Part shown: positions 1 to 64,000 of the stretch, one piece after another
Numbering within the stretch: the stretch's first letter is position 1
Layout: the number at the start of each line of letters is the position of its first letter
Source: Octopus vulgaris
Lineage: Eukaryota
Direction: 5' to 3'
NCBI GenBank assembly: GCA_951406725.2
Contig: OX597819.1
Location: 1,178,001 to 1,242,000 of the forward strand
Length of the DNA: 64,000 bases
The notes under the pieces: generated by a model
Told to the model about the DNA's origin: nothing
The model's input: only the letters and a program-made list of their open reading frames with translations
Databases searched by the model: none
Position numbers and translations under genes: made by a program

Positions 1-1659
1 CAATTAGAATTTATTATATACAATGGTTTTATCCTGAGATAGTATCTCTTTTAGATATGAGTTCAGTAGCAGTGCTGGCATTGCTAGATATTCATTTCTG
101 CCTCTTTGAACTTTGTCAATAGCCATTCTCCACTGGCAGCAGCTGCCTGCCAAGACAAAATCTGTCATTAATGATTCAGTAAAACAATGACTGGAAAAAA
201 AAAACATTGATTTTGCAATTCGCTGGTTGGCTGAATAAAAGTTTGTTATATGCAACTGCAGTTAATTAGGTTTTCCCTTATATATCACCAATTAATATAA
301 GTATGATACACAAATTACTATTTTAAGCAATGTGCTGCAATTTAGTTGCTAGATTCATAGAATTAGAAAAAAAAGAAAGCCTTTTTAATTTACACTTAGT
401 GCTTCATTTAGGTCAGCAATTTGCAAAACAGTAGATTATTTTCTCCAAGGTTAACATTGTTTTTAGAATTATCTCCATTCAGGATATCTTTGACAGGAAA
501 TTAATGTAAATAGGTGCAGGCATGGTTGTGCAGTTAAGGAGCTCACTTTCCAATCACATGGTTTTTGGGTGTTAAATGCCTTTTGAGTAAATTTGGGAAA
601 CAAAACTGTTAGTGTGTGTGTAATAAAATGTTGCACAGGAGGATGACAAAAGAATATAAGGAAAACAGGAGAAAAATTCACAAAGGATGTGGATGCTCCC
701 ACCTTTTGTCAGTTATCAACCAGAAATCATCACCATTTGCTAAACTGCTAAGTTAAAAGGATGCAAACAAATCAGTGTCCGTTCTGAAGTGGTGCTGGGG
801 ACAAACACACACACACACATATGTATGCACCATAGATTTCTTTTAGTTTCCATCTTGCAGATCCACTCACATGCTTTTATTGCCCTAGGGCTACAGCAGA
901 AGACCCTTGCCTAAGGTGCCATGCAGTGGGACTGAACTCAGGACCACAACTGTGTGTCAATTAGACTTAATTAAATAGACTGGTCAATTATGAACAACTG
1001 TCTTTTTACATAATTTCTCTATGAACAAAAAACCGAAGGATCTGATGAATTAGTTTCCTTCTTTATTGAGATTCCACCACCGACTGACTTCCTTCTCTAG
1101 CTGTCTGTCTATCATAAAACTGTATATATGGTCGTAATTACTAAGAGTTTCATTAAATTAGACAACCCTTTTTGGCATGAATAACACATTATTGGCAGCT
1201 ACTTCAATTTATAAATTACTAACTCATTAACAGTGTTGGTTTTGGTGTTATGATATACTACAGAATAAACCTATAGATTTCAGCTAACACTGTACAACTG
1301 TCTTTCTTATAAAATCTGTCTATAGGTTAGTGTTGGCTGAAATCTATAAATTTATTTTGTAGTACAATATTAATAGGTGTAGGCATGGCTGTGTGATTAA
1401 GAAGTTTGCTCAGAAATCATGTGGTTAAAGATTTGTTTCTGCTGTGTGACCATTGTCGGGTGGCATTCTGTACAATAACTACAGGTCAACCAATAGCTTG
1501 TAAGTGAAATTAGTTGACATAATTTGAAGACGCCTCATGCGTGTGGATGGTAGGCTGTGTGGTAAGAAGTTTGCTTCTCAACCACATGGTTCTCAATTTA
1601 GTCTCACAGCATGACACCTTGGGCAAGTCTCTTCTATCAGATCATTAAGAATGAATTGT

Positions 1660-2330
1660 CCGATTTTGAGCAAAAAAACTTTATTTTACTTTCCCTCAAC
1701 AAAAAGCAATGCAGTTAATCAAAGTATGCACCTAAATTATCAACACAATTTTGCCATTTTATCAGTAGCTTATTTATGCCAGCAGTGAAGAATTCTGGAG
1801 AACAAGAGATGATGAAATCATGAAAGGCTGTTTTGACAACTTCTTCAGATTTGAAGTTTTTTCCTCACAAAAAGTTGTCAAATGCCTGGAAAACATGATC
1901 TGTTGAATATGGAGGATGACAGAGTACTTCCAAGTTTGGTTCCTGTAACTTGAGTAGCATTCTTTGTGCAATATATGGTCGAGCATTGTCTTGCAAGAGA
2001 ATTGGCTGCCTGTCTCTATTGACCAGTTGCAAGTTCACTCATTATTTCATCCAATTGGTTGATGTATATATACATCTGCTGTAGTTGATTTATCAGGTCT
2101 CATGAAGCTGTAGTGAATAATACCAGTGCTGGACCACCAAACAGACACTATTAGCTTTTTTTTGGGATTGTGTTTTGGCACTTCATCTCTACCCAACAAC
2201 CATGCAGAATGCTTGCTATTATTGAAAAGAATCCATTTTTCATCACATGTAACAATACAATGCAAAAATGGTTCACTTTTCTGCAATGACATGTCATTTG
2301 ATGCTCTTTACCTAGCTGATTTGTTTTAGA
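1660..2330 (-). mobile_element. Decayed mariner transposase fragment
   Basis: Minus-strand IVTCDEKWILFNN...VSVWWS...GIIHY, then a degenerate QENARP-like catalytic region with frameshifts; boundaries approximate. Confidence 0.8.
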
Positions 2331-2344
2331 TGATCCAAATTCAC

Positions 2345-3060
2345 TTGATCATGATGAAAAATACACCTCCAGTACTGTTCTGACCTCGTCTACACAATTC
2401 ATATTTTTTCCGTCCAAATGATTTTGAAAACTGTGGAATAAATGATAATCAGATGGGGCAATGTCTGGCGAATATAGTGGGTGGGGCATCATTTCCCATT
2501 CAAACTGCTCCAGCATTTTGGAATATCCATTGCTGTATATGGTCGAGCATTATTCTGATGGAAGAACACCTTTGGTCGTTTTCCTTCTAGCTCTGTCTCG
2601 AATGACCAAATCCAAGATTCTCTGCTAGTTCCTCAACAGTTATGATGGGATTTTCTTCCACCAGGGTTTGCAGGACATCTTTGTCGAGCTCTATAGATCT
2701 TCCAAGATGAGGCTTGTCTTCTAGGCTATAGTTGCTGGTTTGAAATTTCTGGAACCACCGTTGACACTGGCTTATGCTTATTGTCCGATCCCCACATGCT
2801 GCATTAATATTCCTCGCACTTTCCATTGTTGCCTTTATTGAAATCACAAAGCAAAATATGCTGAATATGCTCCTTTGTCACTTCCATTATAGCTTTGAAA
2901 CAAATAACTGTTTAAATCGAACTGTACTCTTTAAAACTTGTAAGAATAAGGATAAGGTAAAATTACTACCTGCTTTTATAGCAAGTTGATGCTGGTAGTT
3001 TATCCTGTCCCCCGCTGACTTTTAGTTCATACAATTGAAAAAACCGCATTATTTATGGGA
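2345..3060 (-). mobile_element. Internally deleted mariner element
   Basis: Minus-strand HTH (SARNINAACGDRTISISQCQRWFQKF...) joined to PHPLYSPDIAPSDYHLF; TIR-like end adjoining (TA)n at about 3060. Confidence 0.8.
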
Positions 3061-3159
3061 TATATATATGTATATATGTTTGTCTGTGTAAGTTCATATT
3101 TCCCTTAGCTTTACGTGTGTCTTTTCTTGAATTTTCACAATGACCATTCTTTGTTTCAG

Positions 3160-3276
3160 GTTGCTAAACTTCAACGGGCGTCTTTGAAAAATCCAGTGCG
3201 GCTGGAAGTCTCAACCAAATATACAACAGTAGACAAACTCCAGCAATTCTATTTATTCATTCCAGCAAGATTCAAG
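3160..3276 (+). CDS. DDX47: DDX47/RRP3 DEAD-box RNA helicase, internal coding exon (upstream exons lie outside the window)
   Basis: tttcag acceptor and GTAC donor; encodes [39 protein letters not shown], matching the DDX47 inter-domain region. Confidence 0.93.
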
Positions 3277-4614
3277 GTACTTAAACTTAAATTCACTCTC
3301 TTGATTTTACCCACCCACCCTTTCTAATCCTCTGCTCTTATTCTCTCTTATATTCACATCTTCTTCCTTCAGGGTATGCCCCCAACACTACACCACCACC
3401 ACCATATTTTCTCTCTTTCCAGCTTGGGTGGCCATGTATCTCCCTACTGCAAAACATCAGTTCCTCTTCCACTATCATAACATCTGGCAAAAGCTGCCTC
3501 CCTCAATATTATGTCCTTACTCAAAGGGGTTATTCTTGTCTTGCAAGTCACAAGGACCTCACTAGTGCTGATGCCATAAGAAAAAACGTCCAGTGCAGAC
3601 TGTAAAACGTCTGGCATTAGGAAGGGCGTCCAACCATAGAAATCATGTGAAAGCTGGCGTTGGAACTTGCCACAGTCCTCCGGTTTGTCATCCTGTCAAA
3701 CTATCCAACTCCACTCAGCATGGATGAGGAATGTTAAATGATCCTGATGAGGATGGTGAAGTTATCATCTAAATGAAATGCTTGAGTTAAAAAATTAGAG
3801 ATGCTGAGTGAGTCAACAGGTTTTGCTGAGATGAGACAAAATGATAATGGCTTGCTATTATAACCCCAATATTTTTGTTTAGCTGACAAAATATTTGATT
3901 ATTTACAAAGCTATATTTGAAATTTATTGAAATTAGCTTAGCCAATATCAATGTTCTATTGATTAACAATAGTGGAGTTACAGCAGGGAGAGGAATCTAA
4001 GAATGATTAAATCAATGCTCTTGTAGTCAATGTTTGTGTGCTGTTCTTGTATTTAAAAGAAAAAAATTTTGGTTTCCTTTATAGTCATACATGGTAACCA
4101 AATAGATTTAATAACTGTTTACATAAACCAAAGAGGATTCTACATGGTCATTCAACCTGCTAGAAATAACAGCCAATTCCTCATACCGACTGTAAGGTTT
4201 TAAAAAAGGAGACATGCATCTAGGTTAATGTAATCCTGGGTATGCTAGCTTCAATGCCTCTTCTTGATTAGTACTTACCTAGGGCTAGACAACGAGATCC
4301 TACATAAAAATATCATATTTGTTATTTTAATGATTATCTCATTTCTTCAAATTTATATTAGTTTTGTTTTAAAAAGAGTTGGCTTTCTTGCTTGCTGTTG
4401 ATTAGTCTTCAAAATATATATTTATTGCAAGCTGAATCTAATAATAAGTCTTCAATAGTTTGTTCAACTGCATTTTAAAAACTTATGCTTAAAGCTTCTC
4501 CTAACTTCTTAACCAAATGAATTATCATACAAGCTAGTTTCATTTTAAAAGAATTCAAAATTTTGTTTAAATTTTTCCCTAATGTTTCTTCATTCATTTA
4601 AAAATCTTTTCCAG

Positions 4615-4761
4615 GATGTTTACCTCACTTTTACATTGAATGAGCAATCAGGGAAGTCTTGTATCATTTTCTGTAATACTTGTTCTAATACTCAACGTAT
4701 TGCTCTGATGTTACGTAACCTTGGTATTAGTGCAATTCCTTTACATGGTCAACTTTCACAG
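4615..4761 (+). CDS. DDX47: DDX47 coding exon (helicase C domain, motif IV)
   Basis: ttccag/GTGGGT boundaries; [49 protein letters not shown], in frame with neighbours. Confidence 0.93.
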
Positions 4762-5420
4762 GTGGGTAAATTTTGACAATTGTTATATCTTTACAATAGT
4801 GGTTAAGAAAAATTTTAGTTATTTTGATTTCATTTTTGGTTTTATTTGTAATCCTTTTAAGACTACAGGTTCACCATGGCTGTGTTAAGAAGTTAATTTT
4901 GCAACTAGGAGGTTGAGACTTCAATCCCACATTGTGGCTTCTTCGTCAAATGTTTTCTTCCCTGACTCTGGATTGACTTTGGTACTGACTGAAATTTCTG
5001 TAGACAGGAATTATGTGAGCCTGTTGGATGGATTGTTTCTGTTTTTAGGTGTTACACTTAAACTGCTATTTGGTTTTAAAACACCAATTAGCCCTTAAGT
5101 GCCTTTAGTGGAGTTCCACTGTTGCTAGTATTCATGAGAAATTTCCAGTCAGGGATAATTTCCTCTTACAAGTCTCAGAGTCCCTGAAAAGTGTCATGTT
5201 CTTCCTCTTTTCACCAATCCATTAAAAAAAATTTATACAATATTATTCTGATTATAAACTTTCATGTGGAAAAGGAAAAAGCATTGAATCAGTTGACTGA
5301 GTTTACAAATATTCAAAATTGTTGTCTTTTATATATTTTCTATTAACATTTTAAGGTTTTAACTTAAATTTTTTTAATTGTTGATAATTTTTATATGCGT
5401 TTTGCTTTTCTTAACCAAAG

Positions 5421-5497
5421 GAAAAGAGACTTGGATCACTCAACAAGTTTCGCAGCAAGTCTAATTCTGTTCTGCTTGCAACTGATGTTGCCAGTAG
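5421..5497 (+). CDS. DDX47: DDX47 coding exon (motif V)
   Basis: Not in the ORF track. aaag/GTATGT boundaries; EKRLGSLNKFRSKSNSVLLATDVAS(R); phase 2 end matches the next exon. Confidence 0.92.
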
Positions 5498-7033
5498 GTA
5501 TGTTGCAATCAACTTTTCTTTTTACAGTATAAATATTTTTTCATAGACATTTTTCCATGCATTGATTGATTGCTAAAGGTGAAACAAGCAAATGAATATT
5601 TTGAAGAATGCCTCTTTAATTATAAATTTATATTTTACTGAAAGTGTTTCATCCTTGAGTTAATTACTTGAGTTAATTACTCACTCCTAGAACTTCAGTT
5701 TGCTTCTATCTGGTGACTCACTCCTAGGCCTTCTATAATTGTCTCATATCTTATACAGGAGGAAATTTACCTTCAGTTTTTTTTAATGTTACAATAAGTA
5801 GAGTTAATCACTGGCTCTATGAGCCTCCACAGCTCATGGAACGAGCTTTTCTTTCAGTTTTATAGGATTTAGATTCTACAACAAATTCAATCATTTTTAT
5901 TAAGTTGTTTGTTAGGACAAATGTGTTTTAGAGTCGTTTCAGTTGTGCCCTCCTCAAGTGAACCTGAGATGAAGGTAACTGTACAAATGTTATAAAAGGC
6001 TCAACACCCCATATATGCCAAGCTTCTCTCTTCTTATCTATGTTCTTTTATGCTGTGTACAGTTGTGTAGCACTCCACACATATTCCACCAAGTTTATGC
6101 TTCATTTTGTTTTGATTTCTCCAGAGATTTTGAAAGGAGCAAGTTGAGCTTATCTGATGCTTACTTTGCTGAAGTCAGTTCAGCAATTTGATACATTTTT
6201 TTTAAGCTAATTCTTCAGATAACAAATGTGTTGGCTGCTATTTAAATTTCTGTTGGATTTACTGAAACAACTAATACTGACGTTGTTTTCTTTAATTTGC
6301 AACCTTTGAATAAAATCAAGTTTTGCAGTTTAAATTCTCAGCTTTTGCTTATTTTATAAAATATGTATTCTTTTTATAATTAATTTTTACCTGCTAGCAT
6401 TTAGTGAAATTTAAATTCTGTAATGGTTAAAGTTATTAACGTTTTTTAACTCTTTATCATTTAAAGCAACCATATCTAGCCTCTCACACCTACTCTTAAT
6501 GTCATTCTAAAAATAAGCAACCTCATTATCGGTTCCTATTAATTTATAGTACTCTCTTAAAAATGTATGAATTACTGCATTTTTAGTGAAAATATATTGT
6601 AATTAATTAACTTTTCTCTTTGTTAGAATTGAATTGGTTGCAGGTGAAAAATAAAATATCCAACTTTCATAATGTAAACTAAATATGTAACGTTTGGCAA
6701 ATGTACTTTCCCTTTAGTTGAGAAACATGAGTTTCACCAAGATGACTTTTTAGTATAATGATGATGGTGGATGAAGCACCAGTCTTACTAAGTCATCTCG
6801 AACTTTTATCTAGCTTCAACTGACAAATTTCTTACACTTGCTTTTTTTGTTTGTTTCTTCATCTTCAACTCATTTATATAATTAATATCCTGAAGTATAC
6901 ATAAACAGCTCTGCTAAACCCCTATAATCCAATCCAAATTAGAAATATGAGAACCAATAATGCTAGAAGTAAGTAAGCCATTCTTCCTTACATTGTTAAT
7001 AGAAATAAGCGTGTATTCTTTTGTATTTGCCAG

Positions 7034-7165
7034 AGGTCTTGACATTCCCCATGTGGACATAGTAATTAATTTTGATATCCCAATGCGTTCTAAAGATTAT
7101 ATTCACCGTGTTGGACGAACGGCTCGAGCTGGACGATCAGGCAAATCCATAACTTTTGTAACACA
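7034..7165 (+). CDS. DDX47: DDX47 coding exon (motifs Va, VI)
   Basis: gccag/GTGAGT; (R)[43 protein letters not shown](Q). Confidence 0.95.
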
Positions 7166-8180
7166 GTGAGTATTTCTAATGTATGATTCAATGAATATGA
7201 AAATATACTGTAAGAAAGATAATAAAATTTGTATAACAATAATATTAAAATTAGATCATCTAATTTATATTACTTCTTTTGTTAGACTAGAAGTTCTTTA
7301 CATACAACAAAACATTAATGATAACTGATTAATGTAAAATATTGACAGTGATGGTCACAACTGTCAGTCAAATAGATTTGAATATTTTGCAAAATGTAGC
7401 TCCCCCACAACAAAAACTTGCTCTACCCCATCCTCTTCCCTCAATCCTTAACCCTCATCTATTAGTTTGAAGCCTCTCCCCTCAGGTTTTGTAGGCTTGC
7501 AAGCTGCATAATCACCTCACTAGTGTTGGTGGCTCAAGAAAGCATCCAATACTCACTGTAAAGTGGGTGGTATTAGAAAGGGCATCCATAGGAAGCATGC
7601 CAAAGCAGACATTGGAGCATGATGCAATCGTTGTACCCATCAGATCCTGCAAAAACCACCCAACCCATGACTGCTGAAGACATGGACTTTAAATCATGAA
7701 GACGGTGATGATGTTTTAGAAGTAAAATCGATCAAAGATGTGGTTTGAGAGAAGCTGGTAGGTGGAGAGCTGGAGCCTGGTGCAGCTCTCTGGCTTACCA
7801 GCATGGGAAACAAATGTTGAATGATGATGAGTCTGGACATAAATCTATAGTGATTATTTCGACAGTGCCATGTAAAAAAAGGAAGTGTATTTCAAGTTTA
7901 AAAATCATTAAATAATGAATAAGCTTATTTTTTAATATTTGGTATGCTCAAAGAATTTTATGCTTTGTATTGTAGAAATATCTTCAAAGTTGTTATTTCC
8001 TCAGTTAAAATCCTAAAATCTATGGCAAGTAGCTCCTGACCTGGTATTCTTATTGAATTTAGTCTGAACTGTAGGAGATTAGAAATCATAATCTGAATTT
8101 CTTGCTGGATTTTGTCATAGTTGTCAACCACTATAAAGTTTCATTGATTTGACAGAATTACAATTACTTTGTCATTTTAG

Positions 8181-8310
8181 ATATGATGTGGAACTGTACC
8201 AGAGAATCGAACATTTGATTGGAAAGAAACTTCCATTATTTAAAGTTGAAGAAGAGGAAGTAATGTTATTGACCGAGCGGGTTTCAGAAGCACAACGTTT
8301 AGCAAAACTG
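8181..8310 (+). CDS. DDX47: DDX47 coding exon
   Basis: ttttag/GTGAGT; (Q)YDVELYQRIEHLIGKKLPLFKVEEEEVMLLTERVSEAQRLAKL, the characteristic DDX47 C-terminal segment. Confidence 0.95.
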
Positions 8311-8410
8311 GTGAGTATATTTACAATCATTAACACTACTTGGTTCTATAGAACATAATTTGTAATACTTATAAGTGTAACCAAGAGATTGGATTGAACA
8401 AATATACTTG

Positions 8411-8770
8411 ACTAGCACTATGACCCGGCAACGCCGGGTCATAGTGCTACTGCATGCATATACAGCTGCGTGCGTTCACACAAACACGCGAGTACTGTCC
8501 AGATCTCCGACCAATCACATACAGCTAGCTGGCATTCAATTGGCAGATCAAGTTTCAGGCATTTTGATTGGGTTTTGGATAGAAAATTCACAAAAAAGTC
8601 ACTTCTATTGATTTTTTAATAGCTTTGCGGGGTGACTGGGGAAATGTAAAGATGTGCACGACCACCCTTGGATGGTTTTGAATGACCATAGAAAGTGTGA
8701 GCCCTCTAACTGAAAAATTGTGGATTTGTATAAAGGATACACACACATATATATATGCTTTATTTTTTTA
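8411..8770 (-). mobile_element. Helitron/Helentron-like non-autonomous element in a DDX47 intron
   Basis: Minus strand ends in CTAG|T at 8411-8415 with a GC-rich perfect hairpin (8413-8449); the other end has a (CA)/(TA) tract and T-rich terminus; far boundary approximate. Confidence 0.55.
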
Positions 8771-9151
8771 TACCAACTTAGGATGTATATTCTGTGTAAT
8801 TCAGCAGTTAGATATTTTTTTAACAGATTAAAATAAGTGGTAAACGTAAGTATATAGTTTGGAGGTGTACTTGTTTAGCAAAGACTTGATTTGAGATGTT
8901 AAAGAAGCATTTTATTTACATAAAAATAAACAAAAACTATTAAATTCAATTTTCATCTATTTCTTGAATATCAAAATTTTCATCACCTCACTGCAAATTG
9001 GTTCCTGACACAATTCTTTTAACATACAAAGAAATAAGTTTTAATGGCTAAAATAGGTCTTCCGTGATGTAATTTCATAATTACGTGGGGTTTTATTTTA
9101 TATGGTCATATATTATAGAGACAAAAATAATTTTTTCCCAACTTATTCCAG

Positions 9152-9256
9152 GAACTATCAGAAAGTTTTAATAAGAAACGAAAACATAAAGATGATGAAG
9201 AAGCAGAAGCATATTCTGGACCAAAAACGAAGTTTAAGAAGAAGAAAAAACATTAA
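9152..9256 (+). CDS. DDX47: DDX47 terminal coding exon (basic tail)
   Basis: ttccag acceptor; ELSESFNKKRKHKDDEEAEAYSGPKTKFKKKKKH-TAA, a lysine-rich nucleolar-type tail, phase 0 like the preceding donor. Confidence 0.85.
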   Translation, partial: ELSESFNKKRKHKDDEEAEAYSGPKTKFKKKKKH

Positions 9257-9264
9257 ATGTTGAA

Positions 9265-9270
9265 AATAAA
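9265..9270 (+). terminator. Candidate polyadenylation signal of DDX47
   Basis: AATAAA 8 nt after the stop codon, followed by GT/T-rich sequence. Confidence 0.55.
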
Positions 9271-9475
9271 AACTGAATGTTTTGTGTGATCATTCTTGAT
9301 TTTTCATTTCTTTCCATTTTAAGTACAAACATTTATGACACAAATTCAATGTAAGTAAGCTAACTCTTGGGACTCAATGTTGTCAAAGGAAATAAGTAAT
9401 CTGTAGCAACCTGATCAAAAGATACATTGTACTATGCATGGCTAATAAACATATGGTTACACTAACACTGCCATA

Positions 9476-9973
9476 CGAGGGACGTTCAATAAGTAATGCC
9501 CCTGACCCACTTGCAGTTGTTTGATCTATTTATATCTCTATAGATTAAGTGGCAAATTACAGCTCTGAACTAATTGTGGTTTCTGATTTACAGGTGTTTG
9601 AACTGAGTCAAGTGTGAAATGGAGCCTGTTGAGTGTCGTGCAGTGATCTGGTTTTTGTATTTGAAAGGACGCACGCCACGGGAGACTTTTGATGAAATGA
9701 AAGTAACTTATGGTGATGATGCCCCATCATATGACCTTGTAAAATGCTGGCGTTTCCCAGATGATGCAGCCTTGATTTCTAAAGTCACATCGTGGTTGGA
9801 GGACCAAGCTGGGGTCTTCTACAAAAACGGTCTCCAGAGCTGCATCAAACGATGGGAGAAATGCGTAACTCTGGATGGTTCCTATGTAGAAAAAGACTAA
9901 TAACTGTGCCAAGTTTCGTTGCTCTACTGCTATGGGAAGTGGGTCAGGGGCATTACTTATTGAACGCCCCTTG
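9476..9973 (+). mobile_element. Non-autonomous mariner (498 bp) with TIRs, TA TSD and an in-frame deleted transposase ORF (9619-9900)
   Basis: 37-bp TIRs at 9476-9512 and 9937-9973, each flanked by TA; ORF joins the mariner N-terminal HTH to the C-terminal RWEKCV..DGSYVE motif. Confidence 0.92.
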
Positions 9974-10219
9974 TACCTCACATTCATTGACCAGTTGAAG
10001 GCTTTCCTTTGACACCCTAGTTTGATGTAGATGAATTATGCTAGTTATTCCAGCAATGTAGAGAGAAAATAAAACAAACATTGAATTTAGACAAGAATGT
10101 AGCATGACTGCAATTGTATATCACTAAGGTATTAGCAGTGAGTTCAGACAATTTAGTCTGCTTGTAAATGTGTATCAGTTCAATGTGCCATAACGGGTTT
10201 GAGATCAGCTGTCCATGAG

Positions 10220-11820
10220 GACATCACCATTTAATGTCTGGTCCCCATTCTGTGACATGGAGCTGTCCAGACCCCCAACTGTCTGTTGTGGCATGGTTTC
10301 TACAGCTGGATGCCCTTCCTAACATGCCAACCACTTAACAATGTGAGCTTTTTACATGTCACTGTTACAGGTACTCTTATGTAACACTGGCATGGGTGCT
10401 TCTAAAGTGGCACCAGCCAATGATCTAGTTCTCATCTGTCGAAAATTTGGAGAGGAAATGTGGAAGCAAAGTCTCAAATCTAGAAGCTATGAAGTAAATC
10501 TAGCAATAATGAAAGTTTTAGTTTGCACAAAAGATGGGATTCTTCTGCCAATTGGGAGGTGGCCACCTCTGATGATGAATAGAAAAAAAGTATGCAGAAA
10601 CTTTTGTATTAAATGTAAAGTATAGGTGCATAAATTGTGGTATTACAAGCGAACTGACAGAGAGAGACTTTCTAGGTGGTCTACTTAGTAGTGGAAGTAG
10701 TTGTTCTGAAAGTATAAGAACAGAGGGGCAACAAAAAAATTCTGTCTTCAAGTTTAGGACAGATTGCATGACACTTATGTACTAAATGTGACATTGCATG
10801 ATAGCAAAACAGGTATTGATTATGGAGGATATGGAAAGAATGGAGATCAAAATGCTCTGCTGGATGCATAATGTTAGTGTGCATGAATGAGCTGTCTACA
10901 ATCTGCCTTTTTCACTTTGAGAGAAAGGCCTTTTGTTACCAACAGAGGTAATAGCTCTCTAAGCTTCTTCCAGCTGGTTCTTATTCAAGAGCTTTTAGAG
11001 CATCCTCCTCCTCCTCCACCGCCAATTGAGTTACACAGGAAATAGCTATCTGCTACTTGTTGTGATCCTTCTAGGCATTTGAGAAAATCTATTTCCCATG
11101 TGTGCACAATGTCTCATTTCTCTCTGATACACTTCATGCCTCGGGTCCTCACTCAGTAGAACATTGGTAACCCTCTTACATTTTACTTCTCTTCCTAACC
11201 TGTTGTGTCTCTTCTAATTACTTGATATAATTCTCTGTTGCCTCCATTCATCTAATCTTTTGCAAGCCTTTCTCTTTGCTTTTATGGCTGTCAACCTCAC
11301 TGTTCCACCACTACATCATCCTCGGTCTTCAAGAAACTTCACACCATCCACAGACATGATCTGTAGCCCTCAGTAGATTGTTCCATAGAAACATCCAGTT
11401 GTCTTCTATGTTATACAGGATTTGGCTATCTGCAGAAAGCCTTTGACAAAGTTTTTTGCACTGCCATCTGGTGGTTAATAAGGAAATTGATGGTTTGTGA
11501 GGGCTGTACAAGCTATGCATGAAGGAGCATTCAGCAAAGGTGAGAATCAACAGTGAGTTCAATGATAAATTTAGTGTGAAGGTAGGGGTACATCAAGGCT
11601 CAGTTTCCAGCTCTCTCCAATTTATGATAGTTCTTGAAGTCCTAACAGAAGAATTTAAGACTTGCTACCCTTGGGAACTCATGTATGCGGACAATTTAGC
11701 TCTTGTAGCTGAATTAGTAGAACTGAAGTTGATACTCCAGAAACGGAAGCACCATTTGGAATTTGAAGGCTTTATGGTAGACTTTGCAAAAACAACTTTT
11801 AATAAGTAGAAAGGACAGAG
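10220..11820. mobile_element. Scrambled, old RTE LINE fragments in mixed orientation
   Basis: ORF 11519-11809 (KVGVHQGS...CYPWELMYADNLAL) matches the RT of the RTE at 22324; neighbouring pieces match other RTE parts on the opposite strand. Confidence 0.75.
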
Positions 11821-11842
11821 ATATTAGAAAAATTAAGTGCAG

Positions 11843-12170
11843 ATGTGGCCGTGTGGTACGAAACTTGCTGTCTAACCACATGGTTCTGGATTCAGTCCCA
11901 CTGTGTGGCACCTTGGGCTAACCAAAGCCTTTTGAGTAGATTTGGTAGACGGAAACTGGAAGAAGCCTGTTGTATTTATATGTGTGTGTCTTTGTGCATG
12001 TCCCCCATCACTGCTTGACAACTGATGTTGGTGTGTTCATGTCCCTGTAACTTAGTGGTTCAGCAAAATAGACTAATATATTAAGTACTAGGATCAATTC
12101 ATTTGACCAAAAATTCTTCAAGGTGTTGCCACAGCATGGCCACAGTCTGATAACTGAAGCATAAAAGATA
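11843..12170 (+). mobile_element. tRNA-derived SINE, family 1
   Basis: tggccgtgtggta...ggattcagtccc (A/B boxes), ggcaccttgggc core, cagcatggccacagtc tail; homologous to 33669 and 43006. Confidence 0.8.
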
Positions 12171-15100
12171 AATGTGTAACTATAATGCATTACAAAAAAT
12201 ATTTTTCACATAATAAACAACAAAATTAAATTAGAGTTTACAAATTATTTCACAATTTTAATGAGACAATTTATTGACACATATCAAAGCGATTATTAGA
12301 AAAATAAATAACATTGACATTTTACATAGATAGGTGAGGAGTATTTACTGAATCACAATAGTTTCAAATAGCAATTCTGACATCTGTGAATATAAGAACA
12401 ATGCCTGATTTAAGTAGACAAAAATATCAAAACAAAGGTAGCACCAACTAGCAGTGTGATTCTTTTCAGTATATATTAATAACAAAATTACATTGAAAAT
12501 AAAGATAAAGTTTTAATGAAATAACAATAATGATGAGGAGTTACTTTTAGAAAATGAAATTAAAAACCATGATACATGCATGAGTGTTTAAATAACTCAA
12601 TGAAGCTCAGATAACCTATAAATAAACCAGAGCCATTCTCAGGATGATCCAAGCTTACAAGTTTTATTTCTAAGCTACTAAGGAGAAAATTAAGTGTAAA
12701 TTTTAACACAAAGCATTCTTATTTTATTATTTAACATTTTCTCAATTGACAACTGCTTTACCTATAGCATTTGCTGCTATAGAAGAAATTACTCTCATCT
12801 CCAAAATAAAAATGAGGTTCTATTGAAACTGAAAAGAACATTTCCATACTAAAACTCAACCACAATTGAACAATATCTGAAGTTACTAATTCAGGTAATT
12901 GTCTTGATTCATCTGAACTTTCTGTATCCTATTTATAAATCATATTCATCATAATTACTTTGAAAGCTTTAGGCTTCATTGCTACACTTTTCTGTACCTC
13001 TAGCATTATATAAAATGTGCCTGAACTAGAGATCCTTGGGATGGGAAACAACTGAAACGGTAAATATTTATTCACTTCCTTCATTGATCAGGTTAAAATC
13101 ATCATCATCATCATCATCGTTTAGCGTCCGTTTTCCATGCTAGCATGGGTTGGACGGTTCTACTGGGGTCTGTGAAGCCAGAAGGCTTCATCAGGCCCAG
13201 TCAAATCTGGCAGATATTTTTAGATATAGCTTAATGATTCTATAAAGATTAAAGGTAAAGTTAACTCTAAGAACAAAAAGTCACAAAGCTAAATACTCTG
13301 TTATAGCAAGATCCACAGCACTTCATAAGAAATCATTTCTAATGATATGATAATGAGAGTTTTCTATCATAAAGCACGAGGACTGAAATTTTGAGAGGAA
13401 GGTTTAATCAACTGCACAGAACCCAATACTTGACTGATGCAGGGTTCTACCACAGCACTTTCTCTTCACTGTTCTACCAATTTTGTCAATCCAATGCCCT
13501 AATAATAATAATAATAATAATTTGAAAAGAAACTCATTTATTTAGAAGTGATACATCTATTTTGAATACCTAATTCAGTGCTCAGAGTAGAGTCTAAAAT
13601 ATATCAGAAACACATACATATGAAATACACATTTAAATCATTGTATACTCGAAAGGAATTCTGACGTTGAAGAAGTTTGTGCAATGTCTGTCTGATTTGC
13701 CCTATAGTCACTACATAAAGTTTTCAAGTAGTACCTCTATAATGTGATGCATAAAAAGACTCCTGTATATGTATGCACGCACACAGACACACCATCATCC
13801 TTATTTTTCATGGCCATTCTTCACTGGTGAAATGTGCTTTGTACACACAGTCAATTAAATATTTTATTTAAAAAGTATGCAGGTACCTTCATTACATTGT
13901 GATTTCCCCCACTCCTGAAGAATGTTTAGAATGGTTGGCAATGTTCTTTAGATTGTTTTAGCCATCACAGGTAAAACAATGCTGGAATATTACCTTCATG
14001 TGTGTAAATCTTCAGCATTTCAATACCAGAATGCAGGGTCTAAATACTGTATTTGCTTAGGTGTGTTAATATAATCAAAAACTGCATAATCTGGCAGAAA
14101 AACAATTCCATTTAATTATAATTACCAGAAATTGAGGGGACTATCAGTGATGAAGTACACCACAGCTAGAGGGAACAAAGTAAACATGAAAAAAGAGGTA
14201 TACTAAGTATGTGGTGGTATGTGGCTTAGTGGTTGGGGTGTTGCACTCGTGATCATGAGATTGTGGTTTCAATTCCTGCAATGTGTTCTTAAGCAAAACA
14301 CTTCATTTCACATAGCACCAGTCCACTCAGCTGGCAAAATTGAGTAATCTTGTGACAGACTAGTGTCCAGTAGGGAAATATGCCATAGAAACTAGCTTAA
14401 TGAACCTATGGCTTGAGATGGACCATTGATCCTTAATTTTTTTTTTTTTTTTTATACAAAGTGACTATGAGGAGAACAAGGGTTAAGTTTGAGTGGTTAG
14501 AAAATAAACCAGTACACAAGCAGCAAAAAAAGAAAGTATTCTATTTGTGGCCACCTTCAAACTCATTTTAAATTTGTATTCATTTCATTATTTGACTTTA
14601 CGTTTATTTATGGATGATAATAGTGAGTCTCAAAGCAACACTAGCTTGTCTCCAGCTACAAGCACTGTCATTTCAAAAAGTCTGAAACAAGCAAGTGAGG
14701 GACACACAAGAAGTTTGCACTTGAAACTTATACACAGGTACTGTCTGCTACTGAATGAGATATGAAATCTATTATTGCTACACATGGGGTTAAGAAAACA
14801 ACAGCATATAATTGGCTTTGCAGTGATTGTGCATCACATTTGTCCATGACAAAGAATACAGAACATGAATATAGTGAGTCACTAGTTAAATGGTTAAACA
14901 AATGGTCACAATGTTGAAGAATCTTTGTGAAAATTTACATTCACCATAAGGATTGATAAAAGAAATTATTTTACTGATGTAAATGCATTTCAGTCAGAGT
15001 AACTGTTTTGTATTTCCAAAACAGTTGGTTTCCATACACTATGAAAAAAGTGCTGCCAGAGAAAATTAAATTCTAATCTACAACTCATTAAATTAATGTA

Positions 15101-16747
15101 TCAGAAGTATTGTTTAATGGCATAACTTAATCAGAAAAAAGACTAATTTGCTTCAAGATTAGTTTAATTTGTTTCGCGATTATTTTAATTTGATCCAAAA
15201 TTATTCTAATTTGTACTTGAAAAGGCATAGTTTTGTTTCACTCTTCAGCAATACTGCACTCACAGAAATATAGACAACTATCACAAGCCAAAAAGCAGCA
15301 TACAAATATTGGTAAACCACATAGAATATTACTCTTGGCATGAGAAAGTAAAAATAAATATTATTTTTCTTCAGAGTTTAGAAATTTGTATGAGAAAAGT
15401 ATTTGGTCAATTATTTATGCAAATGTTTAAATTTATAAAACCTAAATTTTGCTAGCATAGAAAAAATGCATGTAAAAAATATTTGATTTTGAAAAAATGC
15501 TGACGTAACACAGAAAAAAAACTTCAATATTTTGTTACTGTTAATACAGTTTACATAGTAACTTATGGTGAGTAAAATATTATTATTTTAAATCTTGTAT
15601 ACAAAGTAATTAAATATGAAAAAAACTGTTTTGTGGTTATTATGTAATTTATTCATAAGCAATTATTACAACAGAAATGAAAGTTTTTCACGTTCATCAT
15701 AACTTTCTATTCAGTGTTTAAATTAACAGATAGTATTTTTTTTATTTATTACTCATTCACATTTACAGAAATATTTCAAATACTTCTGCTTGCTTTCTTT
15801 ATTCCTAATTCAAGAATGAAAAAAATGCTTCATTTTTTAAGTAAACAGAAAATATAGATTAACACAAAAAAGTAAATTTTTATATCTAACTTTGCAATTT
15901 TCCATCAAGTTCTGTTGAGATTAATCAAGTTCTATTTTCTTTTACTTCTATTATTATGAGTGGGGACATACTATACTAAAAGTAACAAAAATATATGAAA
16001 ACAAACCTATTATTTAAAATAGTAGGTTATACTTTATGAAATTATGAAATATCTCAAGAAAAATGGTGCAATATTTTGAAATTATTAGAAAAACATCAGT
16101 AATAAAATTCCAGTTAAATAAAATGTTCACAATGGAGAAATAGAATACATTTTTGTTTGCTACCTTCATTATTCTTGTTAACAAGAATAATGAAAATAGC
16201 AAGCAAAAATATTTTTTATGTTCTAGAACAACACCTTTTTTGTTACCAAAATCTTTAAAAGCAATATCAATGGCTTTAAGGCATAGATTTGCATTCAAGT
16301 TTGCTAAATAATGGTGTATTCTGCAAACATATCATATATGTTTTATCAAGTAGCTTCCAATAATTCAAAACATTAAATAGTACACAGGAAAAGAAAAAGT
16401 TCTTCTTTCAGAAAATAAGAACCGTACCAGAGCAAGTTACTAAGCATTTTTATAACAATTCAAAAACTTAATGACTTTTAAACATAAAATGTTATTTCCA
16501 ATGCAAGATTCAGTATGATTTAAATGATATTGATGATGTTAAACAATCTGTTGGAATTGTATTTGAAGGAACTCAGAATTACCCTAAGGAGAGAGAGATT
16601 TCATTTCCTTTTTGACATGCACATAGACAAACATATTAGTCACAAATAGTTAAGATAAAAAAAAAAAACAGATTGCTTAAAAGCATATTAATAGTTAGAA
16701 AACTATTAAAATTCCTCACACAATTGATAAAAAGAGAAACAATATAT

Positions 16748-17740
16748 TTAAAATATCTGGCCATTGGTCTGCACACATAAATGCTGAGATAAATGGTTTG
16801 AACAGGAAAATGTTTTGCCACAGTGCTGGCAACCGGCTTTCTCTTCCGCATGTACCCGAGAATGTTCCCGAAGTCCACGAGAACGAGTGAAACACTTGCC
16901 ACAGCATTCACATTTGTATGGTTTCTCAGCCGTGTGTATTCTAATATGTTCTTTGAGGCTGCTAGATCTGAGAAATGCCTTCTGGCAATGCTGACACTTG
17001 AAAAGTTTTTCGTCTGTATGAATGCGAGTATGTCGTGTTAAATCCCAAGAGTTCAAAAAGGCTTTATTGCAATGTATACATGCATAAGGTTTGATTCCAG
17101 CATGCATACGCAAGTGAGATGCGAGCCGACTCGGCCGTGTGAAAGATTTAACACAATAGACACACTTGAATGTTTTTACTGTTGTGTGAATTTTTAAATG
17201 TTCTTTTAAACTACTTAGTCGTGTAAAAGCTTTAGTACAAAAAGTACAGATATGTTTTTTTTCACCGGTGTGAATTTTTACATGCCGTGAAAGTTCCCAG
17301 GAATTAAAAAATGCTTTCACACAGTGATCACATTTAAAAGTTTTGATGCCAGAGTGTATTTTCAGATGTGCATTTAAATGGCTTGTGCGTGAGAAAGCTT
17401 TTGTGCAAAGTTCACAGGAATATGGCTTCTCTTTTGTGTGCACAGCCATATGTTCTGTAAGACTGGTTGACCGTAAAAAAGATTTTTCACAAAGTTCACA
17501 ACGAAATTTTCTCTCTCCTGTGTGTATTTTCATGTGTCGGGTAAGATCCCAAGAGTTGTAGAATGCTTTCTCACACAGAGTACATTTGTGAGATTTTTCT
17601 CCAGAGTGAGTTTTCACATGCCGTAGTAAATGCGCTGAACAAGAGTAAGACTTCTCACAGAAGTTGCACTTGAATGGCTTTTCTATTTGATGCATGTCTG
17701 AATTTTTCATATGATCAACCCTACCAATGTATTTATTCAT
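16748..17740 (-). CDS. C2H2 zinc-finger protein, 330 aa, single coding exon; 10 intact fingers plus 1 degenerate, no visible effector domain
   Basis: Uninterrupted CxxC-x12-HxxxH array with TGEK-like linkers; a strong polypyrimidine/CAG acceptor upstream (exon starting at 17935) implies spliced 5'UTR exons. Confidence 0.93.
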   Translation of the reverse strand: MNKYIGRVDHMKNSDMHQIEKPFKCNFCEKSYSCSAHLLRHVKTHSGEKSHKCTLCEKAFYNSWDLTRHMKIHTGERKFRCELCEKSFLRSTSLTEHMAVHTKEKPYSCELCTKAFSRTSHLNAHLKIHSGIKTFKCDHCVKAFFNSWELSRHVKIHTGEKKHICTFCTKAFTRLSSLKEHLKIHTTVKTFKCVYCVKSFTRPSRLASHLRMHAGIKPYACIHCNKAFLNSWDLTRHTRIHTDEKLFKCQHCQKAFLRSSSLKEHIRIHTAEKPYKCECCGKCFTRSRGLREHSRVHAEEKAGCQHCGKTFSCSNHLSQHLCVQTNGQIF

Positions 17741-19107
17741 AATAAATAAATTACGTAAACTTCTTTAATATTTCACTAATAGAAAATAATCATCAGGTTT
17801 CGTTTGAGCTTCACTACATAAGCCTTAAGATTTTCCAAATGTGAATAAAGATAAACAAGAATAATTCCCCTGATACGATGTTCAGTTGGTCATTTCCAAG
17901 TCAGATAAAGACAATAGAGCAATAAATTTTCAAATCTGAAAAACCAAAAATAGAAAAAGAAATTCAAGTCAGAAGTCAAATATAAATAACAACAGCAAAT
18001 AAGTTATATGTATCTTCAAAACCTTTCTTTATAAATAATGTATAGAAATAGTGTTACACTTGGAGATGGTCATATTATGCCAGTTAAACACACACACTAT
18101 ATATTTGGTCTTCATTTCAGTTTTATCATTATTATTATTATTTTAGTTTCTTTTGTCACACATCCTGTGGCCTCTTCAGTGGCTCTCTATCCCACGTGTC
18201 TGCCTCTTGTTCTGCTTATGCCAACACTACAATCTATTTCCTAAATGGAATAAGCAGAACAAGAGGAGGTACATGGGTCAGAGAGTCAGTGAAGAGGTCA
18301 CAGGATGTGTGACAAAAGAGCTTTGACAAAGAAACAAAAATAGCAACAATAAAGATGAAGCAAAGACTAAATATATAGCGCATGTTTTTAATTAATAAAA
18401 TACGAACATCCCCAAATATAATTATGTCTGTTTCAACACTTGATTTCAGATCAAGAATCTTGCAAAACAAATACATAAACATAAAAATGTAAATAAAGAT
18501 TTCTTGAAAAAAATTATTCTCGTTTCAGTTGTTGCTCCACTGGAGAGTTTGAAAATGAAATCACTAAAACCATTCAAACAGAATCATTTCTATGGAAGTA
18601 AGGCGTTAACGCTACCTTTCCCTGCAGAGCTCCATCCTATGACTGCCATATCTCATTCTTAACATGGCCTCATATCACCATTGATTCTCCTCTCCTATCT
18701 TTGTTTGCTGCTATCTCCATCCCTACATACCTCTGATCTCCATCTCTATCACTGTATGTCCCCCCACCCAACACTCCTTCTTTAGCTATCTACCCATTCC
18801 CCACACACATACACTCACATCATCTCCCTTTTTCTTATCTATCTACAGTTAGATACAGTTCTCAACCAGGGTCCATATGACCCCTGGAGGTCTGTGCAAG
18901 CAAAATAGTAAACTGGGCATCCACAGCAGCACTTCACAAGTCCATGAAAAACTTGCAAGAAACTAAATTCCTTTCACTAACACATAACAAAGTTCAACAT
19001 AATAGTATGTAAAACTAGCAGAGGAGCATCAACCACAAGGCTTACACTGAAGCACTAAAGTACTATCTTTTTGCAAATAAATATGACCTTGTATACTGAC
19101 CACACAG

Positions 19108-19712
19108 GCACAGGTGTGGCTGTGTGATAAGAAGTTTGCTTCCCAACCACATGGTTCCAGGTTCAGTCTCACTGCATGGCACCATGGGCAAGTGCTTTCA
19201 AACTATAGCCTCAGGCTGACCAAAGCATTCTGAGTAGATTTGGTATACAAATACTGAAAAAGCTTGTTATATGTGTGTGTGTGTGTCTTGGTGTCACTGA
19301 AAAAGAAGTAATTTCTACTCTTCTCCTCTGGAAGCCATCTACTCGCAATACCAGAGGGTGCACACTCTCCTACCCTGATGTAATCTCTAGGGATACAGGC
19401 ATCCAGCAACAGGACCTCCGTAATGCCATGATGGACCGTGAAGTCTGGCGTAGCATGGTAAATTCCATTGTCTCACCACGGTCAAACAATGATGATGATG
19501 ATGATGGAGTCACTGTGTGCCCCCATCACCACTTGACAACTGGTGTTGGTGTGTTTATGTCCTTGTAACTTAGAGGTTTGGCAAAAGAGACTAATGGAAT
19601 AAATACTAGGCTTAAAAAATAAGCCTTGGAGTTGATTAGTTTGACTAAAAAAACACTTCAAAAACACAGCATGGCTGCAGTCAAATGAGTGAAACAAGTA
19701 AAAAAAATAAAA
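19108..19712 (+). mobile_element. tRNA-derived SINE family 1, interrupted by a LINE fragment
   Basis: Head at 19108-19270; tail at 19516-19712. Confidence 0.8.
19300..19508 (+). mobile_element. 3' fragment of an RTE-type LINE with (GAT)n tail
   Basis: EVISTLLLWKPS...DLRNAMMDREVWRSMVNSI; flanked by a GTCACTG duplication at 19293-19299 and 19509-19515. Confidence 0.75.
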
Positions 19713-19934
19713 GAATTCATTTTTCCATAGAATTTAGTCAATTGTTAAAAGTTGTGTGTAATATATTGGTTGTTCTAAAAACACAAAATATTTTAATAAA
19801 TTCATAATAATATTTAATTATAAAAAAACAAAAAAGAATTTTTAAACGTTGAATGGTTATGGGGCAGGGTCCACCAGGTAAATCAAAGGGGTCCAAAGGT
19901 AAAAATGGCTGACAACCACTGGTTTCATTAATTC

Positions 19935-20203
19935 AGCTCCTTTCCAACCTTTTTAATCCACCACTCATTGTCTCCTCTTCCCTGAGCTCCTTTCCAACCT
20001 TTTAATCCACCACTCATTGTCTCCTCTTCCCTGAGCTCCTTTCCAACCTTTTTAATCCACCACTCATTGTCTCCTCTTCCCTGAGCTCCTTTCCAACCTT
20101 TTTAATCCACCACTCATTGTCTCCTCTTCCCTGAGCTCCTTTCCAACCTTTTTAATCCACCACTCATTGTCTCCTCTTCCCTGAGCTCCTTTCCAACCTT
20201 TTT
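19935..20203. repeat. Minisatellite, 50-bp unit, about 5.4 near-identical copies
   Basis: AGCTCCTTTCCAACCTTTTTAATCCACCACTCATTGTCTCCTCTTCCCTG starting at 19935, 19985, 20034, 20084, 20134, partial at 20184. Confidence 0.97.
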
Positions 20204-20377
20204 TCCCCTCCCTCCATATTCATATTTACTGCCAGCCATGTACGTTTCCACTCTTGATCATCAATTCACTACATTCACCTCCATCAATTCCCCCATCTCT
20301 AATCATCTGACCCTCACCTCTTGCAAACTTGCCAGTCCGCCCTCTATATAATGCAGGAGATATTTGCAAAGTGTTGT

Positions 20378-20730
20378 ATTACTCTTGAATACTGTCCTGA
20401 TGTCATATGGGTTGCATATCTTTCGTATCTTTTCGGAGAGGCCAATCCATTCCAATTATGAAGAAATGAGTGGATGAAACCAATAAACTGTTCACAGTCT
20501 GCCTACACTATGTAAAAGGCTTCTCCGAAAAGATACAAAAGATATGCAGCCCATATGACATCAGGATAGTAATCAAGAGTAAAAAACTGTCCGATGAACG
20601 GCAACGGGAAACTCAGAGTAACAGGTTTTGTTGAATTTTCTGCTGCTTTAAATAAAGCATATTACTCTACCACTGGTATTTGAGTACTCTTTTTTCCACC
20701 TTGTTTCACATTTATGTGTTTACTCCGGTA
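20378..20730 (+). mobile_element. Penelope-like element fragment with 5' inversion and degenerate hammerhead
   Basis: VCLHYVKGFSEKIQKICSPYDIRIVIKS resembles the PLE RT/GIY-YIG linker (LPYvkg.se.i.ri); about 20378-20442 is the inverse of 20518-20582; hammerhead-like core at 20587-20624. Confidence 0.7.
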
Positions 20731-20742
20731 TATGTATGTAAT

Positions 20743-20790
<48 letters not shown>

Positions 20791-21268
20791 GTATTTATAT
20801 ATATACATATATATATATATGTGTGTGTGTGTGTGTATATGTATGAGAATGTGTGTCTGTCTATCTGTCTGTGTGAATCCCTAAAACTTGAGAACTACAC
20901 AACCAATTTCATTCAAATTTTACACATGCCTTACTTAGAGTCCATGTAGTGTCATGGGCAAAAAAATATTTTAACTTCTTGCCTAGGGCGAGCCCACAGC
21001 AATATATCTTCTCCACTATTTCAGTATTATGTGTTAAAAGTGAAACAAAAACATCCCTCTATTGTAATGTCAGATACTTTCACTTTAATACTGAAACTAA
21101 TAACGTGAAACTATTATATAACAGGGATGAACCATTAACAGTGGACATCCATTTTGCTAGAAGAAGATCCACTATGGTCTTATATGCTACACCACTGGTT
21201 TTCAATTCATATTAATCAAATTAATATTCAATTTTTAACCCTTATTATTTTAAATTTAAATTTACATG

Positions 21269-21311
<43 letters not shown>

Positions 21312-21377
21312 ACATATATATGTATACATATAGATGTATATATATAGATGTATATATATATGTGGATATATATATAT

Positions 21378-23947
21378 GAGAGCCACTGACCAGATCTGTG
21401 GCTGGTGCAAAGTGCCCCTCTCAACCCAAAATAACGTGGTGGTGGTGGAACAATGTTGTAGGGCTATTAGAGAAAAGAGACAGGCTTGGAAGGACTGGAA
21501 GAATGGTAGTAGCAGGGAATTGTATCAGACTGCCAGAAGGGAAGCTAGGAGACAGGTTTATTTAGCCAGAGGGGAAGCAGATAAGAAAAAAATTGCTAAT
21601 GTTCTGCGCCATGAGGACCAAAGACTTGAGGTGTTTCGTGTTGCAAGACAGTGTGTGAGAGAGAATCGTGACGTGGTAGGAGAGAAATGTGTTCGCATGG
21701 ATGATGGCTCACTTGCGCTGAATGAGGATGCAAAGAGAGAGGTTTGGAGACGCCACTATGAAAGGCTGCTGAATAAGGAAAATGAATGGGATAAAGAGAG
21801 TCTGCCGAATGTCGACCCAACAGAGGGACCAGCTATCCGAATTGACAGTTCCTTAGTAGTTAAAGCGATTAGATGCATGAAGACAGTGAAAGCCCCAGGC
21901 CCATCAGAAATTACTGCAGAGATGCTTAAAATATCTAGTCACCCATATAGTTAACCAGGTGATACACGAAGGAGTCATACCCAATGACTGGTGTAGCAGC
22001 ATACTAGTCAACTGCTACAAAGGTAAAGGTGACGCTTTAATTACAGAGGTATCAAGCTATTGGATCAGGTAATGAAGGTTACGGAGAGGGTCATAGCCTA
22101 ACTGATTAGGGAGAGAGTCAGCTTGGATGAGATGCAGTTTGGTTTCGTGCCAAGGAAAAGCACCATCGATGCCATATTTCTGGTGAGACAGCTGCAGGAG
22201 AAATACCTAGCCAAAGATAAGCCCCTGTACCTGGCTTTCGTTGACATGGAGAAAGCCTTCGACAGGGTCCCCTGATCCCTTATCTGGTGGTCAATTAGGA
22301 AACTAGGGATAGATGAATGGTTAGTGAGAGCTGTGCAAGCCATGTACAGGGACGCTGTAAGTAAGGTGAGGGTTGGCAACGAGTACACTAAAGAATTCAG
22401 GATAGAGGTAGGGGTCCACAAAGATTCAGTCCTCAGCACCCTCCTAATTATCATAGTCCTCCAGGCAATAACGGAGGAATTCAAGACAGGATGCCCCTGG
22501 GAGCTCCTATATGCTGATGACCTTGCTCTAATTGCTGAATCACTATCAGAACTAGAGGCGAAGTTTCAAGTGTGGAGACAAGGATTAGAATCGAAGGGCC
22601 TTAAAATCAACCTAGCTAAAACCAAAGTCCTAATATGTAGGAAGGCAGGCAAATCACAAACGCCTTCAGGTAGGTGGCCCTGCTTGATCTGTAGAAAAGG
22701 CGTAGGTAGAAACTCTATAAGATGCACCAAGTGTAAGCTATGGACACATAAGAGGTGCAGCAATGTCAAAGGAAGGCTAACTGGGAAGATAGTTTTTGTA
22801 TGTGGCAGATGCTCAGGAGCAATAAACATTGAAAATGCTCAGGGACCAACTTCTGCCACATTCCAGGGAGAAAAACTAGAAATAGTTGATAGCTTCCGTT
22901 ACCTAGGTGACCAAGTCAGTAGCGGGGGTAGGTGTGCTGAAAGTGTAACTGCTAGAGTAAGAATAGCCTGGGCAAAGTTCAGAGAGCTCTTACCTCTGCT
23001 GGTGACAAAAGGCCTCTCGCTCAGAGTAAAAGGCAGACTGTATGATGCATGTGTACGAACAGCCATGCTACATGGCAGTGAAACATGGGCTGTGACTGCT
23101 GAGAATATGCGTAAGCTCGCAAGAAATGAAGCCAGTTTGCTCCGATGGATGTGTAATGTCAGTGTACATACTCGACAGAGCGTTAGTACCTTGAGAGAAA
23201 AGCTGGACCTAAGAAGCATCAGTTGTGGTGTGCAAGAGAGACGTTTGCGCTAGTATGGTCATGTGAGGAGAATGGATGAAGATAGTTGTGTGAAAAAGTG
23301 CCACACCCTAGCAGTTGAGGGAACCTGTGGACGACGTAGATCCATGAAAACCTGGGACGAGGTGGTGAAGCACGACCTTCGAACTTTAGGTCTCACTGAG
23401 GAAATTACCAGAAACCGAGACCTTTGGAAATATGCTGTGCGTGGGAAGACCCGACAGGACAAGTGAGACCATAACCCATGGCCTCTACCTGGGACGTAGC
23501 CAGTCCACTTATGCATACCTTTCCTTCTTGTGACACAAACCCTACTTGTGAAGACCTGTTGAGGCAAGTGAAAATCAAAAATCAAAAATCAAAATCGAAA
23601 TCGATCAACATCAATGGAAATTGTAGCTAGGATACCAGTGCCGGTGGCACGTAAGAGAACCTCTGAACGTGGCCGTTGCCAGTGCTGCCCCGACTGGCCT
23701 CCGTGCTGGTGGCACATAAAAAGCACCATCCGATTGTGACCGTTTGCCAGCCTCGTCTGGCACCTGTGCATGTGGCATGTAAAAAGCACCCACTACACTC
23801 ATGGAGTGGTTGGCGTTAGGAAGGGCATCCAGCTGTAGAAACACTGCCAGATCAGACTGGGCCTGGCGCAGCCTTCTGACTTCCCAGACCTCAGTTGAAC
23901 CGTCCAGCCCATGCTAACATGGAAAACGGACGTTAAACGATGATGAT
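21378..23947 (+). mobile_element. 5'-truncated RTE-clade LINE (RT + PHD finger + 3'UTR, (GAT)n tail), frameshifted
   Basis: KAPGPS, QFGFVP, AFVDMEKAFD, LLYADDLAL, FRYLG, HGSETW motifs; stops and frameshifts; (TA)n on both sides. Confidence 0.93.
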
Positions 23948-24098
23948 ATATATATACATACATGTATATATATGGATATATATATATATACATGTATGTG
24001 TAGATGCACATATATATATATAGATAGATAGATAGATGTACATGTAATATGTACACATATATACATGCATACATATATACACCCCCACACACATACAT

Positions 24099-24788
24099 AG
24101 GTGTAGGTGTTACTGTGTGGTAAGAAACTTTGTTCCAAAACACATGGTCCTCAGTTCAGTCCCACTGTGTGGCAACTTGGCATGTGTCTTCTGCTATAGC
24201 CTCAGACCAACCAAAGCCTTGTCAGTGGATTTTGTAGACAGAAACTGAAAGAAATCAATTGTATATATATTTATGTATATATGTAAGTCTATGTGTGTGT
24301 TTTTGTGTTTTTCCCTCATCCTGCTTCACAACTGGTGTTCGTTTATTTACATCACTATAACATACTGGTTTCACAAGAAGAAACTGATAGAATAAGTACC
24401 AGGCTTATCAACATAAAAAAAGCACTAGGCTGAGTCTCATATTTTTGTTTGCCCACTATCAATTTATCAATCTATCAATTTATTTTTGTGTGTGTGTGTG
24501 TGTATACATACATATATATATATGGATTTCGTAGACAGGAACTGAAACAAATCAATCGTATATATAAGTAAATCTATGTGTGTGTCTTTCTGTTTCTCCC
24601 TCATCACTGCTTCACAACTGCTGTTCATTTATTTACATCCCCATAACTTACTGGTTTCACAAGAACAAACTAATAGAATAAGTACCAGGCTTATCAACAT
24701 AAAAAAAAGCACTAGGCTGTGTCTCATATTTTTCTTTGCCCACTCAGTTGTATCTATCAATTTCTCTTTGTGTGTGTGTGTGTATCTA

Positions 24789-24790
<2 letters not shown>
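24099..24790 (+). mobile_element. SINE family 1 copy with a local tandem duplication of about 295 bp
   Basis: 24227-24457 is repeated with substitutions at 24523-24744. Confidence 0.8.
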
Positions 24791-24865
<75 letters not shown>

Positions 24866-24979
24866 CCTTTTCTTTTTTTATTTACAATGTGCATTTTCGT
24901 TGATTTTTCTTATTTTCCCCTTACATTTCCACGTGTATTTTAGATTTTCTTTCTGTAACATATTTCTACTATATATATA

Positions 24980-25383
24980 GCTTGCTAGGGGTACTAGGTC
25001 TGTGGGTAGGCTGTTCTTACGTTACAAGGATGTTTGCAAAAGGGACATGAAGGCCTGCAACATCAATATTAGCGGTTGGGAAGCAGTTGCCGGCAACCAT
25101 GGAGATTGGCGACATACCGTAAAAGAAGGAATACAAAGGAGTGAGAGAGAGAGAGAGAGGAGAAATGGAAAGACAAGAAAAGACGTCAACAAGAAACTAT
25201 GGCATTACAACCAGCCAGGAACAGTCTTCGCTACATTTGCGGTACCTGCCAGAGGAAGTGTTTGTCCAGGATAGGACTACATAGCCACAGCAGGAAATGT
25301 ATCAGGACATGAAATGTAAAAGCCGGACTAGACTATTTTATGTGCAACTCCATTGTCTCCCGAGACAAAAAGGATGCCAACAA
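24980..25383 (+). mobile_element. 3' fragment of a second RTE (BovB-like) LINE
   Basis: LRYKDVCKRDMKACNI...W...WR..VKEG followed by a frameshifted C..C...SRIGLHSH zinc finger. Confidence 0.75.
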
Positions 25384-27015
25384 TATAACACCCTAATGGG
25401 GGCCTTAACTCCCAAATTTTAGTCATTTCTTTTATGATCCAAAACTAAGTCAAAAGTACTGAATGGATCTTTACGAAATTTGGAAATTATATTCTATGCA
25501 TAAGGGCCACAACCCCCATGACAATTCATATATTTTTGCTGTTGATGAAATTTTAACCATAGTTATTAGATACAAATGAAGTAATATTTATAAAATTTCA
25601 TCTTCTTACAAGTTACAAAGACCCCTCCATGGGGACTTAACACCTACAATTTTGTCATTTTATCTAAGCAAAGACGAATACAGTTGTACTCTTGGAAGCT
25701 GTAGGGTCATCTGAGCATAAAAGATGAGCATTATTTGTAATTCAATGGTACAACAGTGTAAGAGTTTGCTTTGACATACACTTACATTGTGATTTCTGCA
25801 ATGTGGTGCATAAATTGTCAAGTAAATGAGGCATCTTTGCCTCCACTGATTCAGTTGCAAAGTGTTGAGTAAAATTACTTGATTGCAGACCTCCTTTCAG
25901 TCTTTTTATTATCACTGGGTCACACATAGTCCCCAGATGGTAACATTGATTTCAAGGCCTTCCCAGATGAATGACTGGTTATTCAAAGACATTTATTAAA
26001 TTGTAAATTTATTCTGTCCAGTTATGTATCAGTATAGTGGTCATTTGCAAACACTTTCATTTCTCCTTAGCCCTCACGTCACACAGTTGTTAATGTTTAT
26101 TTCAGTTGGGTCACGCCCTTCCAATTGTTATAGTTTCGTAATGCATCTTATGGCAGTGCCTGTCACCTGGATAGTGAGGAATCCTACATTGTAATCATTT
26201 GTCTTTTGGTTTCCTGTAGCTTTGCTCTCTTTTACACAGTGAACATATATTTCCTATTTCAAAGAAATTCAAGTAATAGATATAAGACCCAAGTTAAAAA
26301 GATTCTCAACAATTCAACTTTTCTGGTTGACATTAAGATGCCCACCTCCAACAGGGGCCTTAGCTCTCACATTTTAGAGCTCCATGACCTTCATTTTTCA
26401 GGAGCAAAATCTTTTTAACAGGTTCAATAAGACTGCAATTTTGCAGAGAAAGTTCTTGGTATAGTATTATATATATATTTGAAAAAATGAGTAAAGATGG
26501 CTTTTTTGAGGGGATAATTTTTATTTTAATCTTAATAATAATGTTTACAGTAAGTTATTCATTTCAATAATTGAAGTGAGGCCATGCTGGGGCACCACCT
26601 TGGATCCATACAACACTATAATCAGATGCATCAATTAATGTTAAGTGTTGGCAAATATCAGAAAACAGCGGCAAACTTAAAGAAGAGTATAGTGATGAAA
26701 TAATAAATTCTTTGTCAAGCCAAATTGGTAAACAACAACAGTTCTCACAATCAAGATATAGGTACAACTTTCTGAACACTGACAATATGGAATCTCTGAA
26801 AATCTGCATTTACACAAATATACAGGTACCTATATTTCTAATTTACACAAATTTACAGGTTCAATAGAAGCTCGGTTTTTGAACAACCCTGATCACAAGT
26901 AAATCGTACTTTATCTCCAGTCTTTCTCATATTCATTTAATACAGTAGCTCCTCAGTTTACAAATGCTTCTGATCACGAATAAATCAGGCTTTATATATA
27001 TCTATAATCTAATTA

Positions 27016-27071
<56 letters not shown>

Positions 27072-27654
27072 TTATTCACAATCAGAGTAGTTAAAAAAAC
27101 CGAGCTACTATTGTACAAGTATTTCTAATTTACACAAATATACAAGTACCTGTATTTCATTTAATTATTTAAGTAAATGTGATATTTCTTTAATTTAGAG
27201 TGTGTTGATCAAGGTGATCATTCCTGGTTTTGAAAATTCAGTAAAATGGAAAGGCTTTGGAACCAGAGGTTATAGAAAATCAACATTGTACCTGTATATG
27301 CCTTTCCTTGGGCAAAATGCTAGTCTACTGAAGTTAGTTCTCAGATAATTTAATCATTTTTTAATCTTTTACTTGTTTCAGTCATTTGAATGTGGCCGTG
27401 TTGGGACACTGCCTTGAAAGGTTTTAGTCAAACAAATCGACCCCAGGACTTATTTCCCTTTAAAGCCTAGTAATTACTCTATCAGTCTTTTTTGCTGAAC
27501 TGCCAAGTTACAAGGATGTAAACACACCAAGACTGGTTGTCACTCAGTGGTAGGGGACAAACAGAAAGACATACACACAGATTATATATGTTAGTGGATA
27601 TGGTAGACAAAAACTGAGAAGCCCATTGTGTGTGTGTGTTTATGTGTGTATATA

Positions 27655-27704
<50 letters not shown>

Positions 27705-30339
27705 ATGGGCTTCTTTCAATTTCTGTCAACCAAATCCACTCATGTTGCTTTCATTGGCCTGAAGCCACAGTAGAAGACACTTGCCCAAGGTGCCACGCAA
27801 GTTTCTTACCACACAACCATGCCTGCACCCATTACTACTACTATTTTATCAATTACAATATTACAATGAAACACAGAGGGAAGAATTTAAACAGTAAAAC
27901 TCAATCAACATTTTTTAAGCAGATCCCTGATCAAAGGCTTCCAAGTCATGATCACTTTCTCTACACTGCCCAAGGTTTCATTCCTTTTTTATAAAAGTAA
28001 GGAGAGAAAGGGGATTTTGCAAGCAAGAGAAGCATAAATGGTGATGATGATGATACTTTGGCAAGGAACTAAAAGGATTGGTTACAGTTTGGGCAGCTGT
28101 ATTGTCAATAATGAATTTGTAGGAGTTGTAGTGTTGCATAAAAGCTATCAACTTGCGGGGGTGAGTGATTTTCTCTATGAATTATAGGCTATCCTTTGCT
28201 TGTATACCAGAATCCTGTTTCCAAGTATAGTTAACCCTTTAGCATTATTCTGTCAAATGTATTGCTTATTTATTCACACTCTCGGAGTGGTTGGCATTAG
28301 GAAGGGCATCCAGCTGTAGAAACTTTGCCAGACCAGATTGAGCCTGGTGCAGCCTCTGGCTCACCAGTCCTCAGTCAAACCATCCAACCCATGCCAGCAT
28401 GGAAAACAGTTGTTAAACGATGATGATTGCTTTGAATTAATCATGCATTATGATGTAACATCATGATTTTGATGTGATTGCTTATTTTTAGAAGGACATT
28501 TTAGGATAGGTGTGAAAAACTGCATCTGGCTGGATCGAATATAAAATATGTAAAATATTTAGGCTGGATCTAGTTGGTTTGAATATTAAAGAGTTAAATT
28601 TCATATTGTTACTTAGTGCTACTAACTGTCGCTTGAGTGGAATTATGGCCCATGATAGCTGTTTCTAGCAGTGGACATACTCCCCTTAGTTTTATTTTTA
28701 TGTAGGCATGTCCCATGATGCAAAATTTAATGATGTTATCCCTATTTAAAGCTAAATATTATGGTAAAGGTACACAAAAGTATTTGCATGAAAGCTGCAC
28801 AACCATCTCATACTGTTAGTGTGGTGCCAATGGAAACAGGTAAATTGGTGTTAAAGAGAGTTCTTAAAGAAGCTAAAAAGACAGCTTGTTAAACTGGCTT
28901 TGTCAAATGAAGGACCTTAGTAATTTAAGTTCAAAACTATATAGAATTTGAATCCACTCAGCATATTTTTACAATTGTTATACGTCATACACAAATATTA
29001 AACTTTTGGTTTTAGATAATCTTTCAAAATCTAAATGCTCTGAATGATGTGAAGGTGTGTGGCTTAATGATTAGGATATTTGGCTTAGGATCACGAGGTT
29101 GTGAGTTGGTTACCCATCAACATGTTTTGGCCATGAGTAAGTCACTTTATTTCATGTTGTTCCAGTCTACTCAGCTGGTAAAAATGAGTAATACCTGTAT
29201 TTCAAAGGGACAGCTATATCCCATTCTGTGTTCTCTGCTGAATCCCCTGAGAACTAAATTAAGGGTATGTGTGTCTGTGGGGTGCTCAGCCACTTGCACA
29301 TTGATTTCATGAGCAAGCTGTTCTGTTGATTGGATCTACTGGAACACTCATAGACGTAACTGGAGTGTCAGTTAAATGCTCTGAATATCAACTCTTTGTT
29401 AGGGTTACCAGTAAATAGCCAACTGAATTATATTCTCTAATAAAGAACGAAAAGTTGTTCATTGATTTAGAGCTGGACACCTAATATTCAACCCTCTATC
29501 CAAAACTAGGCTTGATTGCCAACCAAGCCCATCTTTCCTGCTTCTGTTACAAGCACAATTAGATCTATGCCCCAAGGATACCTTGCTCACAATTGCTGTA
29601 GCCATACTACATTGCACAATATACAAGCGAACAAACAAGTATCTAGAGGTTAATCAACCTGTTAAAAAGAGTAACCTAATCTCCCACAAATAACACTCAA
29701 CCACTTTGAAAAACGAAAGAAACATTGACCTGTGAACTCATATCTATAATGCAAAGACAGGATGGTTCTGGTTGGAACAGAATTGATAATGGATTTGCTT
29801 GGTCAGGGCTGACTTTAGGCTAAACAATGATTGTAAGGGGGGTGGGAGCATCTTAATATTGTCAAATAGGTTGTAGCAGTAATAGATCAATGGATCAAAT
29901 ACCAACTACAAGTTCATCCGTCTGCTGCAGTAAAAATGAAAGAAGCTACACAACAATAGAAGCAAAGCTTAGTACCAGCAAAGTCAGAGTAATGTACCTT
30001 GTCAACAGCACACTGCTAATAGTTACTAAAGAAAACAAATTATTCATCTAACACTTTTAATGTTACATTTTTTTCATAAGATCTACGAGAATATTTTTGC
30101 AAATATGTGCGCCAGCGTGTGTGTGCAGGCAAAGGATGTGATGTTGTGAAGTTTACTACACAACCACACAGGTCTGGGTTCAGTTCCACTGCACGGCACC
30201 TTAGGCAAGTGTCTACTATAACCTCAGGTCAAAGTCTTGTAGGTGGATTTGGTGAGATGGAAACAAAGAATCCCGCCGTGCACATACACACACACCACCC
30301 CTCACCGTTTGTTCTCACTCTCCTGTTCTTGTTACTACT

Positions 30340-30610
30340 TTCACCCTCCGCCAAAAAATCCCAAATTTTATTTAACTTGCTTTGCGGGAAGGACTGTTTC
30401 AACGAAGTCGTGTATTATCTTTACCTTCGAAACGTGGAGTAAATGAAACAGGGACAACTGAAGAAGGGGAATATTCTTTATGTTGCATGTCTCGTTTCTC
30501 TGTTTTTTTTCGTTATTCGAAAAAAGTTCGCTTTCTATGTTTTCGTTTTTATGTCTTCGTTTCTCATTGTGTTGAACGTTTTTTTGATGTCCTGTACCCA
30601 TAAATACATG
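30340..30610 (+). mobile_element. Penelope-like terminal repeat remnant
   Basis: ctgtttca...ttcGAAACgtggaGTAaatgaaacag hammerhead half-fold followed by a T-rich tail abutting microsatellites. Confidence 0.45.
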
Positions 30611-30639
30611 TATACATACATATATATGTGGGTATGCGC

Positions 30640-30672
<33 letters not shown>

Positions 30673-31838
30673 TGCATATATATATATATGAGAGAGAGTG
30701 TGTGAGTGCGCGCATGTATGAGTGCGTGGATTTGTTTCTTTGTCCTGACATTGCATGCTAATTGTAAACAAACTTTACAGACATATAAGTGGTGTCCATT
30801 TGTAATCTTCTGTGAAAACAGCCATAGTGCTATTCGTGTTTCAAGCACGTCAGGAAATATTGTCTTCCTAAGAAACAGGCGAGAGTTGGCGACAGGAAAA
30901 ACCAAGATGCGAAAAGTGGACGTTTCCATGGAGAATAAGACGATCCACCCATTTGCAGGGATTGTAGTTTAACCCCAAGTTTCCCCTGATCGAGCAGATT
31001 TCAATACAATGGCATTCCAATCATGACCAACCTGTCTTTGTATTTAGTCTGACGATCGAGCAGAACCTAATTCCAAGAGGATGGAGCTCTCGATACTGGA
31101 AATTATAAGAGAATTTCCTAAATGACACATTTCATGAAAAAGGGTTGGCTACTCTAGTCCAGGGCTGCAAGAAACTCAAATCCACCTACTCTGGATTTTT
31201 TGGAGAAGCGCAATTAAAGGATATGTTTACAAGCGACAGCATCAAAACACCAATGAGGTGGAAAAAATTGCCAAAATCTTTCAAACCACTCTTTTAATTT
31301 TGATTATTGATAATAGGGCTCATCTACTTTCTCTATACAAAAAAGCTGGCAGAAGGCATTTCTCACATTAATGCCTAATATAACATTAACATTGTTAATC
31401 AATGGTGAGACCTTTATTTCATGTCAGTCCCATTATAATGTCACAAAAATGACATTAAACGTTTACATATGGACATGTAATATATTATACACATATGGAA
31501 TTAACAGGAATAAATTACAATCAGCTTAATATAGGATTTTGAATTCTTTCTATATAAGGCATCTACTTTCATTCATGAAAATCGTTTTTAATGTTTGTAA
31601 CTAAAATATAATAAATAACTTACAAGAAATATTGAAAAATTTGCATCAAAATAAATCGTTGTATTTACTCAATCTTCCGTGTTATCCGAAAATTATCCAA
31701 AGGAGCAAAACATTCTAATTTGGTTTGATTTTAATAATTTAGTTTAAAATAGCAGATTGTTGAAAACCTCAATTAATACAATTAAAAAGAAAATGATAAG
31801 AAAATGATTGAAAAGTATTTCTAGTTAATGACCCTCAC

Positions 31839-32240
31839 CTACTTCAGGTTAAAAACCCAGCTCCCCAAATGGATTGGAGCCTTTAAATGACTAAACTGGA
31901 TGTTACCAATCGAAAGATGTGTTGGGGACACAGGTGCGTCTTTTTTTTCTAGCAAAATGTGGTCGTATTTAAATTGAGCTTAATTGGGCTTAATTGGGAA
32001 ACATAGCAGGGTGTCACGTATGAATGGGGAAAGTGCGATTAACTGGGATCATCCATATCATTACAGTTCGATCATTTATAGTAAAGAGAAGCATTTGATA
32101 CTGAAAAGTAAAATAATTCTGATGGAGATTTCTTGTAATAAATAAACAGAAATAAATGAAACATTATTTTTACGAACCTCAGCTCATTTGAATGTTTATG
32201 ACACTTGCACAAGTTATTTCCCTTGATTGTAACCGGAAGT
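31839..32240 (-). promoter_or_regulatory. Candidate promoter/first non-coding exon of the zinc-finger gene
   Basis: Locally CpG-richer unique sequence, ETS-type CCGGAAGT at 32233-32240, minus-strand donor AG|GTGAGG at 31839/31838; no transcript evidence. Confidence 0.3.
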
Positions 32241-32519
32241 TGGTTTGTTGTAAAACTCTTCAACACGTCTTCTCTTCCTTTCTTTCCTCTCCCTCTCCCT
32301 CCCTCTCTCCCTCTCTCTCACTCTCTCTTCACATACTCCCGCTCACTCACTCTCTATTTTTCTTTGTCTCATTTTTCTCCACAGGCATAAAGCGCACTCT
32401 TCTTTTCTCTCTGCCTGTCTCCCTTTCTCTCTCTCTCTCTTAAATATTTCTTTTGGTTGCCAATTTTCCGTATGCGTGTGTATAAAATTGTAGAATTATT
32501 TTGTTTGTTAATTGTTTAA

Positions 32520-32871
32520 ATTATTTTCCATTGCTTTCGTTTAAGCCTTCCGTTTTTTTTTTTACACGCGTAACAATTAAATTAATTTAACAATAAAGAA
32601 AAAAAAATTAGGGTTAGGGTGAGGTTTAGGGTTAGTGACAGGATGTTGTCTCAGTTTTAGACGCAGCAAATGATTTTAGCTCAATTAGAGGCGATTCATT
32701 GGTTAAAATTCGAAAAATTAAACTACGTTAAACAAACGAATTACAATTTTATCAAGAAAGCCAAGAGAAAAAAATGTTTTATTTTGACACATTCTACCAG
32801 TATACGAAGTTTTAAAGTGCTTAGTTAACTAGAAATTGTGTTGACATGTGCCGTTCAAAAGGAAAAGATCC
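32520..32871. repeat. Interspersed repeat (probable MITE fragment) with TTAGGG-like block
   Basis: ttagggttagggtgaggtttagggttag at 32608-32635; element-like end ccgttcaaaaggaaaagatcc. Confidence 0.4.
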
Positions 32872-33668
32872 TAATAAAATGTCTATATATTGTGAATAAG
32901 ATTAATAAAGATATAAACTTGTTGCTAGTATTTACAAGGGCCTCCGAGACTGATGGAAGGAAGAGAAGGAGGTATTCTTAAACTGGAAACCGGGTCTGAT
33001 TACTGAAAAGAGAGTGGCTCCTCTAAAAGCACTAAGGAGCCAAGTTGTGTTAAACTGGGAGACGGAGATCTACTGTCCGAGCAGACCATCGTGGGATTTA
33101 GACTTGGAACACAAGGACCTGCAACAAATAAAATACGGCATACCGTCTGACGCTCTAATATATCTGACGACCCACTGCCTTAGACTATTACTTTATATAT
33201 GGATCCCAGAAGGATGAAGGGCAAAGTGGCGCTCACTGAAATTTGCATTCAGGATGCAGAAATATACAACTCAAAGGATTTCATCGGCCAATTTGGCATA
33301 CGCATATGAAGGTTTTCTTTCAGCTTCTGTCTAACAAATCCATTCACAAGGCTTTGGTCGACTCTGGACTTTAGTTAAAGACACTTGTCCAAGGTGCCAT
33401 GCTGTGGGATTTAACCTGGAACCATGTAGTTACGAAGCAAACTTCTTCCTGCTCAGGTTCGTCTGTGCATTGAACATCTAACTTTATCTATTATATTTTT
33501 CAATGTTTAGAATATTTTAGCATATATATTCCAATTTTATAAGAATGTCTACATAGTTTAAAACAAGTTTTAAATTATTAACCATCTTACTAACAATAAC
33601 TCTGAGCACCTTTCCAAACTCAATCTGTCTAACACCCGTGGACATGTTTACAAAGTCAGATTCGAAAT

Positions 33669-33962
33669 CGACCAAAGCCTTGTGAGTGGATTTGGTAGAC
33701 GGGAACTGAAAGAAGTCTGTTGTATATATGTATATATATATATGGGTGTGTATATGTTTGTGTGTCTGTGTTTGTCCTCCCAACATCGCTTGACAACCGA
33801 TGCTGGTGTGTTTACGTCCCCGTAACTTAGCGGTTCAGCAAAAGCGACTGATAGAATAAGTACTAGGCTTACGAAGAATAAGTCCTGGGGTCGATTTCCT
33901 CGACTAAAGGCGGTGCTTCAGCATGGCCACAGTCAAATGACTGAAACTGGTAAAAGAGTAAA
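33669..33962 (+). mobile_element. SINE family 1, 5'-truncated, well preserved
   Basis: High identity to the inverse of 43006-43235. Confidence 0.85.
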
Positions 33963-34649
33963 AGTGATACATTTTAGAGTCAATATGACATTGGCTTAGA
34001 AGTAGAGTTTTCAAGTCAAAATGTAAATGAATCAATAAAATTAATATTTCAAGAACACCAAAGAATCTTACCATGCTACCCATATTGTAATGCCTTTGAA
34101 CCGCTCTGATTATCTCATCTCTAACATTTGCTCCCTTCTGTGCCATACTCCTGTGTAATGAAGGATGGTACTAGACCTGCTTGCATTCACTCCCCTTCCT
34201 TCCACTATCCTGTCCTCAATATACTTGGCAATCAATCTTTCTGTACAAAGTATCAACATCACTTCTCTTCTTTTCCACCCCCATCCAATCATTTTGCTTT
34301 TACTACCACACTCTTGTTCCTTTTACCCGTTCACTCTGGTTTTCTTTTATCCCTCTATTTGATATTCATCCTCTTGGTTACATTGCATTAAGCAAACAAG
34401 TACAGCATAAAGTAGTGTGAACTCTTCAGTCTTCCAGGGTAAAAGGCAACCTCACTAGAACTGGTGCTATGATAAAATGAACCTGCTACATTTTGTAAAG
34501 TAAGTCATAATCAAGCAGAGGCAGTATAGACTCAAAAGAACCTTCTTTTAGTTTGTGAAGGACATGATAACCTTTCTTGTGCTGATGCCATGGTAAAATG
34601 CACCAAATATGATTTGAATAATGGGTGGAATGTTCCGTGCATGATCGAA

Positions 34650-34977
34650 ACCAGTGTTGCCTTACTGGCACGTGAAAAAACATTTGAGCAAGGTCATTGC
34701 CAGTGCCTCTGGACTGGTTCCTGTGCAGGGAGCACGTAAAAAATACCATTTGAGCTTGGCCATTGCCAGTACCACCTGACTGGCCCTTGTGCTGGTGGCA
34801 CATAAAAGCACCCACTACACTCTTGGAGTGGTTGGTGTTAGGAAGGGCATCCAGCTGTAGAAACCTTGCCAGATCGAGATTGGAGCCTGGTGCAGCCATC
34901 TGGTTCACCAGTCCTCAGTCAAAACGTCCAACCCATGCTAGCATGGAAAGCAGACATTAAACAATGATGATGATGAT
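34650..34977 (+). mobile_element. RTE 3'UTR/tail fragment
   Basis: ggagtggttggtgttaggaagggcatccagctgtagaaac...catgctagcatgg...(GAT)n, as at 23800-23947. Confidence 0.85.
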
Positions 34978-37900
34978 TGTTATAAAGAAAGCCAGCCAAC
35001 AATTCAAACAAAATCAAAAATGAAATATAGAAGTGATACATAGTCCTCTGACCCTTCTATGTGGGTAGTAACTCTGAATAAGAATTGAACCCTTCAACTA
35101 ATGTCAGCATAGAAAGCAGAAACAAAATGATGATGATAGTTATAATATGAGGAAAGTACTATAAAAAATTTAGATGTGGGTATTAGATTGGGTATTTGAC
35201 AAAGCAATTTGGAAGTTGACTGGCTGTCGTGTGTGTGCTGATAATAATGGTAGTGGCCTAAACTGAAATACACCAATAAACTTACACTTGCATGGCAAAA
35301 GACTCCATTTGCAAAGGATTCCTAAGCAATTTTGCAGTTATGGAATAGCTTGTTTAGTTATTATTAATGTTTATTTCAGTTTTCGTTTGTTATCACCAAA
35401 TTTAGATGTGTAACACAAATTACCTCAGTATGCCAAACTTAGGTCACAGGAACACATTGTCGCATGCAATGGTGGAGAATATAGATCTCATGGGTCAATG
35501 AGGGAGCAGCACATGGTTGCTAAACCTATTTATAAGTAGCCAAATCTCCCTCAAAGTATACTCAACTGCCTGGGTAGAGGGAAGGGCATCCAGGTGTATG
35601 TAGTCTTTGACATTCTTCTGAATGGCCAAGATGATCATTACTGAAATGCCTTTCATAATAGATCTCTTCAATCAAGGCTGACTTGGGGCTAAAGAACACC
35701 AACAAACATCAAATTTGTCCCAGAAATACCTCTGGGTATTAAGTTGAATCACAAACATGTTTGGTCACATGTCTCAATATATCTCAGTGAGGTAGAAGAC
35801 ATCATGACTGAGACACACACTTACTGAGGATGTCACAGAGTTACAGCAGCCTTGCTGTGTCAGCTAAGTCACAGCAACAAAAAAAAAATGCCCTGTCACA
35901 GCTATACACAGATTTACTGTGACACAGCTCTGTCACAAAGTTGAAGCAATGAATTGCTAGGTCATAGTATGTAGTAATAAGGGGTGACAGAACTATAAAG
36001 GGGAGAAAGGAGAAATGAGAAGTGCTAGAGAGTGGCAAGGAATGGCGGTGAAGGGGGAAAGAAAGAGAAAAATGAAAGGAGAAAGAGCAGAGAGAAGTGA
36101 GAAATTTAGAAAGGATGGGAGAAAGAGAAGAAAAATGAGAGAAGTATGGGGAGGGAAGAGGGTGATTTCTTGTACAGACACTGGATCATAGTTTCATTGA
36201 AGAGAATGCAGTAGGATGTTATGGCATTCATGTATTTTCCAGAGGGAAAATTTATGATATAATGATTTATATTTATCTTTCATTTTTTCTTTTATCTCTT
36301 ACTTGTTTCAGTCATGAGACTGCACCACTGCTGGGACACCACCTAGAAAGGGTAGTTTGCAAGTTTGAGACTACTTTGCCATATTCCATCACCACATGAC
36401 TTAAGATTAAGCAGATTTATGTTGTTAGGCCTTAGGCATAAATTGGGTTTAAGTGAGCATATCTGAGTGAAAATTACAATTTTAGATCTATTACCAAAAA
36501 CAATTTCTTGTTGCAAAAGCATGTATAAAATTTTCTTTGTTTCAAATAGCTTGATAATTAATCATTTTGTTACATTTCTAGACATGCTAAAACAGGTAAT
36601 TTGAAATTTTCTTGTACCTAAGCATTCCACAAGTTGAAGAGATTTAATATTTTCAGTAGTGGCTTATGAAGTACAGTTGAAATATCAGGGAGATTATACA
36701 GTAATCTGAAACTGACATAGAATTAGAATATTTGCTGAAAACTGCTTGAAAAGTGAGAATATCTGAATTTTGGAAAAATTCATCTGAGCATTTGTGTTAG
36801 GACAGTCTTAGATTTCTCAATAGCTTTGGTGTTAGGACTTGCTTTTAGTTTAGTTTCAGGTCTACATAATGACATGTTTAAAGGTGAAAATTTCTCAACA
36901 TTTTTATGCAATTGTCTAGTATCTTCATTTAAAACCATTGGACACACCTAGAAATATATGAAATTATTCATATTTGAAATTTTAGTTTAAAATGTTTTTC
37001 AGGGCTGTCTGTTTAATGCTCAATGCAAACATAGCAAAAACTCTTGTTAATGTTTCAACTGAAGATGTCATAGACAACACTAATTTCTAAACATCAGTTG
37101 TCACCCATAGCAAAATACAAAACTACTCTGAAATAGAATCAACCTCTAATCAAACATAACTAAACCTGTAACTAACCATAATGTGACCAAATGTTAGATT
37201 AAAGGTTGATTCTATTTCAGAGTAGTTTGCAACATTAACAAGAGTTTTTGCTTAAAATAAAAGGGAGGATATCTAAAAATCCAAATGCATTAGGTTAAAG
37301 ATAGTTTTAATTTTGAGATAAGTTTTGTATGATGTTTAGTTTCAGCTTTATTGGGGTAAGTATTAAATTACATTTATGTAGAATTAGGTTTAGATTCAAG
37401 GTTAAGATCAGAATTAAAGTAAGTGAAGGTTTATGGTTTTTGTTGATCTTAAGGATATGGTAAAGTTTATGAGTAAGAGTAGGGTTGGGCTTAGTCTTCA
37501 AATGTACTTTTAGGCTAAAATAATTTCTTTTAGAAATTGGAAATGTTAACTAAAACATATCTGAAAGGAAATCAAAATTTTAGATCTCGTTGAAACAATT
37601 GTGAATTGTTAAAGTGGGAATTTTCATAGTTTCAAAGCAGGTATGAAAATTTCTCTTATTTCATATATCTTGAGAATTATTCCATTTCACTTGAAATGTG
37701 TTCACATCTACAGGAGATTGAAAAATCATCTTGTTTCAAATCTACAAAGGAAATTTGTTAGATTCTACTTTAGAAAATATAGAATGTGTACAAATGGTAA
37801 TCAACAATCAAAAGCTTTTGTTCAACTGCAGAAAATACAGAAAGTATACAAATTATTATTTTGGAATTTTGTCTTCCCTCAGTGTACTTTAAAATTTCCC

Positions 37901-38429
37901 TACCCTTTTAGATTACACAAACTTTAAAACTAAGCATCATCTTCAGCATAACAGTAAGTGTAGAGGAACTCTAATCCAATACTTAAAGCTAAATTTAAAT
38001 CCATAAATGAAAACCAAATTCCATTTCAAACACAACTTAACTCTTTCACTCAAAACAACTCTTGCAACATCATCTTAGGTTAGCATTTGATTTCTGTGTA
38101 GTTTTATTTTGTGTTGGGGGTGCAAAGTTTCGTTTTTACATTTGATGGTTGCATGCATTTGTAGGCCATCGGAAATGTTATGAATCTTTTCATTGTTATC
38201 ACTGATTGGAAATTAAATAACATGCAATAATTTCCAACTTATTTTTATAATCTCTTAGAATGTTTTTGTGTTCATTACATTATGGAAGCTTTAAAGATAA
38301 GGTGCAGACTATTGTTAGGTTCAATATATTTTAGCAATAACAACTAGGACTAAGTATTAGGTTTGGTATTGTCTTAAAGGTTTAAGGTGAGCCTTAGGAA
38401 TATTATAAGTTTTGAGGGTAAGCATTATA

Positions 38430-39678
38430 TCATGTCATCCCATAAGTTCTATCTGATTTTCCCTTTTTTTAAATTGAATGAAATTTAAATGTATTTTACA
38501 ATGTCAAATGGAATTTAAAAAATTATTTTTATGCATTTGTGTACATTTAAACTAATTAAATATTATTTTACAGAATAATAGAATTAAAATTTCTTTGATT
38601 AAAACCCTTTCTAACATGGAAGTATCCAAAGAGCTATGTGTATAAAAAAGGAAACTCTGCAGCCAAAGTGACTCAGAACATACACTCAGTTTATGGGAAA
38701 GAATGCTTGAATGGAAGAACTTGCAGAAGATGGTTTGCAAAATTCAGAAGTGGAGATTTCAGCCTTGAAGATGAAGATCAAACAGGATGTTCAGTTGAGT
38801 TTGATGATAAGCTCCTTGAGACATTACTTGACGAAAATCCTACTTTATCAGTTGAAGAATTAGTAATAAAGCTTAGTTCAAACCATACATTTTCATTGTC
38901 ATCTTCAACAACTTAAAAAATGGGTGCCTAATGAATTATCCAAAAGCAACTGCAAATCCCGAGTTGACATCTACTCTTCTCTCCATTCTTGTGAACTCAT
39001 TTCACCCTTTTTGGATAGACTTGTGACTGGTAACGAAAAATGGATCTTCTATCGAAATGTTAAATGTCGTAAACAGTGGCTTGGCAAAAGGAAAAAAGCT
39101 CAACCACAACTGAGAAGAGAACTTCATGAGGAAAAGGTTCTTCTCTCTATCTGGTGGGATTGCAGAGGAATAATTCACTTTGAATTGTTACCACCTAATG
39201 CAACAATCAATGTTCAAGTCTACTGTCAGCAATTAGAGCGTTTGAACCAAGCTTTGAAGAAAAAAAGACCCATTTTAGTGAATAAAAAGGAGTGATGTTT
39301 CATCAGGACAATGCGCGGCCCCACACTGCAAAGATCGCATCACAGAAAATCGAAGAATTTGGTTGGGAAAAAATTCTTCATCCACCTTATTGTCCCGACC
39401 TTGCTCCTTCAGACTACCATTTGTTTCGTAGTTTACAGAATCATTTGGGGGACATAACTTTCGCAAGCCTGTGGGAGGTTGAAACTGACATTTCAGAGTT
39501 CTTCGCTTTGAAACCAAAAGAGTTTTACATTGATGGGATTAAAAAGCTTGTAAATAGATGGAAGGAAGTCATAGATAATCAAGGAAAGTACATTGATGAT
39601 TAGATTTCAATTAAATATAATATTTGATCACTTGTTTTCTTCATCCAAAATTCAGACAGAACTTATGGGATGACCTGA
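38430..39678 (+). mobile_element. Near full-length mariner (about 1.25 kb) with TIRs; transposase pseudogene
   Basis: TIRs tcatgtcatcccataagttctatctg / cagacagaacttatgggatgacctga; HTH, WVP, VTGNEKW (catalytic D to N), QDNARPH, PDLAPSDYHLF spread over frameshifted ORFs. Confidence 0.93.
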
Positions 39679-40011
39679 TGGTTAAGATTTATTATTTACA
39701 AATGATAATTTTCTGATTTAATGTACCTTTGTTTTTATGTTATTTTTGATGTTTGACTGTTTTGGTTGATGAGGATGAGACAAAATTTCAAAATATTTTA
39801 GTTTGAAACAGTAACAAGTGGTCAAATCTTTTGTGTTTCAAGTTCTATATATATCACTTTAAAAAAAGCAGTATCTAAAAATCAAAATGTGTTAGGTTTG
39901 AGGCTAGGTTTTGGATATTTCATTTCTTCTATCACATTGCTCTCTCTCTCTCTCCTCTCCTTTAGTTAGTTCTCTCCATGCCATAAGGCCACAGCACAGA
40001 CTCTCCAACTA

Positions 40012-41100
40012 GCTGTTTTCTGGTAAGAAAGTAATTTTGTCTTTTTTTGTGTGAAATAAAAGTTTTTTTTTTCATACAAAGAATGAACTTTAATCAATTC
40101 TATATTTTCCATTTTGTTCGATGACCTTTTGCCGTCTTTCTGGCAACTTCATGATTCTGCACTCATAGAACTTCTGGTCCTTATCAGCCCAAAACTGAAG
40201 CACGTGTGATTTCAGGTCATCATCATTATTGAAATTTTTTTCATCACAACCCAACTAAGCACCAATAATTTTTCCCAAATTAGCAAAGATGTGAGTGGTC
40301 TTGCATTGTCATGGTGAAATTCGATTCCTTTACGATTTGCCAAATCCGGCTGTTTTCCTTTGATTGCTTCCTCCAGTTTCATTAGTTGTTGACAGTAAAC
40401 ATCTGAACTGATCGTTTGGTTGTTTGAAATCAGCTCAAAATACATAACACCTTTGTAATCTCACCGAATTAACCGCATGACCTTTGTTTGATGCAATTCA
40501 GCTTTCAATGTGCTTTGTGCTGGTTCATTACGCTTGGACCATGATTGTTTTCGATTAATGTTATTTATGTGAAATCCAAATATCGAGCTTCTTAACGAGA
40601 CAGTCTAAGAGATTTAGATGTTGCATGTGATACATTTAACCTCTCTGCAATCTCTCGCACAGTTATATGACAATCAGATTCAATTATGGCTTTGATTCGG
40701 TCATTATCAATTTCAGTAGGTCTACCAGCATGTTGGTAATTTTTGAAGGAAAAATCTCTAGAACGGAATTTTTAAAACCATTTCTGACATGTGTGTTCTG
40801 TTAAGCAATCAACACCATAAACTTCACATATCTCTTTGTGAGCCTCAGCCGCTTTCTTGCCTTTACGGAATTAAAAAAGTAAAATATGGCGAAAATATTT
40901 GTTTTTGCACTCCATGTTAAAATTGACACTGAACTAACAGCTGTAAACAAAATTACATGCAATTTGCTTCGAAAGAAAGCTAAAAGTAATGGCTATCAAA
41001 TGTCAAAAGGAAAAAAAAAATCACAACGTTGGCAAAAGTCATTAAAAAAAATCGTAACTCTATTTGCTAAAAACGAAATTACTTTCTAGCCAAACCAATA
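40012..41100 (-). mobile_element. Decayed mariner with TIRs
   Basis: agaaagtaatttt / aaattactttct TIR cores; minus-strand YFELI...VYCQQL...HHDNARP. Confidence 0.85.
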
Positions 41101-41275
41101 CATCCTTGAAAATGTAGCTCAGCAAAATTTCATAAAAAATTAAGCATTTTTCATAAAGTCATGAGGATGCAAAGTCAAAAGGGGCACAAAACTTTAAGCA
41201 TACTAAATTTTGTTTTCAACTCAGTGTATTTGGGTTTAAAATGTAGAACGTTTCCATGAAGTATTTTCCTTTCAA

Positions 41276-42381
41276 TCATCATCATCATCATCATCATCAT
41301 TTAACGTCCGCTTTCCACGCTAGCATGGGTTGGACGGTTCAACTGGGGTCTGGGGAGCCCGAAGGCTGCACCAGGCCAGTCAGATCTGGCAGTGTTTCTA
41401 CAGCTGGATGCCCTTCCTAACGCCAACCACTCCGAGAGTGTAGTGGGTGATTTTATGTGCCACCGACACAGGTGCCAGACGAGGCTGGCGAACGGCCACG
41501 CTCGGATGGTGTTTTTTATGTGCCACCAACACAGCACGCTCGGATGGTGTTTTTTATGTGCCACTGACACAGGTGCCAGACGAGGCTGGCAAACGGCCAC
41601 GCTCGGATGGTGTTTTTTATGTGCCACTGACACAGGTGCCAGGCGAGGCTGGCAGACGGCCACGCTCGGATGGTGTTTTTATGTGCCACCGACACAGGTG
41701 CCAGATGAGGCTGGCAAACGGCCACGCTCGGATGGTGTTTTTTATGTGCCACTGACACAGGTGCCAGGCGAGGCTGGCAGACGGCCACGCTCGGATGGTG
41801 TTTTTATGTGCCACCGACACAGGTGCCAGATGAGGCTGGCAAACGGCCACGCTCGGATGGTGTTTTTTATGTGCCACTGACACAGGTGCCAGGCGAAGCT
41901 GGCAGACGGCCACGCTCGGATGGTGTTTTTATGTGCCACCGACACAGGTGCCAGATGAGGCTGGCAAACGGCCACGATCGGATGGTGTTTATTACGTGCC
42001 CACAGCACGGAGGCCAGTCGATGCGGTACTGTCTACGGCCACGTTCGGATGGATTTCTTGTGTGCCACCGGCACTGGTACCACAAAGATACAAATTCCAT
42101 TGATGTTCATCTATTTTGATTTGTTTTGATTTTCACTTGTCTCAACAGGTCTTCACAAGTGTCACAAGAAGGAAGATAAGCACAGGTGGACTGACTACGT
42201 CCCAGGTAGGGGCCACGGGTTATGGCCTGACTAGTCTTGCCGGGTCTTAGGATGGTGTTTTTATGTGCCACCGACATAGGTGCCAGATGAGGCTGGCGAA
42301 CGGCCACGATCGGATGGTGTTTGTTACGTGCCCACAGCACGGAGGCCAGTCGGTGAGGTACTGGCTACGGCCATGTTCGGA
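41276..42381 (-). mobile_element. RTE 3'UTR copy with expanded internal minisatellite
   Basis: (CAT)n tail, then the inverse of the RTE 3'UTR seen at 23470-23947. Confidence 0.88.
41457..41995. repeat. 62/63-bp tandem array with 125-bp higher-order dimer
   Basis: Units start at 41457, 41520 (short), 41558, 41621, 41683, 41746, 41808, 41871, 41933; A and B variants alternate from 41621. Confidence 0.95.
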
Positions 42382-42679
42382 ATGTATTATAGATATTCAT
42401 AACTAGCGTCCTCTATTCCTGAATATTCCTATTCTGGCTAAGTGAACAGGATATACTTCAAGGAGGCCTAAGACAAAAACATGTCTGTTCACTCAAATTT
42501 CTATTGCCTATGTCAGTGATTCCTAACCATTTTGCGGGAAACCATGCACTTGTTACAGTTAACTTCTGGGTTTAATTTATTGGTGCATGAACAAAACTGT
42601 GACTCTGGGGAAGAAGTACAGACGGAAGTGGTAATTTTTCACAATAAAACACGATGTAGACTGCGATATTTTCTTATTC

Positions 42680-42920
42680 TCTTATATGTTTCAGTCCAGT
42701 GTAGCCATGCTGGAGCACTGCCATTGTAATCATCTTTCCACTTTCCACCTTCTGGTGAAGGATGGAGTTCGATGATACTGCCCTCTTTTGAGTTTCTTGC
42801 TTTGATATTGGCTCATCCGGGATCTCGGCGAGCCAGAGGTCAAGTTCACATTTGAAAACGTCTACATTCACTCGATGGAGGCTCCTCAGATGCTTCGGCA
42901 GACAGTTAAAACCAAGCTAT
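42680..42920 (-). mobile_element. CR1/L2-type LINE 3' fragment
   Basis: Minus-strand FNCLPKHLRSLHRVNVDVFKCELDLWLAEIPDEP; homologous to 63430-63750. Confidence 0.75.
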
Positions 42921-43005
42921 TGCAGTACATCGTCCTTGCTCGGCAAGGGCTGGTATAGCTCTTTATTACAGTATACTCTATACTGGTACCAGTATATTAA
43001 TTGTT

Positions 43006-43321
43006 GACTGCGGCCATGCTGGAGCATCGCCTTTAGTCGAGGAAATCGACCCCCAGGACTAGTACTTATTCTATCGGTCTCTTTTGCCGAACCGCTAAGT
43101 TGTGGGGACGTAAACACACCAGCATCGGTTGTCAAGCGATGTTGGGGGGACAAACACATATATATATATATATACATATATACGACGGGCTTCTTTAAGT
43201 TTCCGTCTACCAAATCCACTCACAAGGCTTTGGTCGTCCCAAGGTGCCAAGCAGTGGGACTGAACCCGGAATCATGTGGCTGGTAAGCAAGCTACTTGCC
43301 ACACAGCCACTCCTGCGCCTA
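43006..43321 (-). mobile_element. SINE family 1, CpG-rich (young) copy just upstream of TM2D2
   Basis: tRNA-like head ggcgcaggagtggctgtgtggcaag...ggttcagtccc, (TA) spacer, tail ...cagcatggccgcagtcaa. Confidence 0.88.
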
Positions 43322-43665
43322 TAGTTAAATAAAATAGAAAATAAAATCTTAAAAAGTTCTCGTCCTGGTCTGAGTTGTCGCAAGATTTCGAGTTGTCTCC
43401 CATATTTAATTCCTTTATTTTGGGAGGAAGTTGTTCTCGCTGCAGTTTTGTTATGGAACCGACTGCAATGGACATGTGAGACAATTAATATCTATTTAGT
43501 AGGTAGAAAACTTCCCTGGGGGTCATTTCTCTGCGGCAATATTGTTGATTTATAAGCCATTTGTAACGATGGCTCTAAGTCCAGTGCGAGAAAGCAGCAA
43601 ACACGGGTAAACGTTGAAAGGAATTAAGTATTTGGGTAAATATAAGTTGAGTCCCCTTCATTCTC

Positions 43666-43805
43666 ATGGCTGGGCATTATTGGATTGTTTTCCTACCGAT
43701 ACTTTCGGTTTTCGTCGATGCTTTTAACATTGACAAAGAAAAATGTATGAATGAATCTTGTGGAGCGTATAAACCATACAGTCCATTAATTCTTTGTTCC
43801 TATCT
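43666..43805 (+). CDS. TM2D2: TM2 domain-containing protein 2, coding exon 1 (signal peptide)
   Basis: Not in the ORF track. MAGHYWIVFLPILSVFVDAFNIDKEKCMNESCGAYKPYSPLILCSY(L), GTGAGT donor; P.SP.ILCSYL is the conserved TM2D2 motif. Confidence 0.9.
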
Positions 43806-45950
43806 GTGAGTATAAACACTTCCTTGAAGGAAAATGTGCATTTTTTTCCCTCTTAATTTCGTTTTCATTTAAATCTTTTATTTAATCAGTTTCTGTACTC
43901 CAGTAATTCCGTTCCGGTTTAATAAAACATAATAAATATTAAGATTTCGAAATGTATAATGCTCGGTTAAGGGTCACCACAAGCTTCTGTGGTTTCTTGT
44001 ATTTCTGTAAATCGGTCGCGACCCCAACTCACCGAAGCCGAGGGAAATTATATTCAATAATGATTAGACAATTAAAAAGAAAACTGTATATATTCGGATG
44101 TGTGGTAATATAAACAATGCTGGCTGGTGACGATTCGTTTTTAAAGATCATTGTGAAGAATTCAGGCGAAAGCAAAACATTAAAACCGACCTCAAATGAA
44201 ACAAACAATCCATTATCCTACATTTCATCTACAAAACAACTTGGTTAATCTGAACGAATCGAATAACTGTTTACCAATTGGTTATGGTTATTTCGCGGGT
44301 CTCATACTCTTTAATAAAAAAAAAAAAATCATCGAAAAAATAAATTCGTTCATAAAACACATCTACAGGGAAATGACAACTTAAACATGACCACCAGGTC
44401 GAAAGCTGAAATTGAAAACTGTCGACCAAGAGTGGACTTGGAATACCTATTTCTTTATTACCCACAAGGGGCTTGATCATTTCCTATGAAGGTTGTCGCA
44501 CCTACCATAAGTCAGCTAGTGTTGATTGTTTTAGCCATATTCACAAATGCTTTTTGATACCTTTTTTGGCGACACTTTTCCTTTTATGGAGATACATTAG
44601 GTTGTGATTTTGAACAAGGAAAATCTAAGAGCTATGGTTCAAAACCCAGCAGGGACCTCGCTACAATAGTCCTCTTGCAGTGATTTTGTTATGCCACAAA
44701 CGAAATGAAAATAGGCAATAAAAATTTTTTTTAGCAATTAAAACGAGCAATTACATTACAGAAAGCTTAAGTGCATAAAAGTTGACAATATCCACAAAAT
44801 TCCACAAAGTAGTCCAATATACTTAGAGAATGTTGGACCACAAAAATTAGAATTTTACATACTAGTAATGTCTTTCTTTAGGAACAATATCTTTGTGTGC
44901 TGAGAATGTCTCTATGTATAGATGAATTTGATGTTGTGTGTGGAAATATTGTTGGCTGTATTTGCATTAGTGGAAGCTTTTTAAATTCAGTCAATAGGGT
45001 GAGACAAACTGAAGAGCAGGAAAAAGCTGAGTGTCTGTGTTAAGCAGGCACAAAAGGTCATTGATGAATAGTAGAAATATGTCACCAAATATGCTTTGTG
45101 GAAGCAGGCATAGAAACAAGATGGAATTCTAAAGTACTAACACAGATTTCCATGGTTGTAATAGTTCTTCACCCAAATCTTTCTCTATAGGAGTATTAGG
45201 ATAAGGCATCGTCGTTGTCGTCATCATTTCTATGCTGGCATGGGTTGAACTGAGGACTGGCAAGCCAGAAGGCTGCACCAGGCTCTGATCTGATCTGGCA
45301 AAGTTTCTACAGCAGGATGCCCTTCCTAACGCCAACCACTCCGAGAGTGTAGTGGGTGCTTTTTACGGTCCATCAGCATGAGGGCCAGTCTCATGGTACT
45401 GGCAATCACCATGCTCAAATGGTGTTTTTAACGAGCCACCGGCATGGAAGCCAGTCAGGCAGACCTGGCAAAGACCACGCTCAAATGGGGATTTTTATGT
45501 GCCACAGGCATGGGTACCAGTCAGGTGGAGCAATAATTTGAACCCTTAATATAATGAATGTACACAGTAGACTATCCTACAAAATCACGGCACCTAATTT
45601 CCTTTGCAGAATGGTTATCTTATGAAGAACATAAGTTAATGTCTAATGTGATACTAGTCAGTTTCAAATGCTTCAAGGACAAAAAAACAAAAAACCCTAA
45701 AGATTGCTAGGAATGCTGAGTAAATTGTAAAATCCCACCAATTTATTTGTCAGAAGAATCCCCCAATGGAGAAAGGGGATGCATCTGATATCAGTAAGTT
45801 AAGAAAGTAGCCTTGAATAATTTTAACATGCTAAAAATAGCAGCCAATGTATCCCCATACCCAGTTTTTTATAAGGTAAAGCCCTAAATTATTAATTGAC
45901 ACATTATTAATTATCTTATAACAGCAATGCCTGGAAAAATCATGGATTAA

Positions 45951-46460
45951 ATGGAAAAATGTGAGCATGAAAAGTAATATTCTTAAGATTATAAACCTAG
46001 AAAAGTACAGGACAAGTTCTTACACCTGTAAAAGTATAGGACAAACTATTACTTCAAGTAAAGTAAAGAATAAGAAACATTTTGCTTAAAACATTGCAGC
46101 TAAAATTAAAATTTGAATATTAAAACTTATTTTATTATAGTTTACAAATAACACTATACTTATTTAAGCAGAATTTGGCTAATTTACTGCCTTAAATACA
46201 GAAATAAGTGACTAATTAGACAAACTTACAAATTAGCTGAACAGTTTGTACAATAAATTTAAAAGCTGAGAACTGTAAAGTGTGATAAATTAGAAGAACT
46301 GGCATTCTTTGTTGCAATATTTTAAGTAAAAAGTTTCTTATTCTTTACTTTACAAGAAGTCATAGTTTGTCCTATACTTTTACAGGTGTAATAACTTGTC
46401 CTGGACTTTTCCAGGTTTATAATCTTAAGAATATTACTTTCCATGCTCACATTGTTCCAT
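45951..46460. mobile_element. Foldback/MITE-like element with long imperfect inverted arms (about 150 bp)
   Basis: atggaaaaatgtgagcatgaaaagtaatattcttaagattataaacct...ttgca (45951-46099) is the inverse of 46312-46460. Confidence 0.85.
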
Positions 46461-47105
46461 GTAATAATTAATGTGCATTACTTGACACTACAAGGTTGGC
46501 GTCATTTATTGAGTAAAATGTAAGAAAAGAAAAGTGAAAGTAGAAGAGAGCCAACTTGTTAAGACAAGTGGTGTTGATTCCTCTACACCTCTGAGTGGCT
46601 CTCAGGCTTGAGGTTGACTTTGTCAGTTTTTATAGTCGCAAACTGCCTTTCTAGAATTTTTAGCAAAACTGTTTAGTGGGAAAACTCATAGACTTTATAT
46701 GAGGGTTGCTGCATCTACCACAATATGTCAGCCAGTGCTGATTGGTCAAGTCATATTCACCCACGTTTTAATCTCTATGGTGACATTTTGCCTTTTTATA
46801 ATAATGCATTTGGCTGTGGTTCTGAACTGGGAAAATTTAAGAGCTAATGGTTTAAAACTCAGCAGAGTTCTTGCTGTACACTTATGCAACCTGCTGGGTG
46901 CAGTGGTCTACATTAACCTTGTAGCCTGAGTAATAAAAGCACCATTAATTTGTATAGGCATACATATCTACAGTCATATATATATATATTATAAATATAT
47001 AATGCAATATTAGCATCAAGCCGTGTAGAGAAAATATTTCTCTTATTCTTTTATTCTTAAAGGTGTGAAAACATCTTGTTTGTTCAGTGTCGCCATCTAT
47101 CAGGA

Positions 47106-47152
47106 ATCCCAAACATTGATGTTTTGAGCTTCTTGGCTCTTGTCAATGGGAT
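47106..47152 (-). ncRNA. Hammerhead ribozyme copy, likely inactive (G12A)
   Basis: Minus strand AUCCCA-UUGACAA-GAGC-CAAGAA-GCUC-AAAAC-AUCAAU-GUU-UGGGAU. Confidence 0.5.
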
Positions 47153-47210
47153 GTACCTAAGACGGGCAACTCTGAACAAACTTATAAAGCAATAGCTTTA
47201 TATAAGGTAC

Positions 47211-47257
47211 ATCCTATTGACAAGAGCCAAGAAGCTTGAAACATCGATGTCTGGGAT
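47211..47257 (+). ncRNA. Minimal type I hammerhead ribozyme (U3-A8 variant), predicted cut after C47251
   Basis: AUCCUA-UUGACAA-GAGC-CAAGAA-GCUU-GAAAC-AUCGAU-GUC-UGGGAU: stems I, II and III all pair, with GAAA and the GUC triplet intact. Confidence 0.7.
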
Positions 47258-47534
47258 TCCTGATGGATGGCGTCACTGAACAATCAGGGTATTTACATGC
47301 CTTTTTCCTGTAAGAGAAATATTTTCTCTATGGTAACTGCAGTGAATTTGCCTTTTAGCAGTTGAAATATGTCACAAATGTATTTTAACTAACCTAAATT
47401 TTGCTTATACCTAAACACTGCTTGGTGCTGACATTTCATTATTTTCTACAATCAGGCAATTTACCAGTCAACGTTGATTGTATTTTACATAAAGCTATTT
47501 CTTTATAAGTTTATAAGTTGCCTCCCTTAGGTAC

Positions 47535-47581
47535 ATCCCACTGACAAGAGCCAAGAAGCTCGAAACATTGATGTCTGAAAT
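47535..47581 (+). ncRNA. Hammerhead ribozyme copy, degenerate (C3-A8 mismatch, weakened stem I)
   Basis: AUCCCA-CUGACAA-GAGC-CAAGAA-GCUC-GAAAC-AUUGAU-GUC-UGAAAU. Confidence 0.55.
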
Positions 47582-47715
47582 TCCTGATGGATGGCAACAC
47601 TGAACAAAGTGTTTTCACACCTTTTTACGATAAGAGAAATATTTTCTCTACAGTAACTACAGTGAATTTGCCTTTTAACAGTTGAAATATGTCACAAACA
47701 TATTTTAACTTATGT

Positions 47716-48750
47716 CATCATCATTATCATCTTTTAGTGTCCATTGTCCATACTGACATGGGTTGGATGGCTTCATCAGGGCTGGCAAGCTGGAAGGCTG
47801 CACCAGACCCCAGTCTGACTTGGTTTGGTTTCCTTGACGGGATACCCTTTCTAACACCAACCACTCTGAGAGTTTAATGGGTACTGTTGTCACCGCCACA
47901 GGTGCCATTTATGTGACACCAGTATCTGTCAGGACTGCGATTTTACTTGACTTGATGGGTCTTCTCAAGCAAGACATAATGCCAAAGGTCTTGGTCATTG
48001 CCTCCATGAGGCCCAACACTTGAAAGGAGCTTTTCACATGCCACTAGCATCGGTCACTTGAGGCTCATCGCTTGAAAGCTGCTTTTAACATGTCACTGGC
48101 ATGGGTGCCCATTGCATGATACCAGCATCAGCCATGACTATGATTTCACTTGGCTTGAAGGGTCTTCTCTAGCACATCATATTGCCAAAGGTGTTGGTCA
48201 CTAGTCATTGCTTTTGTGAGGCCCAAAGTTCAAAGATCATGCTCACCATCTCAACCCATGTCTTCCTGAGTCTACCTTTACCACAGTTAGAGATCAGCAC
48301 TTTACACAGCTGTCCTCATCAATATGCATCACATGACTATACCAGCACAGTTGTCTCTTTTTCACACCACATCTGATGCCTCTTATGCCCAACTTTTCTT
48401 TCAAGATGCTCACACTCTGTCAAATATGCACACTGACATTGCACATCCAGTGAAGCATACTGGCTTCATTTCTTTCAAGCCTACGCATGTCCTCGGCTGT
48501 CACAGCTCATGTTTCATCGCCCTGTAGCATAACTGTTTGCACACAGGCATCATGCAATCTGCTTTCCACTCTGAGGGAGAGGCCCTTTGTTGCCAGCAGA
48601 GGTAGGAGCTCTCTAAACTTTGCCTACTCTTATTCTCACAGCTGTGCTCTTGGAGCATCCACTTCCTCTACTAATTTGGTTACCTAGATAACGGAAATTA
48701 TCTACTACCTCTAGCTTATCCCACTGGCAGTTGATGGAGTCTATTTTCCT
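47716..48750 (-). mobile_element. Old RTE LINE 3' portion
   Basis: (CAT)-type tail, 3'UTR and degenerate C-terminal ORF sequence matching the inverse of 22850-23450. Confidence 0.8.
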
Positions 48751-50179
48751 AAATATATATGTCATCATCTTCATCCTTTAACGTCCATTTTCCATGCTGG
48801 CATAGGTTGGCAGTTTGACCAGAGCTGGCAAGTAGGTGAACTGCACCAGGTTCCAGTATGATTTGGTTTGGCTCCTGCGGCTGGATGCCCTTCATAACAC
48901 CAACCAATTTACAGTGTATGCTGGGTACTTTTAATGCACACGAAGAAGGAAGATATGGAAACAAACCTTTCAGTTGGGAATAGATTTTTAGAGAAATTCT
49001 AATTGACTCATATTAGTGTAGGGAGAAATATTTGGGGACCTGTAGCGTAGGTGACAACTGAGAACTTCTATGACAGAACCTGCTTAGGGCTACAGATCAG
49101 ACATGTTCCTGGAGCAGAGTCCCTACTAAGCTGAAAATGACATGATAGTGGAATGATACAGTTAATAGAGCAGTAATGGCTAAAAGACAGGCCTGGAAAA
49201 GGTGAAAGGGAGGTGGTTGTAGGGAGTATTGCCAAAAGGCTAGAAGGGCAGCTATGCAACTGATATACTTGACTAAATGTGAGGCAGAAATGAAGAGGTT
49301 TGCATGTTCCTTGCTGCCTAAGGACCAAATGCCTGAAGTGACAAAAGTGTAAGATAATGTATGAGAGAGAACTGAAGTATCATTGGTGAGAAGTGATTCG
49401 GGATGATTAAGGCATACTTGCTATTGGTATGGAAGACAAGAAAGTTGTGTGAAAGTGCTATGATGAAACAGTTTTAGGTAGCACTGTGTATATATATCAT
49501 AATCCTCCTCCTCCTCCTCCTTATCATCATCATTATTTAATGTCCATTTTCCATGCTGGCAAGGTTGGATGGTTTGACAGGAGCTGACCATCTGAAGGGC
49601 TGCTCAGGCTCCCGCTCTATGTTGGCGTGGTTTCTATAGATGAATGTCCTTCCTAACACTAACCACTCTACAGAGTGTACAGGGTGCATTTATGCTGCAC
49701 CAGCAAGTGGTTTTTACATGGCATCTGCACTTATGAGCCCATGAGATTAGGGATGTTCAGCAGCAGAGGGTTGCAGGGGATACAAGGACAACCACACTTT
49801 TATTTAGCTTGGCCCTTTGCCCGATTTCCTTCCTTTTCAAGACACTCCCACCACCCACACCTTTCCAAACTGCAGCTTTTCCTTGATACACATTTATTTT
49901 CAATCTATTTTTTTTTCGCTGTAGCTTATGATAACAGTCTCAGGTTTCTCTATTTTTTCTCAGCTGACACACTTGCTTTCTTGTCATTCAAAATATGTAA
50001 TTTTATTTGAGTTTGTTCTTACAAGTAGCGAGTGTAAAAATAAAAAACATTCATAATTATCTCTTTTTTTTTTTTTTAATATTACATTGTTGTTTATCAT
50101 AATTTAGCCTAGCATGGATTTCTAATTGTTTTAATTGTTATAATTGTCATTTCAAAATATATATTTCATTTGCTTGTAG

Positions 50180-50267
50180 ACCAATGGAATTTCTGAATTG
50201 TAGTCCACCTCAAGATCTTGAAGAAAATGAAACTGCTCGTGAAATGTTGGGTTATGGTTGTACGAAA
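50180..50267 (+). CDS. TM2D2: TM2D2 coding exon 2
   Basis: ttgtag/GTAAGA; (L)PMEFLNCSPPQDLEENETAREMLGYGCTK; phase-compatible with exon 1. Confidence 0.92.
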
Positions 50268-51069
50268 GTAAGAAGCTGATCACTTCCCTTGATATTCTTT
50301 TTAATAAAATTTACTAAATTTGATGTAGAAAAAATAATACAATTTAACATTTTCCCTTCTGTACCTTAATGAATTTTCATTGTTACCTGATTGCATGCAC
50401 AGTCTTATATAAGTGATTCTTGTCATCCACTCTTCTTTAATGTTTGCATCTGAACATGTTTCACATGTAACATAAACTTTTATGTGGTATGTGAACAAAA
50501 CCTCAATAACATCCTTGTCTCATTCAACGGCATTAAGACATATACACTACATGTACCAGGAAAACAACCAGAACATGTTGCTTTTCATTAAGAGCACTCA
50601 TTGACCTTTAGTAACATCATGAATTAAAAAAAATATCAAAATCACACTTTAGTCTTTAACTGGAACTGATGAATGAATTGAGAAGAATATTATGAAATAT
50701 TTTGTGAAGTAATTGATTTTATAGGAAATGCACAAAATATTGGAGAGGAGAATAAAGCTTAAAATTAGGACCTAATTGTATTTCAGATGAGTGGTAAGAA
50801 GTTTTCTTCCCAACCATATGGTTCTGGGTTCAGTCCCACTGTGTGGCACCTTGAGCAAGTGTTTTCTACTTGAGCAAGTGGCTCCTGGCCAATCAAAGCC
50901 TCTCAACATATGGCCACCATGCTTCCTCACTACTCCTGCTTATGATCAGAGATGCACATAGTCAGTCACTGAGGGACAGCAAATAAGTGTTATTGAGCAG
51001 AATATTTGCTGTAGCCCATCTTTTTACACCAAGACAAAACATGTATATGATAACACTTTCCATCAGTTA

Positions 51070-51871
51070 ACATCAGGATTTTCTGCACAATGAACTTGAC
51101 ATGATGAGAATTTCTGCTCGGTGGGTTCCATATCTTCTGACATCTGATTAAAAGCACACCAAGCTGACCACATCACAAGAAAATATCACATTGTTTGTTT
51201 GAGGCAGATCCAGTTAGTTTCCTTGAATGGTGTCCATCATTTTGAGCCAGAGACAAAGAGGCAACCCATACAGTGGAAACACCACTCCTCACCTGTTCCA
51301 GAGAAGACCAAGGTCGTTTCATCTGCAGAGAAAGTGATAGCCTCAGTTTTTTGGAATGCAAAATACATTGTCTTCATTGACTATCTTCAAAAAGGCCACA
51401 CCACCAATGGAGAGTATTATGCCAACTTGTTGAGGTAGTTAGAAAAGGTTATCAAGACCAAGCGCTCAGGAAAACAGACAAAAGTGGTCTTGTTTCATCA
51501 GGACAATGCTCCAGTATACAAGTCCTTAGTTTCGGTGGCTGTTGTGCATGACTGTGGCTTTGAACTAGTTGATTACTCTCCTTGTTCTCTTGATTCCTGA
51601 TTTGGCCCCGTCTGACTGTCATTTGTTTCCCAACATGAAAAAATACTTGACTGGGAACCAGCATTGCAATGATGATGATGTCATATCTGCTGTTGATAGC
51701 TTTTTTGACCAAGGTGAAAGCTTCTTCACCAATCAGATTCAAGCACTGCAACACTGATGGAAGAAATGTGTGGACTGCAAGGTGGGGACTATTTTGCAAA
51801 CTAAACCTTATTTGGTCACATTCCATGAGAGTGTCTTTGTCAGCCAATGACCTTTTTAGCTGACCCTTGTA
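51070..51871 (+). mobile_element. Decayed mariner fragment (catalytic half plus right end)
   Basis: ARWVP, FEPETKRQ..QW, ASVFWN, QDNAP, PDLAPSDCHLFPNMKK. Confidence 0.85.
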
Positions 51872-51945
51872 TGATTAGAATATATTATTTTCCCATCTAT
51901 TAATGCAGGAGTTTAAAAGCATTTTTATTTTTGATTTATATTTAG

Positions 51946-52061
51946 TGGGGCGGACGTCGTTATGAAGATGTTCAAAAGACTCATGTATGGTGTACTGCCT
52001 TAGAAGGTATTGAGTGTTTTGGTAACAGAAAATTCCTGAAGGGTGGCTTCCCATGTATCAA
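51946..52061 (+). CDS. TM2D2: TM2D2 coding exon 3
   Basis: tttag/GTAAGT; [38 protein letters not shown](K). Confidence 0.93.
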
Positions 52062-52249
52062 GTAAGTGATTATTGTTTTTTTTTATTATGAAAATATACT
52101 AATGTCTTTTGTTTGGTAAGTTATCTGATCTGAGTTAGTTTGTTGAAATCAAAACCATTGCATAAGAGTAGTTACATTCAGGACATGAACAGCATCAATA
52201 AAATGCAGTGTTTTAAAGCATTGCAATTGTAACATGTTTTAATAGAATA

Positions 52250-53000
52250 TCATCATCATCATCATCATCATTGTTTAACGTCCGTTCTCCATGCTAGCAT
52301 GGGTTGGACGGTTCGACCGGGGATCTGGGAAGCCAAAAGACTGCACCAGGCTCCAGTCTTATCTGGCAATGTTTCTACAGCTGGATGCCCTTCCTAACGC
52401 CAACCACTCCGTGAGTGTAGTGGGTGCTTTTTACGTGCCACCCGCACAGGTGCCAGGCGAGGCTGGTGCCTCAACAGGTCTTTGTGTCCAAGGGAGGAAA
52501 GGCATGCATAAGTGGGCTGGGCTCACTTGTCCTGCCTGGTTTTCTCACGTACAGCATATTTCCAAAGGTCTCGGTCGCTGGTCATTTCCTCAGTGAGGCC
52601 TAAAGTTCGAAGGTCGTGCTTCACCAGCTCGTCCCAGGTTTTCCTGGGTCTACCTCTTCCACGGGTTCCCTCAACTGCTAGGGATTGGCACTTTTTCACA
52701 CACCTATCTTCATCCATTCTCGCCACATGACCATACCAGCGCAATCGTCTTTCTTGCACACCACAACTGATGCTTCTTAGGTACAACATTTCTCTCAAGG
52801 TACTAACGCTCTGTCGAGTATGTACACTGACATTACACATCCAGTAGAGCATACTGGCTTCATTCCTTGCGAGCTTACGTATGTCCTCAGCAGTCACGGC
52901 CCATGTTTCACTGCCATGTAGCATGGCTGTTCATACACATGCATCATACAGTCTGCCTTTTACTCTGAGCGAGAGGCCTTTAGTCACCAGCAGGTAAGAG
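52250..53000 (-). mobile_element. RTE LINE 3' fragment (young family)
   Basis: ORF 52523-52924 nearly identical to the C-terminus of the 21378-23947 copy; (CAT)n tail. Confidence 0.92.
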
Positions 53001-53644
53001 AAAATAGATTAGCTATCTATTTAGAAGAATGTAAGCATTTTCTATTTTGAAGTTCAGCATTTTTTCTTTGAATCATATGGTCTGTTTTATGTTGCATTGA
53101 CATAGAATAAGTACATAGAATATAGGAACTTGTAATTTGCATAAAGTATTGCCATATAAGGAGAATTGTATAAGAAAGTAATGAAAGTCTCTTAACTGTA
53201 AAATGTGGAGAAAAACAACTCTATTTTCAGCATGACTGTGTATTAAGAAGTTTGCTTCCCAACTACATGGTTTTAGGTTCAGTCCCACTGTCTGGCACCT
53301 TGGACAAGTGTCTTTTACTATGGACTTGGGCCAATCACAGTTTAGAATGATGAATGTGCCTCAGCATGTAGTGATAAAAATGTATGTCTAGAAATGAAAG
53401 TTTTTGGCTTCTTGTGCTGGTGAGCACCACCTTGAAGGATTTTTTTAGTCAAACAAATTGACCCCAGGACTTACTTTTTGAGCCTAGTACTAATTCTATT
53501 GGTCTTTTTTGCTGAACTGCCAAGTTACAGGGATTTAAACACTCCAACACCAGTTGTGAAGCAGTGAGTGGGGTGGGTGTGTGACAGCAAACACAGACAC
53601 AAAAACACACACACAAACATATATACATACATGTATATATATAT

Positions 53645-53941
53645 AGGTGCAGGCTTAGCAGTGTGGTAGGAAGCTTGCTTCACCATCACATGTTTCCGGG
53701 TTCAGTCCCACTGTGTGGCACCTTCGGCAAGTGTCTTCTGCTATAGCCTTGGACTGACCAAAGCCTGAGTGGATTTGGTAGATGGAAACTGAAAGAAACC
53801 TGTCATACATATATATATATATATATTGTCCCATTTTGTATTTATATATATATATATATATATAAATACAAAATGGGACAAGAACGCAAAACATTCAAAT
53901 AGACGATACAAAAAACGGACGGGTCATTCGAAGCCTCTAAT

Positions 53942-53978
<37 letters not shown>

Positions 53979-54152
53979 GTTTGTGTGTCTATGTTTGCCC
54001 TGACCCCACCACCATCACTTGATAACTGATCTTGGTGTGTTTATCTCCCTGTAAAGTACTAGGCTTACAAAGAATAAGTTCTGGGGTCGATTTGTTCAAC
54101 TAAAGGCAGTGCTCCAGCATGGCTGCAGTTAAATGATTGAAACAAGTAAAAA
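53645..54152 (+). mobile_element. SINE family 1 with an insertion in its (TA)n spacer
   Basis: Head 53645-53805, tail 53975-54152; unrelated palindromic fragment in between. Confidence 0.8.
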
Positions 54153-54418
54153 CTATATATAATGGGATTCTTTCAGTTTCTATTTACCAAATTTTCTCAC
54201 AAGGCTTTAGTTGGCCTGAGACTATAGTAAAAGACACTTGCCCAAGGTGCCTTGCAGTAGAACTGAACCCAGGATAATGTGGTTGGGAAAGAAGCTTCTT
54301 TGTCTTTTAAGAAGAAATTTGTTTTAAATGAAATATTGAAGTTCAAAAAATGCTTGCAAGTTTTGAAAAGCAATTTTTGCTTGAAAGTTTCTTCACAGTT
54401 TTCCCTTCTTCTTTACAG

Positions 54419-54507
54419 GTACAATGGTCATTACTTCCTTACAACTTTAATTTATTCCGTATTGTTGGGTTTTCTTGGAATGGATCGATTTTGTTTAGGA
54501 CATACAG
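54419..54507 (+). CDS. TM2D2: TM2D2 coding exon 4 (first TM2 helix, DRF motif); final exon not found in window
   Basis: ttacag/GTTTGT; (K)[29 protein letters not shown](G). Confidence 0.93.
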
Positions 54508-54684
54508 GTTTGTGAAAGGATTTCTTTTTAATAATTTAAAAAATTTTATCGAATTTCTTTTACATTTATTAGACAATTCTATTTCTTTATCATCATCATC
54601 ATATGTCCACTTACCAGTTGGTTTGACCAGAACTGATAAGCTAGAGGGCTGCACCAGGTTCCAGTCTGATTTGGCATGGTTTCT

Positions 54685-54913
54685 TATTTCTTTATTGCCC
54701 ACAAGGTGCTAAACATAGAGAGGACAAACAAAGACAGACAAAGGGATTAAGTCGATTACATCGACCCCAGTGCGTAACTGGTACTTAATTTATCGACCCT
54801 GAAAGGATGAAAGGCAAAGTCAACCTCGGCGGAATTTGAACTCAGAACTTAACGGCAGACGAAATACCGCTAAGCATTTTGCCCAGCGTGCTAACATTTC
54901 TGCCAGCTTGCCA
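54685..54913 (-). mobile_element. tRNA-derived SINE family 2 (Meta-domain-like) with 19-bp TSD
   Basis: Minus-strand gagttcaaattcc B box and gcctttcatcctttc.gggtcgataaa central domain; CTGATTTGGCATGGTTTCT duplicated at 54666-54684 and 54914-54932. Confidence 0.88.
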
Positions 54914-55477
54914 CTGATTTGGCATGGTTTCTGCAGCTGGATGCCCTTCTTAATGTCAACCACTCCAAGAGTGTAATAATACCAGCAATGGCCACAACTA
55001 TGATTTCACAGGTGCCATTTACATGACACTGGTAATGGCCACAACTATGATTTTATTAGGCTTGACGAGTGTTCTTAAGCACAGAATATTGCAAAAGGTC
55101 TCAGACACTTGTCATTGCTCCTGTGAGGCCTGACATTCGAAGATCATGCTACCGGCAATGGCCACAATTATGAGTGACTTTCTGAAAAATATTTATCATG
55201 CATTCATATCGATTTCATCTATCTTAATGCAACATCTACAAGTTCCAGAGCTTTAACAAGCAAAACATGACGCTGTGAAACAAAGCTATACTTTTTGAAT
55301 TACAAGTACAGTCCTTGAAAGGGCTTCTGTACTGTCTCCTCAGTTTCACAGAGAAAGAGTAGGTCAGCCTCAGGTTAGAGAAAATAACATTCGTCCAAGA
55401 TGCTCTACAGTGGGATCTAATCCAGGATCCCATGGTTACGAAGTGGACTTTGTAACTGTTCTGCTATAGTGTTTATA

Positions 55478-55508
<31 letters not shown>

Positions 55509-55549
55509 ATGCATGCATGCCTTCCTGCCTGCCTGTCTGTCTGTGAGTC

Positions 55550-55657
55550 AGTCAGTTTATTTCAAGATTTCTTACCAATAGTGAAAGAACTGGTTTCTAA
55601 CCTAGATCCAAGGTTCCTTCATTGGAATTTCAACATCAACAACAGGGTATTTTTGTT

Positions 55658-55699
<42 letters not shown>

Positions 55700-56840
55700 T
55701 GTGTGCAGGGTGCAGATTTGTATGTTTTATGTATGTCTTCTCATGCATATAGTTGCATATCTAGACCTGCTCATATATACTTAAATGATAAACTTCTGGA
55801 AAGTTTTACAGATTTTACAGTTTCAGTGAATGATTGGATCTGTAGTCTTCGAATTAGCTTTCTCCTCTCTGGATTTGAGAAGCCTAATTTCTCAAGATTG
55901 TTACATATCCCAGAGCCCCAATAATTACAGGTATAAACCTGAACTTGTAATCTGGATAGAGTAACTTCAGATTTCTTAATAGTTCAGCATAGGCGTTCTC
56001 TTTTTCACTGATCTTCAGCTCTGTGTAAATAGCCGCTGGGCAGCTAATTTCCACAACTGTGCACAGTCTCTCTTCCTTGCCCCAAATCATTATATCAGGT
56101 CTGTTGTGCTTACATTTTATTGAGATCTTCAACGGTACATTCCACCAGTATTCCTTTTTATTATGGGTGGCTATGTCTTCTACCATATTGTGTGTTCTTA
56201 TTTCTTTGTCCTTGGGATTATCCTTCTGACTGATTTCATTATAAAGTGTCCTAGCTACAATGTCATGTCTCATCGGTAGATAATACCGTGATGACATTTC
56301 TGGACAGCTGCTTATGATGTGGGTGATATCTTCAGTGTGAACTCCACAATGTGTGCATCGGTTGTCACATTTTACTGCATCTCTATCCCTTTTGTGCATT
56401 AGGTATTTGGTTGATATTTCCTGTTCCTGGATTGCAAGCGCATGCCCTTCATGATAGACTGCTTTGATGTTCGATGTTACTATCATCATGGAGCTTTCTA
56501 CTAACATATCCATGCATAGTCTTCTGCTCATATAGGCTCATCCATTTATCTGATGATATGTTGTGGTAACATACCTGTAACATTCCTTGTCAGATCCAGG
56601 GGAAACAGTCAAATCATTGGTGGAGATGTTACTAGTTTGGTTTATAGTTTCCCCCTTTTCACAACCATATAACAACATTTATCTTAACCAAACTCCAACC
56701 TACATCCTTTGAAAATGTTGTAATTAGGTCAAGGCTCTTTTTCATCTCATGCATATTCTTTGCATAAAGTTTTAAGTCATCCACAAAGAAACAGCGTGTA
56801 ATTTTGGTATTTCTGTTTCCTTGTGAACCAGTGAGATAGT
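55550..56840 (-). mobile_element. RLE-type non-LTR retrotransposon fragment (R4/Dong/NeSL-like)
   Basis: ORF 55884-56531: CxxC...HIISSC zinc knuckle, RHD, RPDI, VEISCP restriction-like endonuclease motifs; FVDDLK RT motif near 56780; boundaries approximate. Confidence 0.85.
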
Positions 56841-56878
56841 TACGTAGGTAGGTACATATACATGTAGGTACATATACA

Positions 56879-56930
<52 letters not shown>

Positions 56931-57080
56931 GTGAAATAGAAAGATGAATAATCTTGTAGTAGATTAATCAAAAGTTTAACCGATACCTTAGTAGCAAAAA
57001 TCACAGCAGTAAAACAGCACGGTTGGAGGTACAGCCATATGGTGTTGCAACCGTGCGTTGGTGCGGATAATTGAAATTAG

Positions 57081-57215
57081 AACATTATTGGTGAATTGAA
57101 GAAATGGAGCTGAACGCAGATTGAACAGAAATCGTTTTATTTCATTCATAGAATGAAATAAAACGATTTCTGTTCAATCTGCGTTCAGCTCCATTTCTTC
57201 AATTCACCAATAATG

Positions 57216-57217
<2 letters not shown>
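57081..57217. repeat. Perfect 67-bp inverted repeat with 3-nt loop
   Basis: 57081-57147 is the exact reverse complement of 57151-57217. Confidence 0.97.
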
Positions 57218-57254
<37 letters not shown>

Positions 57255-57255
<1 letters not shown>

Positions 57256-57774
57256 CGTAAATCCTCGAATATAGTCCGCTCCTGAGTATAATACTCAGGG
57301 GATTTTTAGGGGGCTGTACCTCTGAAAAACCTAAACCTTGTGTATAAAACACCCCTTCTCTAACTTGCGTTGTGCGTAATTAAGCCAGCAGCACCTAGTT
57401 GAACAAATACTTCCATGCATGCATAATACAATAATGGTGATGTTCTTAACTGTTATATGGGAATGTAAATGTGTTTGCAAATTGTTTCTGTTACATGTTA
57501 TTCTGTGTTCTGAATACTTTTATTTTAATAAATGATGCTCATTGCAAGTTACGGATGATTCTTTTATGACTTCATTGCTTTCAGGCTTAGCTTAATGTAT
57601 TTTCATGTTCGACATCACAAAATGTGTCTGAATAAACATTGCCGAACAGCAAATAGAGACTTGGACATTACTTAGAAAATATTTAATATTTTTAACCTCG
57701 TATATAGTACACACTAGGGATTTTGACCTTCAAATTTTTGGAAAAAAATGCAGATTATACTCGAGGATTTACAG
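57255..57774. mobile_element. Tc1/pogo-type MITE
   Basis: 25-bp TIRs ccgtaaatcctcgaatatagtccgc / gcagattatactcgaggatttacag, followed by TA. Confidence 0.85.
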
Positions 57775-57829
57775 TATAATAGTAATGGTAAGACAACAAA
57801 AGAATGCATGAGACCTCAATATTATGTAA

Positions 57830-57873
<44 letters not shown>

Positions 57874-57902
57874 TTATATATATATATGTATATGTATATA
57901 TG

Positions 57903-60900
57903 TCATCATCATCATCGTTTAACGTCCGTTCTCCATGCTAGCATGGGTTGGATGGTTTGACTGGGGTTTGGGAAGCCAGGAGGCTGCACCATGCTCTAGT
58001 CTGATCTGGCAGTGTTTCTGTAGCTGGATGCCCTTCCTAATGCCAACCACTTCGTGAGTGTAGTGGGTGCTTTTTACATGCCACCAGCACAGGGGCCAGA
58101 AGAGGCTGGCAATGGCCATGATCAGTTGGTGCTTTTTATGTGCCACTGGCACGGGGATCATGACTACATTTGATTTTCGTTTTGATGTTGATGTACTTGA
58201 CTGAATAGGTCTTCTCAAGCACAGCATGTTGCCCTGCGATCCAAAGTACTTTTTGAATGGGCTGGGGCTGGTTATGTGAAACTGGTGTAGGATACAGCTG
58301 TGAGCTCACTTTATTTACTGGGTCTTCTCAGTCACAGCATATCTCCAGAGGTCTTGGTCTTTTGTCATTGCCTCTGTGAGGCCCAACATTCGATGGTCAT
58401 GCTTCACCACCTCATTCCATGTCTTCCTGGGTCTATCTCTACCCCAGATTCCTTCAACTGTTTCGGAGTGGCACTTCTTCATACACCTCTCCTCAACCAT
58501 CTGTAGTACATGATCGTACCAGCACAAACATCTGTCTTGCATGCCACATCCAATGCTCCTTATATCTGACATTTCTCTCAGAGTGCTTACACTCTGTCGT
58601 GTGTGCACACTGACATTACACATTCGGTGGATCATGCTAGCTTCATTTCTATTGAGCTTATGCATGTCCTCAGCAGCCATGGCCCATGTTTCACTGCCAT
58701 GAAGCATGGCAGTTCACACACATGCATCATTTAATCTACCTTTCACTCTGAGAGAGAGGCCCTTTGTCACCAGTAGGGGTAGAAGCTTTCTAAACTTTGC
58801 CCAAGCTATTCTTAGTCTAGTGGTAACACTCTCTGAGCATCCACTCCCACTACTAACTTGGTCACCTAGGTAGCGGAAGCTATCAACTACTTCTAGTTTC
58901 TTCCCCTGGAATGTGATGGAATCTGTTTTCGGAGCATCTGTGGTGTTTATTGCCCCTGTGCATCTGCCGCGCATGGAAGCTATCTTCCCAGTTAATCTTC
59001 CTTTGATGTTGCTGCACCTCTTATGTGTCCATAGTATACACTGGATACATCTTATGGAGTTTCTACCTACACCTTTTGTACAGATTGAGCAGGGCCACCT
59101 ATCTGAAGGGGTGTATGATGTGTTCACCTTCCTACTTACTAGAACTTTGGTTTTTGCAACATTAACTCTAAGGCCTTTTGATTCTAAACCTTGCTTCCAC
59201 ACCTGAAATTTCTTCTCTAGTTCTGGTAGTGATTCAGCTATGAGGGCCAGGTCATCAACATAGAGGAGCTCCCAGGGGCAACCTGTCTTGAATTCCTCTG
59301 TTATTGCCTGGAGGACTATGATGAATAAAAGGGGATTGAGGGCTGATCCTTGGTGGACCCCTACTTCTACCTGGAATTCTTCACTATACTCATTGCCAAT
59401 CCTAACCTTACTAATGGCCTCTCTGTATAGGGCCTGTACAGCCCTTATTAGCCATTCGTCAATCTCCAGTTTCCACATTGTCCACCAGATAAGGGACTGA
59501 GGGATCCTGTCAAAGGCTTTCTCCAAGTCCACAAAAGCTAAGTATAGGGGTTTATCTTTGGCTAGGTATTTCTCCTGTAATTGCTGCACCAGGAATATAG
59601 CATCAGTGGTGCCTCTACCTGGCACAAAACCAAACTGCATCTCATCTAAGCAGACTCTCTCCCTAATGAGATGAACTATGACCCTCTCCATGACCTTCAT
59701 CACCTGATCCAGCAGTTTGATACCCATGTAGTTATTTCTATCTAAAGCATTACCTTTACCCTTGTAGCAGTTGACTATGGTGCTGCTACGCCAGTCATTG
59801 GGTATGACTCCATCATGAACTACTTGGTTTACAATGCTGGTGACTAGGCCATAGCCCACACCACCAGATATTTTAAGCATCTCAGCAGTGATTCCTGATG
59901 GGCCGGGGGCTTTTCCTGGCTTCATATCCTTAATTGCTGTCTATTCAGATAGCTGGTCCCTCTACTGGGTCAACATTTGGCAGGTTCTCCTCCTCCCATT
60001 CATTCTCCACGTTCAGCAGTTTCATAATGGCTTCACCAAGCCTCTTTCTTTTCCGAAACATTAAAAGCAAGTGCACCATCATCCATGTGGACACATTTCT
60101 CTCCTGTGACATCACAATTTTCTCTCACACACTGTCTTTCAATCTGAAATATTTCAGTTCTTTGGTCCTCACGTCGCTGGACATTGGCAAACTTCTTCTT
60201 TTCTCCTTCACCATTGGCTATGTATACCTGCCGCCCAGCCTCCCTTTTGGCTACCTGGTACAGTTCTCTGCTACCCCCACCCTTCCAGGCTTTCCAGGCA
60301 TGTTTCTTTGCTCTAATGGCTTTGTCTACTGTACTATTCCTCCACCACATTACTCTAGGTCTGGAAGGGACTTTGCACCACCCACAGGCTTGGTCTGTGG
60401 CACTCAGCAAGCTGTCCCGTAGGAATTTCCAGCTACCTTCTATGTCCGATGTCTGTAGCTCCTCTCTCTCATCAGATTTCTTGATGAGGATGTCCCTAAA
60501 TCTCTGACCATGTGAGGGGTTCTTTAGCTTCCAAATCCTTCTTTTCTGGATTGGTCTACTTCTTGGCATCCTTCTGGCCTCAAGCCTAAAGTCACTAATG
60601 ACTAGCTTATGTTGGGGGATACATTTTTCACCTGGGAGGGTCTTTGTATTTAAGAGCAACCCTGCATTGCGCTGTCTGGTGAGGATGAAATCAATCTGGC
60701 TTGCAGAGTCACCTGATTGATAGGTTATCAGGTGGCTGTCTGGCTTCCTGAAGTTAGTGTTGCAGATTAAAAGGTTGCATGCATCACAGAACTCCAGTAG
60801 CCTAGATCCTTCATTGTTTCGGGAACCAATACCATGGCCCCCGTGTACACCAGTGAAGATACCGGATTGCCGCCCAACATGCCCATTAAAATCTCCAGCT

Positions 60901-61480
60901 GCAAAGATGAGGTCATTGCCACTCGTCTTTGAGGTAGCCTGTAGAAGGGTATCATAAAAATGGTCCTTCCATTCATTTGGTAGGCCCACTTGTGGGGTGT
61001 AGGCAGAGATAATTGTAGCTGTGCTGTTCTGCAGGACTAGCCTGAGCTTAAGCACTCTATCACATACCCTCTATGACTTTATCTACCTATTTCTCCACAA
61101 ACAGTATGCCTATACCCCCTACTCCATCCATGTTACCTTGCCAGAAGATTTTATACCTATGTGCCTTGCCTGTGAGGACCCTAGCTGAAGCTCCTCTCCA
61201 CCTTAACTCTTGTATGCAGCATACATCAACATGTCTCTTTTCAAGCATCTCTACAGTCTCACTAGACCTGCCTTTCAGTGTGCCTACATTGACAGTGCCA
61301 ATTCTGAAAACTGGGAAAGGAATGTTGGGTGAGGCTTGGGGAGGAGGGATGTTATTCAGTGCCTGAAAAGAAGAGGGAGGAGGTTGTTGTGTTCGTTTTT
61401 TAGGCATGCTTCATCTGTTCTCACTTCCAACCTCACATCATTCAAACATTCAAGCATGTTAAGATTAAGATTGTTTCCCC
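57903..61480 (-). mobile_element. Near full-length RTE-clade LINE (APE endonuclease + RT + PHD), inactivated
   Basis: RIGTVNVGTL, CIQE, GDFNGHVG, QIDFIL, PQHKLV (APE); KAPGPS, QFGF, DLEKAFD, YVDD (RT); split by frameshifts and stops; (CAT)n tail; 5' boundary approximate. Confidence 0.93.
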
Positions 61481-62420
61481 TACTGGATGTAGGAGTAGGA
61501 GTTATCAGCATTGTGAGTATAAGCATTATGGTCATTGTAAAAGGTGTGTGTGTGTGTGTGTGGGGGGTGATTTCAGAGAGAGAGAGGAAACAAGCTCATC
61601 CATACATGCACAGAAGCTTGCATGCACACATACACAGGGGAACAAGCACACACGTACAACCCATTAGCTGTCTTTTCACTTGATATGTGCATGGAAAATG
61701 ACTGGGTAGTTGTTGGAATATTTCTGGACAGGATGAAATGAAAGATAGTCGATTAAGTAGGTGGGCAGCTAACCTAGTTGTGTTTTTCCGTGGAGAGAGT
61801 GGGGTTGCAGGTAGTCTAGAGAACAACACCAATGAGGAGGGCGATGGAGAGAAGAGACATTTGGTAATGATGGAGACAAATTTCTGGACAGAATGAAATG
61901 AAATGAAAGATAGGTGGTAAGTAGGTGGGCAACTGAGCTAGGGAGAGAGAGAGAGGTGAGTGCAGGTAATATATAGAGAACAGCCCAGTGAGGAGGAGCA
62001 GTGGGAGAAGATAGTCAGGTAATGGTGGTGGGAGGAGAGAGCGAGATATCCAGTATGGATGGTGAGAAGATAGAGATAAAGACTGAGATATCTGGTATTG
62101 GTGGTGGGGCGCACCGCAAACAAGCAAGTGTAAATTGGTGAGATGGTGCGAGGAACAAAAGTAGCAGGAGTAATTAGAATAGAATACACTGATAATGTTC
62201 AGGGTGGATGAGAAGCGAGAAATTAAACAGGCCAAGAAATGAGTAATTATCATCATTTAATTAGTTAGCTTCTGAGAAAATTAGCTGTTAGTAAACAATA
62301 CATTTAGATAGTAAACAATATATTTAAAGTGCTATGAAAGATGAAAAAAATGAGTCTTAGCTTAGCAATGCGTTATCATCATTTGGCGACTGGGCAAGAA
62401 TACGTGCGAGAATTATATAT

Positions 62421-62464
<44 letters not shown>

Positions 62465-62466
<2 letters not shown>

Positions 62467-62690
62467 CTTTACTGCCCACAAGGGGCTAAACATAGAGGAG
62501 ACAAACAAGGACAGACAAAGGGATTAAGTCGATTACATCGACCCCAGTGCGAAACTGGTGCTTTATTTATCGACCCCGAAAGGATGAAAGGCAAAGTCGA
62601 CCTCGGCAGAATTTGAACTCACAACGTAACGACAGACGAAATACCGCTAAGCATTTCGCCCGACACGCTAATGTTTCTGCCAGCTCGCCT
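62465..62690 (-). mobile_element. SINE family 2, CpG-rich copy
   Basis: Homologous along its length to 54685-54913. Confidence 0.88.
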
Positions 62691-62842
62691 CCTACATATA
62701 TATATGGGTTTCATGTAGTTTCATGGGCAAAAAAATGTTCAACCGCTTGCCTAGGGTGAGCCCATAGCAATATCATATCTTCTCCACTATTTCAGTATTA
62801 GTGGAGAAGATATGATATTGCTTCACCACCTTGTCCCAGGTG

Positions 62843-62856
62843 CATATATATATATG

Positions 62857-62914
<58 letters not shown>

Positions 62915-63082
62915 TATATGCATATATATATATATATACAAATACATATACATATATACATAATACATATATACATACATATATAAATATATATATACGT
63001 ATACATACATATATACATATATACATATATATATACATACATATATACATATACATATACATACATATATACATATACATAA

Positions 63083-63143
<61 letters not shown>

Positions 63144-63274
63144 CGTACATATATACATATATATATACGTACATATATACATATATATATACACACATAT
63201 ATACATATATATATACACATATATATATATACATATATACACATATACATATATACACATATATATATACATAT

Positions 63275-63316
<42 letters not shown>

Positions 63317-63390
63317 GTGTGTTTCTATGTGTGTGTATGTGTATATATATGTATATGTATATATATGTGTGTATATATGTATATATATAT
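62843..63390. repeat. Compound (TA)n/(TACA)n/(CA)n microsatellite
   Basis: Direct inspection; similar tracts at 20745, 21270, 24819, 27019, 56885 and 63752. Confidence 0.98.
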
Positions 63391-63419
63391 AAATCCTTAA
63401 ATCCTTAAAAATGTTGTAG

Positions 63420-63750
63420 CCCGAAGGCCGCGGCCATGCTGGGGCACCACCGCTGAATGAGCTACACTAGTTTGTGAATCCACCTCTGATATGTGGCACT
63501 TGATCAACAAGGGAGTTCGATGCTGCTGCCTGCATCCGCGTCTCCTGTCGTGAGGTAGGTTCATCTGGGACTCCCAACAAGAAGAGATCCAGTTTAGTTT
63601 TAAAGAAACCCACATCCACACCATGTAAGTCTCTCAGGCATTTAGGGAGGATGTTAAAGAGCTGTGGTCCTCTGAAACCCAAGCTGTTGCAGTATCTGGA
63701 CCTGCATTTTGATGATGTTGGAATCCTTGGCACCACGCAGTGGCGCCCCG
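63420..63750 (-). mobile_element. CR1/L2-type LINE 3' fragment
   Basis: [44 protein letters not shown]; 3' end ggtggtgccccagcatggccgc. Confidence 0.8.
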
Positions 63751-64000
63751 TGTATATGTGTATATATGTATATATATATATGTATATTTATGTATATATA
63801 TGTGTATATATGTATATATATATGTGTGTATATATATATGTATATATGTGTATATATATATATATGTATATATGTGTGTATATATATATGTATATATGTA
63901 CGTATATGTATATATATATATATATGTATATGTATATATTTATGTATATGTATATATGTATCATCATCATCATCATCATCATCATTTAGCGTCCGTTCTC

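Follow-up and report, generated by a model that had tools for sequence, protein, structure and literature searches.

The closest described counterparts of the repeat reported here are the non-LTR retrozymes of metazoans. As described (PMC7229834; bioRxiv 10.64898/2026.07.22.740005), these resemble the octopus family in being tandem and protein-free, with a 170-400-nt monomer (the mussel repeats are 350-390 bp), a GC content below 45%, a canonical type I hammerhead, a strongly self-paired circle and co-existing Penelope-like elements (PLEs). On its testable sequence features, the family classes as a metazoan non-LTR retrozyme. It differs from retrozymes as described in these two sources in that it consists of short, dispersed, two-armed insertions with PLE tails; a U3-A8 core pair throughout the family, together with a U4C subgroup, is a feature of its own. 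Retrozymes are described as expressed in the form of linear and circular monomers. The published link between retrozymes and PLEs rests on co-occurrence and on likeness to pLTRs (PMC7229834; bioRxiv 10.64898/2026.07.22.740005). In the published account, 24 of 57 Xenopus retrozyme families match known elements, nearly all of them PLEs, whereas no pLTR relative was found for the octopus family among the PLE loci sampled.

PLEs of the EN+ clades (PMC11167929; 10.1101/2021.04.23.441226) share a different set of features with the family. These are an inverted, 5'-truncated arm and a 30-40-bp tail at one end only, a combination given as the PLE signature (10.1101/2021.04.23.441226), as well as a hammerhead upstream of the 3' end, AT-rich targets and two internal start sites for the reverse transcriptase (RT). 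The tail has been traced to these two start sites and to AT-rich nicking (PMC11167929). Unlike the PLEs of these accounts, the octopus family has no RT or GIY-YIG open reading frame, and its ribozyme is canonical, not minimal.

The U3-A8 pair is a known natural swap in the hammerhead core (PMC4209133; PMC3088659) and is stated to be active in vitro (PMC3088659). The Cercyon PLE of Schistosoma, with about 1,300 matches, has the same compensatory pair (PMC4209133). Compared with the variants in these sources, the octopus U3-A8 pair sits in the canonical ribozyme of a retrozyme. The U4C change lowers activity in vitro, yet supports viroid infectivity (PMC3088659). Within the open-access literature, taken without supplements (which may list cephalopod matches), we found no paper on octopus or cephalopod retrozymes; one paper contained the term 'U3-A8', and none contained both C3U and G8A.

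The cassette in intron 1 of a TM2D2-type gene

The window is the whole 64,000-nt stretch of Octopus vulgaris DNA that was analysed, and all coordinates below refer to it. It contains a TM2D2-type gene, identified by a Pfam TM2 domain in the exon-4 piece. This piece is 97% identical to an Octopus vulgaris protein. Named homologues are mostly 'TM2 domain-containing protein 2', CG11103 or amaretto, and none carries a D1 or D3 name. Contigs from runs X1 and X3 (two of the four runs examined) join 43805 to 50180, 50267 to 51946 and 52061 to 54419 at GT..AG boundaries, and intron 1 is removed normally by splicing in both. The gene has the following parts:

43806-50179, plus strand: intron 1 of the TM2D2-type gene, from the GT..AG joint in runs X1 and X3 and the homologue names
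43805 (end of exon 1), then 50180-50267, 51946-52061 and 54419-54508, plus strand: exons, from spliced contigs

The cassette lies in intron 1, with its direct copies on the TM2D2 sense strand. This placement had been proposed in a preliminary description of the sequence and is upheld by the joints, the TM2 domain and the homologue names. The cassette and its flanks comprise:

46976-46999, no strand: (TA)n microsatellite of the left flank, likely the insertion target (from the sequence and the flanks of other family members)
46999-47030, minus strand: left-arm tail (3' end site 2), continuous with the arm body except for an internal deletion; 84-86% identical to the tail of locus L011 (E 3e-8)
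47024-47211, minus strand: left (inverted) arm, recognised by inverted repeats and 80% identity to 47479-47652
47106-47152, minus strand: hammerhead copy 1, U3-A8 with G12A, predicted to be inactive, antisense to the gene
47205-47710, plus strand: right arm, about 1.5 tandem monomers, 5'-truncated and without tail, stopping just before end site 1
47211-47257, plus strand: hammerhead copy 2, with an intact U3-A8 core, 13/13 pairs of stems I-III (two of them G-U) and a predicted cut after 47251
47399-47442, plus strand: internal copy of both end sites and the intervening tail, read through in the tandem arm (family 3' ends pile up at the equivalent places; alignment to L011)
47535-47581, plus strand: hammerhead copy 3, with a C3·A8 mismatch and 4/6 pairs in stem I, predicted to be inactive; GUC at 47573-47575; weak match to Rfam HH9
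47711-48700, minus strand: 3' part of a LINE, unrelated to the repeat family and adjoining the right arm; 71-78% identical to other LINE pieces in the window, with a tblastn match at 48536-48161

The layout of one inverted and two direct copies, the latter 324 nt apart, had been noticed before and is reproduced by our comparisons. The inverted arms (47059-47158 and 47205-47304) match at 86%, and the direct copies (47205-47283 and 47529-47607) at 90% with a spacing of 324. The three local copies are equidistant (86, 90 and 89% pairwise), which indicates that they arose together and not through later duplication. Position C17 of the hammerhead falls at 47251 in copy 2 and at 47575 in copy 3, the two cut sites predicted earlier, and the 3-bp stem III with a palindromic UCGA loop is present in the middle copy as claimed. 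The left boundary, previously placed at 47026, lies instead at about 46999, as the 32-nt tail (46999-47030) abuts the TA tract.

Several other features were identified in the same intron and window. Intron 1 also contains a pair of 158-nt inverted repeats (45946-46103 and 46308-46465; 91% complementary, 204 nt apart) that is likely a MITE. The inverted arm and copy 2 (47050-47310) would form a near-perfect hairpin of about 100 bp in the pre-mRNA, a possible substrate for A-to-I editing. A tandem C2H2 zinc-finger frame of 338 aa is present at 16748-17764 on the minus strand, and an RVT_1 domain was confirmed at 58717-59940. The stretches 22276-23253, 38599-39603, 55884-56537 and 58315-61070 we take to be decayed LINE frames, a mariner-type transposase and the end of an RLE-type LINE; the LINE piece at 47711-48700 is presumably of RTE type.

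A dispersed family with a predicted U3-A8 hammerhead

The locus is one insertion of a dispersed, non-coding family with a unit of about 332 nt. A search of the 2.8-Gb genome with 47180-47400 returned 2,375 first-look candidates, about 40-48 of which scored as family matches, and reversed-pattern controls returned none. A 25-letter pattern at the family 3' end has 148 exact matches in the genome, and its reversed control has none. Across 90 distinct loci the shared unit comes in circular permutations and in arrays one to three units long, and the loci share no body beyond it. The tandem period is 332 in one locus (L002) and 324 at the TM2D2 locus; loci with two ribozymes in tandem include L088, L110 and L028. 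Copies are dispersed over most chromosomes and encode no RT or GIY-YIG frame. The monomer has a GC content of 0.35-0.39, and when folded as circles, all nine natural monomers were more stable than their shuffles (60 for each; z -2.3 to -8.7). These dispersed, protein-free units and their conserved core bear out the suggestion of a non-autonomous, hammerhead-bearing retroelement family.

The family is old and likely extinct. Measured on 169 pieces over 279 of 332 columns, divergence from the column majority is 7.7%; among 88 copies, the ribozyme region is on average 80%, and at most 96%, identical between pairs. No young burst is seen in the sampled copies, so the family has likely ceased to move. 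Subfamily letters agree within a locus (0.83 over 20 pairs, against 0.53 over 4,521 pairs), a positive result in the test for a shared template. Scars of RNA editing were sought as an excess of A>G on the sense strand, which was absent (272 against 264 T>C, p 0.67; 279 of 332 columns). Contigs from four runs guessed to be RNA contain low-depth matches to family pieces, most of which continue into unlike sequence.

Stem I of the motif has 6 bp and continues beyond a UAC/U internal loop for about 24-30 further pairs, stem II has 4 bp and a hexaloop, and stem III has 3 bp and a UCGA loop that makes a 10-nt palindrome. Following the classification laid out in PMC4209133, we assign the predicted structure to the canonical type I hammerheads, not to the minimal ones. 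Minimal hammerheads are described there as having a helix II of 7-8 bp, a helix I of 4-5 bp, an extra base before stem II and little or no helix III. A minimal PLE hammerhead was rejected on account of the 6-bp helix I with its extension, the 4-bp helix II lacking the extra base and the 3-bp helix III. The earlier statement that each copy folds as a minimal type I hammerhead was not confirmed: the 6-bp stem I, the 4-bp stem II and the long stem-I extension argue against 'minimal', and copy 2 alone has an intact core with 13/13 pairs. GAAA was also ascribed to each copy, but copy 1 has AAAA (G12A), while copy 3 has the C3·A8 mismatch and the broken stem I. The core as given in that description has A, not G, at position 8, a point on which it is silent.

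Position 3 is U and position 8 is A family-wide. The pair is found in 86 of 97 aligned copies, a set made from 98 extracted copies by dropping one exact duplicate, with some copies picked by core patterns. Leaving positions 3 and 8 free in a pattern search (U4 fixed, matches counted from the list) gave 42 U3-A8, four C3-A8, five U3-G8 and no C3-G8 among 51 matches. Where copies were chosen on the 3' end and the ribozyme was ignored, U3-A8 occurs in 41/46 and C3-G8 in none. The U4C subgroup comprises 14 of the 97 aligned copies and 16 of 43 in a second count; no core column of the 97-copy set has a variant at 15% or more. The family majority fits the type I core in full (U4 G5 A6 N7, A9, G12 A13 A14, A15.1-U16.1, H17 and a Watson-Crick 3-8 pair), and at the TM2D2 locus only copy 2 does so.

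The stems covary. On a named 37-pair structure, 90.1% of cells are paired in 57 copies (mostly those of the 98 that cover the extension, plus the three local copies), and slid controls pair at 33-40%. Two-sided changes number 71, against 29.6 after shuffling (none of 500 shuffles as high), although the compensatory cells represent a few subfamily events and not 71 independent ones. C-G/U-A swaps occur in stem II, stem I and the extension, and a C-G to G-C swap in stem I, found in 5/83 copies, is compensated in all five. No two-sided change was found in stem III. With these 57 copies as input, RNAalifold returned six other pairs (-0.85 kcal/mol) and not the hammerhead. A family consensus without a conserved core or covarying stems had been named beforehand as one part of the grounds for giving up the proposal; core conservation and stem covariation are what we found.

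The intronic HH9 hammerhead of amniotes is a conserved single-copy motif. Its Rfam model (Hammerhead_HH9, RF02275) is also of type I, and the UAC in loop 1 and CAA-type hexaloop 2 of the octopus motif align to it; the model differs from the family in having C3-G8 in place of U3-A8. The Rfam search suggested earlier found nothing at gathering score within the window and gave only a weak match of copy 3 to HH9 (24.8 bits against a cut-off of 52, E 0.0024). Matches to MIR841 and WsnRNA46 were rejected, as they merely reflect the long inverted hairpin. The predicted folds of single copies are not more stable than those of shuffled sequences (z -0.18, 0.14 and -1.22). This result and the lack of a match at gathering score would suit a local satellite, or a palindrome arisen by chance, that looks like a hammerhead by accident. 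However, that explanation is refuted: the family is spread over most chromosomes, its ends are defined and its stems covary. The tandem copies also resemble the inverted copy about as closely as they resemble each other. We regard its probability as negligible.

The insertion footprint and the source of the template

The family insertions carry a Penelope footprint, consisting of TA targets, head-to-head arms, two 3' end sites and a one-sided tail. Among 128 arm ends in 89 loci, 50 lie at unit positions 340-359 and 34 at 370-399. An independent set was drawn from the 148 pattern matches (the first 30 plus 60 of the next 70, with eight already in the first set skipped and two others left out; two of the 90 repeat earlier loci). 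In this set the copy end lies at most 47 nt from the anchor in 80 of 90 cases, and these ends fall into two clusters separated by 34-43 nt. The flank of 49 of these 80 opens with a TA run, counted as TATATA or ATATAT among its first 24 bases. Two head-to-head arms are present at 37/89 loci of the first set and 42/90 of the independent set. Where the anchor is present on both arms, a crude script classification of the pooled sets places the tail on exactly one arm in 42/53 loci, on both in three and on neither in eight, where 26, 11 and 16 are expected (p 1.3e-5). The TM2D2 locus shows the same arrangement, with the left-arm tail at 46999-47030 set against the TA tract and an untailed right arm adjoining the LINE fragment. 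The Penelope-type layout recognised in the preliminary description is supported by the two-armed loci, one-sided tails, two end sites and TA targets.

We consider it likely that the cassette is an old two-armed insertion of a protein-free U3-A8 hammerhead repeat whose RNA was likely circularised and likely copied into a TA microsatellite by a PLE enzyme. This account builds on direct observations (the existence of the family, its monomer and core letters, covarying stems, ends at two sites, one-sided tails, read-through of the cut site and the decay of this copy) and adds a proposed course of events. The family RNA would fold as a U3-A8 type I hammerhead and be cut and closed into a circle. 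A Penelope-like endonuclease would nick both strands within the TA tract, and RT would have two starting points within the RNA: site 2, used on one strand, would give rise to the left arm with its tail, and site 1, used on the opposite strand, to the right arm. The enzyme would run through the sealed cut site for about 1.5 turns, and the two cDNAs would be joined head to head at about 47205-47211. Neutral decay of the copies would have followed, leaving copy 2 as the only one that could cut, with no second working site to release a monomer.

Evidence about the template comes from the cut site. None of 90 arms stops within 8 nt of it, and 32 read through. There is also no pile-up of 5' ends there among these 90 arms, although the gap may be an alignment artefact of the self-complementary stem. 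Read-through implies a template that is either a religated circle or an uncut multimer, and it fits both equally well. The same family and enzyme could therefore have used an uncut linear multimer transcribed from tandem master loci, with a minor role for the ribozyme and no circle. Hammerhead cleavage is described as dispensable for insertion by an anole PLE in vitro (PMC11167929), and U4C is tolerated in a large subgroup of the octopus family, both of which suit a multimer. Against it, the core and stems have been kept, with compensation, through several subfamily turnovers, and the loci are short arrays of one to three units, with no long master array among the 89 examined. We judge this alternative unlikely and prefer the circle.

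The enzyme was sought in the genome itself, where we identified 6,136 GIY-YIG candidates and at least two PLE families with intact RT plus GIY-YIG elements. The absence of an adjacent RT frame, as first reported, holds: tblastn with nine GIY-YIG-locus proteins (eight PLE-type) gave no match in the window. The monomer has no nucleotide match to 30 GIY-YIG loci or seven longer PLE loci, no pLTR among these resembles it, and none of the sampled PLE families is homologous to it. A likeness of the tail to the PLE with a 781-aa frame was not significant (p 0.73-0.96). Fragments of a second PLE are fused in the same direction to the family 3' end in 5/89 loci, by eye (L024, L032, L074, L088, L101). 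These fusions serve as no more than a lead to a partner: none was found among 88 further loci, and later insertion at the TA boundary explains them equally well.

The tails, inverted arms and TA targets are PLE features, and PLEs of the same genome carry hammerheads, one of them U3-A8. The copies could thus descend from the pLTRs of an autonomous PLE by 5' truncation, in which case the family would be no retrozyme in its own right. However, the sequence upstream of the ribozyme runs into the 3' end of the previous unit or stops, and no relative was found among the GIY-YIG and PLE loci above. When the nine proteins were searched against 90 loci by tblastn, three matched (L024, L087, L088), and in the two inspected the frame piece lies downstream of the family 3' end and comes from another PLE. 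Two candidate parents were rejected, as no recognisable PLE frame is enclosed between two ribozymes 5.5 kb apart on C2 or between a younger-family ribozyme pair 3.9 kb apart. Identity with an autonomous PLE was likewise dismissed, with no RT plus GIY-YIG frame found between pLTRs. An origin as pLTR remains is accordingly quite improbable, and we continue to treat the family as a retrozyme.

The genome also contains other hammerhead-bearing elements. A young PLE family (L143-L146, on C16, C17 and C9) has a 781-aa RT plus GIY-YIG frame, an upstream open reading frame and direct pLTRs, with a U3-A8 hammerhead-like motif in the pLTR and two 3' end sites about 36 nt apart. A very abundant, intact PLE family (L208-L213), to which the five old fused fragments above belong, has frames of 1,100-1,200 aa in a pLTR-ORF-pLTR order, a linker zinc finger as in Neptune/Nematis, and a hammerhead-like motif in the pLTR with C3-G8 and U replacing A6. 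A second, much younger repeat family of about 360 nt (L131:26-57; L150-L179) has 366 genome matches at up to one mismatch. It is unrelated to the 332-nt family outside the ribozyme. Its hammerhead is canonical with a U3-A8 pair, its arms occur both in tandem and inverted between TA flanks, and it lacks any longer body. U3-A8 is thus present in at least three unrelated families of one genome: the family of about 332 nt, one PLE pLTR and the younger 360-nt family.

State of the locus and meaning for the family

Copy 2 is the only ribozyme of the cassette that could still cut. Its core is intact, it has 13/13 pairs and it lies on the sense strand, and these features would suit an active intronic ribozyme that cuts the TM2D2 pre-mRNA at 47251 and so affects splicing or decay. 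However, 16/97 copies (some picked by core patterns) have an equally intact core and all pairs, so selection is not needed to explain its state. Like any decayed copy, copy 2 has accumulated changes of its own, and the 5' half of the extended stem is missing from it. Two runs contain spliced TM2D2 contigs. The antisense arm is transcribed first, and in predicted folds, which take no account of tertiary contacts, forcing the hammerhead to form beside this arm costs 48.7 kcal/mol, against 5.7 for copy 2 alone. The predicted trapping of copy 2 in the hairpin of about 100 bp argues from kinetics alone: when the full cassette is folded, the antisense arm is predicted to pair with copy 3 (0.91) and not copy 2. 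Synthesis of copy 3 would in this way release copy 2, and the cost drops back to 6.8 kcal/mol. Cleavage of the pre-mRNA at 47251 is unlikely, although some may occur, and a ribozyme acting on TM2D2 is, on all of this evidence, very doubtful.

Release of a 324-nt RNA, also suggested earlier, was not supported. A dimer of copies 2 and 3 has one site that combines the copy 2 core with the broken stem I of copy 3 (4/6 pairs), and its other site is the mismatched copy 3 core; release is therefore unlikely. In one published usage an 'active' element has a complete ribozyme in two consecutive units (bioRxiv 10.64898/2026.07.22.740005), whereas at the TM2D2 locus the second of the two, copy 3, has C3·A8 and a broken stem I. 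The suspicion that the locus is a fossil was correct: only the middle ribozyme is intact, and copies of the family have decayed by about 8%. Most likely the two-arm insertion is now inert, and this fossil is probably without bearing on TM2D2.

In summary, what is new here is an old retrozyme family with a clear PLE footprint; the core variant itself is known but uncommon. It is conceivable, as a tentative extension, that the ribozyme retroelements of octopus moved as a group to non-standard cores, which were kept functional by tertiary contacts or help from PLE proteins and so escape searches for C3-G8; the one-sided tails may then be the trace of a PLE enzyme that acted in trans and primed on both strands from one RNA circle. 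For the hammerhead core, the family amounts to a set of mutants made by nature, with U3-A8 either alone or combined with U4C, that has persisted through the replacement of several subfamilies, its stems changing in compensation. In its two start sites and the tail on one arm, it shows the PLE enzyme's own footprint on a protein-free retrozyme.

Follow-up and report, generated by a model that had tools for sequence, protein, structure and literature searches.

At positions 47024-47710 of the window, the 64,000-nt stretch of octopus DNA analyzed here, lies a short repeat array that carries three copies of a type I hammerhead motif, two in tandem (A and B) and one inverted (C). The array and its neighbor comprise the following features:

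47205..47528, + strand: full 324-nt repeat unit (unit A), 35.5% GC
47529..47710, + strand: second, partial unit of about 182 nt, 87% identical to unit A
47024..47211, - strand: inverted partial unit, covering about -50 to +135 as counted from the start of the hammerhead
47205..47211, no strand: 7-bp overlap (microhomology) at the inversion junction, common to the inverted copy and unit A
47205..47263, + strand: hammerhead copy A, type I, with U3 at 47217, C7, A8 at 47222, G12 at 47238 and C17 at 47251
47529..47587, + strand: hammerhead copy B, type I, with C3 at 47541 opposite A8 at 47546, a mismatch
47100..47158, - strand: hammerhead copy C, type I, inverted, with U3 at 47146 and A8 at 47141
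47078..47181, - strand: extended stem I of copy C, 24 bp past the bulge plus the 6-bp helix I
47241..47250, + strand: perfect 10-nt palindrome of copy A, running through helix III and loop 3, with a self-duplex of -12.9 kcal/mol
47711..48750, - strand: dispersed LINE-derived repeat outside the element, adjoining the right end of the array

Copy A and copy B start 324 nt apart, and the array totals 1.6 units. The inverted unit and unit A together form an inverted repeat with 100-bp arms (86% complementary) and a 46-nt spacer. There are no open reading frames of 90 amino acids or more over 47024-47710. The LINE-derived repeat may have cut off the right end of the array, and no target-site duplication of 8 bp or more is found to the right, where the array adjoins this other repeat. 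Searches of the window with blastn, nhmmer and a covariance model recovered no additional copies of the family, which is thus confined there to one locus.

The window contains animal DNA with LINE, DDE-transposase and C2H2 zinc-finger sequences. A MITE-like inverted repeat (45946-46465) lies about 560 bp to the left of the element; its 158-bp arms are 91% complementary and flank a spacer of 204 nt. Broken LINE copies with RT and endonuclease domains occur at 57899-61410 (- strand) and 21334-23950 (+ strand), and the LINE 3' end, which recurs in the window more often than any other dispersed repeat, supplied 11 copies for rate calibration. Remnants of a broken DDE (mariner-like) transposase are present at 38599-39603 (+ strand), and a 338-aa open frame of tandem C2H2 zinc fingers at 16748-17764 (- strand). 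A 217-aa frame at 55884-56537 (- strand) has a CCHC-like motif followed by a PD-D-type stretch and no Pfam match; presumably it resembles the endonuclease end of site-specific LINEs. Two young tandem arrays are also found, one with a 63-bp unit in 7.4 copies and intact CpGs (41451-42000) and one with a 50-bp unit in 5.4 copies of 99% identity (19935-20203).

Structure of the hammerhead copies

In copy A, helix I pairs ATCCTA (47211-47216) with TGGGAT (47252-47257), helix II pairs GAGC with GCTT beneath a CAAGAA loop, and helix III pairs ACA with TGT beneath the palindromic loop TCGA. The core segment is TTGACAA (47217-47223), and cleavage is predicted between 47251 and 47252. All of its helix positions can pair (6/6, 4/4 and 3/3), two of them as G-U wobbles (U2.2-G1.2 and G10.1-U11.1), and it is the only copy with every catalytic nucleotide and all three helices. 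The core nucleotides U4, G5, A6, A9, G12, A13 and A14, the A15.1-U16.1 pair and H17 are complete in copies A and B. Copy C has Watson-Crick pairs at 13 of 13 positions together with two core lesions, A for G12 (47125) and U for C17 (47112), and in copy B helix I is interrupted by two C-A mismatches (47578-47579). The G10.1-C11.1 pair is G-C in copies B and C and, by CpG decay, G-U in copy A, and the loop 3 palindrome is broken in B and C. If the copy A palindrome formed its modeled self-duplex, it would permit a double-hammerhead fold.

C7 and A8 occur in all three copies, whereas position 3 is U in copies A and C and C in copy B. Positions 3 and 8 are consequently a Watson-Crick U-A combination in A and C and a C-A combination in B, and this copy-by-copy reading of the core agrees with what the earlier note had described. 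The same note had proposed that stem I extends by pairing AGG (47205-47207) with CCU (47259-47261) across a UAC/U internal loop, which is borne out in copy A. This pairing is the stub of a longer stem: copy C preserves the upstream strand that copy A lost at the junction, and its stem I goes 24 bp past the bulge. The extended stem I region of copy C is unusually stable (z = -6.65; 0/200 shuffles as low), and its hammerhead-constrained fold (-41.0 kcal/mol) is close to its minimum (-42.7 kcal/mol). The nucleotides of the contact between the stem I bulge and loop II, for which a conserved Hoogsteen pair has been described (PMC2553840), are present in copy A (U 47258 and A 47233) and are the same in B and C.

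The hammerhead motif at the three copies is not a chance occurrence, because a covariance model (R1) that is free of window sequences scores them at 43.8, 42.4 and 40.2 bits (E = 9e-11 to 1e-9). R1 was built from 11 hammerhead sequences of outside contigs; helices I and II covary in its alignment, and 0/500 shuffles reach as high a value. The earlier note had identified and numbered the motif correctly. The next R1 match in the window has 14.8 bits. At the gathering score, Rfam gives 0 matches in the whole window, and there is one sub-threshold match of Hammerhead_HH9 to copy B (24.8 bits, where the cut-off is 52; E = 0.0012). Rfam matches to MIR841 and WsnRNA46 are caused by the inverted repeat and not by homology, and a relaxed-scan match at 4773, in an AT-rich stretch, was dismissed as low complexity.

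Probable origin and decay of the insertion

We are confident that the locus holds a decayed retrozyme-like insertion. Its tandem 324-nt unit, 35.5% GC content, lack of an ORF and canonical type I hammerhead make a non-LTR retrozyme the likely source. A circular fold of the monomer from cut site to cut site (47252-47575) has -71.1 kcal/mol (z = -2.6; 0/100 shuffles as low), and circular folds of four outside units have z scores from -2.0 to -6.1. Outside relatives that share the AGGUAC and UUCCUG flanks occur in tandem repeats of 336-345 nt. An inverted 5'-truncated copy upstream of the hammerhead recurs at two outside loci (L018, 477-542 and 695-760; L014, 332-382 and 695-760; main-match strand), and it lies directly upstream there, as at the window locus.

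A different reading, independent of the question of positions 3 and 8, holds that the repeat consists of pseudo-LTR fragments of an autonomous Penelope-like element and is no retrozyme. A tandem plus inverted layout is described as a Penelope signature (10.1101/2021.04.23.441226) and is present here with just 1.6 units, and the published animal U3-A8 family sits in Penelope pseudo-LTRs (PMC4209133). However, the unit is without an ORF, and its canonical hammerhead carries the nucleotides for a loop-bulge contact, whereas most Penelope elements have minimal hammerheads. GIY-YIG is also absent by Pfam from the 8 ORFs scanned among the 83 of the window. On balance this reading has a slim chance of being correct.

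If the locus is a retrozyme insertion, then its founder was most likely a multimeric or circular non-LTR retrozyme RNA that a Penelope-like enzyme reverse-transcribed into the genome. The end of the cDNA would have folded back at the 7-bp microhomology and so produced the inverted copy. RNA of an active family would cleave itself after C17. The contact between the stem I bulge and loop II, in which U1.7 meets the final A of that loop, would assist cleavage, as would helix III palindrome pairing between neighboring units. By analogy with described retrozymes (PMC7229834), 324-nt monomers would be released and then circularize.

The three copies are neutral fossils, and nothing at the locus is kept by selection, because G12, C17, C11.1 and helix I are damaged among them. 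Therefore, any compensation between positions 3 and 8 must stem from the founder. Copies B and C are predicted to be dead; G12A, the lesion type of copy C, lowers the cleavage rate about a million-fold (PMC2553840). The minimum-energy fold of copy A alone is not the hammerhead (-5.1 versus -12.5 kcal/mol; z = -0.59), and its long stem is lost at the inversion junction. In a read-through transcript, copies A and C have a predicted fold as a 100-bp hairpin of -172 kcal/mol. The copy A ribozyme would thus, according to these models, be weak or be trapped in a hairpin with copy C. The copies differ from each other almost equally (71, 72 and 70 of 79 positions identical in pairwise comparisons), which is in line with a single insertion event. 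Gene conversion between the inverted arms was considered for the shared U3 and rejected, since these arms have no excess of identity (72/79 versus 71 and 70).

We estimated decay from a 124-column ungapped three-way block with 5 recognizable CpG sites. Its non-CpG changes amount to 7 C>T/G>A per 120 G/C site-copies and 0 T>C/A>G per 180 A/T site-copies; this count omits CpG sites, two gapped stretches and positions 3, 7 and 8. Deamination-type changes appear to be biased by strand (47205-47710 and 47024-47211), being mostly C>T in copy A and mostly G>A (element sense) in copies B and C, in small numbers. Octopus methylation has been reported to spare transposons and to mark gene bodies (PMC9476566). 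The decay at this locus is read from the sequence itself and is independent of that reported pattern.

Possible inheritance of the U3-A8 pair

A tertiary C3-G8 pair is established for the hammerhead core (PMC3884650). The earlier note suggested that U3-A8 may be a compensated pair of the whole family. Two of the three copies do have this pair, and the core sequences suggest, with a probability just short of even, that the founder RNA carried it as well; for the founder it is not established. An inherited U3-A8 is about as likely as mutation damage. The note correctly framed these as the two alternatives, but its version of the damage scenario placed both changes before duplication, which still requires a U-to-C change in copy B. 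CpG decay of G8 combined with two parallel C-to-T changes after copying is the stronger rival.

By parsimony, a U3 founder needs 1 change at position 3 and a C3 founder needs 2. At the middle T>C rate, a U3-A8 founder is favored over a C3-G8 founder by a likelihood ratio of 12-21 (full range, 5-146), and over a C3-A8 founder by 1-2. A T>C rate of 0.037 from the 11 LINE-end copies is ruled out by the element's own 0/180 (P = 0.001), and therefore the highest likelihood ratios are set aside. With a prior of 2-10% for a U3-A8 founder, which is a judgement, the posterior without further sites is 0.16-0.64 (0.16-0.46 for a prior of 2-5%). If U3-A8 is inherited, then copy B would have acquired its C3 afterwards by point mutation. 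This U-to-C change is of a rare kind, since it would be the only T>C/A>G among the 180 A/T site-copies of the block.

The main alternative is a founder with an ordinary CUGACGA core. CpG decay would have turned G8 into A in every copy (or in two lineages), copies A and C would each have gained T in place of C3 on their own, and the apparent pair would have come about by coincidental damage. When bacterial and archaeal assemblies were scanned with a pattern that leaves positions 3, 7 and 8 free, 27 matches came up at 25 loci in about 6 families; many of these loci, on short or AT-rich contigs, are presumed to be eukaryotic DNA. Their cores are C3-G8 in 26/27 cases, C3-C8 in 1/27 and U3-A8 in 0/27, mostly as CUGACGA, and the C7 of 23/27 matches makes a CpG at positions 7-8 the norm of the group. 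CpG depletion also fits this founder. The observed/expected CpG ratio is 0.35 for the window as a whole and 0.33 for the element, and 11 of the 15 CpG states in the block have decayed, 7 of them to CA (4 CG, 4 TG and 7 CA, with no site the same in all three copies). The absence of any other T>C in the block and the unselected condition of the copies point the same way, and about 0.5 parallel C>T columns are expected in the block by chance. On the other side, this founder requires 4-5 separate changes at two paired positions and has a likelihood 12-21 times below that of an inherited U3-A8. Although the CpG sites of the block decayed separately in each copy, position 7-8 is CA in 3/3 copies, with a chance of 0.05 under independent decay (0.14 if B and C share a branch). 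The three recognizable CpG decays of copy A in the block are all TG and none CA. We regard the CUGACGA founder as doubtful yet well worth considering, with a probability clearly under one-half.

A less probable alternative is that the template already had a broken C3-A8 core, a mismatch that the hammerhead is not known to tolerate. This could have been a decayed passenger unit, or a local duplication could have followed the decay of G8; copy B would then be unchanged, and A and C would have gained U3 afterwards or have it from a common ancestor. One event would account for A8 in 3/3 copies, and the likelihood is within 1-2 fold of that for a U3-A8 founder. A Penelope-like protein inserted in vitro without need of hammerhead cleavage (PMC11167929), which leaves room for a dead founder. 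However, a C3-A8 template needs either two C-to-T changes at one site or a shared ancestry of A and C, of which the pairwise identities show no sign, and the circular-RNA route would be expected to select against a dead core. We therefore consider it improbable. The remotest alternative, to which we assign next to no weight, is that A8 is an RNA-editing target (cephalopods are known for heavy RNA editing), such that A-to-I editing would restore C3-I8 in copy B and switch the ribozyme on: copy B does have C3 opposite A8 and long double-stranded RNA is predicted to be possible at the locus, but its helix I is broken as well and 2/3 copies have U3.

One further site of the window bears on the choice between an inherited U3-A8 and damage:

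75..131, - strand: site D, possible distant hammerhead relic, with U3 at 119, A8 at 114, G12 at 98 and C17 at 87

Site D was found as the next R1 match (69-134, - strand; E = 0.059), and its core is UUGACAA, as in copies A and C. Also present are a correctly spaced CAAAGA loop, GAAA, UC and 5/6 pairs of helix I, three of which differ from the element on both sides. It fits an outside-derived descriptor that is blind at positions 3, 7 and 8 and that 0/1,200 Markov windows fit (68 fit the sequence pattern alone), for an expected rate of 2e-4 to 3e-3 per window, with pairing thresholds that were set after the site was seen. Site D has no Rfam hammerhead match, no flank similarity to the element and no extended stem (z = -0.10), and it lacks an in-register G10.1-C11.1 pair and a UAC bulge. 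It is possibly a fourth hammerhead, unrelated to the element of the three copies. Weighted by judgement as a factor of about 2, site D changes the posterior for a U3-A8 founder to 0.28-0.78; the widest range with this site included is 0.28-0.88. A CUGACGA founder leaves it unexplained, unless D is a chance match or equally decayed.

CpG decay and compensation are not exclusive explanations, because U3-A8 is reachable from CUGACGA by two deamination-type changes. They differ in the place of the changes, which is either the lineage or the dead copies. In the lineage, G8 could have changed to A at the CpG and C3 then to U, so that U3-A8 would replace the C3-G8 tertiary pair and hold the 2'-OH of nucleotide 8 in place. 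A broader proposal is that a lineage of canonical, tertiary-stabilized hammerheads in this genome, comprising the 324-nt retrozyme, site D and possibly other families, fixed a U3-C7-A8 core by a host-driven route in which C3-to-U rescued the CpG loss of G8. We consider this proposal unlikely, though not fanciful. If true, the rescue also takes a CpG hot spot out of the catalytic core, and U3-C7-A8 families would be invisible to CUGANGA descriptors and fall below Rfam thresholds.

If the founder did carry U3-A8, then the variant core of minimal Penelope hammerheads extends to a canonical retrozyme hammerhead, and an unannotated retrozyme family is added to a lineage where we found none described. 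It would also be a natural case of host CpG mutation pressure reshaping a ribozyme catalytic core. Otherwise, the locus is a retrozyme fossil of the ordinary sort and a warning that CpG decay can pass for covariation in a comparison of only three copies.

Comparison with known hammerhead systems

A U3-A8 pair and the resulting descriptor blind spot are already published, whichever origin holds here. The suggestion that CUGANGA-based searches miss a rare core is therefore true and not new (PMC3088659, PMC4209133). Natural U3-A8 covariation was described, with activity in vitro, for several hammerheads (Perreault et al. 2011, PMC3088659); the covariation is the same as here, and the passage describing it there draws no tie to retrozymes or CpG decay. 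Our literature search, which covered PMC7229834, PMC3088659 and PMC4209133 apart from their supplements, found no published cephalopod retrozyme and no published canonical retrozyme hammerhead with U3-A8, and one file of PMC10085705 gave no match either. The giant squid genome report lists 235 hammerhead 1 matches, given there with no detail (PMC6962438).

The Rfam models Hammerhead_HH9 (RF02275) and Hammerhead_1 (RF00163) share their helix lengths, UAC bulge and CAANNA loop II with the window copies, but both have C3-G8, and the copies fall under both gathering scores. Among the outside scan matches, two groups of loci (L008, L009, L010, L015, L017, L020 and L022; L003, L011, L013, L016, L021 and L023) have AGGUAC before and UUCC after helix I, C7 and a period of 336-345 nt. 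In contrast to the window copies, these families have a C3-G8 core, and their similarity to the window unit is confined to the hammerhead. Two animal-type hammerhead repeat families (336-345 nt) occur on short scaffolds of marine bacterial assemblies (L002-L003, L008-L011, L013, L015-L017 and L020-L023), which are probably eukaryotic DNA, and one family on such scaffolds has three extra A residues between C17 and helix I. An exact family-specific pattern had 0 matches in bacterial and archaeal genomes. A blastn search of the element against phages returned 6 records with only short chance matches outside the hammerhead, and a search against plasmids returned none.

The element shares most of its features with animal non-LTR retrozymes (Cervera & de la Pena 2020, PMC7229834; Li et al. 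2026, 10.64898/2026.07.22.740005). Both have a noncoding tandem unit in the 150-450 bp range with GC below 50%, one canonical type I hammerhead per unit, a short palindromic helix III and a self-paired monomer. The window locus differs in having A8 in all copies and U3 in two, and in consisting of 1.6 units plus an inverted copy, all damaged, with no target-site duplication found. Retrozymes have been proposed to derive from Penelope-like elements (10.64898/2026.07.22.740005), and an inverted 5'-truncated copy is described as typical of Penelope-like insertions (10.1101/2021.04.23.441226).

The closest published parallel to the core itself is in the Cercyon Penelope-like elements of Schistosoma mansoni, where U3-A8 replaces C3-G8 and is missed by a standard descriptor, as here (PMC4209133). 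The variant that the authors' descriptor missed accounts for about 1,300 matches in Schistosoma Penelope elements, compared with some 2,000 minimal motifs of the standard kind (PMC4209133). Opposite-strand pairs of Cercyon minimal hammerheads 100-700 bp apart are reported there, and the window locus likewise has an inverted copy. The Cercyon motifs are minimal and sit in pseudo-LTRs, with a helix II of 7-8 bp, a helix I of 4-5 bp and an ill-defined loop 1 (PMC4209133), whereas in the hammerhead described here helix I has 6 bp and helix II 4 bp, there is a hexaloop with a bulge contact, and the motif is embedded in a short repeat.
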